A DNA stretch of 64,000 nt from positions 640,001 to 704,000 of the forward strand of contig OZ219918.1 in NCBI GenBank assembly GCA_964291415.2. The letters are read 5' to 3'. Position numbers and translations under genes: made by a program. The notes beneath the pieces are model-generated. The model searched no databases and was not told the origin of the DNA. It saw only the letters and a program-made list of their open reading frames with translations. Shown here piece after piece: positions 1-64,000 of this stretch (position 1 is the first letter of the stretch; each line of letters opens with the position of its first letter). This DNA is from Alphaproteobacteria bacterium. Lineage in GTDB: Bacteria > Pseudomonadota > Alphaproteobacteria > SP197.

Positions 1-402
1 GTCGATAACCTTGGGGTTGACCGAGGTGCCGACGGCCTCCTGCACGTCGCGCCCCGCGAGATCGATTGCGCAGGCGCGGTCGTAGTCCAGCGTGATGTTG
101 GCCTTGTGTGCCGAGATGAGCGCCTGCACCACGCGCGCGACGTTGCCGCCGGCGAGGTAGTGAGCCTCGAGCTGGTCGCCCGAGAGATCGATGCCCGCTT
201 TCTTCGCGGTGATCCGCACCGTCACGATGACCGAGGGTTTCACCTTGCGGAAGCGCATGAAGATGATCTGGAGCAGGCTCACCGTCGCGTTGGAGAGAAT
301 CGATTGCCACCACAGCCAGAAGGCACTCCAGAGGAACACGAAGAACACGATCGCGATCAGGGCGATGACGATCGCGAATATGAGATTCAAGTCGAAAAAC
401 AT
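1..402 (-). CDS. floA: Flotillin-like SPFH protein FloA/YqfA, 3' end runs off the window
   Basis: Manual minus-strand translation gives [21 protein letters not shown]... and ...[30 protein letters not shown], the FloA signature. GAGGAGG RBS precedes the ATG at 402, and the gene lies downstream of nfeD genes. Not in the ORF track. Confidence 0.85.
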
Positions 403-421
403 GGCGTCTTGCCTCCTCAGG

Positions 422-964
422 TCACGACGTGACGTCGCGAGGTTCTTTGTCCGCCGCCGGAGCGACGAACACGATGGGACCGTCGATGTGCAGCACCACC
501 ACCTTCTCGCCGCTTCCCAGGCTGCCGGTCTGCACCTGCACGTCGCACTCCCCGCCGGCGAAACGCGCTCGCCCCGAAGGCCGCGCCCGGGTCACCATAA
601 GACCTTCCGCGCCGGGATGCACACCGACCACCTCGGCGTAGTGATGATAGCCCGCTTCAGCCGTGATCTCGCTCTTCGGAACAAGCCGGCGCGACTTGCG
701 GATGCGTGCGAGGCCCCAGCGTCCGAGCACCACCGCAAGGACGGGAACGGCCACCGTCATGGCCCAACCGGCCACCTCGGCGGCGGCGAACGCATAGTGG
801 ATCGCAGCGACGGCCGATGCGATCGAGGAGACCAGCAGGATCCCGAACGACACCACGAAGATCTCGAGGATCAGCAATGTGACGGCGAGAACGAGCAGTC
901 CGAGCGAGAGCCCGAATGCCTGCCAGTCGACGTCGACTGCTGCCGAAAGGGCGGCGTTATCCAC
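422..964 (-). CDS. Short NfeD-family membrane protein (TM helices plus C-terminal OB fold)
   Basis: [15 protein letters not shown] motif and C-terminal G..VT.ARPSG.ARF...DV....G.KVVV pattern. The GTG start overlaps the stop of the upstream nfeD. Confidence 0.8.
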
Positions 965-2573
965 GATCGGTCTCCTCGCTGCCGTCGGCCACCGACCGCA
1001 CGACCACTTCGCCGAATTCAACCGACACCACCTCCACTGTCGCCCCCGCCGGCACGTAGGCGCCGTGTTCGGCCCGGGCGCGGATCGACTCTGCGCCGAG
1101 CCGTACCGTTCCGCCCGGGTGAAGTGCCTCGGCTGCCTTGCCGCGCCTGCCCAGCAACTCGCCGGCACGAGCCTCGATTGTGCCCGCGCTGGTCGCGGTC
1201 ACCTCGTCCGTCATCGCCAGGTGCCGGCGCAGAGCGGTGCTGCGCGGGAGGAACCGCATGGCGAGCACGGTGCCGACCACCACGATCCCCACCGCGGTCG
1301 CGCCGCCGAACGCGGCATCGGTCAGCGCATCGACGAAAACCGGGTCGTCGAAGTCGAACGTCATCTCGTTCGGCACGAACGCGAGCACGAGACCGGTGAA
1401 CCCTGCCGCTCCGCCGAGTGCCCCGAGCAGCCCGCCGCCCACTGTCGTGTAGATTTCGAGGGCGACGAGGCCAATGCCGATCACGATCAGCAACAGTTCG
1501 ATGTTCTCGATGAGGTCGAGGGAGTACTGGGCAAGGAGGAATCCCGTCCCGAGCAGGGCGGCCAGAGCAACCCACAGGCCGACACCCGGTGTCTTCAGTT
1601 CGAACAGCAGGAAGAGCACCGCGAGACCCGCCAGGATCGGCGCGAACCGCGACAGCGCCCAGGCTGCCCGCTCGATTCCCCGTGGCGAAAGATCGACGAC
1701 ATCGTCCGCGGTGACGCCGAGCCGCTCGTGCATCGCGTCGAGATCGGCGACGTTGCCGGTCGCCATGTCGAACATCACCGCCTCGCGGCCGGTCAGCGTC
1801 AGCAGGCGATCCGGACCGCGATAGACGATGACCTGAGTCGGATCGTCGCGGTCGACTTCGGGATGCGCGGCGAGGAACTCCGGGAGGTCATCCTCTATGA
1901 CGTATTCCGCTGGCCCGCCCGGCGGGGTGACCCGGTAGAGCGACTGCTTGTGTGCGGTCATCTTGAGCAGCATCCCGCGGTTCCAGCCGCGCTGCTCCGC
2001 CGCCTGTGTCAAAAGGGTGCGCACCACGGTCTCGAACTTCTCCGGGGCGTACTTGATCTCCCCTTCCGGGGACTGGAACACGACGCCGATGTCGCCGATG
2101 GACGCGGTCTCGCTGAGGTACACCTCCTCGTGGGCGTAGGCGATCAGCGCGCCGGCGGAAATCGCGCGGAAATCAATGAAGGCGACAGTCCGGATTCCGT
2201 CCGCCTCCAGATCGAGGATGCGCTTGAACATGGAGCGCGCGTAGTGGACCGCCCCGCCATCGGTGTCGATGCGTACGAGAAGGGTGTCGACACCCTCGGC
2301 CTGTGCCTGCTCGATGGCGCGGGCGAGGTAGCGGTCGGAGTGGCGATCGATGACGTCGTCAATCTCCATGTAGCCGACGACGCCATGGTCCGTGGCGGCG
2401 GAAATCCCATCCTCGGTGGCCGCCGCATACGCCGCAGCCAGGAGGAGACACCCCGCGAGCCATGCGGCGAGCCCGGCGCGCGCCTTGGTGGCCGTTCGAA
2501 CGCTTGTTCCGGTGACCCCGGCCCTCGACGATGCGAGGCCGCGCGCAAGACATGGCAGGAGGACGGAGCGCAT
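957..2573 (-). CDS. nfeD: Long NfeD (YqeZ/NfeD1b-like) membrane-bound ClpP-class protease
   Basis: IDTDGG, AISAGALIAYA and LLTLTG motifs, ELKTPGVG TM region and C-terminal OB fold. The true start may be ~100 nt downstream of 2573. Confidence 0.85.
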   Translation of the reverse strand: MRSVLLPCLARGLASSRAGVTGTSVRTATKARAGLAAWLAGCLLLAAAYAAATEDGISAATDHGVVGYMEIDDVIDRHSDRYLARAIEQAQAEGVDTLLVRIDTDGGAVHYARSMFKRILDLEADGIRTVAFIDFRAISAGALIAYAHEEVYLSETASIGDIGVVFQSPEGEIKYAPEKFETVVRTLLTQAAEQRGWNRGMLLKMTAHKQSLYRVTPPGGPAEYVIEDDLPEFLAAHPEVDRDDPTQVIVYRGPDRLLTLTGREAVMFDMATGNVADLDAMHERLGVTADDVVDLSPRGIERAAWALSRFAPILAGLAVLFLLFELKTPGVGLWVALAALLGTGFLLAQYSLDLIENIELLLIVIGIGLVALEIYTTVGGGLLGALGGAAGFTGLVLAFVPNEMTFDFDDPVFVDALTDAAFGGATAVGIVVVGTVLAMRFLPRSTALRRHLAMTDEVTATSAGTIEARAGELLGRRGKAAEALHPGGTVRLGAESIRARAEHGAYVPAGATVEVVSVEFGEVVVRSVADGSEETDRG

Positions 2574-2577
2574 TCCG

Positions 2578-3024
2578 TCAGTTCCCCGTGCCGTCGCTTT
2601 CGAGCATCGCGGTCGCGAGCACGTCGGGCAGTCTCTGCATGACCGGCACGGGAATCGTGGTCGCCTGCGACCACGTGACCGCGTAGTCGCCGCCGTCGCG
2701 CCTGCGGTAGACGAGGAAGAGCCTGCCGTCGTCGGAGATTGCCAGCTCGGCCCATTCGTTGTGATAGAAGCTGTCGAGGTCCGCGGCGTCTACCACGGTG
2801 GCGAGTCGCAGCCGCTGGGGACGGCTCGCCGGATCCATCACCGTCAGCACTTCGGGAACGGCCGCTGCCGCACGTTCGAGCGCATCGCTGAGCAGCGCGT
2901 CGAGTTCGTATCTGCGTGCCTCTGGAAACGCGCTCCAGCGGATCAGAATCTGGGCGCGAAGCCGAGCAAGGGGCTCGCCCCCGGAGGAAGCGGCTCCTTG
3001 GTCCGATTGGGCTGCATCCGACAT
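2578..3024 (-). CDS. Hypothetical protein, first gene of the nfeD-floA operon
   Basis: 148-aa ORF with GGAG RBS, abutting nfeD, protein-like composition. Confidence 0.6.
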   Translation of the reverse strand: MSDAAQSDQGAASSGGEPLARLRAQILIRWSAFPEARRYELDALLSDALERAAAAVPEVLTVMDPASRPQRLRLATVVDAADLDSFYHNEWAELAISDDGRLFLVYRRRDGGDYAVTWSQATTIPVPVMQRLPDVLATAMLESDGTGN

Positions 3025-3203
3025 GGCTCCATTGTCGGGATTGAGACGCGTTGCGACAAGTGCGGCCGCGACGGAACCTCATCGACACTGACCGCGAATG
3101 CGCCAGGCGCAGCGGCTCATTGGGAGCATGGCGCAACAACTCGCATTGGCGAGGAGACCGCCGAAGACCGTGCCGACCAGGGGGATTGACCGGCCCGTTG
3201 CCT

Positions 3204-4463
3204 TCAGGCTTCCCAGAGCAGCCGGACTGGAATCGCGTAGAGCCGGGAGCTGACCCGTTGGATGCGTTGGCCATCGTGAAGAACGATGCCGCAGACAAAC
3301 CTCTTGCCGAGGACATCTCTGAGACGCCGCAGTCCCCTGAAGTCCCGGGGGAGCGCCGTTGCCGCAGCCTTGACCTCAACCGCGACAATGTCTCCGGGCG
3401 AACGCTCCAGGATGAAGTCGACCTTGATCCCGTCCTTGTCGCGGTAGTGGCTGACGGTTGTCTGGTCGTGGTCGAGGGCCATGGCCTTGGCAAGTTCTCC
3501 GTAGACGAAGCTCTCCAGGAGTGGACCCGACTTCTGGCGGTCCCTCGCGATTGCGGCCACGTCCGTGCGTCGGAGCGATGCGAGAAGGCCGGAATCCAGG
3601 AAGTGCAGCTTCGGTGTCCGGACGAGCCGTTTCAGGTTGTTGTTGTGCCAGGCGGGAGTGCGCCGGAGCAGGAACATGCGTTCGAGAAGGACGAGCCAGC
3701 GGTCCACGGTCTTGCCATCCACACCAAGATGCGATCCAAGGCCGGACATGTTGAGCAACTGGCCCGTCGACACTGCCGCGTGCCGGATCAGGCGGACCAG
3801 TTCATTGCGTCTTCCGATCGGAGCAATGTCGGCGACATCGCGTTCGGCAAGCGCGCGCGCATAGGCGTTGAGCCAGGCACGGCGCCGTGCCGGCGTCGTG
3901 CGGAAGAGGGCCGAGGGAAAGCCTCCGCCCACGACCCGGTCGAGGAGATCCGCAGAAGCTTGCGTTTCCCCGATGCTCGGGAAATCGCCGGCAAATGCGC
4001 GGTCAAGGAAGCGGGACGGTCCGGTACCGGCAATCTCTGCTTGAGAAAACGGCAGGAGCTCAATGGTCTCGACGCGGCCGGCCAGAGAATCCGGGGAGAG
4101 TGTTCCCTTGAAGAGATCGACGGATCCCGTCAACAGGAAACGTCCCGGAGAGGGATTCTCGTCAACATCGCGCTTGATTGCCAGAATGAGTTCAGGCGCG
4201 CGCTGGATCTCGTCAATCACGGCAGGTTGCAGACCACGGACAAACCCGACGGGATCGTCCCTGGCGAAGCGCCGGGACTGGTCATCATCCAGGGTGACGA
4301 ACGTGCGGCCGTCATCTTCGGCGATCCGCCGTGCCAGCGTCGTCTTGCCGGACTGCCGGGGTCCGACGATGGCAACGACACGCGTGTCGGTGAGCGCCAG
4401 GCGAACCGGAGTTTCGGCGTGCCGGAGCACGAAGGGGTCGATACGTGCCGTCTGATCCGGCAT
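3204..4463 (-). CDS. AAA_14 ATPase with DUF4143 and C-terminal PD-(D/E)xK-like tail
   Basis: Walker A GPRQSGKT, IDEIQR, LLTGS, SLAGR, PKLHFLDSGL and VDFILE...VEVK motifs. Confidence 0.9.
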   Translation of the reverse strand: MPDQTARIDPFVLRHAETPVRLALTDTRVVAIVGPRQSGKTTLARRIAEDDGRTFVTLDDDQSRRFARDDPVGFVRGLQPAVIDEIQRAPELILAIKRDVDENPSPGRFLLTGSVDLFKGTLSPDSLAGRVETIELLPFSQAEIAGTGPSRFLDRAFAGDFPSIGETQASADLLDRVVGGGFPSALFRTTPARRRAWLNAYARALAERDVADIAPIGRRNELVRLIRHAAVSTGQLLNMSGLGSHLGVDGKTVDRWLVLLERMFLLRRTPAWHNNNLKRLVRTPKLHFLDSGLLASLRRTDVAAIARDRQKSGPLLESFVYGELAKAMALDHDQTTVSHYRDKDGIKVDFILERSPGDIVAVEVKAAATALPRDFRGLRRLRDVLGKRFVCGIVLHDGQRIQRVSSRLYAIPVRLLWEA

Positions 4464-4561
4464 GACGTGCCGTCCAATCCGGAATGAGTCAGCGTCCAAT
4501 CCGGTATAGACCATAGTGCATGCGGGTGGAAGGGCTCAAACAATGCGGGCCCTTGAGCGCG

Positions 4562-5251
4562 TCAGACTCCGAGATATCGATGGAGAGTGGCGTCGTCGAG
4601 TTCGGCGGGGCTGCCGCGCCATGCGGTGCGGCCCTTCTCGAGAATGACGCAACGCGTGGCGTTGGCGAGGAGGTCGCCGACGACCTTGTCGACAAGAAGG
4701 ATCGACTGGCCCGTGGCCTTCAGGATGGCGATGGCTTGCCAGATGTCGCGGCGCACGGTAGGGGCCAGGCCTTCGGTCGCTTCGTCCATGACAAGGAGTT
4801 TCGGATTGGTCATGAGGGCGCGGCCGATCGCCAGCATCTGCTGTTCGCCCCCGGAGAGCGTTGACGCCTCCCGGGAAAGATGCGGCTTCAACGCAGGGAA
4901 GAGTTCCAGGATGCGCGGCATGTCCCACGCTCCCCGCCTGGCCGCCACGACGAGGTTCTCGTGCACAGTCAGGTTCGCAAAACACCGGCGCCCCTCGGGA
5001 ACCAGGCCGATGCCGGAGCGGGCAATGTGGTGGGGCTGGGCGCCCAGAACATTCTCGTCCTCGAGGAGAATCGTCCCCCGGCATGGCCTCATGAGACCGC
5101 ACAGGGCCCTGATGGTCGTCGTCTTTCCCATGCCGTTTCGCCCCATGAGAGCCACCACCTCTCCGGCGGCGACGTCAAGATCGACACCGAAGAGCGCCTG
5201 GGCCGGTCCGTACCAGGCCTCCAGGTTCTCGATGGCAAGGAGACTTGTCAC
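4562..5251 (-). CDS. Branched-chain-type ABC transporter ATP-binding subunit (LivF-like)
   Basis: GRNGMGKT and LSGGEQQMLAIGRALM motifs. Confidence 0.92.
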   Translation of the reverse strand: MTSLLAIENLEAWYGPAQALFGVDLDVAAGEVVALMGRNGMGKTTTIRALCGLMRPCRGTILLEDENVLGAQPHHIARSGIGLVPEGRRCFANLTVHENLVVAARRGAWDMPRILELFPALKPHLSREASTLSGGEQQMLAIGRALMTNPKLLVMDEATEGLAPTVRRDIWQAIAILKATGQSILLVDKVVGDLLANATRCVILEKGRTAWRGSPAELDDATLHRYLGV

Positions 5252-6018
5252 GGGTGTTCCACTCCCAGATAGGCGGCACGCACCGCGTCGTCGGAGCGGA
5301 TCGCATCGGGTCGTCCGGTAGCGATGAGCCGGCCGTCAACGAGAACCGAGATCCTGTCGGCGAGGGCAAAGACCGCATCCATGTCGTGCTCGACGAGGAG
5401 CACCGGCGCGGTCTGGCGCAGGGAATCGAGGAGGCCGATCAGCATGCGCGATCCTTCCTGGTCCAGGCCGGCCATGGGCTCGTCGAGAAGGAAGGCGGCG
5501 GGCTCCAGGGCAAGGGCGATGGCGATCTCGAGAAGCCGCCGTTCACCATGGCTGATTTCCGAAACCCGTTCCCGGTGCCGCGAGTCGAGACCAACCCGCT
5601 CGAGGCACTGTCGCGCCAGACTCCGCAGTTCCCTGTCCCGGGCGACGGGAGCGAAGAACCGCATGCTCTCTCCCAGGCGTCCCAGGTGGGCAAGCATGAC
5701 GTTCTCCAGAACCGTGAACTCCGGGATGAGGGACGAGATCTGAAAGGTGCGCGCCATTCCGAGGCGGGCCCTTTGGGCGGCACTCATCTGGCCGATGTCG
5801 CGGCCCTGGAAACGGATGGACCCGCTGTCCGGGGCGAGGTCGCCGGCCACCTGCCTGATGAAGGTGGACTTGCCGGCTCCGTTGGGACCGATCAGCGCAT
5901 GGATCTCTCCGGTGACGAGATCGAGAGAGACGGCGTCATTGGCCCTGACGGCGCCGAAGCTTCTGGTCAGGCCGGCGACGTCGAGCACGACCGGCGCCAT
6001 GTCGGGCTCAGCCGTCAT
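5248..6018 (-). CDS. Branched-chain-type ABC transporter ATP-binding subunit (LivG-like)
   Basis: GPNGAGKS, RTFQ, LLDEPMAG, VEHDMD and terminal AYLG motifs. Confidence 0.92.
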   Translation of the reverse strand: MTAEPDMAPVVLDVAGLTRSFGAVRANDAVSLDLVTGEIHALIGPNGAGKSTFIRQVAGDLAPDSGSIRFQGRDIGQMSAAQRARLGMARTFQISSLIPEFTVLENVMLAHLGRLGESMRFFAPVARDRELRSLARQCLERVGLDSRHRERVSEISHGERRLLEIAIALALEPAAFLLDEPMAGLDQEGSRMLIGLLDSLRQTAPVLLVEHDMDAVFALADRISVLVDGRLIATGRPDAIRSDDAVRAAYLGVEHP

Positions 6019-6988
6019 CGTGGCGCCGCCCGGAGGCGAACCCCATGATGCCGCCACGGGCGTGGAGGACCACGGCGATAAGCAGCAGCCCGACCCAGAA
6101 CTGCCAGTGGTCGGTCATGGAGCCCAGCACCTGTTCGAGCAGGACATAGAGGGCGGCGCCGGCGATGGGTCCCCACAGGCGGGCCACGCCGCCGAGGATG
6201 ACGAAGACCATGATCTCGCCGGAGGTGTGCCAGCTCAGCATGGACGGACTGACGAAGCGATTGAGGTCGACGAAGAGCGCGCCTGCGAGCGCCGTGATGG
6301 CGCCCGACATGACGAAGGCGACCAGGCGTATGCGGAAACCGCCTATGCCCACACTGCGCACGCGGGTCTCGTTCTGCCTGACGGCATTGAGCGCCAGGCC
6401 GAATCGCGACTGTACGACCCTCGAGACGATGACGATGACGACGACAAGGGCGGCGAAGACAATCAGGAAGAACGTCAGCGGATCCATGGTGTCGAGGCCG
6501 AAGAGGCTGTTGCGCAGGTAGATCGGCAACCCGTCCTCGCCGCCATAGGCCGGCCACGAGATCGTGAAGTAGTAGATCATCTGGGCGAACGCCAGCGTGA
6601 TCATGATGAAGTAGACACCGGTCGTTCTGAGTGACAGACAGCCGATGAGAAGGGCGAGCAACGCTCCGCAGACGATGGCGAAGAGCCAGATGACGATCAT
6701 GGAATCGGTGCCGCCCAGCGCGACCGGCCACGCCAGAACCGGATGTCCTTCCATCGCGTGGTGAGCGAGAATGCCCGCCACGTAGCCGCCGATTCCGAAG
6801 TACGCCGCGTGTCCCAGGGACACCATGCCGCCATAGCCCAGCACCAGATTGAGCCCCACGCCCGCCATCCCGAGGATGGCGACACGGGTTGCCAGGGTGA
6901 TGAGCCACGGTTCGTCCAGGACCATGCCGGCAAGCGGCACCGCAAGGAGCAGGAGAACGACGGTCGTGGACGCGAGCCTCGGGGTCAT
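6008..6988 (-). CDS. Branched-chain-type ABC transporter permease (LivM-like)
   Basis: GYGGMVSLGHAAYFGIGGY, YFIMITLAF and GGEDG motifs; multiple TM segments. Confidence 0.9.
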   Translation of the reverse strand: MTPRLASTTVVLLLLAVPLAGMVLDEPWLITLATRVAILGMAGVGLNLVLGYGGMVSLGHAAYFGIGGYVAGILAHHAMEGHPVLAWPVALGGTDSMIVIWLFAIVCGALLALLIGCLSLRTTGVYFIMITLAFAQMIYYFTISWPAYGGEDGLPIYLRNSLFGLDTMDPLTFFLIVFAALVVVIVIVSRVVQSRFGLALNAVRQNETRVRSVGIGGFRIRLVAFVMSGAITALAGALFVDLNRFVSPSMLSWHTSGEIMVFVILGGVARLWGPIAGAALYVLLEQVLGSMTDHWQFWVGLLLIAVVLHARGGIMGFASGRRHDDG

Positions 6989-6995
6989 GGCTCTG

Positions 6996-7916
6996 TCACG
7001 CGACCTTGCCGAAGAGGCCGCCGGGCCTGAAGAACAGGATCAGGGCCATCAGCAGATAGATGAGCATCGAGGCCAGCGAGGCGCCTGTGGCAGCGGCATC
7101 GGCCGGCTCGAGAAAGGTGGCGAAGAGCGCCGGGAGAAGGAGGCGGCCCATGGTGTCCGTCACGCCCACCAGGACGGCGCCGACGAGAGCGCCCTTGATG
7201 GAGCCGATACCGCCGATGACGATCACCACGAAGGCGAGAATCAGGACAGGCTCGCCCATGCCGACTTCCACGGACGTGATGGATCCGATGACGGCGCCGG
7301 CAAACCCCGCAAGGGCGGCGCCCAGGGCAAAGACCGCGGTATAGAGCGCGCGGATGTTGACACCGATGGCGGCGATCATTTCGCGATCCGACTCGCCGGC
7401 CCGGATGCGCATGCCAAGCCGGGTCCGGGAGACGAGCTGGAAGAGACCGGCCGCGACCGCAAGGCCGGCAGCGATGATGACCAGACGATAGAGGGGATAG
7501 TCCAGCCCGCCGGGCAGGAGAACGGTTCCGGCCAGCGCCGGGGGAATGTCGAGGTAGAGGGGAAAGGCGCCGAAAATCCAGCGGATGCCTTCCGAAAAGA
7601 CGAGGATGAGCGCGAAGGTGACCAGGACCTGATCCAGGTGTCCTCTCTGGTAGAGGCGCCGCATGAGGGTCACTTCGACAAGGGCGCCCGCGGCTGCCGC
7701 GGCGGCGAGACTCGCCGCAAGGCCGAGCCAGAACGAACCGGTGACCGACACCACGGCGGCGCAGGCGAAGGCTCCGATCATGTAGAGGGAACCATGGGCC
7801 AGATTGATGAGCCCCATGACGCCGAAGACCAGGGTGAGGCCTGCGGACATGAGGAACAGCATGACGCCGAACTGCAGGCCGTTGAGGACCTGCTCGGCGA
7901 TCAGTGTTGCCGGCAT
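6996..7916 (-). CDS. Branched-chain-type ABC transporter permease (LivH-like)
   Basis: GLTLVFGVMGLINLAHG, TRLGMRIRA, GGIGS and RPGGLFG motifs. Confidence 0.9.
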   Translation of the reverse strand: MPATLIAEQVLNGLQFGVMLFLMSAGLTLVFGVMGLINLAHGSLYMIGAFACAAVVSVTGSFWLGLAASLAAAAAAGALVEVTLMRRLYQRGHLDQVLVTFALILVFSEGIRWIFGAFPLYLDIPPALAGTVLLPGGLDYPLYRLVIIAAGLAVAAGLFQLVSRTRLGMRIRAGESDREMIAAIGVNIRALYTAVFALGAALAGFAGAVIGSITSVEVGMGEPVLILAFVVIVIGGIGSIKGALVGAVLVGVTDTMGRLLLPALFATFLEPADAAATGASLASMLIYLLMALILFFRPGGLFGKVA

Positions 7917-7974
7917 CACGAGTGCCGCCCTTCCGGCGGGCCCGCCAGGACACCGGCCGGAAGGGCAGGAATGG

Positions 7975-9114
7975 CTACATGGAACACTCGCCGGCGTAGG
8001 CGTCCGCGTGATCCTCGAGGGCGAGCGAAACGATACGGTTGGTGAGGACGCCGTCCTCCATGATCACCTCGCGCACGTAGATGTCCTGCACCGGGTGATG
8101 GTTGGGCCCGAACATGAAATCGCCCCTCACGGACGTGAAGTCGGCAGCCCGGAGCGCCTCGCGGAAAGCGTCCTCATCGCCGACATCGGCCTTGTCGAGA
8201 GCGCTGATCAGAAGATTGGCGGTATCGAATCCCTGCGAGGCATAGAGCGACGGCAGGCGCCCGTAGGCCTCCTGGAAACTGGCCACGAATGCCTTGTTGG
8301 CAGCGTTGTCGAGGTCCTTCGACCACTGCGAGGTGTTCTTCACACCCAGCGCGGCCTCGCCGACGGCGTTGAGGATGCCCTGGTCGAACGAGAACGCGGG
8401 GCCCACCACCGGAATGTCGACGCCGGAACCGGCGTACTGCTTCATGAACGAGATCCCCATGCCGCCGGGAAGGAAGAAGAAGACGCTGTCGGCATCCGAC
8501 GCGCGGATCTGCGCAATCTCCGCGGCGTAGTCGGTCTGACCGAGTTCGGTATAGACCTCGGCCGCGATCTCGCCGGTGAAGAACCTCTTGTAGCCGGTCA
8601 GCGCGTCGTGTCCGGCGGGATAGTTCGGCGCCAGGATGAAGGAGTTCGCGAAACCGGCGTCGTTGGCATAGCCACCGGCGGCTTCATGCAGGTTGTCGTT
8701 CTGCCAGGCGACATTGAAGTAGTTCTCGTGACATCCCTCGCCTGCGAGCTTCGAGGGTCCGGCATTGGGCGAGAGATAGAACTTTCCCTGGCGCACCACC
8801 GAAGGCACCACGGCGATGGCGAGGTTCGACCAGATGATGCCGGTCAGCACGTCGACGTTGTCGGACTGCACCATCTTGTCGGCGATCTGGACCGCGATCT
8901 CGGGCTTGCGCTGGTCGTCCTCGATCACGACGTCAATGTCGCTGCGCCCCGACTGCTCGAGAGCCAGCATGAATCCGTCGCGCACATCCACTCCGAGAGC
9001 CGAGCCGCCGCCCGACAGGGTCGTGATCATGCCCACTTTCAGGCCATCGGCCGACGCGGTCACCGACGCGGCGCACAGAGCCAGTGCCGCTACAGATGTC
9101 ACAAGCGCTCTCAT
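7975..9114 (-). CDS. ABC transporter substrate-binding protein (Leu/Ile/Val-binding fold, possibly for aromatic acids)
   Basis: Signal peptide, KVGMITTLSG and NAGPS motifs; first gene of the liv-like operon. Confidence 0.9.
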   Translation of the reverse strand: MRALVTSVAALALCAASVTASADGLKVGMITTLSGGGSALGVDVRDGFMLALEQSGRSDIDVVIEDDQRKPEIAVQIADKMVQSDNVDVLTGIIWSNLAIAVVPSVVRQGKFYLSPNAGPSKLAGEGCHENYFNVAWQNDNLHEAAGGYANDAGFANSFILAPNYPAGHDALTGYKRFFTGEIAAEVYTELGQTDYAAEIAQIRASDADSVFFFLPGGMGISFMKQYAGSGVDIPVVGPAFSFDQGILNAVGEAALGVKNTSQWSKDLDNAANKAFVASFQEAYGRLPSLYASQGFDTANLLISALDKADVGDEDAFREALRAADFTSVRGDFMFGPNHHPVQDIYVREVIMEDGVLTNRIVSLALEDHADAYAGECSM

Positions 9115-9309
9115 CTCCTAGTCCCCCTCACGTGTTGTGGACTGTCATGATACCTCAAGGGCCGGCGATCCGGCAGCAAGGTGGGTAACAAGCATCGGCC
9201 TTGCGTTCAAGGACCGCGCATGCCCCGGCATTCATCGCGGAACGCTTGCAGACAGGATTGAAGAGACGCATTCTTGAACCCTCGCGATGATTCGGGGAGG
9301 GGTTGAGAG

Positions 9310-10434
9310 ATGCATGTGATGAGAAAACCGCGTGTCGAGCAGTTGCAGAGGAAGCTGATCAACCGCGAAATCGACCGCCGCGACTTCATGGCCGCCGCCG
9401 CCACGGCGGGGCTGGCGCCGGTCGCATCGTCGGTTGTTCCTTCCGCCCGGGCCGCCCAGGGCGACATGATCCATTACTTCACATGGTCGGCCTACGAGGT
9501 GCCGGAGCTGCACCAGTCCTTCGTGGACAAGTACGGCCAGTCGCCGCACTGGTCGCTCTTCGCCTCGTCGGAGGATGGCCTGCAGAAGATCCGGGCGGGC
9601 TTCGCTGCCGATCTTGCGCATCCCTGTGTCGACAACGTGCCGCGCTGGCACGACGCGGGCGTGCTGCAGCCGATTGACACGTCGCGCATCGCTCAGTGGG
9701 ACGACATGTTCCCCGCACTCCACACCATGAACGGCGCGACGATCAACGACGAGGTCTACATGGTGATCACGGACTTCGGGCTGTCGTCTGTCATCTACCG
9801 CACCGACATCTACGAGGGCGAGGAAACCTGGAACATGCTGTTCGACGAGCGGTATGCCGGTCGCATCTGCCCCAATGCCGGCACGGCGAACCTCTCCATC
9901 GCACTCAAGCTGCTGGGATACGATCCCATGAACCCGACGGCCGAGCAGGTCAGGGAAGCGGCCGACATGGGCCGCAAGCAACGTCCTCTGGCCCGCTTCT
10001 ACTGGGAGAGCCAGACCGACATGGAACAGGCGGTGGCCACGGGCGAGTGCGTCGTTGCCTATGCCTGGAACGAGGCCCTCGTCAATCTCCTCGACCAGGG
10101 CGTTCCGGTGGCCTTCGCGGCGCCCAAGGAAGGCGCCTTCGGCTGGGCCTGTGGTCTCGTGCGTCTTGCCGCGGCCGAGAACGACGAACAGATGGCCTAC
10201 GATTTCATCGACGCGTGGCTGGCGCCGGAGACGGGCAAGTATCTCATCGAGTCCTACGGCTATGGACACGGCAACATCAAGTCGTTCGATCTGGTGGACC
10301 GCGCCACCCTCGTTGCGCTGGGCTACGACGACCCCGTGCGTCTGATGGAGGGCACCAATTTCTGGATTCCGGTCGAACCGGAGATCACCGAGCTGATGTA
10401 CGAGATCTGGGAGGATGTCATTGCCGGTCTCTAG
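9310..10434 (+). CDS. PotD/PotF-like extracellular solute-binding protein with Tat signal (copy 1)
   Basis: DRRDFM Tat motif, FTWSAY and PKEGAFGW motifs. Confidence 0.88.
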   Translation: MHVMRKPRVEQLQRKLINREIDRRDFMAAAATAGLAPVASSVVPSARAAQGDMIHYFTWSAYEVPELHQSFVDKYGQSPHWSLFASSEDGLQKIRAGFAADLAHPCVDNVPRWHDAGVLQPIDTSRIAQWDDMFPALHTMNGATINDEVYMVITDFGLSSVIYRTDIYEGEETWNMLFDERYAGRICPNAGTANLSIALKLLGYDPMNPTAEQVREAADMGRKQRPLARFYWESQTDMEQAVATGECVVAYAWNEALVNLLDQGVPVAFAAPKEGAFGWACGLVRLAAAENDEQMAYDFIDAWLAPETGKYLIESYGYGHGNIKSFDLVDRATLVALGYDDPVRLMEGTNFWIPVEPEITELMYEIWEDVIAGL

Positions 10435-10491
10435 AACCGGTTCAGTATTCAACCCGTTGTCATTGGAACAATACGAAGGAGTAACTTGACA

Positions 10492-11616
10492 ATGCATGTG
10501 TTGAGAAAACCGCGTGTCGAGCAATTGCAGAAGAAGCTGGTCAACCGTGAAATTGACCGTCGTGACTTCATGGCTGCCGCCGCCGCGGCGGGGGTGGCTC
10601 CGGTTGCCTCGTCACTGGTGCCGTCTGCGAGGGCGGCCGAGGGTGACATGATCCACTACTTCACCTGGTCGGGTTACGAACCGGTGGAACTTCACCAGCC
10701 TTTCTTCGACAAGTACGGTCGGTCACCGGACTGGTCGATCTTCGCTTCGGCGGAGGACGGGCTGCAGAAGATCCGGGCCGGGTTTGTCGCCGATCTTGCG
10801 CATCCCTGTGTCGACGGTGTGCCGCGCTGGCATGATGCGGGAGTCGTGCAGCCGATCGACCCCTCGCGTGTCAGCTACTGGGACGACATGTTTCCCGCCC
10901 TTCATACCATGAACGGCGCCGTGATCGACGACGACGTCTACATGGTCATCACGGACTTCGGTCTGTCATCGATGATCTATCGCACCGATATCATCGAGGG
11001 CGAGGAGTCCTGGATGTACATGTATGACGAGAAGTACGCGGGCCGGATCTGCGCCAGGAACACCACGGCCAGCATCTTCGTTCCGCTCAAGATTCTGGGT
11101 TATGACCCGATGAACCCCACGCCTGAACAGGTCATGGAAGCTGCTGAGATGGCGCGCAAGCAGCGTGATCTCGTCAGGTTCTACTGGGACAGCCAGACCG
11201 ACATGGAACAGGCCATCGCTTCCGGCGAGTGCGTCGTGGCCTACGCCTGGAACGAGGCTCTCGTCAATCTCCTCGACCAGGGGATTCCGGTTGCCTTCGC
11301 GGCACCGAAGGAGGGCGCCTTTGGCTGGGCCTGTGGTCTCGTACGTCTTGCCGCGGCCGAGAACGACGAACAGATGGCCTACGACTTCATCGATGCGTGG
11401 CTGGCGCCGGAAACCGGCAAGTTTCTCATCGAGGCCTACGGCTACGGTCACGGCAACATCAAGTCCTTCGACCTCGTGGACACCGAGACCCTCGTGGCGC
11501 TCGGTTACGACGATCCCGTGCGCCTGATGGAGGGGACCGCCTTCTGGGTTCCCATGGATCCGGCGATCGACGAACTGATGCTGGAGACCTGGGAAGACAT
11601 CATCGCCGGCCTCTAG
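10492..11616 (+). CDS. PotD/PotF-like solute-binding protein with Tat signal (tandem paralog, copy 2)
   Basis: Same length as and highly similar to 9310-10434; AAGGAG RBS. Confidence 0.88.
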   Translation: MHVLRKPRVEQLQKKLVNREIDRRDFMAAAAAAGVAPVASSLVPSARAAEGDMIHYFTWSGYEPVELHQPFFDKYGRSPDWSIFASAEDGLQKIRAGFVADLAHPCVDGVPRWHDAGVVQPIDPSRVSYWDDMFPALHTMNGAVIDDDVYMVITDFGLSSMIYRTDIIEGEESWMYMYDEKYAGRICARNTTASIFVPLKILGYDPMNPTPEQVMEAAEMARKQRDLVRFYWDSQTDMEQAIASGECVVAYAWNEALVNLLDQGIPVAFAAPKEGAFGWACGLVRLAAAENDEQMAYDFIDAWLAPETGKFLIEAYGYGHGNIKSFDLVDTETLVALGYDDPVRLMEGTAFWVPMDPAIDELMLETWEDIIAGL

Positions 11617-11691
11617 GGGGCCAGCGACACCCACACGTTCCCCGACGACCGCACCGCAACACCCCTGGTCAACGGGTGTTGCGGTGCGGCG

Positions 11692-12144
11692 TCATGTTCT
11701 CCTGGCGGCAAAGAAGGTCTTGAGGAGTTCGCTGCAGCGGGTTTCGAGGATGCCCCCGTAGACCTCAGGCCGGTGGTGGCAGGTTGGCTGATCGAAGAGG
11801 CGCACGCCGTTGTCGACGGCGCCTCCCTTGGGATCCTCGGCCCCATAGTAGAGGCGCCGGATGCGGGCTTCGGCAATGGCGCCGGCGCACATGGCGCAGG
11901 GTTCCAGGGTGACATGGAGATCGGCGCCGTCGAGACGGTGGCGGCCCACTTTCCGGCAGGCTTGCCGCAAGGCGAGGATTTCCGCGTGGGCGGTGGGATC
12001 GGCATCCGCGCGCGTACGATTGCCGGCTGCCGCGACAATTTCTCCCCCGAGCACGACAACGGCGCCCACCGGCGGCTCACCGCGCCCGGCGGCGGCCTCG
12101 GCCTCGGCGAGTGCCGTCTCCATGTATGTTGGCGTCCGGTTCAC
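11692..12144 (-). CDS. tadA: tRNA adenosine(34) deaminase
   Basis: GEPPVGAVVV, DPTAHAE, TLEPCAMC, DPKGG and terminal FF..RR motifs. Confidence 0.88.
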   Translation of the reverse strand: MNRTPTYMETALAEAEAAAGRGEPPVGAVVVLGGEIVAAAGNRTRADADPTAHAEILALRQACRKVGRHRLDGADLHVTLEPCAMCAGAIAEARIRRLYYGAEDPKGGAVDNGVRLFDQPTCHHRPEVYGGILETRCSELLKTFFAARRT

Positions 12145-12212
12145 GGGCCCCCTTCTTGCACGGGACGCCGGGAATCGCCACAGTGAAGTGCCCACGCGAC
12201 AATCGGGACACC

Positions 12213-12929
12213 ATGCCAGGACGCCCCCTGATCGGCCTGACGCTTGATTGCGAGGAACCCGGTCACTATTCGAACATGCCTTGGTACGCCATCCGGCAGA
12301 ACTACATGTGCGCCATTGTCGAAGCGGGCGGGCTCCCGGTGGCCATCGGTCACGAGTCGGGCCTTGCAGGGGCCTATGTCAAGGCTCTCGACGGGGTGGT
12401 GGTGACGGGGGGTGCCTTTGATATCGATCCGGCGCTGTTCGGGGCGTCGACGCGCCACGAGTCGGTGACCACAAAGGACGGACGTACCCGGTTCGAATGG
12501 GCTGTCACCGAGGACGCCCTGCAGCGCGACCGCCCCGTCTTCGGGATCTGCGGCGGACAGCAACTGCTCAACGTGGTGCTCGGCGGCACCCTCATCCAGC
12601 ATATTCCGGATTCGATTCCGGATTGTCTCGCCCACGAGCAGGAGGGGCCGCGCACCCGGGCGGGACATACCGTGGCCGTGAAGGAGAACACCCTCCTGCA
12701 TGACATCGTTGGCGTCGCGGAACTTCCGGTGAACAGCGCCCATCACCAGGCGGCGGACGCGCTGGGTGATGATGTGACGGTCAACGCGGTGGCGCCCGAC
12801 GGCGTCATCGAGGGTATCGAGCACACAGGCTACCGCTTCTGTCTGGGTGTCCAGTGGCATCCCGAGTACGCCATATCAGAGGGTGACCGGCATCTCTTCA
12901 GGGCCTTCGTGGAAGCCTGCCGCGGGTGA
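12213..12929 (+). CDS. Gamma-glutamyl-GABA hydrolase family (peptidase C26, class I glutamine amidotransferase)
   Basis: GICGGQQ nucleophile elbow, NSAHHQA and GVQWHPE motifs. Confidence 0.9.
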   Translation: MPGRPLIGLTLDCEEPGHYSNMPWYAIRQNYMCAIVEAGGLPVAIGHESGLAGAYVKALDGVVVTGGAFDIDPALFGASTRHESVTTKDGRTRFEWAVTEDALQRDRPVFGICGGQQLLNVVLGGTLIQHIPDSIPDCLAHEQEGPRTRAGHTVAVKENTLLHDIVGVAELPVNSAHHQAADALGDDVTVNAVAPDGVIEGIEHTGYRFCLGVQWHPEYAISEGDRHLFRAFVEACRG

Positions 12930-13681
12930 TGGCCGAGCGCGTTGCCAGGCGCATCGCCCATGCCGGCGTTGCTTCGAGGCGCGAAGCGGAGCGGCTCATC
13001 TCCGAGGGAAGGGTCGCCGTCAACGGACACGTCCTCGGCGCGCCCGGTGTGACGGTGACGGCGGAGGACGTCGTAACCGTCGATGGCCAGCGCATTCCGG
13101 ATCGCCCGCACTTGCGCCTGTGGCGCCTCAACAAGCCGCCGGGCCTGGTGGTGTCGAGGCAGGACGAAAAGGGCCGCAGGACCGTCTTTGACCTCTTCGG
13201 GGACTCCCATCCCCATCTGATGAGCGTCGGCCGGCTCGATATCGCCTCGGAAGGTCTTCTGCTGGTCACGAACGATGGGGATCTCGCCCGCTGGATGGAG
13301 CTGCCGCAGACGGGCTGGATCCGGCGTTACCGCGTGCGGGTCTTTGGAGCCCTGGCGAAGGATGCGCTCGAGACACTGGAGAAGGGGGTGACGGTCGATG
13401 GTGTCCGCTACGGTCCCATCAGCGCCCGCCTCGATGGCCGGACCGGCGCCAATGCCTGGCTCACGATGACCCTTCGCGAGGGTCGCAACCGGGAGATTCG
13501 CCGCGTCCTGGGATCGCTCGGTCTCACCGTCAACCGTCTCATCAGAACCGCCTACGGACCGTTCCAGCTTGGCAAGCTTGCCAGGGGAGCGGTCGAGGAG
13601 GTGCCCGTCAAGGTGCTGAGAGAGCAACTCCCCGGGGAATGGAGACCGAGACTCGATGCGCATCGTCGCCGGTCGCCATAG
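12929..13681 (+). CDS. rluB: rRNA pseudouridine synthase with S4 domain (RluB-like)
   Basis: ASRREAE S4 domain, VGRLDIASEGLLL catalytic motif and EGRNREIRR. Confidence 0.85.
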   Translation: MAERVARRIAHAGVASRREAERLISEGRVAVNGHVLGAPGVTVTAEDVVTVDGQRIPDRPHLRLWRLNKPPGLVVSRQDEKGRRTVFDLFGDSHPHLMSVGRLDIASEGLLLVTNDGDLARWMELPQTGWIRRYRVRVFGALAKDALETLEKGVTVDGVRYGPISARLDGRTGANAWLTMTLREGRNREIRRVLGSLGLTVNRLIRTAYGPFQLGKLARGAVEEVPVKVLREQLPGEWRPRLDAHRRRSP

Positions 13682-14219
13682 ACGCCGCCGCCTGTTTGCT
13701 CCCGAGGGCACCGGCGTCCGTCCCACCGCCGACAGGGTGAGAGAGACGCTCTTCAACATCCTGGTGGCCCGCGATGCGTGGCGCGGGCTCGATGGCGCCC
13801 GCGTGGCCGACATCTTCTGCGGTACCGGAGCGATCGCCCTGGAAGCGCTCTCCCGAGGGGCACGTCACGCCGTGCTGGTCGACAATGCGCCGGCTGCCCT
13901 CGACGCGGCCTCGAGGAACATCGCCGCACTCGGCGAGGAGCATCGCACCATGCTTGTGCGCTGTGACGCAACGAGGCCATTGCCCGACATCCCCCGGCCT
14001 GTTGATCTCGCCTATTTCGATCCGCCCTGGCGCTCGGGCCTTGCGGGTACGGCACTGGACAACCTGCGTTCCAGCGGCTGGCTCGCATCCGGTGCTCTGG
14101 CTGTCGTCGAGCAGCCGAAGGCCACGTTCCTTCGCGTTCCTGAGGGTTTCACGCAGATCGACGAGAGGACCGTGGGCCGGACCCGCCTGGCTTTTCTGCG
14201 CCTTGCCGGTGAGTCGTAG
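13656..14219 (+). CDS. rsmD: 16S rRNA m2G966 methyltransferase
   Basis: MRIVAG, RPTADRVRETLFNIL, GTGAIALEALSRGA and DPPW motifs. Confidence 0.9.
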   Translation: MRIVAGRHRRRRLFAPEGTGVRPTADRVRETLFNILVARDAWRGLDGARVADIFCGTGAIALEALSRGARHAVLVDNAPAALDAASRNIAALGEEHRTMLVRCDATRPLPDIPRPVDLAYFDPPWRSGLAGTALDNLRSSGWLASGALAVVEQPKATFLRVPEGFTQIDERTVGRTRLAFLRLAGES

Positions 14220-14267
14220 ACACGAAATCTGCGCTTCGGGGGCGCCACCCTGCCGGATTTTTCCTGT

Positions 14268-16082
14268 TCAGCGGCGGCCGAACAGGCGCTCGATGTCGGC
14301 GAGCTTGAGTTCGACGAATGTCGGCCGGCCGTGATTGCACTGCCCGGAATTGGGGGTTGTTTCCATGTCGCGCAGCAACGCGTTCATCTCGGCCTGCTTG
14401 AGCTTTCGGCCGGCGCGCACGCTGCCGTGGCAGGCCATGGTGCTGCACACGTGTTCGATGCGGGCGGAGAGAGCCATGGCCTCGTCGGACTCGGCCAGCT
14501 CATCGGCGAGGTCCCTGACGAGGCCCTGGATATCGGCATCGCCGAGGATGGCGGGAACCTCGCGGACCACCACGGCACCGGGTCCGAACTGCTCGAGGAC
14601 CAATCCCGTTTGCTTGAGTTCATCGCGGCGCTCCGCAAGGCGGCTGGCCGCAACCTCATCGAGCTCCACCACTTCGGGCAACAGCAGCACCTGGCGCGTG
14701 ACGCCTTCCTGCGCCATCTCGGCCTTCATGCGCTCGAGAACGAGGCGTTCATGTGCCGCATGCTGATCAACGATGACGATGCCGTCCCCGGTCTGGGCAA
14801 CGACGTAGGTGTCGTGGAACTGGGCGCGGGCGATGCCGAGGGGTCCCGGTTCGATGTCTTCCGGTGCGGAAACGTCTGTCGGAGGTGGATGGCTGTCTGC
14901 AGCGTTGTCGCCCGCCGGTCGTGCTGCGGGCCGCGGAAAGCTGCCGCCGGATGATCTGCGCCAGGCCGCCTGGGGCGTCCAGTCTGCCTGGGCATGGTCG
15001 AAGAGACGCCCCGGAAACGGGGTGTCGCCCGGGCGCATGGCCGCAAGGGCTTCGCGCGAGGCGGTTGTCGACGAGCGGCGCCCGTGCTGCTCGATGGCGC
15101 GATGAATGGCGGACACCACGAGACCACGCACCTGCTGACTGTCGCGGAACCGCACCTCGGCCTTGGCCGGATGGACGTTGACATCCACGGCGGCAGCCGG
15201 GATGTCGATGAAGAGCGCCACCACGGGATAGCGCTGGGGCGCCAGAACGCCCTGGTAGGCGCCCTTGACGGCGCCCAGAAGCAGGCGGTCGCGAACCGGG
15301 CGTCTGTTGACGAACAGGAACTGGCCCTGGGTATTGGCCCGGTTGAACGTGGGAAGGCCGGCGAAGCCGGTGATGCACATGCCGTCGCGCTCGATGTCGA
15401 CTGGCACCGCATTCTCACGAAAGTCGTTGCCCAGCACGGTGGCGAGGCGGGCCCGCCGGGCTTCAACTCCGTCGCCTGGCTCGCCTCGGGCGACGAGACT
15501 CTTCCTGGCGTTGAACGTCAGCGTCATCGCGATGTCGTGACGCACCATCGCGAGACGCTTCACCACGTCGGAGACGGCGGCATTCTCCGCCCGTTCGGAC
15601 TTGAGGAACTTCAGCCGCGCCGGAGTGGCAAAGAAGAGATCCCGGACATCGACGGTCGTGCCCGCGTTTCGCGCGGCGGGGCCGGGGGCACCGACCCTGC
15701 CTCCCTCGACGTCGATCACGAGGCCGGCTGCCTCGCCGGACCGGCGGGTGACGATGCGCATGCGCGAGACGGCGCCGATCGACGGCAGGGCTTCGCCGCG
15801 GAATCCCAGTGTCTCGATCTCGGTCAGGTCATCGCCCGGCAGCTTGGAGGTGGCGTGGCGCTCCACCGAGAGGCAGAGATCGTCGGCATCCATGCCGGCG
15901 CCATCATCCGCCACCACGATCGATTCCCTGCCGCCGCCGTTGACGGCGACATCGATCCGCGTGGCGCCGGCATCGATGGCATTCTCGACCAGTTCCTTGA
16001 CAACCGAAGACGGCCTTTCGATCACCTCGCCAGCGGCGATGCGATTGACCGTTGTTTCATTCAGGCGCCTGATCACGCTCAT
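14268..16082 (-). CDS. mutL: DNA mismatch repair protein MutL
   Basis: NRIAAGEVIERP, GFRGEAL, DQHAAHER, ACH and CNHGRP motifs. Confidence 0.97.
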   Translation of the reverse strand: MSVIRRLNETTVNRIAAGEVIERPSSVVKELVENAIDAGATRIDVAVNGGGRESIVVADDGAGMDADDLCLSVERHATSKLPGDDLTEIETLGFRGEALPSIGAVSRMRIVTRRSGEAAGLVIDVEGGRVGAPGPAARNAGTTVDVRDLFFATPARLKFLKSERAENAAVSDVVKRLAMVRHDIAMTLTFNARKSLVARGEPGDGVEARRARLATVLGNDFRENAVPVDIERDGMCITGFAGLPTFNRANTQGQFLFVNRRPVRDRLLLGAVKGAYQGVLAPQRYPVVALFIDIPAAAVDVNVHPAKAEVRFRDSQQVRGLVVSAIHRAIEQHGRRSSTTASREALAAMRPGDTPFPGRLFDHAQADWTPQAAWRRSSGGSFPRPAARPAGDNAADSHPPPTDVSAPEDIEPGPLGIARAQFHDTYVVAQTGDGIVIVDQHAAHERLVLERMKAEMAQEGVTRQVLLLPEVVELDEVAASRLAERRDELKQTGLVLEQFGPGAVVVREVPAILGDADIQGLVRDLADELAESDEAMALSARIEHVCSTMACHGSVRAGRKLKQAEMNALLRDMETTPNSGQCNHGRPTFVELKLADIERLFGRR

Positions 16083-16204
16083 CGCGTCGTGCTCCGAAGC
16101 CGGGCTGGTCAGCCGTGCCCGTCACGTCGCACAGGGTGCCTATTCGTCCTGCCCGCCACAACCGGCGGCTTGTGGACACATCCGCGTCTCGGCAATGGCG
16201 CGGG

Positions 16205-16681
16205 CTAGAACCAGTCCCAGAATCCGCCCTCGTCATCCGACGTTCCGGACTCCTCTTCGGCGGCATCCTCCTCGATGATCGCCGGAACGGGTGGTGTTGT
16301 CGGGTACTCGCCAAAGAGCAGGGCATCGACGAATTCGGGATCATCCGACAGCACGCTGTTGTCACGGGTGATCGTCGTGCGGATGCCCGGATCCGCTATT
16401 CCGGCGCCGGCCTGCCGGAGAAGATCGAGTTCTCCGGCCGTCGTCTTCAGGGCCTCGAGGTCGGTGCCGGTCTCCTCCTGGCGTTCGACGAGCGAAGCCG
16501 ACTCCTCGCGCGGCTCTATTTCGGGACGCAAGGGGTAGGGTGGAGGGACGATCAGGGAGACGATCTGCGGCACGGTGGAGACGTTGACGGTGCGGTCGAC
16601 TTTCCCCGCCAGAACCTCTTCCCTGTCGCATGCGACTGCCATCAGGGCGGCAGCCACGAGGATCATGATGCGTGTCAGCAT
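16205..16681 (-). CDS. Putative lipoprotein, distant DUF3035-like
   Basis: Lipobox-like AVAC, LIVPPPYPLRP motif and acidic tail ending GFWDWF. Confidence 0.55.
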   Translation of the reverse strand: MLTRIMILVAAALMAVACDREEVLAGKVDRTVNVSTVPQIVSLIVPPPYPLRPEIEPREESASLVERQEETGTDLEALKTTAGELDLLRQAGAGIADPGIRTTITRDNSVLSDDPEFVDALLFGEYPTTPPVPAIIEEDAAEEESGTSDDEGGFWDWF

Positions 16682-16684
16682 CGC

Positions 16685-17227
16685 TCAGAATATGCCCTCG
16701 AGGAGAGCTTTTTCCTGTTCTTCGAGAATTGACTCCGTGAAGTCCCCGGAATTGATCGGCAGGCCGAGGGCGGCCACGGCCTGGATGCGCCGTCGTTCCT
16801 TTTCCGGATCGACGAGGACTGCCGTGCGGTCTCCGGGAGGGCGAAAGATGTTGAGATGGTCCAGCCAGGTGACGGCATCAAGGAGGGCCCGGTGTTCGGC
16901 ATTGACGAGCGACCGGATTCCAGGTTCGGCGGCAGACGTACCGGCGGCTTCCATGAGGTGACGTTCGGCAACGGTGGCGCCTGCGGATTCGATGGCTCCG
17001 CCGAGGAGTTCCTCTGCGGCATCCTGCGGCAGCATTTCCTGAGGCCTCGACACTCCGCTGCGGGGTTCCGGCAGGGAGTCGAGGGTCTCGGGAATCTCCA
17101 GGGGCTCGTGGGAGACCACCCTGAACTCGTCAGGCGGGTTGTGAATGAGTCCGAGGGACTCCCGTATGTCTCCGCACCCGGCGATCACGAGGGCACCGGC
17201 CACCACCACGGAAAGACGCTTGATCAT
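16685..17227 (-). CDS. DUF3035 family lipoprotein
   Basis: Lipobox IAGC, PPDEFRVV..PL.IP and terminal LLEGIF; usual position downstream of lspA in Alphaproteobacteria. Confidence 0.8.
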   Translation of the reverse strand: MIKRLSVVVAGALVIAGCGDIRESLGLIHNPPDEFRVVSHEPLEIPETLDSLPEPRSGVSRPQEMLPQDAAEELLGGAIESAGATVAERHLMEAAGTSAAEPGIRSLVNAEHRALLDAVTWLDHLNIFRPPGDRTAVLVDPEKERRRIQAVAALGLPINSGDFTESILEEQEKALLEGIF

Positions 17228-17721
17228 GACGACATCCTACGTCTGCGGTCCGGACGCAACAAGGCGTTGAGGACAAGAACGCCGACGCCGACCGTGATGG
17301 CCGAATCGGCAACGTTGAAGGCAGGCCAGCTCCATCCACCGGCGTGGAGATCGATGAAATCCGCGACCGCTCCGTGGATGACGCGGTCGACCGCGTTGCC
17401 GACAGCACCCCCTGCGACGAGACCGCCGCCCAGGATCGCCCAGAGGTCGTTCTGGCGGGCTACCCAGACCATCAGGCCAGTGGCGATGGCGAAGGCGAGG
17501 GCGCTCAGCCCCCAGCGCAGGATGCCGCTTTCCTGCGCGAGCATGCCGAAGCTGATGCCCCGGTTCCATACCATCACGAGCCGGACATGCGACGTGACGT
17601 CGAGGGGGTGAAACCCGCGCTGTGCCATGAAGTCGATGATGAAGGCCTTGCTCACCTGATCGGCGACGAGAACCACGAAGAACACGGCAAGGCCCAGCGC
17701 GATTCCCGGGGTCCATCTCAT
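17224..17721 (-). CDS. lspA: Lipoprotein signal peptidase II
   Basis: DQVSK, WNRGISFG, GNAVDR, VADF and FNVAD motifs; ATG overlaps the ileS stop. Confidence 0.95.
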   Translation of the reverse strand: MRWTPGIALGLAVFFVVLVADQVSKAFIIDFMAQRGFHPLDVTSHVRLVMVWNRGISFGMLAQESGILRWGLSALAFAIATGLMVWVARQNDLWAILGGGLVAGGAVGNAVDRVIHGAVADFIDLHAGGWSWPAFNVADSAITVGVGVLVLNALLRPDRRRRMSS

Positions 17722-20555
17722 CAACTGCCGCCACTCCCGGCAACGGCATGTGCACACCGTCCGCACAGGTCCGGATAAGCCGGATCGCTTCCGACCTCGT
17801 CCAGGACCTTCCAGCAGCGCTCGCAGCGCCGGCCCGTCGCCAGGCCGACCTCGACGGCGACATCGGCAACATCCTCGAGGCGGAAGGCGTCGCCGGGCCC
17901 CTCGCCATCCTGCAACGTGACCCTGGAGGCGATGGCGATCTCCGCCATGTCGACGCTGTCGACAATGGCCAGATCATCGGGCGAAACGTGAATGACCGGG
18001 TGTGCCTGGAGACTGGAACCGATGCGCTTGTCGCGGCGTTCGATCTCCATTGCGCCGGTCACCACGCGCCGCACCCGCCGCACGGACTCCCAGCGTGCCG
18101 CCAGTTCGTCGTTGCGCCATTCTTGAGGCACATCCGGGAACAGCCGGCGATGGACGCTCGCCCGCTCCCCCGGAAACCTCAGCAGCCACGCCTCCTCGGA
18201 GGTAAAGCACAGGATGGGCGCCAGCCATGCCGTAAGGCATGAGAACAGGGTATCGAGCACCGTCCGGCAGGCGCGCCGGCGGGGCGAGTCGGCGGTGTCG
18301 CAGTAGAGCGCGTCCTTGCGGATGTCGAAGTAGAAGGCTGAAAGGTCGGTCGCGCAGAAACCGTGCAGAACGACAAACAGCGTATGGAAGTCGAAATCGT
18401 CGCAGGCCTTGCGGACGATGCCGTCGATCTCCTGGAGACGGTGCAGGACCCAGCGCTCGAGTTCCGGCATGTCGGCCACGTCAAGGCGTTCCTCTTTGCG
18501 GAATCCGTCAAGGTTCCCGAGCAGGAATCGAAAGGTGTTCCGCAGACGGCGGTAGCTGTGAGCCTGGTAGTCGAGGATTTCCCGCGAAATGCGCAGATCC
18601 TCGCTGTAGTCGGCAGACACCACCCAGATTCTCAGAATGTCGGCACCGTACCGGTCGATGACCTCCTGGGGAGAGATGACGTTGCCCAGCGATTTCGACA
18701 TCTTGCGACCGTTGCCGTCCATGACGAAGCCGTGGGTGAGAACGGCGTCATAAGGCGCCCGGTTGCGGGTTCCCGACGATTCGAGCAGGGACGAGTGGAA
18801 CCAGCCCCGATGCTGGTCCGACCCTTCAAGATAGAGCGATGCCGGCCAGGCGAGATCCTCGCGCGCCTCCAGAACGAAGCTGTGCGTCGAACCTGAATCG
18901 AACCAAACGTCGAGGATGTCGCTCACCTGCTCGTAGTCTCCGGCGTCGTGGTCGTTGCCGAGAATTACCTGCGGATCGGTGGTGAACCAGACGTCGGCTC
19001 CTTCCGCCTCGACGGCGTCGGCGATGCGATCGATCACCGCCTGATCGCGCAGGACCTCGCCAGTGCTGCGGTTGACGAACACCGTGATCGGAACTCCCCA
19101 TGCGCGCTGCCGGGAGAGCACCCAGTCGGGACGCGTCTCGACCATGCCGCGTATTCTCTCGCGCCCCGATGGAGGCACCCATCGGGTTGCGTCGATCGCT
19201 TCCAGGGCCTTGGCGCGCAGCCCCGCGGCATCCATGGATATGAACCACTGGGTCGTATTGCGGAAGATGAGCGGCGCCTTCGAGCGCCAGGAGTGGGGGT
19301 AGCTGTGGACGAGCTTGCCGGCGCCGAGCAACGCGCCTCGCCGGGCCAGTTCACGGATGACGAGACCGTTGGCGTCTCCCTGGCGGCCGTCGTCCGTCAG
19401 CACGCGCGCCCCGGCAAACAGCGGAACATGGTCGAGAAAGGCGCCGTCCTCGCCGATAGTATCGGGAACCTCGATGCCGTTGGCGGTGCCGAGAATCCAG
19501 TCGTCGGCGCCGTGGCCGGGAGCGATGTGAACGAAACCCGTCCCCTGGTCGGTGGTCACGTGATGGCCTGCCAGCAGCGGGACATCGAAGTCATACCCGT
19601 CGCCGCGCAGCGGATGACGGGTGAGAGTGCCGGCAAGCCTGGCCCCGGCCACGCGGCCGACAACCCTGTGACCGGTGATCGAACAGCGCTCCAGGGTGGC
19701 GGCCACCAGGGCATCGAGAACGACAATCCTCTGTCCGGCAACCGCGCCGGATTTGTCGCCGGTGCTCTCGACCTCGATGACGGCGTAGTCGAGGGAATCG
19801 CCGTAGGCGATGGCCCGGTTGCCCGGCAGCGTCCAGGGTGTCGTGGTCCAGATGACGATGGCGGCGTCCCGCAGTTCCGCCAGCGGTGATCTCGTGACCG
19901 GAAAGGCGACGTCGATCATGGGCGACGTGTGGTCGTTGTACTCGACCTCGGCCTCTGCCAGCGCCGTCCTTTCGACGCAGGACCACATGACCGGTTTCGA
20001 GCCGCGATAGAGCTGGCCCGACATGATGAACTTGCCAAGCTCGCGGACAATCTGCGCCTCGGCTGCATGGCTCATCGTCGTATAGGGATCGTCCCAGTTG
20101 CCGATCACGCCAAGGCGCTTGAACTCGCGACGCTGGACGTCAATCCACTTGTCGGCGAACTCGCGGCATTCGCGGCGGAATTCGACGATGTCGACATCGT
20201 CCTTGTTGCGTCCCGTTGCCCGGTACTCCTCCTCGATCTTCCATTCGATGGGCAGGCCGTGACAGTCCCAGCCGGGAACGTAGTTCGCGTCCCGGCCCAG
20301 CATTTGCTGCGAGCGGTTGATCACATCCTTGAGGATCTTGTTGAGGGCATGGCCGATATGCAGGTGGCCGTTGGCATAGGGGGGCCCGTCGTGGAGGATG
20401 AAGGGCTCCCGGCCGCATGCGTCCTCGCGCAGTCTCGCGAAGAGGTCGATCTCTTCCCAGCGCTCCAGAATCTCCGGTTCGCGTTTCGGCAATCCGGCGC
20501 GCATGGGAAAGGTGGTCTTCGGCAGAAACAGCGTCTGCCTGTAATCGGCAGTCAT
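17721..20555 (-). CDS. ileS: Isoleucine-tRNA ligase
   Basis: HDGPPYANGHLHIGH, GWDCHGLP, EGSDQHRGWF, KMSKS and C-terminal Zn finger. Confidence 0.98.
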   Translation of the reverse strand: MTADYRQTLFLPKTTFPMRAGLPKREPEILERWEEIDLFARLREDACGREPFILHDGPPYANGHLHIGHALNKILKDVINRSQQMLGRDANYVPGWDCHGLPIEWKIEEEYRATGRNKDDVDIVEFRRECREFADKWIDVQRREFKRLGVIGNWDDPYTTMSHAAEAQIVRELGKFIMSGQLYRGSKPVMWSCVERTALAEAEVEYNDHTSPMIDVAFPVTRSPLAELRDAAIVIWTTTPWTLPGNRAIAYGDSLDYAVIEVESTGDKSGAVAGQRIVVLDALVAATLERCSITGHRVVGRVAGARLAGTLTRHPLRGDGYDFDVPLLAGHHVTTDQGTGFVHIAPGHGADDWILGTANGIEVPDTIGEDGAFLDHVPLFAGARVLTDDGRQGDANGLVIRELARRGALLGAGKLVHSYPHSWRSKAPLIFRNTTQWFISMDAAGLRAKALEAIDATRWVPPSGRERIRGMVETRPDWVLSRQRAWGVPITVFVNRSTGEVLRDQAVIDRIADAVEAEGADVWFTTDPQVILGNDHDAGDYEQVSDILDVWFDSGSTHSFVLEAREDLAWPASLYLEGSDQHRGWFHSSLLESSGTRNRAPYDAVLTHGFVMDGNGRKMSKSLGNVISPQEVIDRYGADILRIWVVSADYSEDLRISREILDYQAHSYRRLRNTFRFLLGNLDGFRKEERLDVADMPELERWVLHRLQEIDGIVRKACDDFDFHTLFVVLHGFCATDLSAFYFDIRKDALYCDTADSPRRRACRTVLDTLFSCLTAWLAPILCFTSEEAWLLRFPGERASVHRRLFPDVPQEWRNDELAARWESVRRVRRVVTGAMEIERRDKRIGSSLQAHPVIHVSPDDLAIVDSVDMAEIAIASRVTLQDGEGPGDAFRLEDVADVAVEVGLATGRRCERCWKVLDEVGSDPAYPDLCGRCAHAVAGSGGS

Positions 20556-20723
20556 TCAGGCGGTATCCGTCGGGATCCAGACAAACGGCAGGAGGTGGGG
20601 GACGTCACGGACGTCGTCTGCACGCGGAACCGAACCTGCCAGCAGCAGGCCTGTCCCGCGTTTCATGGACATCAGCCCCCTCTATCACCGCCATGGTCCC
20701 TTGTCGAGACCGGCACGTGGAGG

Positions 20724-21659
20724 TCATGTGGCGAGAATGGCTCTCGCCCGATCGCAGTCCTCGGCGATCTTGCGGGCCAGGTCCTCGGCGCTGTCAAAGG
20801 TCATGTCCTTACGCACGCGCGCCGCGAACGCGACCCTCATGCGCTGGCCGTAGAGGTCACCGGCAAAATCGAAGAGGTGAACCTCCAGAACCATCGTCGT
20901 GCCCTTGAATGTCGGACGGGTGCCGATGTAGGCGGCGCCGTCATGCCACGTTGCGGAGGCGCCATGACCGAGCCCGGCCCGTACCGCGTAGATGCCCGGC
21001 GCCGGATGAAGGACACCGTCAAGCGGCAGGTTGGCGGTCGGAAACCCCATTTCGCGGCCCCGCCTGTCCCCGGTCCGCACCCTCTCCTCGAACTCCCACG
21101 GCCGCCCGAGTCGTTCGGCCGCCTGTTCGACCTGTCCGCGGCGCACGAAGAGGCGGATGTCGGTCGAGGACACTCCCTTGCTGCCGAGAGCAAATCCGGG
21201 CACCTCGGTGTAGCCGAACCCCTCCCGCTCGGCCATGCGGGACAGAATGTGGGTGTTGCCGTGGCGATTCTTGCCGAACACGAAACCGGGGCCGGTCAGG
21301 ACGTGGTGGATATCCAGTCCGCCGACCAGGACGTCGACGACGAAATCCTGCGCCGTCAGCGCCGCCATCTCCGGCCCGAAGGCGAGGTTGACCATGAGGT
21401 CGACGCCGGTGTCAGCCAGCACCCGGCACTTCTGGCGGAAGGTCGTGAGGCGGAAGGGTGCCCCGGATCCGTGAAAGAAGCTGCGGGGATGCGGCTCGAA
21501 CGTGAGAACACCCGCCGGCTGACCTGCATCACGGGCGAGATCGACAGCCCTCGCGATCACGCTGTTGTGACCCAGGTGGAGACCATCGAAGTTGCCCAGC
21601 GCGATTACCGGGCGGGCGAGTTCGGAAGGCAGCGGTCCAGGATGACGAAAAATCCGCAT
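20724..21659 (-). CDS. ribF: Bifunctional riboflavin kinase/FAD synthetase
   Basis: GNFDGLHLGH, TFEPHP, GFPTAN and EVHLFDF motifs. Confidence 0.96.
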   Translation of the reverse strand: MRIFRHPGPLPSELARPVIALGNFDGLHLGHNSVIARAVDLARDAGQPAGVLTFEPHPRSFFHGSGAPFRLTTFRQKCRVLADTGVDLMVNLAFGPEMAALTAQDFVVDVLVGGLDIHHVLTGPGFVFGKNRHGNTHILSRMAEREGFGYTEVPGFALGSKGVSSTDIRLFVRRGQVEQAAERLGRPWEFEERVRTGDRRGREMGFPTANLPLDGVLHPAPGIYAVRAGLGHGASATWHDGAAYIGTRPTFKGTTMVLEVHLFDFAGDLYGQRMRVAFAARVRKDMTFDSAEDLARKIAEDCDRARAILAT

Positions 21660-21683
21660 GAACGCCCCATGTCTGCCCGGGTC

Positions 21684-22117
21684 TCACTCCTCGCGGTCGG
21701 GCACCATGACAAGTGCTTCACCCTCAATGACCGTCGTTTCGCCCACCGTACACACGGTATCGAGCGTCAGGCGGCGCTTCTCTTCGTCAATGGAGCGCAC
21801 GGTTACCGTCGCGCACACGGTATCGCCGACTCTCACAGGAGCACGGAACCTCAAGGTCTGGCCCATGTAGATCGATCCGGGTCCGGGAAGCCTGGTCCCG
21901 ATGACGGCGGAAATGTAACTCGCCGACAGCATGCCATGGGTGATGCGTCCCTTGAACATGGTGGCCGCGGCCCATTCATCGTCAAAGTGAACAGGGTTGT
22001 CATCGCCCGACACGTCCGCGAAACGTTCGATATCCGCTTCTGTGATCGTCGCTCGTAGTGGTCTGTCTGCCCGATATGGATATCCGAAAGGGTGATCGCG
22101 GAAGGAGGAGGGGACAT
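21684..22117 (-). pseudogene. MaoC/PhaJ-like (R)-enoyl-CoA hydratase with a 1-nt frameshift near 22050
   Basis: The N-terminus MSPPPSAITLSDIHIGQTDHYER is in one frame; TITEADIERFADVSGDDNPVH...HGML...PGPG continues in another. The span is 434 nt, one base short of a whole number of codons. Confidence 0.75.
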
Positions 22118-22209
22118 GAAGGGCAGCTCCCAGGCCGGTCATTGTGCGATGCACAATACCGCCGGTCACGAGCGGCGCAAGCGCAATCTGACGACGCCCA
22201 CCGGCGAAC

Positions 22210-23226
22210 TCACGGGCGCCTGCGGGATCGGCGGATTCGCCGCTTGCCAGGCGCCGGCGCCACACGGGCGAGACCGAGGGCCGCTTCAATGTCCGCAAGC
22301 TCCGGCGCCGGTCCCGGGTCGTAGCCCTGGAGAGATTCACGGATGGCGGTGATGTGGTTGGGTGCCGAACCGCAGCAACCGCCGACAATCGAGGCACCGG
22401 CGTCCCGCGCCAGGCGGGCGTAGGTTCCCATGAGTTCCGGAGTCCCGGAGTAGCGGATCGCACCGTCCACGTACTCCGGAAGGCCGCAATTGGCCTTGGC
22501 GACAAGGGGCAGGCGGCAGGTCGTCGAAGCGTTCATGGCGGCGACAGCGGCAACGAGTTCGCCAAAGCCATTGCCGCAATTGGCGCCGAACCCCGCCAGT
22601 GGAGCTGCAGCAAAGTGATCCGCTGCCTGTTCGGGCGTCACGCCCATCATCGTCCGTCCGTTGGTGTCGAACGTCATGGTGCAGACGAGGGGCAGGCCCG
22701 CCGGGGCCGCGCCCTCGATGGCCGCCTCGGCTTCCTCGATGGAGGAGATCGTCTCGATCCAGATCACGTCGACACCTCCCGAGGCGAGTCCCAGGGCCTG
22801 TTCACGGAAGGCCCGGACCGCATCCTCGTGTGTGAGGTCGCCGACGGGCTGCATGATGTCGCCGGTCGGACCCATGGACCCTGCGACCAGGACGTTGCGC
22901 TCTGCCCGGTCGGCCACCGCCCGGGCCAGCCTTGCGGCTTCCCGGTTGAGTTCGCGGACCCGGTCTGAGGCGCCGTGCAGTTTCAGCCGGTTGGCGGTTC
23001 CACCGAAGCTGTTGGTGAGGATGATATCGGCGCCGGCCATGACCATGGCCTCGTGATTGGCCATGACGCCATCAGGGTTGTCGACGTTCAGGAGCTCCGG
23101 CGAACTTCCCGACTCGAGACCGGCGGAGAAGAGATTGGTTGCGGTGGCGCCGTCAGCGACAAGCACGCCCCTCGTCGAGAGGAGGTACCTGAATCGTTCT
23201 GTGTGAGGCAATGCGTGGAAGTCCAA
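22210..23226 (-). CDS. bmt: Homocysteine S-methyltransferase (betaine-homocysteine methyltransferase / stand-alone MetH Hcy-binding domain)
   Basis: DGATATNL, TNSFG, GSMGPTG, GANCG and GGCCG Zn motifs. Start approximate. Confidence 0.85.
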   Translation of the reverse strand: MDFHALPHTERFRYLLSTRGVLVADGATATNLFSAGLESGSSPELLNVDNPDGVMANHEAMVMAGADIILTNSFGGTANRLKLHGASDRVRELNREAARLARAVADRAERNVLVAGSMGPTGDIMQPVGDLTHEDAVRAFREQALGLASGGVDVIWIETISSIEEAEAAIEGAAPAGLPLVCTMTFDTNGRTMMGVTPEQAADHFAAAPLAGFGANCGNGFGELVAAVAAMNASTTCRLPLVAKANCGLPEYVDGAIRYSGTPELMGTYARLARDAGASIVGGCCGSAPNHITAIRESLQGYDPGPAPELADIEAALGLARVAPAPGKRRIRRSRRRP

Positions 23227-23295
23227 GACTCCGTTACGCCCGCTGACATCCCTGGATTGTGTCGCACGGCATCGCTGCCATGCAAGGACAGTCCT

Positions 23296-23349
23296 GGCGG
23301 GAGCGGCGTGACAGGCACCTTGCGTGCTTCGGTCACGCCACTCCCGCCC
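23296..23349 (-). other. Long GC-rich hairpin between the small ORF and bmt
   Basis: GGCGGGAGCGGCGTGAC ... GTCACGCCACTCCCGCC forms a 17-bp stem; its single mismatch is a G-U pair on the minus strand. Confidence 0.6.
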
Positions 23350-23371
23350 GGGTGATGTTCCCGTCCGTCCA

Positions 23372-23494
23372 TCATGCCAGCGGAATGAGCGGCTTGAGCG
23401 CGTTGATCCGGCTGACGAACGACGGGGATACCTGACGCCGGGTACGGATCGTGTCACGGCGGGGGGTATCATGAAGGAATTTTCTGAAAAGCAT
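23372..23494 (-). CDS. Small Arg-rich protein, 40 aa (copy 1)
   Basis: MLFRKFLHDTPRRDTIRTRRQVSPSFVSRINALKPLIPLA with GGGAG RBS; same length as the paralog at 23844-23966. Confidence 0.55.
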   Translation of the reverse strand: MLFRKFLHDTPRRDTIRTRRQVSPSFVSRINALKPLIPLA

Positions 23495-23610
23495 GGCAAT
23501 TCTCCCTGTCAAGATGTTTCGGAACCATGCCTGTTCCTGCTTGTAATCTGGGGTTTTCCGTGGCATTTGACCAGCGACGATTATTCACGTCAGGCATGAG
23601 AGAAACTCAT

Positions 23611-23745
23611 ATGCCATCGAGCCGTCACCCACTGTACGACGCCCTGAAGACCTTCGAGGCTGCCGGTCTGCACTTCTCTTTCACCCGAGCGGGGGGATGC
23701 GGCCCGACCCGGGCCGCCATCAGTCATCAGGTGGGAAACTCAAGG
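23611..23745 (+). pseudogene. Decayed 5' fragment of the GcvA-like LysR gene (duplication remnant)
   Basis: MPSSRHPLYDALKTFEAAGLHFSFTRA...AAISHQV, collinear with the start of the gene at 24086. Confidence 0.8.
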
Positions 23746-23843
23746 AGTGTGCGGGCACATGCCACTTCGATCGCAGGTGTCCCGTGGTCTGCAGCTCACG
23801 GGATTCCGGCGGCACGGTCTTGGAGGATTGTCCCGCCTTTCCA

Positions 23844-23966
23844 TCACCACGGGGGAATGAGCAGCTTGAGCCTGTTCATGCGGCTGGCGAACGAGGGGAG
23901 AGCCGGACGCTGGGTCCTGTCCGCGTCACGGCGGATTTCATCACGAACGGTCTTCTTGAAGAGCAT
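23844..23966 (-). CDS. Small Arg-rich protein, 40 aa (copy 2), divergent from the LysR gene
   Basis: MLFKKTVRDEIRRDADRTQRPALPSFASRMNRLKLLIPPW with GGGAG RBS. Confidence 0.55.
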   Translation of the reverse strand: MLFKKTVRDEIRRDADRTQRPALPSFASRMNRLKLLIPPW

Positions 23967-24085
23967 GGCAATTCTCCCTGTTACAGACGTTTCGGAACCA
24001 TGCCCTGTTCCGGCTTGCAGCCTGAGGCGTGCCGAAGACACATGACCAGCGACGATTGCTCGCCCCAGCCATGAAGGAAACACAT

Positions 24086-24997
24086 ATGTCATCGCGCCGT
24101 CTGCCGCCGCTCAATGCCCTGAGGGCCTTCGAGGCTGCCGCCCGTCACCTCTCCTTTACCCGCGCGGCGGAGGAGCTCAGCGTGACCCAGGCCGCCATCA
24201 GTCACCAGGTGAGGAAACTCGAGGAACGTCTGGGCACGCGTCTCTTCGAGCGCCATGGACGAGGCCTTGAGCTCACGGACACGGGCGGCATGTATCTCCC
24301 GTTCCTGCGCCAGGCCTTCGACATCATTGCCGACGGCACCAACCTCATCATCAGTCAGGACACCCATGGTCCGCTGTCTGTCACCATGCTGGCGACCTTC
24401 GCCGTCAGGTGGTTCATTCCCCGGCTGCGGGAGTTTCACCGGCTTCACCCTGATGTCGAGGTTCGCATGGTGACCACGGATCGCATGGTCGATTTCTTCC
24501 GCGAGGACATCGATTGCGGCATTCGCTACGGCACCGGTTCCTGGCAGGGTCTGGACGCGGTGAAGCTCTTCGAAGACCGCTATGTTGCGGTGTGCAGTCC
24601 CGATCTCCTCTCCGGCGAAGAGCCACTGGCGGCGCCAGCCGATCTCCGCCATCACACGCTTCTTCACGAACAGGATGACGAGGACTGGCGCTACTGGCTT
24701 GCCGCACTTCATGTCGAGGGTGTCGACAGCGCGGGAGGAATGATATTCGAAAGCAGTGACCTTGCGCTCGAGGCTGCCGCCGCGGGGCTCGGTGTGGCCC
24801 TTGGCAGCCGGATTGTCGTGCAGGGGGATGTCGACGACGGCCGGCTCGTCATGCCCTTTGGCGATCTGACAGACGAGGACCTCGCCTACTGGCTCGTCTA
24901 TCCCAGGGGCAGTGCGCGGAAGCCGAACGTCAGCGCCTTTCGCGACTGGCTCATCGAGGCGGCACGGCAGGCCGATGATGCCATCCACCGGTTGTGA
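24086..24997 (+). CDS. LysR-family regulator, GcvA-like
   Basis: RLPPLNALRAFEAAARHLSFTRAAEELSVTQAAISHQV HTH; IRYG.G.W motif. Confidence 0.92.
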   Translation: MSSRRLPPLNALRAFEAAARHLSFTRAAEELSVTQAAISHQVRKLEERLGTRLFERHGRGLELTDTGGMYLPFLRQAFDIIADGTNLIISQDTHGPLSVTMLATFAVRWFIPRLREFHRLHPDVEVRMVTTDRMVDFFREDIDCGIRYGTGSWQGLDAVKLFEDRYVAVCSPDLLSGEEPLAAPADLRHHTLLHEQDDEDWRYWLAALHVEGVDSAGGMIFESSDLALEAAAAGLGVALGSRIVVQGDVDDGRLVMPFGDLTDEDLAYWLVYPRGSARKPNVSAFRDWLIEAARQADDAIHRL

Positions 24998-25065
24998 TCG
25001 GTGCGGGCGCGAGTATCATGGGCGCGATTCCTTGAGGATTCCGGTCAGTGATGGGGAGCCGTGTC

Positions 25066-25227
25066 ATGCGTAAGCTGGTTGATCTGGTTCGCGAAGAAGC
25101 CGGCCTCGTCAGGACCGAGCGCGCCCTCCTGGCGGGAACATTCGTCATGGGCCTCCTCATCGTCCTGCTGCTGCTTGGTGTCGACATTGCCAGCTGGTTC
25201 GGCATCGAGCCTCCCGCTCCCGAATAG
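25066..25227 (+). CDS. Flp/Fap-like type IVb prepilin (atypical), 53 aa
   Basis: Manual translation MRKLVDLVREEAG|LVRTERALLAGTFVMGLLIVLLLLGVDIASWFGIEPPAPE; G(-1), E(+5), hydrophobic helix, GGGGAG RBS. Below the ORF-track cutoff. Confidence 0.55.
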   Translation: MRKLVDLVREEAGLVRTERALLAGTFVMGLLIVLLLLGVDIASWFGIEPPAPE

Positions 25228-25272
25228 GGCGTCCATCCCGGCGGATGCAATTCTCCCGGGAGGAAGTCAGCG

Positions 25273-26322
25273 ATGACGGCGAACGACAAGCTCAAGGCCG
25301 TGGTGCTTGGCGCCAGCGGCTACACGGGTGCGGAACTCCTGCGTCTCGTGGCCACACACGGTGGCATCGAGATCGTTGCGCTGACCGCAGCGAGACGAGC
25401 CGGTTCGCCGCTGGGTGACGTCCACCCCCATCTTGACGGTCTCATGCTGCCGGACCTCGTGGCGGTCGATGACGTCGACTGGTCGGTGGTCGATGCCGTC
25501 TTCAGCTGTCTTCCCCATGGCACGGCGCAGGCCACCATCGCAAGCCTCCCCGGACATCTGAAGGTGGTCGATTTGTCCGCCGATTACCGACTTGGCGATC
25601 CGCGCGTCTACGCCGAATGGTACGGCAAGGAGCACGTGGCTCCCGGCCTTCAGCGAGATGCCGTCTACGGGCTGACCGAGATCAGGCGCGACGAGGTTGC
25701 CGCGGCGCGGCTGGTCGCCAACCCCGGCTGCTACACCACGACCGCGGAACTGGCACTCGTTCCCTGCCTTGAAGAAGGGCTGATTGACACGTCAGGAATC
25801 GTGATCGATGCCAAGTCCGGCGTCAGCGGTGCTGGCAGGGAAGCCCGGGAATCCAGTCTTCATACCGAGGTATCGGAGGGTTTCCGGGCCTACGGGATTG
25901 CCGGCCACCGGCATGCTCCCGAGATCGACCAGGAGCTGTCACGGGCCGCTGGCGAGACCGTGACCTGCACCTTCACGCCGCACCTCGTGCCGATGAACCG
26001 GGGCATCCTGGCGACGATCTACGTGTCGCTGAAGCCGGGAGTCGTGCACCAGGACTTGCGCGACGCCCTTGCCCGACGCTACCGGGACGCACCCTTCGTC
26101 CGTCTGACCCGGGAAGGAAGAGCTCCGTCGACTCAGGACGTGAGGGGTTCGAACCTGTGCCTCATCGGGATCTTCGCGGACCGCGTTCCCGGACGCGCCA
26201 TTCTCGTGTCGGCCCTCGACAACCTGGTCAAGGGCGCATCGGGACAGGCGCTCCAGAACATGAACGTCATGACCGGCCAGGATGAGACCCGGGGCCTTCC
26301 GCGCATCGCCGTCTTCCCCTGA
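25273..26322 (+). CDS. argC: N-acetyl-gamma-glutamyl-phosphate reductase
   Basis: GASGYTGAEL, DLSADYRL, NPGCY, SGVSGAG, HRH.PE and DNLVKGASGQA motifs. Confidence 0.96.
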   Translation: MTANDKLKAVVLGASGYTGAELLRLVATHGGIEIVALTAARRAGSPLGDVHPHLDGLMLPDLVAVDDVDWSVVDAVFSCLPHGTAQATIASLPGHLKVVDLSADYRLGDPRVYAEWYGKEHVAPGLQRDAVYGLTEIRRDEVAAARLVANPGCYTTTAELALVPCLEEGLIDTSGIVIDAKSGVSGAGREARESSLHTEVSEGFRAYGIAGHRHAPEIDQELSRAAGETVTCTFTPHLVPMNRGILATIYVSLKPGVVHQDLRDALARRYRDAPFVRLTREGRAPSTQDVRGSNLCLIGIFADRVPGRAILVSALDNLVKGASGQALQNMNVMTGQDETRGLPRIAVFP

Positions 26323-26652
26323 TTCGCCGGGGCATGAAGCCGGGAATGCATGCCATTCGACGACGAAAAGGTTGAAGGCGCCAAGGCTCGGCACGAGACA
26401 TCCAGCCAGGCGAAACTGTCGATCCGCGTGAGGTCGATGGTGCGTCCGGTGTGCGCGACGGTCTCGAGCGACCGGTGCCTGACATCCCTGCGGCGGCCCG
26501 CGTGGCCCTGCCCACGCAATACGTGGTGTCGCCGGCCAGGGAGCCGCGGCTACAGGAAAGGCTGAACTATCCGTGAGCAGCCGTGCCGGGAACCGGTGCC
26601 TGGCTTGCGTGTGACGAGTTCGCGATGCCCATGTGCCTCGCCGGACGTCCGG

Positions 26653-27741
26653 TCAGTATCCGGCCTTGACTTCCTCGTACATGTTGACGAGGCGGTCGCG
26701 CAGGGTGGTTTCGAACTCCTTCGAAGCACGGGCTCCCGCAATCATGGAGGCGGGATCGGCAAGACCCTTCTCGTCGAGAACGTCGGACGCTACCAGGTCG
26801 AACGACTTGCGGTTGGTGTGCCCGTAGCCGTAATTCTCGATCAGCCACTTGCCGGTACCGGGTGCGAGCCAGGCATCGACATAGTCATAGGCGAGCTGTT
26901 CGTCTCCCGGCGCTTCGGCCAGGCGCACAAATCCCGTGACCCAGCTGTTCACACCCTCCCTCGGCGTGAGATAGGCCACCGGGACGCCTTCCTTGAGGAG
27001 ATCGCCGTACACCTGTGGCCAGGCCCAGGCCGCCACGACCTCACCAGCGGCAATTGACTGACCGAGCTGGGTCGGATCAGACCAGTAATACCGGATGAGC
27101 CGGCGTTGCTCGGTGAGGCTCTCCCGGATCGCCTCAAACTCTGCCTCGGTGGCATTGTAGGGATCGTCAATGCCGAGGACGAGTGCGGTGGTCTTCACTG
27201 CCGACTCCATTTCGGCGTTCATGGAGAGGCGGCCTTCGTACTGCTCGTCCCAGAGCAACGACCAGCTCGGCTCGATGGCGTCGACATCGACCATGTCCGA
27301 TCGGACGATCAGTGCGTTGATGCCCCAGTCCGTGGGCACGAGATACTGCTGGTCGTCGTACTGCGCACCCGCCATGGTCGGGAATTCCGCAAAAACATCC
27401 GGCCAGTGATCAAGGCGCGAGGTGTCCCAAGGCTGCAGGAGACCTGCATCGTAGAAGCGCCTGACGTCCCAGATGTTGGGATGAACCGTGTCACAGCGAA
27501 AACCCGCCTGAATCTTGTTGAACGCTTCGTGCACGTCCGCATAGACAGCGACATCGGGTGAGCCGCCGTGTGCGTCGATGTACTCCTGGTGAAGCTCCGG
27601 GATTTCGTAACCCGTCCAGTCGAACACCAGGAGGTCGGAGGCGGCGCCTGCCGGACGCGTTCCCAGGACAACGGGGAGAACACCCGCAGCGGCCAATCCC
27701 AACGTTGTTCGGCGATCGACCGAAACTCGACTGCTTCTCAT
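26653..27741 (-). CDS. PotD/PotF-like solute-binding protein (third paralog, Tat-like RR)
   Basis: DRRTTL, FDWTGYE, PREGVNSW, and DEQLAYDYVDAWLAPGTGK shared with 9310/10492. Confidence 0.85.
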   Translation of the reverse strand: MRSSRVSVDRRTTLGLAAAGVLPVVLGTRPAGAASDLLVFDWTGYEIPELHQEYIDAHGGSPDVAVYADVHEAFNKIQAGFRCDTVHPNIWDVRRFYDAGLLQPWDTSRLDHWPDVFAEFPTMAGAQYDDQQYLVPTDWGINALIVRSDMVDVDAIEPSWSLLWDEQYEGRLSMNAEMESAVKTTALVLGIDDPYNATEAEFEAIRESLTEQRRLIRYYWSDPTQLGQSIAAGEVVAAWAWPQVYGDLLKEGVPVAYLTPREGVNSWVTGFVRLAEAPGDEQLAYDYVDAWLAPGTGKWLIENYGYGHTNRKSFDLVASDVLDEKGLADPASMIAGARASKEFETTLRDRLVNMYEEVKAGY

Positions 27742-28557
27742 TGATCCATCCTCCTATGTTGATGGGCTCTCCTTCGCATAACCACTTGTATCCGCTTCAC
27801 TGCCTTGCGGGAAGAATGTCAATCCGTGGTCCAGGTAGGAGTGCTGCGTCAAGTCCAGTCCGTCCGCGACATGCCGCTGGCCACACGGACCGGTGCGTAT
27901 GGCGTTGGGCAGCTTGAACGTGTCCTTGCCGCTACGGCCCTCAATGGTGGGCCCCGGCGCGGTCTGCTGTGCCTTCGTGACCGCGGAGGGTCGATGACAG
28001 GGGCTTCGTCGTCTGGCGCCGCGACGAGGCCTCCACGTCGGCCGATGCGGCTCTCGACGGGCTCAATGTGATCCATCCGAAAGATGACCTCGATGTCCTT
28101 GTGGCGATGGGGACTGAAGGCATCCGGCAAGGCTTGTGCTTCCACACTCTCATTCGATGATCTTGCGACCGTCTACGGGAACACCCTCAAGTCCAACTTT
28201 GGCGGAGCAGTGTCCCTCGGAGTCCCTATGCGGACCACACCGCTCAGGCCGGCGCAACGTACCCGCGGGGATCAACGCGACACTTCATCATGAGCAAGAC
28301 CGCTGTCCCGGGGGTGAACGCTGACGGGGCTCAGCATCGGTCCGGCTGACCTCTTGCTTGCCGGCAGGATCCGCGTTACCGAGGCAGGCACCACCATCGG
28401 CGTTCACGTCGCAGGGACTGTCTGCGAGGCCGGAGTCAGCCCGAAGATCTTCGCCCTGGCCTGTGAACCGAGCGCCAACGACCTGAGCACGCTTCGCGTG
28501 GGGCTTGCCGTGTTGCCATGGGACCACGAAGGCGCGGATGAACAGGAACAGGATGCC

Positions 28558-29718
28558 ATGAGGATCGCTGCCGTCGAGACATTCGCGCTCCACCACACGA
28601 TGCCCTACACATTGGCATTTGCGCGCGGAAGCTATTCGGAACGCGAGGCGTTGCTGGTCAAGATCACCACCGACGACGGAATTGTCGGCTGGGGGGAGTC
28701 GGCACTGTGGGGCGGTCCCTCGTCGGTGTCGCAGATCGTCATCGAAGAGGAGATCTTTCCGCTGATCGAAGGCGAGAGTCCGCTGCGACCCGAGTATGTC
28801 TGGGAAAAAGTCTACCAGGAGACCTACTACCACGGCCGCAAAGGCGTTCTTCTGGCTTGCCTTTCCGGGGTGGATATCGCCGTCTGGGACATATTCGGCA
28901 AGGTTGCGGGCAAGCCGCTCTGGCAGATATTCGGCGGTTTCGGCCGACCGGTCGAAAGCTACGCGAGCAGCGGCTACTACCGCGCAGACCGGACGATGGA
29001 CGATTTCGCGAACGAAATCTCCGGTTGGATCGCGCGGGGTTTCAAAGGCTACAAGATGAAGATTGGCAACACATCCGAGGTGATCCATGCAGGGGTGACC
29101 GGCGAGATACCGTTGCGCCGGAGCTTCGAGGATGACATCGCGCGGATTGCCGCTGCGCGTGCCGCCGCAGGCGAAGGGCGACTGTTTGTCGATGCCAATG
29201 CCTCACTCGACGCCGCACAGGCGATGCGCTATGCCGACCGTCTGGAAGCCTTGGACGTTGGCTGGTTCGAGGAGCCGGTGCAGCCCGAGAACATCGCCGG
29301 GGCCGTGAAGGTCGCTCAGCGGACGCGGATCCCGATCGCAGGCTTCGAGACTGAGACAAACAAGTTTACCTTCAAGCACCTGATGGACGCCGGTGCGATG
29401 CAGATCGTTCAGCCCGATGTCGTCCAGGTGGGAGGACTGACGGAGGCTCGCAAGATTGCGGCCTACGCACAGATGTGCCATCTCCCTTTCACGTCAAAGA
29501 ACTACTCGACCGTCATCAGCCAGGCTGCGGCACTGTCGCTACTCTACGCGATTCCGAACGGGCGCTGGTTCGAGCGCGAAGTCGACCCGCTACCGTGGCG
29601 CGACGAGATCGTCACGCAACCGGCGATCATCATCGACCAGGGATTTGCCATGCCGTCGCGTGCGCCAGGTCTTGGCGTCGAGATCGACGAAGCTGCGCTT
29701 GCGCGCTGGATCCGGTAA
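28558..29718 (+). CDS. Mandelate racemase/muconate lactonizing enzyme family (enolase superfamily)
   Basis: SGVDIAVWDIFGK, KMKIG, VDAN, WFEEP and QPDV motifs. Confidence 0.9.
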   Translation: MRIAAVETFALHHTMPYTLAFARGSYSEREALLVKITTDDGIVGWGESALWGGPSSVSQIVIEEEIFPLIEGESPLRPEYVWEKVYQETYYHGRKGVLLACLSGVDIAVWDIFGKVAGKPLWQIFGGFGRPVESYASSGYYRADRTMDDFANEISGWIARGFKGYKMKIGNTSEVIHAGVTGEIPLRRSFEDDIARIAAARAAAGEGRLFVDANASLDAAQAMRYADRLEALDVGWFEEPVQPENIAGAVKVAQRTRIPIAGFETETNKFTFKHLMDAGAMQIVQPDVVQVGGLTEARKIAAYAQMCHLPFTSKNYSTVISQAAALSLLYAIPNGRWFEREVDPLPWRDEIVTQPAIIIDQGFAMPSRAPGLGVEIDEAALARWIR

Positions 29719-30055
29719 TCGTCAGACCTGTCGAAACGATCGCATGACCGTTGTCCGGACCCTTCCCGGCACGGACTCGCGGTTGCCGCACTCCGACATT
29801 CGAATGTGTCGCGATGACGCCACCACGAGATCGTCCACGCTGGTGCCGGCGGACTGATTGCCCGCCTCGCCGCGCGCCGCAGCGTCAGGTACACGTCCGC
29901 AGCGGATGCCCTGCGCGTCGACGAGACGAGCGCGGAAGTACTGCGTGTGAACTCGGTGTGCAGAAATCGCTACGTGCTGCCACCGCAACGGCCAAAGTCT
30001 GTGGCGACCCGGGACTTCGACGTCACCATACCCGCGGTAACCGGGAAACAGGGGT

Positions 30056-31834
30056 TCAGGTCTGCTGGCGGAGGTCCACCTTCACGTAGGTGCCGGGGGC
30101 ATCGGCGAGGGTGGGGAGTTTGCCGGCACCGGGCTGGCGTGCATCGACCATGCTGCCGCCTCTCCGGGCGAGCCATGCCTGCCAGTGGGGCCACCACGAA
30201 CCCTCGTGGTTCTGCGCACTGTCGAGCCAGTCTTGAGGATCGGCGGGTGTCGTGCGGTTGGTCCAGTATCCGTACTTCATCTTCGCCGGCGGATTGACGA
30301 CGCCCGCGACATGCCCGGACTTCGCCAGCGTGAAGACGGTCTTGCCCCTGAAGTGGCCGGTGGCGCGGTAGGTCGACTTCCAGGGTGCGATGTGGTCGTC
30401 CTGAGTCGACAGCAGATAGGCCGGCGTCTCGATGGCCGAGAGGTCGATCGGTGTGCCGCCGAGCTCCAGTGCACCAGGCTGAACGAGCAGGTTCTCGAGA
30501 TACATGCGCCGCAGGTAGTAGCTGTGCATGGCGGCGGGAAGCCGGGTCGAATCGCTGTTCCAGTAGAGAATGTCGAAGGGGAAGGGGTCCTTTCCCAGCA
30601 GATAGTTGTTGATGACGAAGGACCAGATGAGATCGTTGGCGCGCAGGGTGGAGAACACCGCAGCCATTTCGGAACCGTCAAGGAAGCCGCGTTCGTTCAT
30701 GGCGCTTTCGAGGCTGCTGATCTGGTCATCGTCAATGAAGATCTCGACGTTGCCGACGTCCTCAAATTCGACCAGCGTCGTCAGAAAGGTCGCCGAGGCG
30801 ACACGCCGGTCGCCCTTCACCGCCAGGTGCGCCAGTGTACAGGCGAGCAGGGTACCGCCGATGCAGTATCCCAGGGTGTTGATCCTGTCTTCTCCGGTGG
30901 CCTCGCCGATGGCATCGAGCGCGGCCACGGGTCCTTCGATCATGTAGTCCGCGAAGGTCTTGTCAGCGAGGGTGGCATCGGGATTGATCCAGGAGATGAC
31001 GAACACCGTGTGCCCCTGGTCGACCACCCAGCGCACGAACGAATTCTGCGGGCTCAAGTCCAGGATGTAGTACTTGTTGATCCATGGCGGGATGATCAGC
31101 AGGGGCCGCCGACGGACCTTTTCGGTCGTCGGTGCATACTGAATGAGCTCCATGAGATCATTGCGGAAGACGACCTTGCCTGGTGTGACCGCGATGTTGC
31201 CCCCCACCTCGAAGGCGTCCTCGTCGACCGTGCGGATGGCGAGGCGGCCCTTGCCCCTCTCGAGATCCTCGAGAAGGTTGGCAAGGCCCTTGACCAGGTT
31301 ATCGCCCTTGCTTTCGGCCGTGGCCCTCAGCACCTCCGGATTGGTCGCGGCAAAGTTGGTCGGGGACACGCCATCGATGAAGAGCCGGGTGTAGAAGTCG
31401 AGCTTGCGTTTCGACCGTGCGTCGAGTCCGTCGACAGTGCCCATCAAGGATTGCAGCCAGTTGGAGCACAACAGGTAGGACTGCTTGATGTGATCGAACG
31501 TGGCATCGCTGGACCACTGTTCATCGCGGAACCGCTTGTCGCCGGCCTCCGGCTCGATGACGGGCTCGACCTCCTCTCCCATCATTTTCCGGGTGGTCGT
31601 CTGCCAAAGGTTCATGTAGTCGCGCCACAGTCCGGCCTGGGCCTCGACGAGCTTCTCCGGGTCCTTCATCAGGCGGGTGAAGGCGTCCATGAACACCTCG
31701 TTCATGCGCCTCATGTCCTCCATGGATTGGTCCTGGTGGGACAGGAACTCCTGAACCAGCCGGCTGCTGCGCTCGGCGACAGCCTGCCAGTCCCGGGCAC
31801 TGAAGTCGGTCTCGGTCATCGTCTGCGGTTCCAT
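30056..31834 (-). CDS. phaC: Class I poly(R)-hydroxyalkanoate synthase
   Basis: PPWINKYYILDL, lipase box GYCIGG, DHIAPW, GHVAG and SWWPHW motifs. Confidence 0.97.
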   Translation of the reverse strand: MEPQTMTETDFSARDWQAVAERSSRLVQEFLSHQDQSMEDMRRMNEVFMDAFTRLMKDPEKLVEAQAGLWRDYMNLWQTTTRKMMGEEVEPVIEPEAGDKRFRDEQWSSDATFDHIKQSYLLCSNWLQSLMGTVDGLDARSKRKLDFYTRLFIDGVSPTNFAATNPEVLRATAESKGDNLVKGLANLLEDLERGKGRLAIRTVDEDAFEVGGNIAVTPGKVVFRNDLMELIQYAPTTEKVRRRPLLIIPPWINKYYILDLSPQNSFVRWVVDQGHTVFVISWINPDATLADKTFADYMIEGPVAALDAIGEATGEDRINTLGYCIGGTLLACTLAHLAVKGDRRVASATFLTTLVEFEDVGNVEIFIDDDQISSLESAMNERGFLDGSEMAAVFSTLRANDLIWSFVINNYLLGKDPFPFDILYWNSDSTRLPAAMHSYYLRRMYLENLLVQPGALELGGTPIDLSAIETPAYLLSTQDDHIAPWKSTYRATGHFRGKTVFTLAKSGHVAGVVNPPAKMKYGYWTNRTTPADPQDWLDSAQNHEGSWWPHWQAWLARRGGSMVDARQPGAGKLPTLADAPGTYVKVDLRQQT

Positions 31835-31924
31835 TTTCGGGAGTTCAAGGCCGGTTGAGCGACTGCCCCGGACGCGATAGGTTACCCTTGCGCGATCGGC
31901 AACCGTGCGAGATCAGGGTATACA

Positions 31925-32170
31925 ATGGCTCATCAGGCCACCTCAAGCGTGATGTTGCCGGGACGTGTCGTCCTGGTGCTTGCCGTCGCATTGTCGATGC
32001 TGTCCGGCTGCAGCGACGATTCCTGGCCCCGTCTGGCCTCCGTTCCGGAGACTCCTCCCGATACCACGACCCAGGAGGAGTTTGACGGCACCGTTGACGC
32101 GCTTCGCGCGGTCAGGGAAGCGGTTGCCGAAGAACTGGAATCGTGGCCCTACCCGGAAACCGGGAACTAA
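31925..32170 (+). CDS. Small putative lipoprotein
   Basis: Hydrophobic signal with lipobox LSGC; its stop overlaps the hom ATG. Confidence 0.6.
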   Translation: MAHQATSSVMLPGRVVLVLAVALSMLSGCSDDSWPRLASVPETPPDTTTQEEFDGTVDALRAVREAVAEELESWPYPETGN

Positions 32171-33459
32171 TGGCGACTCTCGGAATCGGAATTGCCGGGC
32201 TGGGGACGGTTGGCTCAGGCGTGATCGGACTTCTTCGGCGGAACGCCGGCCTCATCGAGGCCGGGTGCGGCCGAAGGATCCGGATTGCCGGAGTGTCGGC
32301 GAGGGATCGCAGTCGCGACCGTGGACTCGACCTTGGCGACTGCCGCTGGTTCGATGATGCGCGGGATCTCGCGGACGATCCCGAGATCGACGTTGTCGTT
32401 GAACTCATCGGTGGCGAGGGCGGCATCGCTCTCGATCTTGCCAGGCGCTCCATCGCTGCGGGCAAGCACTTCGTCACGGCCAACAAGGCGCTCCTGGCGA
32501 TTCACGGAACGGAACTCGCGACAGCTGCCGACCATGCCGGCATCCATGTCGGCTACGAGGCGGCGGTCGCTGGCGGCATCCCGGTGATCAAGACGCTGCG
32601 CGAGGGACTGGCGGCGAACCGGGTCCGGCGCGTCCACGGCATCCTCAACGGCACGTCGAACTACATTCTCACCGCCATGCGCGAACACGGCGCGGCTTTC
32701 GATGACGTTCTCGGCGAGGCGCAGCGCCTGGGCTATGCCGAGCTCGATCCCACCCTCGACATCGGTGGTGGCGATGCGGCGCACAAACTCGCGATCCTTG
32801 CCGCCCTTGCGTTCCGCCGTCCGGTGGATTTTGCGGGAGTCCATGTCGAGGGGATACGCGACCTGACACCCATGGACATCGCCTTTGCCCGGGAATTCGG
32901 CTATCGCATCAAGCTGCTTGCCATCGCCCAGGCCGGCAACGGTGGCATCGAACAGCGGGTGCATCCCACGATGGTGCCCGAAGATGGCGCAATCGCGCAC
33001 ATCGACGGCGTCTTCAACGCCGTCGTCATCGAGGGTGACGCGGCTCCGGTGACAACCCTCATCGGGGAGGGAGCCGGGGCAGGCCCGACGGCGACGGCCG
33101 TGATCGCCGATCTTGCCGATATCGCCCGGGGTGTCCGTCACGCCATGTTCGCCTCTCCCGGTTCCGAACTGGTCCACCGTCCACCGGTGACAATCGACCG
33201 GCGACAGGGCGAGTACTACGTGCGTCTGATGGTGATCGACCAGCCCGGTGTCATGGCGGACATCTCCGCGATTCTGCGCGACGAACAGATCTCCCTCGGC
33301 AGCCTTCTGCAGCGGGGCCGGGATCCTGGAGAGACCGTACCGGTGGTGATGACGACCCACGAGGCGGAGGAGGCGTCGATGCGCCGGGCCTGCGGTCGCA
33401 TTGGCGCTCTCGACACTGTCACCGAGCCGCCGGTCACCATTCGCATCGAGCGGGTATGA
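32170..33459 (+). CDS. hom: Homoserine dehydrogenase with ACT domain
   Basis: GLGTVG, VTANKA, EAAVAGGIP, GILNGT and GAGAGPTA motifs. Confidence 0.96.
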   Translation: MATLGIGIAGLGTVGSGVIGLLRRNAGLIEAGCGRRIRIAGVSARDRSRDRGLDLGDCRWFDDARDLADDPEIDVVVELIGGEGGIALDLARRSIAAGKHFVTANKALLAIHGTELATAADHAGIHVGYEAAVAGGIPVIKTLREGLAANRVRRVHGILNGTSNYILTAMREHGAAFDDVLGEAQRLGYAELDPTLDIGGGDAAHKLAILAALAFRRPVDFAGVHVEGIRDLTPMDIAFAREFGYRIKLLAIAQAGNGGIEQRVHPTMVPEDGAIAHIDGVFNAVVIEGDAAPVTTLIGEGAGAGPTATAVIADLADIARGVRHAMFASPGSELVHRPPVTIDRRQGEYYVRLMVIDQPGVMADISAILRDEQISLGSLLQRGRDPGETVPVVMTTHEAEEASMRRACGRIGALDTVTEPPVTIRIERV

Positions 33460-34439
33460 CGCAGTCGGCAACGGCATCCGTGACGGGCGTCGAACACCTC
33501 GTCCTCGATGCGGCACGGGTGTGCGAGGCGGCGGCCATCGCTGCTGCCCGTCATGTCGGACTGGGCGACGAGAAGGCCGCGGACCAGGCGGCTGTCGATG
33601 CCATGCGGCGCGCCCTCAACCGCATCGACATGCAGGGCCGGGTGGTGATTGGCGAGGGAGAGCGCGACGAGGCGCCGATGCTCTACATCGGCGAAGAGGT
33701 CGGCACGGGAAAGGGTGCGCGCCTCGACATCGCTCTCGATCCGCTCGAGGGCACGACGCTCTGTGCGACCGGAGGAGCCAATTCACTGGCGGTCCTGGCG
33801 TTTTCGGGGGCCGGAGGACTCCTTCATGCCCCGGATACCTATATGGAGAAGGTCGCGGTCGGAGCGGATCTGCCACCAGGCGTCGTCGGGCTCGATCTGC
33901 CGCCGGGCGAGAACATGCAGCGTCTTGCCGAGGCGAGGGGTTGCCGGACTGCCGACCTCGTGGCACTGATCCTCGACCGTCCGCGCCATGACGACCTGAT
34001 CCGGGAGGTGAGGAAGACGGGCGCGCGCGTCCGGCTCATCCAGGACGGCGATGTCGCCGGCGTGATTGCCACGACAAGGCCGGAGACCGGGATCGACATC
34101 TACTTAGGAATCGGCGGCGCTCCGGAAGGCGTACTGGCCGCCGCCGCCCTTCGCTGTGTCGGCGGCCAGTTCCAGGGCCGCCTTGCCTTTCGCGATCACG
34201 GTGAACGCAGCCGGGCCCGTGCCATGGGAATCACGGATCCGGACCGCATGTTCCCGCTCGGCGAACTGGCATCAGGCGACGTGGTGTTCTGCGCGACCGG
34301 CGTGACCGATGGCTGGTTGCTCAAAGGCGTCCGGCACGACGGCGCCAGGATCGTCACCCAGTCCCTCGTCATGAGTTCCAGTGCGGTGCGCGTCATCACC
34401 ACCGACCACGCGCCACGCGAAGGAGATCCTGAACGGTGA
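33456..34439 (+). CDS. glpX: Fructose-1,6-bisphosphatase class II
   Basis: GEGERDEAPML, DPLEGT, DRPRH, DGDV and GGAPEGV motifs. Confidence 0.96.
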   Translation: MTQSATASVTGVEHLVLDAARVCEAAAIAAARHVGLGDEKAADQAAVDAMRRALNRIDMQGRVVIGEGERDEAPMLYIGEEVGTGKGARLDIALDPLEGTTLCATGGANSLAVLAFSGAGGLLHAPDTYMEKVAVGADLPPGVVGLDLPPGENMQRLAEARGCRTADLVALILDRPRHDDLIREVRKTGARVRLIQDGDVAGVIATTRPETGIDIYLGIGGAPEGVLAAAALRCVGGQFQGRLAFRDHGERSRARAMGITDPDRMFPLGELASGDVVFCATGVTDGWLLKGVRHDGARIVTQSLVMSSSAVRVITTDHAPREGDPER

Positions 34440-34742
34440 GTGCCGCGGTTCTCGGCGTTGGAAGGAGGCGACTGCGGCAGATGCGCCGGCTGAAGGGCTC
34501 CAATTCCACCATGCGTTTATTTCAGTTGCCACTCAGCGCCTCGCGTGAAGACTTGCCCTTGCGGCTGCATAGCACCGCCCGCTACCGGCTGGCCGCTGAC
34601 GTCGTATCCGCAATCCTGTTGCTGCGTGATTTCGGGCAGGAATTGGAGGTCAATAGTCACAACGGTTGTAGAGATCTGTTGCTTCATGTTGCATGAGTGT
34701 GATGAATGACAATGGTGTGCGAAGCGCGAGGAGAGCCAAATC

Positions 34743-35216
34743 TCATACCATTTCGTTTGTCCACTCACCCCAAGGAACAAATATAGCACGATACGCCAAT
34801 TCTATAGCATAGTGTCTCAGTGCGTCTCTTCTGTCTTCAGCGTCCAACGCAACCGGCACTACAATATCAGCGTGATAGGGATTATCGTCCAACGGTGTCG
34901 GAATAGCTCTACAGCCGACATCCGCGACGTCGCCTGCCGACAATGTATACCAACCCCAGAAATTCTTTCCGGACAGGCTAGCATTTCGCACGCCCAATTC
35001 AGCCAACGTGACGGCTGGTGCCAATGTCATACGATTGACCGAGATTTCGTTAGTGTTGCTGGGTGGATCGAACTTGGATGCAGGCACCCAAGCCTTACCT
35101 TCTGCCCTTAGTCGGCGAAGGGCTTTCTTGGCGCCCGTTTGTGATCGTTCGTCCCTACCAAGCTTCTCATCGCTCCCAAGGGGCACGATTTCCCGTTCAT
35201 CAATCTGGCTCGTCAC
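34743..35216 (-). CDS. Hypothetical protein, possible ADP-ribosyltransferase-fold toxin
   Basis: Pattern LGR...F...ISV...NPYHADI; last gene of an AT-richer three-gene operon, with its start overlapping the upstream stop. Confidence 0.55.
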   Translation of the reverse strand: MTSQIDEREIVPLGSDEKLGRDERSQTGAKKALRRLRAEGKAWVPASKFDPPSNTNEISVNRMTLAPAVTLAELGVRNASLSGKNFWGWYTLSAGDVADVGCRAIPTPLDDNPYHADIVVPVALDAEDRRDALRHYAIELAYRAIFVPWGEWTNEMV

Positions 35217-35878
35217 TACCGAATACCCACCCTCTTCAGCTCTCGAAGCCCGCCTTCCTTTAGCAAGTTGGCGGCATCAACAACCCGTAGGCGTCCTTTC
35301 GAATCGCTGGTTCGATGGAAAAGCACTCCAGAACCATCTTGCTCTATCAGGAACAAAATACCACTCTTGCTATCAGGGTTGCGAAAGTCGATAGCGATGC
35401 AACTCTGTTGCATGGGATAAATCTCCGGACGATCAACTACATAGTTTGCGACCTTCTCAAGCAAGTCCTTTGCCTTGACCAAGGCAAGGTTCGAAGGTTC
35501 GTCCATTTCCTCTTCTTGTGCGTGACACGGGCACTCTGCCAAGTCCTGTAACGATTCTTGCAACCAGCTACCATAGTCTCGCAACGGGTTGGTTAGTCCG
35601 AAATGGACAATTGATGCGACAGGCGCCGAAACGCGTGTAGCTAGCGGAAAGGAACCGGAGATGTATTTTTCGAACTGCGCTTGAGCCGAATCGTGGTAAA
35701 GTTGCTCTTCGACCGGTGGCGGGGGTATACGGGCCTCGTAGTGTCTGAAATAGTCCGCCGTGTTGGCGCTCTCGAAGGACCTACCCTGGAGGACGACCCG
35801 TGGGTCTCGGCGAATGGCTGCCGCCGCTGGTTGGCCTGCGGGCTGTGTCAGAGGAAGACGGGGCGAAGCAGTGAGCAT
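35216..35878 (-). CDS. Hypothetical protein (low-complexity N-terminus, folded C-terminal domain)
   Basis: 220-aa ORF translationally coupled to the downstream gene and 9 nt from the upstream one; AT-richer than the backbone. Confidence 0.65.
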   Translation of the reverse strand: MLTASPRLPLTQPAGQPAAAAIRRDPRVVLQGRSFESANTADYFRHYEARIPPPPVEEQLYHDSAQAQFEKYISGSFPLATRVSAPVASIVHFGLTNPLRDYGSWLQESLQDLAECPCHAQEEEMDEPSNLALVKAKDLLEKVANYVVDRPEIYPMQQSCIAIDFRNPDSKSGILFLIEQDGSGVLFHRTSDSKGRLRVVDAANLLKEGGLRELKRVGIR

Positions 35879-35887
35879 TCTATGTTG

Positions 35888-36601
35888 TTACTCCACGGCG
35901 AGGTTCAGCTTATCCATGACAGCCTGCGAGACTAAAGCAAGGTGATTGGCCTTGTCATCAAAACTGTCAAAATGAGAGCCCGCAGCATATTCACCAGACA
36001 TCTCCAAGAACAAGTCCGCCTCCTGCAAGGCTGATTTGTCAACTGTGATGCCAATTCGCCATAGATCGTTACTGTTGATACACTCAAACTTGACAAGTGA
36101 TCTGGTGTTCGTTGCCTCAATTTGAAATGGGTCGTCAGAGTCGGGAAGCCAAGTAAGTCCTCTAACAAGTCCTTCGGCAGCGGGAACACCTCCTTCGATG
36201 GTCAGCCAGGAGGGCGTTACAAGTCTTGAATCGGCGGGTGCTCCGTCGGCAAGAAATCCACAAACAGCATCCTCAAACAGCTTGGCATGTCGTTTGGCCT
36301 GTTCGACGGCATTGGATGATCGAAGATCAAGAAAACGTGTCTTGTAACCGTCAAGTCTTGCTTCGAACACGCTGAGGCCTGAATGCAATGTCAAGGTGAC
36401 GCCAGCCGTGGCTAGTGTGTTGCCATTTTCCAAACTAATCGCATCGGAGGGAATGTTGAACTCTGATGAGAAAGCATCGTAAATGGGCTCAATAATCTGG
36501 GCAAACGACGCCATTCGACTGAATGCAGGACGAGCAAAGGTGACTTCGTAATGCGCATCAAATCGGAATACGTTGGCTTTCATTGGTTCAGACTCAGACA
36601 A
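35888..36601 (-). CDS. Hypothetical protein, TIGR04255-like alpha/beta protein
   Basis: 237-aa ORF with an N-terminal E-V-x-F strand and a C-terminal LFLE strand plus helix; family assignment tentative. Confidence 0.55.
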   Translation of the reverse strand: MSESEPMKANVFRFDAHYEVTFARPAFSRMASFAQIIEPIYDAFSSEFNIPSDAISLENGNTLATAGVTLTLHSGLSVFEARLDGYKTRFLDLRSSNAVEQAKRHAKLFEDAVCGFLADGAPADSRLVTPSWLTIEGGVPAAEGLVRGLTWLPDSDDPFQIEATNTRSLVKFECINSNDLWRIGITVDKSALQEADLFLEMSGEYAAGSHFDSFDDKANHLALVSQAVMDKLNLAVE

Positions 36602-37051
36602 GGGTAGGGGCCGGTCATTCTGATACGGAATTGGTGCACATTCAACATATGTAGGTATTCAGCGTACGTTCTGCAATCATCAAGAAGGGTCGCGCGAAGC
36701 GTGCGAGCCGAGGGCGCACTGTTCTTGACCATGGAAGGTCGATTGGAGTTGTCACGCACGGAGGGTGGCGGAAGAGCGCTTGGCTTGTCTTTGCTTGAGT
36801 GGAAGAGGGCATTCGCGACAGGCGTTCAAGAAGACGAGCATGACACGAAATCAGATTACAGGGAGAACTACAACAGATGATGCATTCAGGGACTCCGGTC
36901 GAACGGTGGGGCAAGCTGGCCGCGGGCAGTTGATGAGAGATTCAGGCATGCCTTTCTTTTCTAAGGGCGACTAGTTCCGCGGCGCACACAAGGGAAGACA
37001 GGCAGCGAATTCCGCGCTAGTTATTCTGGAGGGATGTACGTGCCATCGGTG

Positions 37052-37237
37052 TCACCAGCGCCCGGTTCAGTCAGGTGAGGGGAACGCAGTCGCAGAGCGT
37101 GCCCAGTGCCACCAGATCGAGCCACTGCATGAGATCGGGCTCGGGACATTCGTCGAACCGGCCGCGCTGGCGCAGTTGCCTGTTGATAGCAACGACGGTC
37201 ATGAATGTCACGCCAACAGCCGCGAGGTTGCCCAGGC
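37052..37237 (-). pseudogene. recJ: Inverted internal fragment of recJ (copy of ~51105-51290)
   Basis: Encodes LGNLAAVGVTFMTVVAINRQLRQRGRFDECPEPDLMQWLDLVALGTLCDCVPLT*LNRALV, near-identical to the resident RecJ. Confidence 0.9.
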
Positions 37238-37315
37238 GGCCGCGGGTCGCGACAAGCTTTCCTGGAGCAGACGTGTCAGCGCACTGCGCAGCGGCGCCTT
37301 GCTGAACTCGTAGAG

Positions 37316-37630
37316 TTCCACCAGCATTCCCTCGGAACTCCCGGCGCCCGGGCAGGATTTCGTTGCTTGGCGCGCGATACACCCTGTCGTCGAGGCCTTC
37401 CTTCTGCCGGTCCCTGCCGGAATTCCCGACTGTAGCCGGGAAGGGCCTGATTCGATCGGAGTGGTACCTCAGGCCACCGCCTCGCATCCTGTTTCGCGGC
37501 TTCGCCTCGGTAGTGCCGGAACCCTCCAGCGAACCAAGGCCTCCGGGTGCATCGGCGCTGTGTTCCTGAAATCGCCTAGGGGCCGGACGGGGCGATCCCG
37601 GCCTCGCCATTCTCGGAAGATCGCGACCTC
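37316..37630. repeat. Dispersed non-coding repeat, copy 1 (copy 2 at 43848-44038)
   Basis: Both copies run TTCCACCAGCATTCCCTCGGAACTCCCGGC...GGCGCGCGATACACCCTGTCG...GGAAGATYGCGACCTC; copy 1 has an extra ~135 nt between GGGCC repeats. Confidence 0.85.
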
Positions 37631-38338
37631 GGCATCCCCTCCGGTGAGAAAGCGGCACTTGTCGGCAATCCCCGCGCCGGAGAGCGAGAAGCGCAAGATG
37701 GCGCTCGAGTTGTTCTTCGGGAGCACCTCCTCGTCGTCGTCATCATCGGTCGGCAGCGGCGCGAGGAGAAGGGCCGTCATCGAATGGTCGTGTTGGCCGT
37801 TGACCTGCGAGAATTGATGGTCCACAGGCACCAGGATCTGCTTGAGGTCATCGGTCTTGCCGTCCTCGTCCTCGGCGAGGATGCGGACGCGGTCGCCGTC
37901 GCCCACCTTCCAGGGCGTGTCGCGAAAGAGCCGGACTCGGCGGCGCGCCTCGGCAGTGAACGCCTTCGCGTCGTCGCAGAGGACATGCCGGCGCGACGCG
38001 CGGTGGAACACCATCGGTGACGACCAGACTTCCCGGATCACGATCTTGTCCGTCCGTTTCGACCATTCGTCGGGCGGTCCGAGATGGAAGTGCCTGCGCG
38101 GCCCCCGGCAGTGATCCTCGTCCGGGTGGCTGAGGAGCAGCGCGTCGACATAGAGCCGTCCCGCAGCGTCCCGTACGAGCTTGTCGCGCAGCTTCGCGGC
38201 AACGTCGGGCGTATCGTCATCGGGATCGTCGGCGGCAGAGCGAATGTTCATGTCGATCAATATCCTGTTGCCCCCCTCGGTCTGGACGAGCGTCATGTCG
38301 CCGTTGCCGACCGGGAAGAACGAAAGCTGGGCAGTCAT
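37620..38338 (-). pseudogene. Metallo-beta-lactamase-fold (ComEC-like) metallohydrolase, 3' truncated
   Basis: FFPVGNGDMTL, LID, SHPDEDH, NNSS and LTGGDAE motifs; the coding character ends where the repeat begins. Confidence 0.75.
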
Positions 38339-38414
38339 GGTCTCAATCTCCGAAACGGAACGCGGGTTCGCTCGTCCACATGGGGATGCCCTGGTCGCGG
38401 TTCAACCCCTGTAA

Positions 38415-38448
38415 TTGACAAAAATCGCACCTAGCTATAGTTTGTCAA
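38415..38448. promoter_or_regulatory. Palindromic operator/promoter between the metallohydrolase and XRE-ImmA genes
   Basis: TTGACAAA-N18-TTTGTCAA inverted repeat, giving a TTGACA -35 on each strand, with TATAGT inside. Confidence 0.65.
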
Positions 38449-38463
38449 CCGCAACGAAGGAGG

Positions 38464-39558
38464 GTGAAAATGACTGTAGGCCAACGTATTAGAGTATCAC
38501 GCCGCGCCTGCGGCCTGTCGCTCCGCGACCTGGAGGCCCGAATCGGCAACCGCGTGACGGCGCAGGCCATCAGCAAGTACGAACGCGACGAGTCGATGCC
38601 CAGCTCGGGCGTGCTCATCGCGCTGGCCGACGCCCTCGAGGTCCCGATCGACTACCTTGCGAGCGACAGCGAGATTCGCCTCGAAGCCGTCGATTTCCGG
38701 AAGAAGCGGCTCACCAGTCGCCGAGAGGAGTCGCAGATCGAAGCCAACGTCCTGCACCTCCTGGAACGGTATCTCACGGTCGAGGAGATCCTGGGGCTCC
38801 CCACCGTCGCGTGGGACATGCCGCGTGACGCCCCCTGGCCCGTGCTGCGCGACCCGGTCGAAGCCGAGCAGGCCGCGCTCGGCATGCGTGCCCACTGGGG
38901 TCTCGGTCTCGATCCGATCCCGAACCTGGTCGATCTGCTGGAGGAACGCGGCATCAAGGTTCTCTCGATGAGCCTCCCCAACATCGATGGGCTCACGGCA
39001 CGGGTGCGCCGCGAAGACCGGAGCCTGGCGTCGGTCGTCGTCGTGAACCGGGACGATTGGGGCGAACGCCAGCGCTTCACGCTCGCGCATGAGCTCGGCC
39101 ACATGGCCCTCGACCCGGCGGCGAAAGTCGACGAGGAGAAAGCAGCGCATCGTTTCGCCGGCGCGTTCCTGATGCCCGCCGAGACGCTGCGGGCGGAGAT
39201 CGGCAAGCACCGCAAGTCCATCGGCTGGGGCGAGCTCTTCGAGCTCAAGCGCATCTTCGGCGTGAGCGTCCAGGCGCTCACCTACCGCTGCAAGGACCTC
39301 GGGATCCTCGGGGCGCCCGCGTTTCGGACGCTGTTCAACGAATTCACCCGCCGCGGCTGGCGGAGCCCGCCATACAGGGAGCCCTGGGCCATGCCCGGCG
39401 AGCGGTCTCTGCGCTTCGAGCGCCTGTGCTTTCGGGCCCTGTCCGAGGAAGCGATCTCGGAAGCGAAGGCTGCCGAACTGCTTGGCCATTCCGTCCACGA
39501 GCTCAACCGGCGCATGGACGAACCGCCGAGCGTGGACGCGGAACTTGCCGGAGTGTGA
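38464..39558 (+). CDS. XRE-family HTH fused to an ImmA/IrrE (peptidase M78) domain
   Basis: N-terminal HTH (QAISKYE), VDFRK, RQRFTLAHELGH and E..AHRFAGAFLMP motifs. Confidence 0.92.
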   Translation: MKMTVGQRIRVSRRACGLSLRDLEARIGNRVTAQAISKYERDESMPSSGVLIALADALEVPIDYLASDSEIRLEAVDFRKKRLTSRREESQIEANVLHLLERYLTVEEILGLPTVAWDMPRDAPWPVLRDPVEAEQAALGMRAHWGLGLDPIPNLVDLLEERGIKVLSMSLPNIDGLTARVRREDRSLASVVVVNRDDWGERQRFTLAHELGHMALDPAAKVDEEKAAHRFAGAFLMPAETLRAEIGKHRKSIGWGELFELKRIFGVSVQALTYRCKDLGILGAPAFRTLFNEFTRRGWRSPPYREPWAMPGERSLRFERLCFRALSEEAISEAKAAELLGHSVHELNRRMDEPPSVDAELAGV

Positions 39559-40784
39559 GTGCCGTGAAGGTTCTGGTGTCTGACACCTCCGTCCTGATTG
39601 ACCTCGATCGCGGGAGCCTTGTCGAACTGGTCTTCCGGCTTCCGTTCGAATTCACCGTTCCCGTCATGCACTGCTACGCAACCTACGCCATGGCGCGCGC
39701 GGCGGGCCTCGAACCGGACGATGCTCGCATCATTGCGACGTCCGCCCAATTCGTGGACGACAACGTCGCCCGAAGTCATGTCGAGTTCGGCGACGGGTCG
39801 CGTCTCGACCAGGAAGCTACCGCCCACCATCCTATCGACCTGTCGAATCGCGACGACCGCGACCAGCGCAGGGTCTGGGTACCGTTCCATTTCATTCCGG
39901 GCAATGAAGGCGACGACTACACCGAGCGCCTCAAGTGCCCCATGGACAGCCCGATCGTCCGCGAGTTGCCGGACCATCACCTGACATATGCGGATCGCGG
40001 CTTCGGGGTGCACCTGCTCGGCATCACGGCGCATGTCTATGCGGATACGTTCTCCCACTACGGCTTCTCGGGAGTCAGCTCGCGCGGGAACAAGGTCGAC
40101 AATTCCAGCTTTCGCTTTCACGAGGAGGTCGAAGAGGCGGACGGCGGAGTCGCACCATTGTCACCGGAGATGAGGGGTTACGTAACCGAGAAGGCCGATC
40201 GGCTCTTCAGGGATCGTGGCGACCACGGCGGGTTGCTCACCAATGTCAAGAGCTGGCTCGCCGAAGAGCTTTCGGGCGCTCTCGGGCATGGTTCGGTGGC
40301 AACCCTGCCGGACAGACCCTATCTGGTGTGGAGCTTCGACTACGAGCGGCCCGATGCGGTTGCCGGTGGGCGCAGCATCCGCAACAACCCGGTCACATAT
40401 CTGGCAGGCTGCGGCGCCTTGCACGAGATGTTCAGGCGGTTCGCCGCGATGAGGGCGGATGCGCGCGACGGCGGTGACGGCCGCGACTTCGAAGCCATCG
40501 CGGACCAGGTTCGTGAAGTGCTGCTCGTGCAGGCCGACAAGGCCGGGCGCATCGCGGCCTGGCAGGATGCGGCCCGGTCCGGAGAGATATTCGGGCCCGG
40601 CGACGAGGACATCCCGGAATATGACGGGCATGTCTGGAACGAACAGTGGCAGGGGCTGGACGGTGCTGAGGACTACCAGGCGGCCCAAGACTTACCCGTC
40701 TGGCAATTCTATCGGGCGGCCGCCGTGCATCGCACCTATGTGCTACGTGATCTTCTTCCGAAACACGGGCTCGTCGTGGACTAG
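39555..40784 (+). CDS. Chimeric ORF: PIN-domain N-terminus fused to a DUF6765-like metal-binding protein
   Basis: KVLVSDTSVLIDL (PIN strand 1) runs in frame into MHCYATYAMARAAG...AQFVDDN...WVPFHFIPGN...HVYADTFSHYGFSG. Confidence 0.7.
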   Translation: MSAVKVLVSDTSVLIDLDRGSLVELVFRLPFEFTVPVMHCYATYAMARAAGLEPDDARIIATSAQFVDDNVARSHVEFGDGSRLDQEATAHHPIDLSNRDDRDQRRVWVPFHFIPGNEGDDYTERLKCPMDSPIVRELPDHHLTYADRGFGVHLLGITAHVYADTFSHYGFSGVSSRGNKVDNSSFRFHEEVEEADGGVAPLSPEMRGYVTEKADRLFRDRGDHGGLLTNVKSWLAEELSGALGHGSVATLPDRPYLVWSFDYERPDAVAGGRSIRNNPVTYLAGCGALHEMFRRFAAMRADARDGGDGRDFEAIADQVREVLLVQADKAGRIAAWQDAARSGEIFGPGDEDIPEYDGHVWNEQWQGLDGAEDYQAAQDLPVWQFYRAAAVHRTYVLRDLLPKHGLVVD

Positions 40785-41029
40785 TGGCTCAGGAAGGAGC
40801 GCCCGCTGTGTCGCCAAAGGGTCAATTTTTGGTGTCGCGTGAAAATATGTGCACGGAGCGATGGGCGGTGAATTCCGAGGGTAGGCCGCATTGGATGATC
40901 GCCGGCACCACCGGCTCGGAGGCCGGGTGATGGAGCGAGGCCAGAGGAGTAGGCGCTAATGCACAAGAGTGGCGTAGGTTATGAATGTGGGCGACGATGG
41001 TCTCGCCGGGTTCTGGTGCAAATTGGCCC

Positions 41030-41248
41030 TCATGTGGATGCGAGCCTGTCGGCCTCCGCCGTCGTGGTGGCCCGGCGGCTCGCCGCCCATTTATCCAGAT
41101 CGGACCGACGGTAGCGTACCCGGTTCCCGAAGCGGTGGAAGGCAGGCCCCGCGCCGCTCACGCGGTAGCCGTCCAACGTGCGGGGCGAGAGGCCGAGATA
41201 GTTCGCCGCGCGCCTGGTGTCGAAGAAGCCGCCGTCATCGTTGCCCAT
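41030..41248 (-). CDS. Excisionase-like HTH_17/AlpA DNA-binding protein
   Basis: AANYLGLSPRTL...GPAF...VRYRRSDLDKW; AGGGGG RBS. Confidence 0.85.
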   Translation of the reverse strand: MGNDDGGFFDTRRAANYLGLSPRTLDGYRVSGAGPAFHRFGNRVRYRRSDLDKWAASRRATTTAEADRLAST

Positions 41249-41731
41249 ATTGTCCCCCTTCGATTGCCCGAAGTCCCAGACCTTCCGCGGCGCCGATCCG
41301 ATGCCGGCCGCCGCGCACCGGCGCAGCGACCGTAGGAGGGGCCGCCGGGTTTTGCAAAGCGCACGGTAAGGAGAAAACCGGCGACCTCCCGCCGTTCGGA
41401 CCCATGCGCGCGCTCCCGCGCGACGGCGTTGACACCGCGCGACCGCATGTCGTCGTCAGCCCGCCAGCCGCGTCCGGGGAAGCCCCGGCCCAAGTCAGTG
41501 TGGCCGCCGTAACTCCGGAGTTTGGGGAGTCCTGCAACGCCGGGGCATACATGTTCACCGCGGCGCGCGGTTTCGGAGCCCGATCGCTCTCTGCATGCTC
41601 ACGGAGCCAGAATAGGTTCAGAGGGAAAGTAGAAAAAACTGCTATATTACGGTCACGTACGGAGTTACTGAGCGCGTTCTACGATGTGCGTATCCACAGA
41701 AATGGTCCCGCGATGCCGAGCCATGAGCACC

Positions 41732-41960
41732 TCATAAATCGGCCGGGCGAGCGACGCCGTGGAACGCGAACAGATCCGAGAGATCGTCGACGCTGAGATC
41801 GAGCAACGCGGCAGCCCGGCGGACGGAGACGAGCCCGTCCCCGACAGCAAGACCGACAATCTCCATGAACGTCCTCGAAAACAGCGCCGGCGGCACATTC
41901 TCGACATCATCGCGACCGTTGTGGCGCAATGCGTCGTCCGGAACCGCCTCCGGGTCGCCA
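41732..41960 (-). pseudogene. C-terminal fragment of a second XRE-ImmA-type protein
   Basis: PPALFSRTFMEIVGLAVGDGLVSVRRAAALLDLSVDDL resembles the C-terminal HTH of IrrE-family proteins; no N-terminus is present. Confidence 0.5.
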
Positions 41961-42387
41961 CATGCTCCACACCGTATCGGTGCCGGATCCAGCTTCACGT
42001 CCGATACCGCCATGGCCACCGTCTACAATCCCAACTCCCTCCCGCACCCGTCCCAATCCCTTGACGACGATTCTAGTCCGTCCCTCTCTGCGGCAGTTCC
42101 CGTGCCAGCCTCCGATGTCCTCACCGGTTCCAAATCCCGGTCGGCCGCCTTCCCGTCCTCCGGTCCCGTCACCCTGTCCTCCCCCAACGGCGTCGATGGT
42201 GGAAGAAAAAGCCGTTATATCGCCGAGAGTTATGTGAGAGACGACGCTGCTCGTCGAGGAGCGTCGTCGTGTGCGTACTCTTCCTTGTTAGACATCATGG
42301 CTTGACCTGCCCTGGCCTCGAGGATCGTGGGTTATTCTCGAGGTCAGGAACCCTTTGAGCACAGAGCCACATCGAGGAGGGCAGGTC

Positions 42388-43515
42388 ATGATCGATTATA
42401 GCGCATACGTTGGTCTGGACGTCCACAAGGAGACGATTGCGGTAGCGGTTGCGGTGCCGGGTCGAGAGGAGCCGGTGTACCGGGGCGAGATCGCCAATAA
42501 GCGTTCGTCCCTGCGGCGTCTGGTGGGGCGGCTGAGCCCCGATGGCGAGGTGTTGAGCTTTTGCTACGAGGCCGGTCCCTGCGGCTATGGGGTGTACCGG
42601 GAGCTTGTGGCGACGGGGCACGACTGCATGGTGGTGGCGCCGAGCCTGGTTCCGCGCAAGGCGGGTGACCGGGTGAAGACGGACCGCCGTGACGCTTTGA
42701 ACCTGGCGCGTCTTCATCGTGCCGGGGAGTTGCGTCGGGTGTGGGTTCCCGACGCCGACCAGGAGGCGATGCGGGACCTGACGCGAGCGCGCGAGGACAT
42801 GAAGGCAATCGAGCTCAAGGCCCGGCAGCGCCTGGGGGCGTTCCTGCTGCGCCACGAGCGGATCTACGCCGGGCGCAGCCGCTGGACGCAGGCGCACTTC
42901 CGCTGGCTTGAGCAGCAGTCCTTCGAGCATCCGATGCAGCAGGTGGTGTTCCAGGAGTACGTGGACGCGGTGCTGGACGCCCAGCGCCGGGTGGCGGGCC
43001 TGGAAGATCAGATCCACCAGGCCGTGTCGTCGTGGTCGCTGCGTCCTTTGGTGGAGGCCCTGATGAGCCTGCGCGGGGTCAACGTTCTCACCGCGGTCAC
43101 GGTGCTGGCCGAACTCGGCGACCTGACGCGCTTCGACAGCCCCCGTCAACTGATGAGCCATCTGGGCCTGGTGCCCAGCGAACATTCGTCGGGTCTGAGA
43201 CGGCGTCAGGGTGGGATCACCAAGACCGGCAACGGTCATGTGCGCCGCGTGCTCGTCGAGGCCGCCTGGAGCTATCGCTTCGCGGCCCGCAAGACGGCCC
43301 ATCTCAGGCGCAAGGCAGCCTCCGCCCCGCCCCGCGTCCAGGCCCTCGCCTGGGCCGCCCAGAAACGCCTGTGCGGGCGCTACCGGCGGCTCTCCCATGC
43401 CGGCAAGGCGCACTGCCAGGTGATCACCGCCGTGGCCCGCGAGCTGGCCGGCTTCATATGGGCCATCGCCTGCGAGATGGCCGGCCGTCCCCACAACAGT
43501 CGCGCCCTGGCCTGA
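42388..43515 (+). CDS. IS110-family recombinase/transposase
   Basis: RuvC-like DEDD (VGLDVHK, CYEAG, KTDRRDA) and Tnp domain GLVPSEHSSG...ITKTGN; GAGGAGG RBS. Confidence 0.96.
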   Translation: MIDYSAYVGLDVHKETIAVAVAVPGREEPVYRGEIANKRSSLRRLVGRLSPDGEVLSFCYEAGPCGYGVYRELVATGHDCMVVAPSLVPRKAGDRVKTDRRDALNLARLHRAGELRRVWVPDADQEAMRDLTRAREDMKAIELKARQRLGAFLLRHERIYAGRSRWTQAHFRWLEQQSFEHPMQQVVFQEYVDAVLDAQRRVAGLEDQIHQAVSSWSLRPLVEALMSLRGVNVLTAVTVLAELGDLTRFDSPRQLMSHLGLVPSEHSSGLRRRQGGITKTGNGHVRRVLVEAAWSYRFAARKTAHLRRKAASAPPRVQALAWAAQKRLCGRYRRLSHAGKAHCQVITAVARELAGFIWAIACEMAGRPHNSRALA

Positions 43516-43578
43516 GATCCGCAGGGCCTGAAACAACCAACAACTCTGCTTGGCAGGGCAACCAACAAAGGACGATCA

Positions 43579-43779
43579 GGCATGACGGGTGCGGAACGCG
43601 GGCGGCCGGTGAGGAGAACCCTCGTTCGGGCTATGCGAGGCGAACCGGAACGTTCGTCAACCCGCGTTGTTAGACAGAGGCAGCTCCGCGACGAAGTGAA
43701 GTCAAGTGGTAACCAACCCACGGATATCAGAGTGATCCACCGTCGCAACAAGCCGCCCGCGGTCCGCTCCCGTCATGCC
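43579..43779 (+). ncRNA. Predicted bridge/seek RNA of the IS110 element
   Basis: A 28-bp closing stem (26/28 paired) encloses two stem-loops whose internal loops match the element's target and junction sequences. Confidence 0.75.
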
Positions 43780-43847
43780 AAAAGGGGGTGGGGACAAAAA
43801 CAGACCGAGCCGGTATAGACAGGTCAATCCATATCAGCCCCGTAGCG

Positions 43848-44038
43848 TTCCACCAGCATTCCCTCGGAACTCCCGGCACCCGGAGGCAAGCGGCACAGCA
43901 GGATCTTGTTCCTTGGCGCGCGATACACCCTGTCGTTGAGGCTTTCCTTCTGCCGGTCCCTTCCGGATTCCCGACGGCAGCCGGGAAGGGCCGGACGGAG
44001 CGGTCCCGGCCTCGCCATTCCCGGAAGATTGCGACCTC
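43848..44038. repeat. Dispersed non-coding repeat, copy 2
   Basis: Direct copy of 37316-37630 lacking the central ~135 nt. Confidence 0.85.
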
Positions 44039-44152
44039 TCGCGGCGGTGGCCCGCGCTGGGGCCGTTGACGAAACAACACCTTTGTGCGCGCCGGCAAGA
44101 GCGATATGATGACCGGGGCAGGTACGCGGCACGCGTACAGCGAAGAGATGAC

Positions 44153-47137
44153 ATGGGGATTGCCAAGCTAGCTTCGAAGTTCGTCTCCTTCGACATGATC
44201 ATGTTCGGCCTTCACAAGCACCTGATCATCACGAGAGCGAGATTTCCCGAGTTCGCGCGAAAGATGGCCGAACGCGACCTCGTGGCCCAGGTCATGATCC
44301 ACCAGGAAAGGTCCGGATACTGGTTCGAATTCAGGGGCGGGAAGGTCAGGCTCTCGAAAGGGGTCTACGAGAGGCCCGATGTGACCCTGGGATTCCGCGA
44401 CCGGCGCACGGCCAGAGACCTCCTGATCCCGCCCTTCGACTGGTCCGAACAGATCCATGCCCAGAAAATGTTCCGGCTGACCATGGACGGCAGGCCGGAC
44501 GACACCGCCTGGTTCCAGCGCCTTCTCATACGTTCGACGACCATCGGCGAAAGCTACGGCCAGAATCGTCCCGGCGGCGAGGTCCGCTACGTCAACAACA
44601 ACAATGGCGGTCCGGTTTTTGTCGATGTGAAGGATGGCAGGATCGTTCGCATGACGCCCATTGTGCTGCGCGACGACGACGCGAAATCCTGGACCATCAC
44701 GGCCAGGGGCAGACAGTTCTCGCCACCCCGCCGGGCCGCCATTGCCTCCCATGCCCTGTGCATGAAGTCGCGGGTCTATTCCGAAGACCGCATCATGTAT
44801 CCGATGAAACGGGTCGACTTCGATCCGCATGGCGAGCGCAACTCCGGCAACCGTGGCGTCTCCGGACACGAGCGCATCTCGTGGGACGAGGCGCTCGCCA
44901 TCGTTGCCGGGGAAATCGTCCGTTGCCGTACGCAATCCGGTCCGGGCTCGATCGGCACGCTCATATCCGCGCACCACCTGTGGGGCAATGTGGGCTACCA
45001 CCTCAGTGCCGCGCACCGGTTCTGGAACCTGATCGGCCACACCTACATCGAGCACAATCCCGAAAGCTGGGAAGGCTGGTTCTGGGGTGCGATGCATCAC
45101 TGGGGGCATTCGACACGGGCCGGGGCCGGAGATCCCTATGGCCTGGTCGAGGACTGCCTGCAGAATGCCGACATGATCGTCTTCTGGTCCTCGGACCCGG
45201 AGGCGACCGGCGGTTGCTACGCAGGCACCGAAGGATCGATCCGGCGTCAATGGGCCAAGGAACTGGGGATCGAGTTCGTTCACATCGACCCCTACTTCAA
45301 TCACACGGCGCAGGTTCTCGGCGGCAAATGGATCGCTCCGCGCCCCGGCACCAGCAATGCACTGGCGCTCGCCATCGCCTTCGTCTGGATCGACGAGGGT
45401 CTCTATGACACGGACTATGTCGAACGCGTCACCACGGGCTTCGACGAATGGAAGGCCCATATCATGGGCGAGGACGGCACGGTGCCCAAGACGCCGGAGT
45501 GGGCCGAGGTGGAATGCGGGGTCGAGGCGCACGTGATCCGTGCGCTCGCCCGCAAATGGGGCAAGTCCAGGACCTATCTCGGGGCCGGCGGCTGGGGCAA
45601 CTCCGTGGGCAGCGCCAATCGCCAGTCGACCGGCGTGCAGTGGGCGCGTTCGATGGTTTGCCTGGCGGCGATGCAGGGCATGGGCAAGCCGGGCTCGAAC
45701 ATGGGCAACCTGCAGTTCGGCACACCAATCGACTACACGTTCTATTTTCCCGGCTACGTGGAAGGCGGCATTTCGGGCGATCTGGAATACACCGCGTCCG
45801 CGGTCAGCAACTACCAGCGCATGCCGCACCTGATGACGGTGAACAGCGTCAAGCAGAGGATCCCGCGCCTCAAGTTGGCCGATGCCATTCTCGACGGACG
45901 GTGCGAAGGCAACGTCATGGCCGTCGACAGCGTGACCGGCCAGTTCGAGAAGCACGTCTATCCGGCCGAAGGCTATGCGCCGGTGGAAATGCTCTATCGC
46001 TACGGCAGCTCCTATACCGCGACGATCGGGGATTCGAACCGCCTGATCGAGGCGTTTCGCTCGCCGAAGCTGAAGTTCATCGTCAACCAGTCGATCTGGA
46101 AGAACAACGAGACGGTCTTTGCCGACGTGATACTGCCCGCCTGCACCAACTACGAACGCTGGGACATCGGAGAATGGGCGAATCCCGGGGCGCTGGTCTT
46201 TCACGCCCAGTCGCAGCTGAACCACCGGGTCGTGGCGATGCAGCACAAGTGCATCGAGCCGGTGGGCGAATCCAGATCGGACTACGAGATCTTCTTTGCA
46301 CTCTCCAAGAAACTCGGGCTGTCGGACTACTATTCCGAGGGCATGACCGAATACGACTGGGTGAAGCGGGTCTATGAATCCTCCGACATGCCCAAGGTCA
46401 TGCCGTGGAGGAAGTTCCTCAAGCGGGGCTATTACGTCGTGCCGCCGGATTCCGAGGACACCCGCGTGCCGACGGCCTACAGCTGGTTCGCGAACGAGGA
46501 AAAGAAGAATGTGCCCGACGCAACACCCGTGGCCAGCGAATACAACACGGAGTGGCTGAAGGGCCTGCAGACGCAAAGCGGCAGGTTCGAGTTCGTGCCG
46601 GAGACGCTCAGACGCAATCCGCCCGAGGTCGACCGGCCCGCCGTCAACACCTACCAGCGCGGCTGGGAAGGTTACTGGGACGAGGAGCGCCGGCGAAAGT
46701 ATCCGCTGCAGATGATTGCTCCTCACCCTCGCTACAGCTTCCACACGATGGGGGACGGAACCGATTCGTTCCTGTCCGAGATCGAGGATCACCGGGTCTG
46801 GGTGGATGGCTGGCCCTACACCAAGATGCGAATCCACCCGGAAGACGCCGAGGCGCGGGCCATCAGGGACCGGACGCTCGTGCGCGTCGCCAACGACCGC
46901 GGAGGCCTGGTCTGCGCGGCGCAGGTTACTTCGAGGATCCGCAAGGGTACGGTCCACGTCTACGAATCCTCGTCCCTCTACAGGTCCGCCGGCGAGCCCG
47001 GCAAGTCGGTGGATCTCGGCGGCGGTGCGAACCAGGTCTCGTCAGGACGCATGCAGGTCAGGAACTCGCATGCCGGCGCCGGCAACTCGATCCTCGTGGA
47101 GGTCGAGAACTGGGATGGAAAGGCAGGCTTTCAATGA
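44153..47137 (+). CDS. DMSO-reductase-family molybdoenzyme, pyrogallol-phloroglucinol transhydroxylase large-subunit-like, with extra N-terminal domain
   Basis: GGPVFVDVKDGRIVR, YPMKRVDFDP, HHLWGN, NPESWEGW (Ser Mo ligand), FADVILPACT and PHPRYSFHT motifs; no Tat signal. Confidence 0.85.
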   Translation: MGIAKLASKFVSFDMIMFGLHKHLIITRARFPEFARKMAERDLVAQVMIHQERSGYWFEFRGGKVRLSKGVYERPDVTLGFRDRRTARDLLIPPFDWSEQIHAQKMFRLTMDGRPDDTAWFQRLLIRSTTIGESYGQNRPGGEVRYVNNNNGGPVFVDVKDGRIVRMTPIVLRDDDAKSWTITARGRQFSPPRRAAIASHALCMKSRVYSEDRIMYPMKRVDFDPHGERNSGNRGVSGHERISWDEALAIVAGEIVRCRTQSGPGSIGTLISAHHLWGNVGYHLSAAHRFWNLIGHTYIEHNPESWEGWFWGAMHHWGHSTRAGAGDPYGLVEDCLQNADMIVFWSSDPEATGGCYAGTEGSIRRQWAKELGIEFVHIDPYFNHTAQVLGGKWIAPRPGTSNALALAIAFVWIDEGLYDTDYVERVTTGFDEWKAHIMGEDGTVPKTPEWAEVECGVEAHVIRALARKWGKSRTYLGAGGWGNSVGSANRQSTGVQWARSMVCLAAMQGMGKPGSNMGNLQFGTPIDYTFYFPGYVEGGISGDLEYTASAVSNYQRMPHLMTVNSVKQRIPRLKLADAILDGRCEGNVMAVDSVTGQFEKHVYPAEGYAPVEMLYRYGSSYTATIGDSNRLIEAFRSPKLKFIVNQSIWKNNETVFADVILPACTNYERWDIGEWANPGALVFHAQSQLNHRVVAMQHKCIEPVGESRSDYEIFFALSKKLGLSDYYSEGMTEYDWVKRVYESSDMPKVMPWRKFLKRGYYVVPPDSEDTRVPTAYSWFANEEKKNVPDATPVASEYNTEWLKGLQTQSGRFEFVPETLRRNPPEVDRPAVNTYQRGWEGYWDEERRRKYPLQMIAPHPRYSFHTMGDGTDSFLSEIEDHRVWVDGWPYTKMRIHPEDAEARAIRDRTLVRVANDRGGLVCAAQVTSRIRKGTVHVYESSSLYRSAGEPGKSVDLGGGANQVSSGRMQVRNSHAGAGNSILVEVENWDGKAGFQ

Positions 47138-47976
47138 CCAAGTGGAACATGATCCTCGACGTCGATCGCTGCAACAACTGCCGGAACTGCTTCCTCTCGG
47201 TTCTCGATGAATACGCCGAGAACGAACACGCAGGATACAGTGCCCCGACTCCGCGCAAGGGCGCGCACCTGATGGAAATCGATACCCATGAAAGGGGCAG
47301 CGGCCAGGACCTGGACGTGACCTACGTCCCGGTTACCTGCAACCACTGCGATGATGCGCCCTGCATGAAGGCCGCCGAAAAGGGTGCCGTCTACAAGAGA
47401 CGGGACGGGATCGTGATCATCGACCCGGTCAAGTCCAAGGGGCAGAAGCAGATCGCACAAGCCTGTCCCTTCGGCCGTGTCTACTGGAACGAAGAGCTGC
47501 AGATCCCGCAGATCTGGACCTTTGATGCGCACCTCTTGGACCAGGGCTGGGAGCGACCCCGCATGGCAGATGCCTGTCCGACGCTGGCCATCGAGACCGT
47601 CAAGTGCTCCGATGCCGAAATGGAATCCCGTGCACGACGCGAGAGCCTGCGCACGCTGCAACCGGAACTGGGCACGAAACCCAGGATCTACTACCGAAAC
47701 CTGGACCGGATCTTCGAGAACTTCGTCTCAGGATCCGTGCTGGTGAAATCCGGTGACACGCTGGATATCGTCGAAGGCGCCGAGGTCGTCCTCAGGCAGG
47801 ATGAAGACAAGACCATCGAAACCAGGACCGATTTCTTCGGCGACTTCACGTTCACGGGCCTGCCGTGCGAGGCCACCGAGATCGAGATCGAGGTGCGGTC
47901 GGGCGGCAAGACCGTATCCCGGCGCATGACCGTCGCACGATCCGGCCGGGTGGATCCCTTCATCCTCGAGGCCTGA
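47134..47976 (+). CDS. Fe-S small subunit of the transhydroxylase-like enzyme with C-terminal beta-sandwich domain
   Basis: CNNCRNC, CNHCDDAPC, ACPFG, ACPT and TDFFGDF motifs; ATGA overlap with the large subunit. Confidence 0.85.
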   Translation: MTKWNMILDVDRCNNCRNCFLSVLDEYAENEHAGYSAPTPRKGAHLMEIDTHERGSGQDLDVTYVPVTCNHCDDAPCMKAAEKGAVYKRRDGIVIIDPVKSKGQKQIAQACPFGRVYWNEELQIPQIWTFDAHLLDQGWERPRMADACPTLAIETVKCSDAEMESRARRESLRTLQPELGTKPRIYYRNLDRIFENFVSGSVLVKSGDTLDIVEGAEVVLRQDEDKTIETRTDFFGDFTFTGLPCEATEIEIEVRSGGKTVSRRMTVARSGRVDPFILEA

Positions 47977-48149
47977 GCCGGCACATCCTTCCCGGCGGAC
48001 ATATGTGCGGATGGAACCGGCACGCGAAGGGAAGGACAAATGGAACCGTTCTCGCCCGGGTCGCGTTCGAACGGTGCATGCCGTTGTCGTCCCGCCCTGA
48101 GGACGCCGTGGAACGGCATCGCGAACCATCGCCCGGCGTGGTGGCGGCG

Positions 48150-48566
48150 TCAGGTTCGGTGCTCCTTGGGGAACTCGGTGTCGCTCCGCTCAGGGGCATT
48201 TCCGGACATTGTCTTGGCAAACTGTATGGCCAATTCGGAGATACTGAAGGACCGACGATCACGAAGCTCGAGGAATTGTTTCGCGAAGCAACGACAGGCT
48301 TTCCGTTTAGTCTGGTTGCATTCCTTAGCACCGACGATCCCAAAGTTCCTGCGGGGCCCGACGACCGGAAGTTAGTCACCCTGGCTGATTTCTTCGCGTA
48401 TATGGATGAAGATGTGGAGCTGTGGAACAAGAGATATTCGTGGGAACAATCCGCCGGCAGGCAGTGGCAGCACTATCTCGATGACCTGAGCGCGTTTTTC
48501 GCGTTTCTCGACAAGACAGAAATTTTGGCAACACAAATGGCGCGAGAGCAAGGCATAGTTCGATAG
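48150..48566 (+). pseudogene. AT-richer coding fragment of unknown function
   Basis: The 3' half of ORF 47865-48566 reads as a globular protein but has no clear start. Confidence 0.3.
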
Positions 48567-49087
48567 CGGTCTGGTTCCTCATTTTCCTTCAGTTTCAGGT
48601 CGACGTGCAGATAGACGTTCGTGGTCTCGATGAATTCATGACCGAATCACAACGCGCTTGATGCTCCTCCCTTATGGCATCCCAAGTCTCTTTCGTCATT
48701 GCTGAAAGTACTCCTGGCGGTGATACAACCTCCTTCATGACGGCATCATGCTCGTTGTCGGCTACAGAGTTTGCGACATCTGCTGCGAAGATGAGCAAAA
48801 TCCTTGGCAGTACCTTCGAATGCTTCCTCTATGGTCCCAACCACCTTGGTCATGGCGACTATCGGGGCATCATTGCCCCCACGCAAATGCATTTCGCAAG
48901 GATGTAACCAACGCATGAGGGGCTGTCTCCGCCCAGGTCGTTGCAAACTCCAAAGTCCTCACAGCCTTGTCATCGACTGCAAGACCGTGGTGCAGTCTCG
49001 TCGCTAGTGTCTTGATCGAGAAATTTGCCAGAGTATTTTCATCGGCAATGTTGGGGGAGTGACCGGTGGGCGGAGCAGCGGTGGCGA

Positions 49088-49600
49088 TTACCTTGTCGGA
49101 AGCGGAGCGGCGTGAGCTGGAGGGACTGGGAGAGGAAGCATCAACTGGCCGGACACCAGTTCAATGGCCTTTTCGTCCTCGCCTTCGGATGCGAGTTTCA
49201 TGGCGGCAATGATCAAGTCCTCGTGCTGGATCATGGAGTTGATGACCGGCTTCAACGCTTTGGGCGCCGATTCGACAATCTCGCGATAGCGATCCTGAAA
49301 TTCTACGCTGGCCGCCACCATATAGGCGGTCGCCTCGGTCCAGCTCATGTGTTCGACGCGCCGAATGAAGGCCCGGGCATCGTTCCGGCTGGCGTCGCTC
49401 TCGACGATATCGCCGCCATGCTCGAAGACGACCTGGCGCAGGCGCGCCTTGTTCTCGGTTTCGAGTTGCAGCAGTGAGCCGATGAGGTGTTTCTGAACCG
49501 GGGTGTGGAACAGGTGCAGCAGGGCGCAATAGAAGGCCTCGCCGTACACCTCGCCCTGGTACATTTCGGCCACTTCCCGTATCTGCTGCTCCGATATCAT
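49088..49600 (-). CDS. Hypothetical helical protein, possibly ferritin-like
   Basis: MISEQQIRE...YQGEVYGE...QLETE...IQHE pattern; GGGAGG RBS. Confidence 0.65.
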   Translation of the reverse strand: MISEQQIREVAEMYQGEVYGEAFYCALLHLFHTPVQKHLIGSLLQLETENKARLRQVVFEHGGDIVESDASRNDARAFIRRVEHMSWTEATAYMVAASVEFQDRYREIVESAPKALKPVINSMIQHEDLIIAAMKLASEGEDEKAIELVSGQLMLPLPVPPAHAAPLPTR

Positions 49601-49762
49601 CCGGCGCCTCCCTCGTTGACACGTCAGGCAAGCATGCCAGCTTTTCGTCGCCATACAAACCTCGGACCGCCGTTCAGCGGGTGCTCCAGGCGATCATCCC
49701 GGGCGCAGCTGTTGCGGGAAACCAAACTTGTCTGCGCCGACAAGGGACTGTCAGCAAATTGC

Positions 49763-49990
49763 TGAGGCTGTTGAAAAAGTCGGAGCCGACAGATTTTGCG
49801 CAGCTATCGTTCCGGTGAATCTTACGGATTGAGCGGGTGAGCGGGCGCAGGCTTTCAGCGGCGATCAGGATGCGAGCTGCGCGACGATCAGGATGAGATT
49901 CCCGGCGGCAGCGGCGAGAGGATGATTCCCGTGGCCGGCGGCGGTTGCAAGCGTGTTCTTGGTTTGATTGTCGCGGCGCGACAGACAGCG
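49763..49990 (-). mobile_element. Degraded IS end (IS5/IS1182-like terminal sequence)
   Basis: GAGGCTGTTGAAAAAGTC resembles termini of these IS groups, next to decayed coding sequence. Confidence 0.35.
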
Positions 49991-50049
49991 CGACATGGGT
50001 GTTGCTGGTGTGGTTGGAGAGAACCGGCCCGCGGAGATGACCTCCGCGG

Positions 50050-50245
50050 GCCATCAGTGTCGTGATGGTTCAGCTTCTGGTGTTTTTCTCGGTGGCATAG
50101 CTTGCCGGCCTGCCGGGTCCTCGCTTGCCCTTGTCGAGGGCGGCGCAGCGGCGATAGCTCTCGACATTCATCTCGAGGATGGCTGCGTGGTGGACGAGGC
50201 GGTCGACGGCAGCCACCGCGGTTGTTTCGTCCGGGAACACCCAGT
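50050..50245 (-). pseudogene. istB: IS21-family helper ATPase IstB, C-terminal fragment
   Basis: W.VFPDETTAVAAVDRLVHHAAILEMNVESYRR. Confidence 0.8.
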
Positions 50246-50254
50246 GTACCGTCA

Positions 50255-50342
50255 GACGAGAGGCGAAATACTTGCACCCTGTCGGGTGGACGCGGACGCC
50301 GAAGCCCTTGAGGCCGGCATCGCGGATATCTATGGTGGCCAT
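50255..50342 (-). pseudogene. Tyrosine integrase arm-type DNA-binding domain fragment
   Basis: IRDAGLKGFGVRVHPTGCKYF matches the D...GFG.RV...G.K.F pattern; joined to the istB fragment. Confidence 0.65.
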
Positions 50343-50476
50343 GCGTGGCCGCAGAGCCGCGATACGCGCTTGAGTTCATTGTGTCGTGGCCCTGGATTCC
50401 CTCCCTGCCTTGAGTTGCAGACGCAGAATGATTCGGCACGGAATCATCCCGCAACTGCAGTCGAGAGAGGAAACAA

Positions 50477-52264
50477 GTGTCGTCAAGTCCGATCAATGGA
50501 ACCAAGAGTGCGGTTCTCGGCGTGACACGGTCATGTACCGGGAAGTACTGGAATGACCGTCTTGACGACGATCAGGCCGTCATGACGCTGGCCCAGCGTC
50601 TCGACCTGCCTGAAGTCCTGGCTCGCCTCCTGGCAGCCAGGGGCATCAAGGCCGACGGCGTCGACGGATTTCTCGAACCCCGCGTGAAACACCTGATGCC
50701 CGATCCTCTCAAGATGGTTGACATGGCGAATGCCGTCCGGCGCATCGCGGATGCTGTCGAAGCCGATGAGACGATCGGCATCTTCGGTGACTACGATGTC
50801 GATGGCGCCACCTCGGCAGCCCTTCTCGTGCGCTATTTTGATTGCCTCGGCGCGAAGACGGTGGTCCATATTCCCGATCGCAGGAAGGAAGGATACGGAC
50901 CGAGCATCAACGCCCTTGCTTCCCTGAAGGAGAGAGGCGCAGGCCCGGTGGTGACCGTGGATTGCGGCATCACGGCCCATGAGCCCCTGCGTCTCGCACA
51001 CCAGGCGGGAATTGACGTCATCGTGCTCGATCACCATCAGGTGGCGGGCGACCTGCCCCAGGCCACGGCACTGGTCGATCCGAACAGGCCCGACTGCGGC
51101 AGCGGCCTGGGCAACCTGGCGGCTGTCGGCGTGACATTCATGACCGTCGTCGCGATCAACAGGGAACTGCGCCAGCGCGGCCGCTTCGACGAATGTCCCG
51201 AGCCCGATCTCATGCAGTGGCTCGATCTGGTGGCACTGGGCACGCTCTGCGACGGCGTTCCCCTCACCGGACTGAACCGGGCGCTGGTGAGTCAGGGACT
51301 GAAGGTTCTGGGCCGCGGCGCCAACGAGGGTCTGTCGGCCCTCGGCCGCTCCGCACGCCTGACAGAGGATCCGACAGCCCACCACGCGACGTTCGTGTTC
51401 GGACCACGCATCAACGCCGGCGGCAGGGTCGGCGATCCGGCACTGGGTGTGCGCCTGCTGACCTCCAGGGACGAGGAAGAGGTGGCAGGCATCGCGGTCA
51501 GGCTGGATGACTGCAATGACGAGCGCCGGCGCATCGAGAAAGGCGTGCTCGAGGCCGCCATGAACCAGGCCGAGACCCAGGCGTCGCGCCACTGCTACGT
51601 GGTGTCGGGGAAGGACTGGCACCCCGGTGTCATCGGCATCGTGGCGAGCCGGCTGGTGGACCGTTTCTCCCGGCCTGCCGTGGTCATCTCCACTGCCGAT
51701 GCTCCCGGCACGGGTTCGTGCCGTTCAGTCAGGGGCGTGAACATCGGCGCCGCGGTCGGGCGTGCGGTGGAGGAGGGGATTCTCGTCAGGGGCGGGGGCC
51801 ATCCCGCGGCCGCGGGCCTGGCGGTCGAGGAAGCCAGGATCGCCGACCTCGCTGCCTTTCTCGAAGACCACCTGGCGCGGGAGGTGGCATCGTTGCCTGA
51901 GGTGCCCGAACTCGGCATCGATGGCGTTCTCAGCGTTGCTGCCGTCAACGAGGACCTGATCCGCTCGATCGAGCGCGCAGGTCCCTTCGGCGCCGGCAAT
52001 GCCCAGCCGCGTTTCGCCATCAAGAATGCGCGCGTCAGCTGGGCGCAGCGGGTCGGGGAGCATCATGTCCGGGTTGCCGCCAGGGATGCCGGCGGCGCGC
52101 GGCTCGATGCCATCGCATTCCGTGTCGCGGACGGTCCGTTGGGCAAGGCCCTGTTGACCAGCGGCACCGGCGCCTTTCACCTTGCCGGGCACCTGAACAT
52201 CAACACGTGGCGGGGCCGCAAGCGCCCGCAACTGGTCATCGAGGACGCGGCAGTGGCCACCTGA
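50477..52264 (+). CDS. recJ: Single-stranded-DNA-specific exonuclease RecJ
   Basis: GDYDVDG, VDCG, DHH, PRINAGGR, WHPGVIGIVASR and GGH..AAG motifs. Confidence 0.97.
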   Translation: MSSSPINGTKSAVLGVTRSCTGKYWNDRLDDDQAVMTLAQRLDLPEVLARLLAARGIKADGVDGFLEPRVKHLMPDPLKMVDMANAVRRIADAVEADETIGIFGDYDVDGATSAALLVRYFDCLGAKTVVHIPDRRKEGYGPSINALASLKERGAGPVVTVDCGITAHEPLRLAHQAGIDVIVLDHHQVAGDLPQATALVDPNRPDCGSGLGNLAAVGVTFMTVVAINRELRQRGRFDECPEPDLMQWLDLVALGTLCDGVPLTGLNRALVSQGLKVLGRGANEGLSALGRSARLTEDPTAHHATFVFGPRINAGGRVGDPALGVRLLTSRDEEEVAGIAVRLDDCNDERRRIEKGVLEAAMNQAETQASRHCYVVSGKDWHPGVIGIVASRLVDRFSRPAVVISTADAPGTGSCRSVRGVNIGAAVGRAVEEGILVRGGGHPAAAGLAVEEARIADLAAFLEDHLAREVASLPEVPELGIDGVLSVAAVNEDLIRSIERAGPFGAGNAQPRFAIKNARVSWAQRVGEHHVRVAARDAGGARLDAIAFRVADGPLGKALLTSGTGAFHLAGHLNINTWRGRKRPQLVIEDAAVAT

Positions 52265-52323
52265 CGCCGGTGTGCCACTTGAATTTGTCGAGACGGGCCG
52301 TTATCTGAACGTCTGCCCTGGAC

Positions 52324-52398
52324 GACCCCTTCGTCTAGAGGTTAGGACACAACCCTTTCACGGTTGAGACAGGGGTTCGATTCCCCTAGGGGTCACCA
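52324..52398 (+). tRNA. tRNA-Glu (TTC)
   Basis: Cloverleaf: GACCCCT/AGGGGTC acceptor stem, CAACC-CTTTCAC-GGTTG anticodon arm, GGTTCGATT T-loop, CCA end. Confidence 0.96.
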
Positions 52399-52904
52399 AC
52401 ACGGCAGGTCCATGACGCTGCGGTCTCATGCCCCGCATGAATCCGGAGAGGCAGGTGGGAGGCAATTCCCGCCGGCGCCGCTCCCCGCTCAAGGCGCTGC
52501 ACGTCACGCAATCTCTCACAGGAAAACAGCATTCGCGTCGCGGCGCGGTGCCGGGAATCGCTGCTGCATGGATGGCAGGGATCGGATGGTGCGGCTCAGG
52601 CGGCGGTCCGGCTCGGTACGTCCCATGCCGCGCTCGGAGCCCCCGGGACGTGGGTGGCGGTCCAACCGGCCTGCGCAAGGAGTCGGTTCACTGGTCGCCT
52701 CGGGCAAGACGAGGGGAACGAGGCCTTGGCCTTGATCGGAATTCTCGTCTCCGTCATCTGACGCAGATCTTCCGCTTCTTTGCCAGGACAAGGCGGCTGA
52801 AGCCCAAGATCGCGATCCACATCGCCAAGTCGTGCATGCCGGGGAGGCCATGGCGGCGGGCCGGGCGGAAGCCTGCAGGCGGCCGTATCGCCTGCAATGT
52901 CGGC

Positions 52905-53040
52905 CCTTCTCCCGGGTTCATAAGCGGATGCTATCCGGGCCACAAGAAAACGGTCTTGGAAGCCGTCGCCGGGCGGGCTCACGTTGCGTTGAGGCCCATA
53001 TGCGAGGGCTGCAACCGGAGAGAGTGAGACGGATGGCGCA
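52905..53040 (+). repeat. Repeated ~135-nt leader, copy 1 (copy 2 at 55803-55938)
   Basis: Identical core ATGCGAGGGCTGCAACCGGAGAGAGTGAGACG followed by ATGGCG; upstream GCTATCCGG...AAACGGTCTTGGA also shared. Confidence 0.8.
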
Positions 53041-54061
53041 GGGAAGGGAACAACACCCTCAGACAGGCAAACGGAGCGAAGCGGCGCCGGGGCGCGCCGA
53101 CATGTTCGAACGGCGCAGCGACCTGGTGCGGCTCGTTGCCGTCGCGGAGGCGGAGAGGATCGTCACCGCGGCGGACCGCCTCGCCATGACCCAGCCGGCG
53201 CTCAGCCGCGTCGGCGCCCGCCTGGAGCGGGAGTTCGGCGCGCGCCTCTTCGAGCGCATCCCCACTGGCGTGCGCCCGACCCGCCTCGGCGCCCTCATCA
53301 TCGAGCGCGCGCGGCGCATCCTGCGCGAGATCGAGGCGGGCGAGGAGACGGTGGCGGCGGCGCTCGCCGGGCGCACGGGCCGGTTCCGCGTCACCGCGGC
53401 GCCGCTGTGGATGCAGGTCGTCGTCGCGCCCGCCGTCCAGGCGTTCCACTCGGCCTTCCCCGAGATCGAGCTCAGGCTGCGCACGGCCTCCTGGCGCGAG
53501 GGCGCGCGGCTCCTCGACGACGGCCGGAGCGACCTCCACTGCGGCGGCCTCTACAGCGGCGAGGCCCTGCCGGCGCATGTGCGGTGCGAGCGCGTTCTCG
53601 AGGTGACGGGCGGCATCGTCGCCGGCGGCGGCCATCCCCTGCACGAGGCGGGACCGCAGCCCCGCGACCTCGCCGGCTGGCCCTGGATCGACGTCGACGG
53701 ACGAGTCGGCGCCGGCCGGCCGTCCCTGGCAGCGATCCTCGACGATCTGGGCGACCTGACCGGTGCCCCGGTGCACGCCGTCATGCGCGCGGGCTCGGCC
53801 GGCCTGACGCTGCTGGCCGTCGGCCCGTGGCTCTCCTGGCTGCCCCTCGATCTCCTCGACCGGCTGCCCGGAACGCCGCTGAAGCCCCTGCCGCTCGACT
53901 TCGGCCGGCGCCGCTACCGCGCCGGCTTCGTGGCCCGGCGCACGGCCGAGGATCTGGAGCCCTTCCGCGCGCTGGAGGCGGCGGTGCGCGACGCCGCGCT
54001 CGGGCGCATGGGACCCGGCCCGCGGCGCCCGGCGAAGCAGTCCGGAGGAACGGAACGATGA
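53033..54061 (+). CDS. LysR-family transcriptional regulator
   Basis: AADRLAMTQPALSR...LEREFGARLFER...PT..G HTH; alternative start at 53102. Confidence 0.85.
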   Translation: MAQGREQHPQTGKRSEAAPGRADMFERRSDLVRLVAVAEAERIVTAADRLAMTQPALSRVGARLEREFGARLFERIPTGVRPTRLGALIIERARRILREIEAGEETVAAALAGRTGRFRVTAAPLWMQVVVAPAVQAFHSAFPEIELRLRTASWREGARLLDDGRSDLHCGGLYSGEALPAHVRCERVLEVTGGIVAGGGHPLHEAGPQPRDLAGWPWIDVDGRVGAGRPSLAAILDDLGDLTGAPVHAVMRAGSAGLTLLAVGPWLSWLPLDLLDRLPGTPLKPLPLDFGRRRYRAGFVARRTAEDLEPFRALEAAVRDAALGRMGPGPRRPAKQSGGTER

Positions 54062-54284
54062 CGGCGATACCCCCGCCTGATCCCGGGCGTGGCGCATGGC
54101 GGACGTGGATGCGGCGCCGAGTCCCCGGCATGAGCAGCGCGTGGTCCTTCATCAGGTCATCGACCGGCTGGAGCGGCTGCTCTGACTGGAGTGGGCTCTC
54201 GACAGCCGCCGGGCCGGACCGCGGCCGGCCGGTGACATCCATCGGTGTCGCCGTTCCGACTGCTGCCGGAGCCCGGACAGGGAG

Positions 54285-54303
54285 CCATAGGAAGAACTTA
54301 TGG
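54285..54303. promoter_or_regulatory. LysR/OxyR-type binding box in an AT-rich divergent promoter region
   Basis: CCATAG-gaagaac-TTATGG dyad (T-N11-A) upstream of the OxyR-like gene. Confidence 0.45.
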
Positions 54304-54473
54304 ATGCTTGAAGGAAATTGTATTGGTTCTTATAATCGTTCCAGATTAGTTGTCATCGGACGACGTCCCGGAGCATCCCGTCCATGCACGTTTCGTCGAG
54401 GAAAGGGAGCGGGACCGCCCGGGGAAGCGATTGCCGGCGGGATTGGATGCCGCCGTCGCGGAAGGATGGAGTC

Positions 54474-55406
54474 ATGCCGATCACATTGCGTCAGTTGCGC
54501 TACTTCCAGGCCCTGGTGAAACACGGATCGTTCTGCCGGGCGGCCGAGAGCGTACACGTCTCCCAGCCGGCGCTCTCGCTCCAGATCCGCGAGCTCGAAG
54601 CGTCCCTGGGCGGGACGGTGGTCGAACGCGAGAGCCGCGGCATCCGGCTGACGCGGCTGGGCCGCGAGGCGCACGAGCAGACGCTCAGGATCCTCGACGA
54701 GACGCTTCTCCTGGAGACCATGGGAAAGCGTCTCGAGGAGGGACCGCTTCACCTCGACGTCGGAATCCTTTCGACTCTCGCCTCCTATCTGCTGCCGGGC
54801 CTGCTGGACCGCCTGAGGGTGTCGTCGCCGCGGGTCGAGCTCACCGTGACGGAGGCCCCGGGCCAGGATCTCGTCGCCCGCCTGCTGGCCGGACGGCTCG
54901 ACGCGGCGATCGTGTCCCTGCCGCTCGGCATGCTGGAACTGCCGGAGCGGGAGCTCTTCGAGGATCGCTTCCTGCTCGCCGGCTGCGTCCGGCGACTCGA
55001 AGCGCTCGACGCGCCGCGGCCGACCGACCTGGCGCGGGAGGACACCGGGCCGCTGCTCACGCTCGCCGACGGCCACTGCCTGGCCGACCAGGTCCTCGGC
55101 GCCTGCTCGATGTGGCGCATCCAGGAGGTCCGGCGCGGCGCCGGCTCGCTCACCACCCTGTCGCGGCTGGTGGCGGGCGGCGCCGGGCTGACGCTGCTGC
55201 CGGAGACCGCGGCGCTCCTTGAGCAGTCCGCCTCGCCCGAACTGAGCTTCCTTCGCTTTCGCTCTCCCGAGCCGGCCCGCCAGATCGGTCTCGCGCACCG
55301 CGCGGCCTGTCACGGGCAGCCTTGGGTCGACCTCCTCGCCGACGCGGCGGCGGACGCCGGCGAGGCGCTGGTCGAGGAGGCGCGTCAGGCGATCGGGAAG
55401 GGTTAA
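54474..55406 (+). CDS. OxyR-like LysR regulator
   Basis: TLRQLRYF...SQPALSLQIRELE HTH; L.DGHCLADQVLGAC retains both redox cysteines; SLTTL...G.G.TLLP. Confidence 0.82.
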   Translation: MPITLRQLRYFQALVKHGSFCRAAESVHVSQPALSLQIRELEASLGGTVVERESRGIRLTRLGREAHEQTLRILDETLLLETMGKRLEEGPLHLDVGILSTLASYLLPGLLDRLRVSSPRVELTVTEAPGQDLVARLLAGRLDAAIVSLPLGMLELPERELFEDRFLLAGCVRRLEALDAPRPTDLAREDTGPLLTLADGHCLADQVLGACSMWRIQEVRRGAGSLTTLSRLVAGGAGLTLLPETAALLEQSASPELSFLRFRSPEPARQIGLAHRAACHGQPWVDLLADAAADAGEALVEEARQAIGKG

Positions 55407-55519
55407 TCCGGAGGAGGCCGCCGGAATCCCTTCTCCCCCGCAGGGGCGCGGGTCAGGGCGAGGGGGATGTGGACAGCGCGGACCGCGCGAATTGGAAGCG
55501 CCGCAGGGTGTCCCGTTGA

Positions 55520-55720
55520 AGGTGGCCGTGTTCCTGGTTGACCTCGGCGAGCCGGGCGATGGTCCAGTCATCGGCGTATCCCTGGGTGACGCCGTTGGGC
55601 CCGGCATGGTTCACCAGGCGCCTGGTGAGCGAGGGAGGCAGCATCAGTTCGCGCCCAGCGGACCGCCATGGGAACCGCATCCGGCTCTTGCCTGTCGGAC
55701 CGAAGACGTAGGCGCCTTGC
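55520..55720 (-). pseudogene. Tyrosine recombinase/integrase C-terminal fragment
   Basis: ELMLPPSLTRRLVNHA...VTQGY retains the box II H...Y residues; decayed upstream. Confidence 0.65.
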
Positions 55721-55802
55721 CGACCGCGAGGCAAATGCCGATCAGGTGATTCTGCATGCCGCCCGCCCGTCTCCGCGTCAGTGCCGTGGACGGAATCCCG
55801 AC

Positions 55803-55938
55803 CCGTCTCCCGGTTCGATAATGCAAGGCTATCCGGACGACGGGCAAACGGTCTTGGAGGTCGCCGTCGGGCGGGCACATGGTGCGGCCAGGCTCGCATG
55901 CGAGGGCTGCAACCGGAGAGAGTGAGACGCATGGCGAA
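55803..55938 (+). repeat. Repeated leader, copy 2
   Basis: See 52905-53040; here it is followed by only a 19-codon ORF. Confidence 0.8.
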
Positions 55939-56353
55939 GACAATGCACAACCGCCGGACGCGGCGCCGCGCAACGCCGCGCTCGGGCTGAGCAGCGAGCC
56001 ACCCGGATGAGGTACGGCCACGCGAATTTCGCGCTATGCGCCTGACTCAAGATCCTCGACGACGAGCGCGAGTGAGCCCTGCCGACAATGACCGCCCCGG
56101 CCAGTTGCCGATGACCGAACAGATCCGGGACGCCAGGTGCCCTGACCAGACCCGCTGTCGCGCAGCGTTGACTGAACGGATGCCGACGCGCAAAGGCACT
56201 GCCGTTCATCGGCTTCCGGACGAGGCTACGCAGACTGTCGCGCGGGCCGGTTTCGCCCGGGGCCCGGCGGTTCGGCGCCTTCGCCGTCAGTGGTACCCGG
56301 GACAGTCGCTATCGAGGCCTGAGTCCTGAGCGATGTGGTCGAGCACGTCGGCA

Positions 56354-57082
56354 CTATCGATCCCGGTCCATTGTCGTGACTCTCTCCTTCCAGATCTCGA
56401 CGGCTCGATTAACGCGCTCGCAGTTGGGTTCAAGGTCTTCAAGGTGCGCGCTCAGACGGCCACACAGGGACGAGACGATGTCTCGAGACGCCCCCGCATT
56501 CATGCCCATCGTCACGCCCGCCCGGACAAAGTCGCGGGATGACAGACGGTTCCGCTTGCCCGCCAGCGAGAGCGCGAACTGATCGGTCTCGAGGCCCGGG
56601 AAAACCCGAGTCGTCACGGCATCGTAGACCGGGGCGAGCCGGACAGATGAGAAGTTCCCCGCTCCGTCGCAGGCAACCCGCGGGACGGCCAGGTTCTTCA
56701 GGTGGCAATCGCCATCCGCCATGAGCCAGGCGAGCACGGCGCGGCCAAGCAGCAACGCGACATCCGCTTTGGCGTCGCTGGAGACGTTCTGCAGCGCCCG
56801 GGCTGCCTGCTCGATGGAGCCCTCGTATTTTTCGGAGGGCGCGACACCGCGAACGGATGCCATGTCTTCCATGGCGATCTTTCGACGGTCATTGCGGTCT
56901 CGCCGGATGTCGAAGCGTTCGACGAGCAGCGCGTCGGGCAGGTTGCCGGGCATCGAGACCAGTGCGTGCACAGCCGTCTCGAACCCGCAGGCCCGGGCCG
57001 CCGCCAAACATGCCACTTCGACCTGAGGAAGGTCTTCGAAGCCGGGCCCCGGTGAAGGCTTGAGGATATGCGTGAAGGGGTG
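56354..57082 (-). pseudogene. HipA-family kinase toxin, 5'-truncated
   Basis: THILKP, LLVERFD, DGDCHLKN and RLAPVYD motifs; an in-frame TAA lies immediately upstream and the N-terminal part is missing. Confidence 0.8.
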
Positions 57083-57190
57083 TTACCAACTCCGGGCCTG
57101 TCTTGATCGAATCGTCGGAATAGTCGCCGGGCCGACCTGTCGTATAGGGCGTCTAGGCATGTGTAATCAAAATGTTATGCCAGTACATGA

Positions 57191-57216
57191 GTGTCCCCAA
57201 GCGGATTCGAACTCCC
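57191..57216 (-). repeat. Degenerate tRNA-Glu-like 3' half (possible att remnant), inverted
   Basis: Minus strand GGGAGTTCGAATCCGCTTGGGGACAC versus tRNA AGGGGTTCGATTCCCCTAGGGGTCAC, 20/26 identical. Confidence 0.45.
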
Positions 57217-57331
57217 GAGACATGAGCGAAGGAAGGGGCCCGGATACGCTTGAGGCCCTGCAACGTGTGATGATCTTTGCCCGAGCGACGGGCGTCTCGG
57301 GAGGATTGGACAGACAAAACGGAGCAACGAC

Positions 57332-57823
57332 ATGATCGCGAGCCGCACGCTCTACCTTGCCAATCCATACGGCTTTTCCGAATCGTTGAAGTCAGGACCC
57401 CTGCAGGACCTCGTCAGTCGTCTCGAGGCACTGGGCGCCGAGGTGTGGGAGCCCTTCGAGTCGATTGAAAACCGCGACCGGAGCGCACCGCATTGGGCCT
57501 GGCGGATCGCCCGAAGCGATGCCAGGGGCGTCAGGGACGCCGACGGAGTCTTCGCTGTTGTCAACGGCTGTCCGCCGGACGAGGGCGTGATGGTCGAGGT
57601 CGGCCTGGCGATCGCCTGGCAAAAGCCGTTGTTCCTGTTCCGCGACGACTTTCGCCGCTGTTCGGACAGTGAGGACTATCCTCTCAACCTGATGCTCTTC
57701 GCCGGTTACACTGCCGATGGCTGGCGGGACTACTGGTACGATTCCATCGAGAGCCTCGCTTGCCCGAAGAAGGCCCTGGTGGGCTGGCTTCAGGGCGAAG
57801 ACGTAAAGCCACTCGAGGTTTGA
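57332..57823 (+). CDS. Nucleoside 2-deoxyribosyltransferase family protein
   Basis: YLANPYGF, D...V..AD, DEGVMVEVG.A.A..KP and NLML motifs. Confidence 0.85.
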   Translation: MIASRTLYLANPYGFSESLKSGPLQDLVSRLEALGAEVWEPFESIENRDRSAPHWAWRIARSDARGVRDADGVFAVVNGCPPDEGVMVEVGLAIAWQKPLFLFRDDFRRCSDSEDYPLNLMLFAGYTADGWRDYWYDSIESLACPKKALVGWLQGEDVKPLEV

Positions 57824-57843
57824 TCGCTTGAAGGAGGATGCCG

Positions 57844-58317
57844 ATGAGCGGAACAGGTCGGGGCGGCGGCTGCCTGTGCGGTGCCGTGCGCTACGAGATT
57901 TCAGGGGAGCCGAGGTTCTCGCCGCTGTGTCACTGTCGCATGTGCCAGAGGTGGACCGGCAGCGCCATGCTGGTCACGGTGGCCTTCGATCGCGACGGCG
58001 TCGTGTTCACGAAGGGCGAGCCCAGGATCTACTGGTCGTCCGATGTCAGCGAGCGGGGATTCTGTCCGGACTGCGGCAGTTCGCTCTTCACGCGCTACGC
58101 CTCGGGAGGGGTCTTCGACGGCATCATTTTCGTCGCCCTGGGGACCCTCGACGATCCGGAATCCGTCCGTCCGGACGTGCACTACGGGGCCGAGGCGGAA
58201 CTCTCCTGGATGCGCCGCGAGGACGGTCTGGCACGCGTCAGCATCGATGTCGACGACCCTGCTGAGCAGAACGCCCTCTTGGAGCGCCTGATGGCCGCCT
58301 CCGGCAACCCGTCTTGA
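57844..58317 (+). CDS. GFA (CENP-V) family zinc protein
   Basis: GGCLCGAVRY, CHCRMCQR and RGFCPDCGS motifs. Confidence 0.9.
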   Translation: MSGTGRGGGCLCGAVRYEISGEPRFSPLCHCRMCQRWTGSAMLVTVAFDRDGVVFTKGEPRIYWSSDVSERGFCPDCGSSLFTRYASGGVFDGIIFVALGTLDDPESVRPDVHYGAEAELSWMRREDGLARVSIDVDDPAEQNALLERLMAASGNPS

Positions 58318-58373
58318 AGGCGGCAGGCGAGGGGACTATTCTTCGCGAGTGCGGGGATGCGGGAGAAGACGCG

Positions 58374-59549
58374 ATGTTGAATCACGCACCATCAATCACC
58401 AGCGACGAGATGGTTGACCGGGTTCTGGACGAATCGGCGGTGGCGCGGTTCCGGACGGCGACCGGAGACGGCAGCGGCCTTCCCAACGAATGCTACACCA
58501 GCCCTGAGTGGCTGAAGGCGGAGAACGAGAGAATCTTCGCCCGCACATGGATGCTTGCCGGTTTCTGTCACGACGTTCCCGAGCCGGGAGACGTCTCGCC
58601 GGTGGAGATGGCCGGCATGCCGCTCATCATCGTGCGCGATCACGACGGCATGATCAGGGTCTTCCACAATGTCTGCCGGCATCGCGGGGCGGTCGTGGTG
58701 CCGGAACGGTGCCGGCGCCAGTCGGTCCTGACCTGTCCCTATCATTCGTGGGTCTACGGCCTCGACGGCAGCCTGCGCATGCGCCCCCATTTTTTCGGTG
58801 GCGGCCGCCACGATACGGATCCCGGAAGGGACGCGCCGGGTCTGGTGCCGGTGCGCCATGCCGTCTGGCATGACCTCGTCTTCGTCAACATCTCGGGCGA
58901 CGCGCCGGAATTCGAGGATCACTGGGAACCGTTCGCCCGGCGCACCAGTGATTACGACTTCGGCGCCCTCAACTATGCCGCGACCCTGGACTTCGACGTC
59001 AAGGGCAACTGGAAGCTCATCTACGAGAACTTCTACGACGCCTATCACGTGCCCACGGTCCACCCCAAGCTGGAAATCTTTACGCCTCTCGACACCAGGG
59101 TGGCCGTCGACACGGAGGGTCCCTGGTTTCACAACACGTCGACGATCCAGGAACCCCAGCCGGGACGCGGCATCGGCATGCCCATGTATCCCGGTCTCGA
59201 CACCGAGGGACAACGCACCGAGTGGTACTTCCATCTCTTCCCGACGACCGGCATCCAGATCTGGCCCGACCAGCTCGCCATCTTCCAGCTCCATGCCCTG
59301 GCGCCGGACCGGACCAGGGAGCACATCCACATGTATTTCATCGGGGATGCGGCGAGCGACGAGGCATTCGCCCGGCATCGCCAGGATGTCTACGACATGT
59401 GGAACGAGCTCAACACGGAAGATTTCGAGATCGTCGAGAACATGCAGGGCGCCAGGACCTCGCCCGGATTCGATGGCGGTGTCCTGTCGCCCTACTGGGA
59501 TCCGGCAACCCAGCACTTCGCGAGGCTGGTGACGGACTTCATGCACTGA
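58374..59549 (+). CDS. Rieske non-heme iron oxygenase alpha subunit (choline monooxygenase-like group)
   Basis: NVCRHRG...CPYHSW Rieske motif, NWK...ENFYDAYHVPTVHP and ED...E..Q. Confidence 0.9.
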   Translation: MLNHAPSITSDEMVDRVLDESAVARFRTATGDGSGLPNECYTSPEWLKAENERIFARTWMLAGFCHDVPEPGDVSPVEMAGMPLIIVRDHDGMIRVFHNVCRHRGAVVVPERCRRQSVLTCPYHSWVYGLDGSLRMRPHFFGGGRHDTDPGRDAPGLVPVRHAVWHDLVFVNISGDAPEFEDHWEPFARRTSDYDFGALNYAATLDFDVKGNWKLIYENFYDAYHVPTVHPKLEIFTPLDTRVAVDTEGPWFHNTSTIQEPQPGRGIGMPMYPGLDTEGQRTEWYFHLFPTTGIQIWPDQLAIFQLHALAPDRTREHIHMYFIGDAASDEAFARHRQDVYDMWNELNTEDFEIVENMQGARTSPGFDGGVLSPYWDPATQHFARLVTDFMH

Positions 59550-59558
59550 TCCGGGGCG

Positions 59559-60797
59559 TTACGGGCCCAGGAGATCGTCGTCCCAGGGGAAGGGTGAGAG
59601 GAGGTCGTAGCCATGGCGGGTCACGACGACCTGCTGCTCGAGCTTGACGCCCTCTCCGCCGTGCTCGGAGCCGATGAAACTCTCGATGCACAGCACCATG
59701 TTCTCCTCCAGTTCGCCGTCGGTGCCCTGGGTTTCCCAGTCGACGGGCCAGGGAATGGCCGGCCACTCGTCGCCCATGCCGATGCCGTGGGCCATGAACG
59801 GGTAGCGATGCTTGAGGAACTCTTCGGGGTAGGGCCAGCAGCCCTTCGAGAAGGCCTCGAAGGAGACACCGGCCCTCACCAGCTCGAGGTTGTGCTCGAT
59901 TATGTCGACGGCAAGACGGTAGAGACGGCGTTGCGCGGGTGTCGGCGACGCCGGACCGCAGAGCAAGGTCCGGGACACGTCGGCGCTGTAGCCCAACGGG
60001 CCGATCATCCCGCAGTCGAACGCCACCAGGTCGCCGGCCTCGATCGCCCGGTTCGACGCCTCCTGTTCCCAGGGATTGATGCGCGGTCCCGAAGCGAGGA
60101 GCCGGTATTCCAGCCACTCGCCGCCAAACGATGAATTGGTCTGCTGCAGGATCGACCAGGCCTCGTGTTCCGTCATGCCCGGGCTCAAGGCCTCGCGGAG
60201 CCGTTCCATGGCGATCCCGGCGATCGTGCAAGCGTTGGCCAGACAGCGGATCTCGTCGTCGTTCTTGATCAGTGTTGCCCGTTCCACGAGACGGTCGGCG
60301 GAGACCACCTCGAGACCCCGGGCGACGAGGGCATGCACGAGAATCGGATCGGCGATGTCGAGGGCAAGCCTCCTGCCGCCCTGGGCGTGCGCCAGATCCG
60401 CGACCTCGCCGGCGAACGACGCGGCCATGCCGGCGCTGCGTTCGCCGGCAGGGAAGTAGGCGAACACCGGCATCGGTCTCAGTTCACCGGTGGTCTCCGG
60501 AGACTCGTGGGGATCGTCGGGATGAATCGAGTCGAAGACGGTGTTGAGGCCGCTTGCCGGAACGAAGGCGGCGCTCGACGGCTTGTGGGCGTTGAAGATG
60601 GCCGAGCGCAGCATTCCCGTGGCATAGCGCTTGTTGTGGACGCCCAGGAGAAGCAGGCCGCAACAGACCTCGTCGACGATGGCCTTCTGCAGCCTCGCCA
60701 GGCGATAGCGCAGCATGCGTCCGACATCGATGACGGTCCCGGCCTCCTCGGGCGAGAAGACCGCAGCGGCCGGTGTCGGGAGGGTTGCGGTGTTCAT
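59559..60797 (-). CDS. M24-family protein, DddP (DMSP lyase)-like
   Basis: YRLARL, GGEWLEYRLLASGPRINPW, FDCGMIG, DVSRT, HGIGMGDEWP and GVKLEQQ motifs. Confidence 0.78.
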   Translation of the reverse strand: MNTATLPTPAAAVFSPEEAGTVIDVGRMLRYRLARLQKAIVDEVCCGLLLLGVHNKRYATGMLRSAIFNAHKPSSAAFVPASGLNTVFDSIHPDDPHESPETTGELRPMPVFAYFPAGERSAGMAASFAGEVADLAHAQGGRRLALDIADPILVHALVARGLEVVSADRLVERATLIKNDDEIRCLANACTIAGIAMERLREALSPGMTEHEAWSILQQTNSSFGGEWLEYRLLASGPRINPWEQEASNRAIEAGDLVAFDCGMIGPLGYSADVSRTLLCGPASPTPAQRRLYRLAVDIIEHNLELVRAGVSFEAFSKGCWPYPEEFLKHRYPFMAHGIGMGDEWPAIPWPVDWETQGTDGELEENMVLCIESFIGSEHGGEGVKLEQQVVVTRHGYDLLSPFPWDDDLLGP

Positions 60798-60858
60798 GAG
60801 GCGCCACTATTGACCGGCGTTGTCACGCCGCAAGTTTTTTTCTACGGTCGCCCCGTCC

Positions 60859-60935
<77 letters not shown>

Positions 60936-61013
60936 TTCTTTTGAGTTCGAGACCGTGCGCCGCGCTTTTCGATGGGCGCCTCGCGGAACCCGGCACACAT
61001 GAAGGAAGCAACC

Positions 61014-62234
61014 ATGGTTCAATCACCGGACATGCCGCGGCTTGCCGCCTGGCACATCGGCGACAAGGTCTACCGCCCGTTCTCCGATGCCGAGATGACG
61101 CGCCGCCAGGACGCCGTGAGGGACTGGATGGCGGAGCATGATGTCGATGCTGCGCTCTTCACCTCGTACCACTGCATCAACTACTACTCGGGATGGCTCT
61201 ACTGCGGTTTCGGACGCCGTTTCGGCATGGTCATCACCGCCGATTCGGCCACGACGATCTCGACCGGAACCGATGGCGGGCAGTCCTGGCGCCGCAGCTT
61301 CGCTGACAACATCGCCTACACCGACTGGCGCCGCGGCAACTACTTCGAGGCCGTGAAGAGCCTCACGAAGGGCGTGCGCCGCCTCGGGATCGAGTTCGAT
61401 CACATGAACCTCGAATTCAGGCGCGAACTGGAAGAGGCCGTGCCCGGCGTCACCTTCGTCGATGTCGCCCGGCCATCGATGTGGATGCGCACCATCAAGT
61501 CCCCGGAAGAGATTTCGCTCATCAGGGAGGGCGCCCGCACGGCCGACATCGGCGGCGAGGCCTGCATCGCGGCGGTGGCCGCCGGTGTGCCCGAGCACGA
61601 AGTGGCGATCGCGGTCACCGATGCGATGATCCGCGAGATTGCCGGCAACCACCCCTACGTCGAGCCGATGGAGACCTGGGCCTGGCTCCAGTCCGGCATC
61701 AACACCGACGGCGCTCACAATCCGGTCACCAACCGCGTCATCGAGTCGGGGGACATTCTCAGCCTGAACGCGTTCCCGATGATCTTCGGGTACTACGCGG
61801 CCCTCGAAAGAACCCTGTTCTGCGACCATGCCGGCGACGCCCATCTCGACCTTTGGGAAAAGAACGTCGCGGTGCACAGGCGCGGCATCGAGCTTGTCCG
61901 TCCGGGAGCCAGGTGCCACGAGATTGCCGCGGAGCTGAACGAGCTCTACCGGTCCTGGGACCTCCTGCAGTACCGCTGCTTCGGCTACGGCCACTCCTTC
62001 GGCGTGCTGAGCCACTACTACGGACGCGAGGCCGGCGTCGAACTGCGCGAGGATGTCGACACCGAGCTCAAACCGGGCATGGTGGTCTCCATGGAGCCGA
62101 TGATCATGATCCCGCCGGGCCTGCCCGGGGCGGGAGGCTACCGCGAGCACGACATCCTGGTGATCCACGAGGACGGAGCGGAGAACATCACGCGCTTTCC
62201 GTTCGGCCCCGAACACAACATCATCCGGAACTGA
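61014..62234 (+). CDS. Creatinase (creatine amidinohydrolase)
   Basis: FTSYHCINYYSG, QSGINTDGAHNPVT, GYGHSFGVLSHYYGREAG, GYREHDIL and GPEHNII motifs. Confidence 0.92.
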   Translation: MVQSPDMPRLAAWHIGDKVYRPFSDAEMTRRQDAVRDWMAEHDVDAALFTSYHCINYYSGWLYCGFGRRFGMVITADSATTISTGTDGGQSWRRSFADNIAYTDWRRGNYFEAVKSLTKGVRRLGIEFDHMNLEFRRELEEAVPGVTFVDVARPSMWMRTIKSPEEISLIREGARTADIGGEACIAAVAAGVPEHEVAIAVTDAMIREIAGNHPYVEPMETWAWLQSGINTDGAHNPVTNRVIESGDILSLNAFPMIFGYYAALERTLFCDHAGDAHLDLWEKNVAVHRRGIELVRPGARCHEIAAELNELYRSWDLLQYRCFGYGHSFGVLSHYYGREAGVELREDVDTELKPGMVVSMEPMIMIPPGLPGAGGYREHDILVIHEDGAENITRFPFGPEHNIIRN

Positions 62235-62250
62235 AGGACTGCCCGACATC

Positions 62251-63492
62251 ATGGACTACCGCGACGAGGTGTATTTCGAGGCCCAGCCGGAACGCGAGGT
62301 TGCGTTCACCCAGGAAGAGTTCGACGCCCGCCTGGCGCGGATTCGCGAAGCCATGGCCAGGGCGGGGATCGACTGCCTGTTCCTGTCGTCTCCGGAGAGC
62401 ATGTACTACGTCTCCGGCTACGTCTGCATGTGGTATCACACGGAAAGCCCCATCGAATGGAGCGCGACCAACGGCATCGCCGTTCATGTCGACCATGACC
62501 GCTTCATCCATTTCGAGACCGAACGCGAGGCCGTCCTGACACGGACCTTCACGGTCTCGAGGGACACCCGCTACTTTCCCAAGTCGAGCTACCGCGACGG
62601 CACGGCGTTCATCGCCTCGGAACTGAAGGCTGAGGGCTGGCTCAAGGGCTCCGTCGGCCTGGAGATGCACGCCATGCGCCCCAACCGGGCGGTGAGCGAC
62701 CGTTTCCAGGCGGCGTTCGAGGCAGCCGGCGCGACGGTGGTCGACGGCAGCCGCATCCTGAGGGAGGTGCGCTGGGTCAAGTCTCCCGCCGAGATGGCCT
62801 GCCTGAAGGAGGGCTGCCGCATCGCCGCCGCCGGTCTGATGAGGGCGCGCGACGTGCTGCGTCCGGGAGTGACCGAACTCGAGGTGCAGGGAGAGGTGAT
62901 CAGCGCCCTCGCGAAGGCGGGTGGCGAACTCCAGTCGATGATGATGCCGGTGCTGTCGGGAAAGAAGTCCAACGCGGCCCACGCCATCGCCACGCGCCGC
63001 CGGATGCAGGCCGGCGAGACGGTGACCATCGACGTGGCCGGCGTCTGCAAGCGCTACCACATCAACTGCGCGCGCACCTTCAGCCTTGGCGAGCCGCAGT
63101 CGGACGTCAAGGACGTGGCCGACCGTTCGGCTGCCGTCATGGACGTGGTGCGCGCGTGCCTGAGGCCCGGGCTGCCCGTGCGCGAGCTCAACGAGAAGGT
63201 CAAGGCCCACTACGATGCCGAGGGGCTGTGGACGAGCCGCGGCTGGATCGGCGGCTACGAGATGGGTATCGGCTTCCTGTCGGACTGGGTCGGGAACTTC
63301 GTCTACGACCCGCTCTCGGAGAAGAACGCCGATCGCGTCTTCGAGCCCGGTACGGCGGTCAACCACGAGATCCAGATCTTCCTGCCCCGCCATGTCGGAC
63401 AGTTCTTCATGATCGAATGCCTGCTTTTCGAGGAGGACCAGGCGTTCATGGCGACGCCGGAGGTTCCCTATTCGCTGATCGTCGTCGAGTAG
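62251..63492 (+). CDS. M24/creatinase-like aminopeptidase-P-fold protein
   Basis: EEFDARLARIR, YYVSGY, RWVKSPAE, AH and RT motifs; several canonical metal ligands are absent. Confidence 0.82.
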   Translation: MDYRDEVYFEAQPEREVAFTQEEFDARLARIREAMARAGIDCLFLSSPESMYYVSGYVCMWYHTESPIEWSATNGIAVHVDHDRFIHFETEREAVLTRTFTVSRDTRYFPKSSYRDGTAFIASELKAEGWLKGSVGLEMHAMRPNRAVSDRFQAAFEAAGATVVDGSRILREVRWVKSPAEMACLKEGCRIAAAGLMRARDVLRPGVTELEVQGEVISALAKAGGELQSMMMPVLSGKKSNAAHAIATRRRMQAGETVTIDVAGVCKRYHINCARTFSLGEPQSDVKDVADRSAAVMDVVRACLRPGLPVRELNEKVKAHYDAEGLWTSRGWIGGYEMGIGFLSDWVGNFVYDPLSEKNADRVFEPGTAVNHEIQIFLPRHVGQFFMIECLLFEEDQAFMATPEVPYSLIVVE

Positions 63493-63501
63493 CAGGGCGG
63501 A

Positions 63502-64000
63502 ATGGCGACCTGGATCAGGGGCGGCAGGCTCTACGACGTCTCGGGCGGCGGCTGGCGCGACGGCGACCTTCGGGTGGTCGACGGACGAATCGCCGCTTCC
63601 GGCGGCCGCCCCTCAGGCGATGACGTGGTGGTCGATGTCGAGGGCGCCTTCCTCATGCCCGGGTTCATCGACTGCCACGTCCATCTCTGCCTGCCGACCG
63701 AAGACGGCAATCCGGACAATCCCTGGGGCGGCAGGTTGCCGGGCGAGATCGCGATCCACGCGGCCCAGGCGGCGGAGCGCACCCTCATGGGCGGCGTGAC
63801 CACGGCGCGCGATGTCGGCGGCTGGGACTACCACGAGATCGCCGTGCGCAACCTCGTCAATCGGGGCAGGCTCCGTGGTCCCCGGCTGTTCTGCGCCGGC
63901 CGGCTGCTCTCCGTCACCACATCGACGACGGCCTGGTACGCGGGCATGTACGCGACCGCCGACGGTCCCGACGAGGTCCGCGCCGCGGCGCGCCGGCAAC
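63502..64000 (+). CDS. Amidohydrolase family protein, runs off the window
   Basis: Manual translation MATWIRGGRLYD...MPGFIDCHVH...GVTTARDVG; not in the ORF track. Confidence 0.88.
   Translation, partial: MATWIRGGRLYDVSGGGWRDGDLRVVDGRIAASGGRPSGDDVVVDVEGAFLMPGFIDCHVHLCLPTEDGNPDNPWGGRLPGEIAIHAAQAAERTLMGGVTTARDVGGWDYHEIAVRNLVNRGRLRGPRLFCAGRLLSVTTSTTAWYAGMYATADGPDEVRAAARRQ

Follow-up and report, generated by a model that had tools for sequence, protein, structure and literature searches.

We identified, at positions 42290-43837 of the window (the whole 64,000-nt stretch of DNA analysed here), what is very probably an intact IS110-family element of the IS1111 type, whose 3' region is predicted to encode a bridge RNA or seekRNA of about 200 nt on the strand of the transposase gene. 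An earlier note on this DNA had described an IS110 element with a bispecific guide RNA, and every coordinate and string that it gave is present in the sequence. The covarying fold of the RNA and the way in which its loops track flanks and element ends support that description, with the type refined to IS1111. The note also spoke of an intact RNA-guided recombination system, which holds at the level of sequence (full reading frame, helices and repeats), the word "intact" applying to that level only. Its suggestion that the RNA architecture may be undescribed did not survive comparison, as the ISSfr2 family has this RNA too, and so do at least 79 of the 83 related sequences examined.

Boundaries of the element and its empty site

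The element comprises 1546 bp plus an AG dinucleotide that it shares with its target. The parts needed to place its boundaries are:

42283..42289, forward strand: left target half CCTTGTT (sequence; empty-site contig)
42290..42291, forward strand: left copy of the core dinucleotide AG, belonging to both target and element and leaving the boundary ambiguous by 2 nt
42292..42296, forward strand: left terminal extension ACATC, which with AG makes a 7-nt extension outside the left subterminal repeat
42297..42309, forward strand: left subterminal inverted repeat ATGGCTTGACCTG, a 12/13 match with the right repeat
43820..43832, forward strand: right subterminal inverted repeat CAGGTCAATCCAT (sequence)
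43833..43837, forward strand: right terminal extension ATC and right copy of the core AG (sequence; empty-site contig)
43838..43845, forward strand: right target half CCCCGTAG, whose CCC is matched by the loop-1 5' guide

The flanks therefore read CCTTGTT-AG at 42283-42291 and AG-CCCCGTAG at 43836-43845. The left non-coding region spans 96 nt (42292-42387) and the right one 322 nt (43516-43837), the latter measured from the transposase stop codon to the end of the similarity between copies. The subterminal repeats are inset by 7 nt on the left (AG counted) and by 3 nt plus AG on the right, as in the IS1111 group, for which the available text of the respective papers gives inset subterminal inverted repeats with lengths of 7-17 bp (PMC11208160) and a 7-bp extension (PMC11187229).

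The host assembly (5 contigs, 4.44 Mb) contains two further full copies, L002 and L003, at 93% identity, plus some fragments. Both sister copies begin and end at the same bases as the window copy: all three start with AG-ACATCATGG and end with CATATC-AG, have AG at both junctions, and are flanked beyond these shared ends by unrelated sequence. The left repeat of both sister copies reads ATGGATTGACCTG. Homology to more distant relatives begins at 42289/42290 and stops at 43837.

Contigs of four public sequencing runs were compared with the region. A 429-nt contig of run X3 (depth 2.8) spans 42150-42289 and 43836-43945 with one differing letter per side and joins 42289 directly to 43836, skipping 1546 bases; the two letters at the joint fit either side. 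This single low-depth contig is the empty site CCTTGTT-AG-CCCCGTAG of a near-identical strain, so that the target which had previously been reconstructed by removing the element on paper is found in nature, with 1546 bases absent and two letters shared. As a near-identical strain lacks the insertion, the insertion is recent. Together, the contig and the three host copies document site-specific insertion with no target duplication beyond the shared core.

The transposase

One gene occupies most of the element:

42388..43515, forward strand: transposase gene, 375 aa, with a DEDD (RuvC-like) domain, a Transposase_20 domain and the motif GLVPSEHSSG

Its product matches PF01548 in the N-terminal part (E 6.4e-19) and PF02371 in the C-terminal part (E 5.6e-23), the domains of the IS110 family, and scores 276.8 bits against NCBIfam NF033542, "IS110 family RNA-guided transposase", for which the cutoff is 140. 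Among solved structures in the PDB, IS621 (E 1.3e-4) and ISCro4 (E 2.8e-4) are its only relatives, with weak similarity extending over the full length. Alignment with the IS621 and ISCro4 chains places GLDVHK opposite GIDTAK, YEA opposite IEA, KTDRRDA opposite KTDTVDA and PSEHSSG opposite PRRYESG; the D, E, D and D residues and the Ser-Gly of the G--P----SG motif are thus conserved, as in the IS110 family. We take the aligned IS621 residues (D, E, D, D and Ser) to be the catalytic ones.

This is a very large family: the protein search returned at least 8000 significant candidates, the best 120 of which are 72-94% identical to the query and mostly 375-376 aa long. Against classical members of the IS1111 group, identity falls to 26.4% over 79% of the query for the IS5075 family and to 28.8% over 61% for the IS4321 family. 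At 375 aa the protein is also longer than the 330-350 aa given for IS1111-family transposases in the accessible part of PMC11187229.

A predicted covarying RNA downstream of the transposase gene

The right non-coding region is predicted to fold into a long stem that encloses two hairpins:

43579..43607, forward strand: P1, 5' strand of the long closing stem (fold; covariation)
43752..43779, forward strand: P1, 3' strand of the closing stem (fold; covariation)
43613..43687, forward strand: predicted target-binding hairpin, with P2 GGAG/CTCC, P3 CCTC/GAGG, an internal loop, P4 GCG/CGC and a variable apical hairpin
43620-23/43677-80, forward strand: P3, closing helix CCTC/GAGG of loop 1 (sequence)
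43688..43746, forward strand: predicted donor-binding hairpin, with P6 GCGACG/CGTCGC, an internal loop and P7, apical GUGG/CCAC
43688-93/43741-46, forward strand: P6, closing helix GCGACG/CGTCGC of loop 2 (sequence)

Folding of 43560-43800, the check proposed in the earlier note, gave -110.4 kcal/mol against -83.8 +/- 5.0 for 200 shuffled sequences (z -5.29), none of which folded as well. The minimum free energy structure contains the stem that had been proposed between 43579-43606 and 43752-43779, with 26 of 28 positions paired, around two hairpins with internal loops.

We aligned 26 sequences: the RNA of the window element, that of one of its sister copies, and those of 24 loci in other genomes, with transposases at 55-90% identity. 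The RNAalifold consensus has 49 pairs, of which 33 show compensatory changes. Paired cells account for 92.9% in this structure and for 38.7-44.5% when the partners are slid by one to three columns, and the covariation score is 0.505 against 0.065-0.113 in the slid controls, a value reached by none of 500 shuffles; the slid control is somewhat generous because the structure was derived from the same alignment, and the margin is large. P1 is the most variable helix, with changes on both sides at 22 of 24 pairs, while the helices closing the two internal loops are nearly invariant. Across the family, no other block of the non-coding region is as well conserved as the putative donor-binding hairpin. 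The alignment contains 71 G-U cells and 12 A-C cells, which puts the RNA on the forward strand, the same as the transposase gene. The 3' non-coding RNA is thus a covarying structure in which a long stem clamps two hairpins, each with an internal loop. A search of 42000-44200 on both strands against Rfam returned no match at E values up to 1.

The region could also be no guide RNA at all, being a structured tail of the transposase mRNA (a stabiliser or terminator) or coding sequence for the 78-aa ORF at 43582-43818. That ORF starts with ATG and spans the region, and a stem of this length could have a stabilising effect on the transposase mRNA. However, relatives do not preserve the ORF: in five of six Halomonas-clade rows no frame is open over more than 22-33 aa, and the lengths of indels are not divisible by three. 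A T-run terminator is absent, and an mRNA tail leaves unexplained why the loop bases change with the flanking DNA, as described below. We consider both versions of this explanation exceedingly improbable.

Loop 1 tracks the target

Loop 1 of the putative guide RNA carries two segments that match the insertion site:

43628..43633, forward strand: loop-1 5' guide GGGCTA (right target guide), the complement of the target top strand T-AG-CCC
43667..43673, forward strand: loop-1 3' guide TTGTTAG (left target guide), equal to the target top strand and able to pair with the bottom strand

The TTGTT of the left target half is identical to the corresponding part of the 3' guide. Both matches, reported earlier from the sequence, are correct and gain their stronger support from covariation with the flanks (below). 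When the RNA was subjected to mononucleotide shuffling 20000 times, both target matches arose by chance in 290 cases, and the full set of three exact matches (the two target matches and the 8-nt junction match of loop 2) in 3. Both target matches were found together in 0 of 2475 other 201-nt segments of the window, taken on both strands.

For the comparison of guides with flanks, 83 sequences (80 loci and the three host copies) were processed by fixed-motif extraction. This left 49 of the 83 usable; the other 34, in which the motif or an end with its flank was not found, were dropped, with a possible bias to canonical members. Agreement between guides and flanks was as follows:

Right guide, distinct guide-flank pairs (n = 46): 4.24 of 6, against 1.88 when shuffled; equalled in 0 of 20000 shuffles
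Right guide, each guide class represented by one locus (n = 23): 4.30 of 6, against 1.79; 0 of 20000
Left guide, distinct guide-flank pairs (n = 49): 3.06 of 6, against 2.40; 0 of 20000
Left guide, each guide class represented by one locus (n = 23): 2.78 of 6, against 2.12; 13 of 20000

These shuffle counts overstate significance because relatives are not independent, and the rows with one locus per class are the fairer ones. By position, the right-side match from +1 to +6 is 0.89, 0.98, 0.96, 0.72, 0.46 and 0.24, compared with about 0.22-0.36 between guide classes. On the left, position -1 matches in 0.96 and is a nearly invariant T, position -2 matches in 0.88 against 0.35, position -3 (0.39 against 0.26) and position -4 (0.41 against 0.29) give weak signals, and positions farther out are at background. 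The covariation between loop bases and flanking target bases that the earlier note had asked for is therefore strong on the right side and limited on the left to position -2, with a weak signal at -3 and -4. From these per-position matches it follows that loop 1 tracks the target, with natural insertions held to a short word. As read from the aligned loci, the predicted effective target word is T-AG with four to five bases on its right and one to three on its left.

Copies and target sites in the host genome

An nhmmer profile of the conserved RNA core, run on the host genome, detected three complete RNA genes plus one half gene; it replaced a loose motif scan, which in this GC-rich genome had given mostly chance matches. 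The loop-1 guides are GGGCTA/TTGTTAG in the window copy and TGCCTA/TCATTAG in the sister copies, the differing bases being GGGC/TTG and TGCC/TCA. L002 is flanked by GGTT-AG-GCAGGA (right guide 5/6, left guide 2/6) and L003 by TCCTT-AG-TCAGTG (left guide 4/6, right guide 3/6). The right guide of the window copy has only three bases matched beyond the core. TTAGCCC occurs 14 times in the host genome, whereas base composition alone would predict about 536 occurrences, an estimate that is crude for GC-rich DNA. TCATTAGGCA is absent from that genome.

These counts bear on whether the element, though intact in sequence, is an inactive relic whose match between guide and target records a past insertion. 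The guide pair of the window element is present in a single copy in the host, where no other full target TTGTTAGCCC was found, and no circle joint was seen among the contigs of the four runs, a result for contigs that does not imply absence. Without another TTGTTAGCCC in the host, further insertions could not be seen anyway. The state of the element itself speaks against a relic: the reading frame is full length, like those of the 375-376-aa relatives, none of the aligned catalytic positions has changed, all helices of the RNA are intact, and the two subterminal repeats agree in 12 of their 13 positions. Moreover, the near-identical strain without the insertion makes the event recent, and the site that the copy occupies is a full match, as excision of ISEc11 requires according to the available text of PMC11187229. 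A relic thus appears unlikely to us, and we continue with the reading of an intact element.

Loop 2 and the ends of the element

The second internal loop carries two candidate donor guides:

43697..43703, forward strand: loop-2 5' guide TGAAGTC, a 6/7 match with the complement of the left end GACATCA
43724..43731, forward strand: loop-2 3' guide ATATCAGA, an 8/8 match with the right end, the core and the first base of the left end

Both had been proposed as matches to the strands of the circle junction, at 6 of 7 and 8 of 8 positions, and were confirmed in the sequence. Among relatives, the 3' guide and the right end change together. In the window's clade ATATCAG pairs off with the right end CCATATCAG, in 14 Halomonas-clade loci ATACCAG pairs off with CCATACCAG, and in the ISSfr2-like clade [T/C]ATCAGAG goes with ACATGAGAG at 6-7 of 8 positions. 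The joint switch from ATATC to ATACC reflects few independent events. The donor-end covariation, as read from these alignments, comprises a single clean compensatory switch (T to C) and a clade-level shift; it is suggestive, and thinner than the evidence for the target. The 5' guide is a perfect 9-nt complement of the left end in L019 (9/9). It is imperfect in most clades, at about 4/6 in the Halomonas clade (counted by eye), and in most of the tabulated variants the mismatch falls on a core position. The accessible part of a study of IS621 directionality (PMC13626964) contains nothing that bears on such a core mismatch in the donor guide.

Some of these observations would also suit a seekRNA in the narrow sense, which selects the target only: the second hairpin would then be a protein-binding scaffold, its resemblance to the ends inherited or incidental, and the transposase would recognise the ends via their repeats. 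Such a scaffold would be expected to be the most conserved part of the RNA, as the second hairpin is; the 5' guide is mismatched in most clades; and the single T-to-C switch leaves few independent events in support of pairing with the right end. Furthermore, a short, 82-nt ISEc11 seekRNA with only target matches sufficed for movement, as reported in the available text of PMC11187229. Target selection alone, however, does not account for an exact match of 8 nt with the top strand of the junction at a position mirroring the loop-1 target guide, for ATACCAG occurring with CCATACCAG in the 14 Halomonas-clade loci and ATATCAG with CCATATCAG elsewhere, or for the perfect left-end complement of L019, and donor complementarity has been reported in IS1111 bridge RNAs (Durrant et al., PMC11208160, in the part available). 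On balance we hold a target-only role to be improbable and favour the bispecific reading, in which loop 2 would carry donor guides.

Relation to known systems

Bridge RNAs or seekRNAs encoded 3' of the transposase gene have already been described for the IS1111 type (PMC11208160, PMC11187229). In the parts of these papers accessible, Durrant et al. 2024 (PMC11208160) report that 93.0% of IS1111s have a predicted bridge RNA in their right end, and Siddiquee et al. 2024 (PMC11187229) found that IS1111 seekRNAs co-purify with the transposase and carry the top-strand match 5' of the bottom-strand match. The window element has the same guide order, with GGGCTA (43628-33) preceding TTGTTAG (43667-73), and its longer non-coding region with the RNA gene lies downstream of the transposase gene. 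We file it under the IS1111 type on these structural marks, namely subterminal repeats, 7-nt left extension, 3' RNA and guide order. Since the class was published in 2024 (Durrant; Siddiquee) and is built into routine annotation, the element belongs to an already-known kind.

As far as the available text of PMC11187229 describes them, ISEc11, ISPa11 and ISKpn4 resemble the window element in having a DEDD transposase with a GL-P----SG motif, subterminal inverted repeats, a 7-nt left extension, a long non-coding region downstream of the transposase gene, a top-strand-complementary guide in the 5' position and no target duplication, and their related copies are likewise naturally re-aimed through changes of guide bases. 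The window element differs from them in its target and core (T-AG). Whereas the short seekRNAs described there hold target matches only, the RNA of the window has a second conserved hairpin that matches the ends. The donor-binding bases of IS1111 RNAs often lie in a multi-loop in the available account of PMC11208160, but in the window they occupy a plain internal loop.

The IS621 bridge RNA (PMC11208160; 8WT6 and relatives), in the descriptions available, is likewise a single RNA with a target and a donor internal loop, each with two guides that read opposite strands around a 2-nt core, and serves a homologous recombinase. In IS621, however, the RNA lies 5' of the gene, the guide order is reversed relative to the window element, the subterminal repeats are only 2-3 bp long, and the protein similarity is marginal (E 1.3e-4). 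Unlike in IS621, the two hairpins of the window RNA are enclosed by a covarying closing stem of about 27 bp.

The closest family-named match in the plasmid collection is an "IS110-like element ISSfr2 family transposase" on a Sinorhizobium plasmid (locus L110), with 56% protein identity over 98% of the length. ISSfr2 has the same RNA (nhmmer E 1.3e-28) and the same T-AG core, and its left guide CAACTAG equals its left flank; its right guide predicts TGGAAA, where the actual flank is TGGATG. It differs in its ends, AG-ACTAAATGTTCGCC ... GGCGAACATGAG-AG, and in its loop-2 guides and targets. The same RNA is also present at an Azospirillum locus (nhmmer E 1.2e-23), where the guides match the flanks.

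IS110/IS1111 RNA-guided recombinases are under development as programmable DNA-insertion tools, and all solved structures among them are of IS110-group enzymes (IS621, ISCro4). The window locus is an ordinary class member and adds little to the principle, yet it offers a clean natural case for the less-studied IS1111 side, with exact ends confirmed by an empty site, natural re-aiming within one genome through a few loop changes (the window copy in a fully matching target, its two sisters in half-matching sites), and 49 relatives' loci that show which guide positions track the target. It also poses the question whether donor recognition in IS1111-type elements depends on RNA, via the conserved second hairpin. 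We advance only tentatively, and with more doubt than belief, the broader proposal that the large ISSfr2-like clade, with transposases of about 375 aa, has a true bispecific bridge RNA whose layout would be new to experiment, its sibling loops clamped by a covarying stem of about 27 bp, its effective guides unusually short and asymmetric, and its 5' donor guide mismatched at the core position in most tabulated variants. If that is true and donor recognition is RNA-dependent, the target-only ("seekRNA") and two-loop ("bridge RNA") views of IS1111 could be brought together in this clade, which would also offer a compact new scaffold.

Expression signals and proposed mechanism

A promoter and terminator scan of the linear element found no sigma-70-like promoter and no intrinsic terminator. 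By analogy with the junction promoters in the available text of PMC11187229, two hexamers could form a promoter that exists only once the ends are joined:

42293..42298, forward strand: CATCAT, putative -10 hexamer of the junction-only promoter (sequence reading)
43816..43821, forward strand: TAGACA, putative -35 hexamer, 17 nt from CATCAT once the ends are joined

The position of the TAGACA hexamer reads TTGACA in most relatives. The search for a circle-junction joint among the contigs of the four runs found none, which for contigs does not imply absence. Contigs of an RNA library (X2) cover 43465-43838 at 90-95% likeness; at that likeness they derive from relatives and are not evidence of transcription, and they may be DNA carry-over.

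By homology to IS621, ISEc11 and relatives, the element would leave as a circle joined at AG. The joined ends would create a promoter for the transposase mRNA, and read-through from it would yield the RNA, in line with the co-transcription of the two proposed by Siddiquee et al. (PMC11187229, in the part available). Processing may take place at the long covarying stem. The RNA would bind a tetramer of the DEDD/Ser recombinase. Each loop would pair with both strands of a DNA partner, loop 1 with a TTGTT-AG-CCC site and loop 2 with the junction, and the strands would be exchanged at AG without duplication. For ISEc11, Siddiquee et al. state in the available text that the donor must sit in a cognate target to excise (PMC11187229). 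If this need extends to the present family, the window copy, with both flanks matching, should be mobile, and the half-matched sister copies less so.

Flanking sequence

Among the 30 relatives' genomes searched (31 with G000), none showed a clean empty site. Similarity to the right flank breaks off near 43885 in G001, where unrelated sequence follows, and similarity to the left flank ends near 42116 in G013. The right flank was at one point read as the start of a GntR-type regulator gene cut by the element; this reading was dropped, as neither the 98-aa right reading nor the 95-aa left ORF has a Pfam match. The right flank belongs to a sequence that is repeated at 37309-37450 of the window.

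Target words and element remnants in the host genome

In the host genome assembly (G000, five contigs), TTAG followed by G+C-rich bases is approximately 30- to 40-fold rarer than expected from base composition, with 14 occurrences of TTAGCCC against 536 expected, and 11 of TTAGGCA against 293 expected on the same basis. Because the T-AG requirement of the element is fixed and TTAG words are scarce, this GC-rich host offers few possible sites. Two fragments of the same element family were identified in the assembly:

C1, 124873-124981 (L004): 107-nt left end, flank GGTC-AG
C2, 874974-875037 (L006): isolated donor hairpin with right end

Left ends that have diverged further, at 76-78% identity, occur several times across contigs C2, C3 and C4.

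Guide and right-end changes in related elements

Two related elements from different genomes, L038 and L040, have identical flanks, ATAATT-AG-AATTGC; despite this shared site, the guides of L038 are unlike those of L040 and of a further related element, L041. The right guide of L038 predicts GATAAA, which agrees with the actual flank at 2 of 6 bases, a mismatch that implies either alteration of the guide after insertion or a swap of the RNA region between copies.

The right end is changed in all three copies of the element in one Halomonas chromosome (L032, L033 and L034), each of which carries a tandem duplication:

About 2731-3060 in each of the three loci: tandem duplication of ~164 nt that includes both donor hairpin and right end

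The second duplication unit begins with ACCAGGGCAGC directly after ...CCATACC-AG, and in these loci ACCAGGGCAGC is the stretch 3' of the TAG of the left target guide, within the RNA gene. The duplication looks as though the right end had recombined with guide-coding DNA of the element itself, which is a half-matching site. Right ends are duplicated in the related loci L086 and L087 as well.

A possible 5' hairpin over the transposase start

GACCTGCCC of the left subterminal repeat (window 42304-42312) is complementary to GGGCAGGTC (42379-42387), which lies immediately 5' of the transposase ATG at 42388 and adjoins a GGAGG ribosome-binding site. The two strands were paired in most of the minimum-energy folds of 23 distinct 5' regions; both are nearly invariant and, therefore, the pairing shows no covariation. 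Such a hairpin could block translation of the transposase from read-through transcripts.

Repeated sequence in the right flank

The sequence at window 43841-43996 which adjoins the insertion on its right, recurs ~6.5 kb upstream, at 37309-37450, with 83% identity overall and 95% over the first 40 nt, and several congeneric genomes carry its first 70-100 nt at 74-79% identity. A Pfam search of the open reading frames read there found no domain. In a congeneric genome (locus L107, G001:C145), the region homologous to the right flank, matching window 43885, is preceded by unrelated DNA that looks, by eye only, like part of a transposase from a different IS family; given this arrangement, the right-flank neighbourhood seems to be a rearrangement hotspot.
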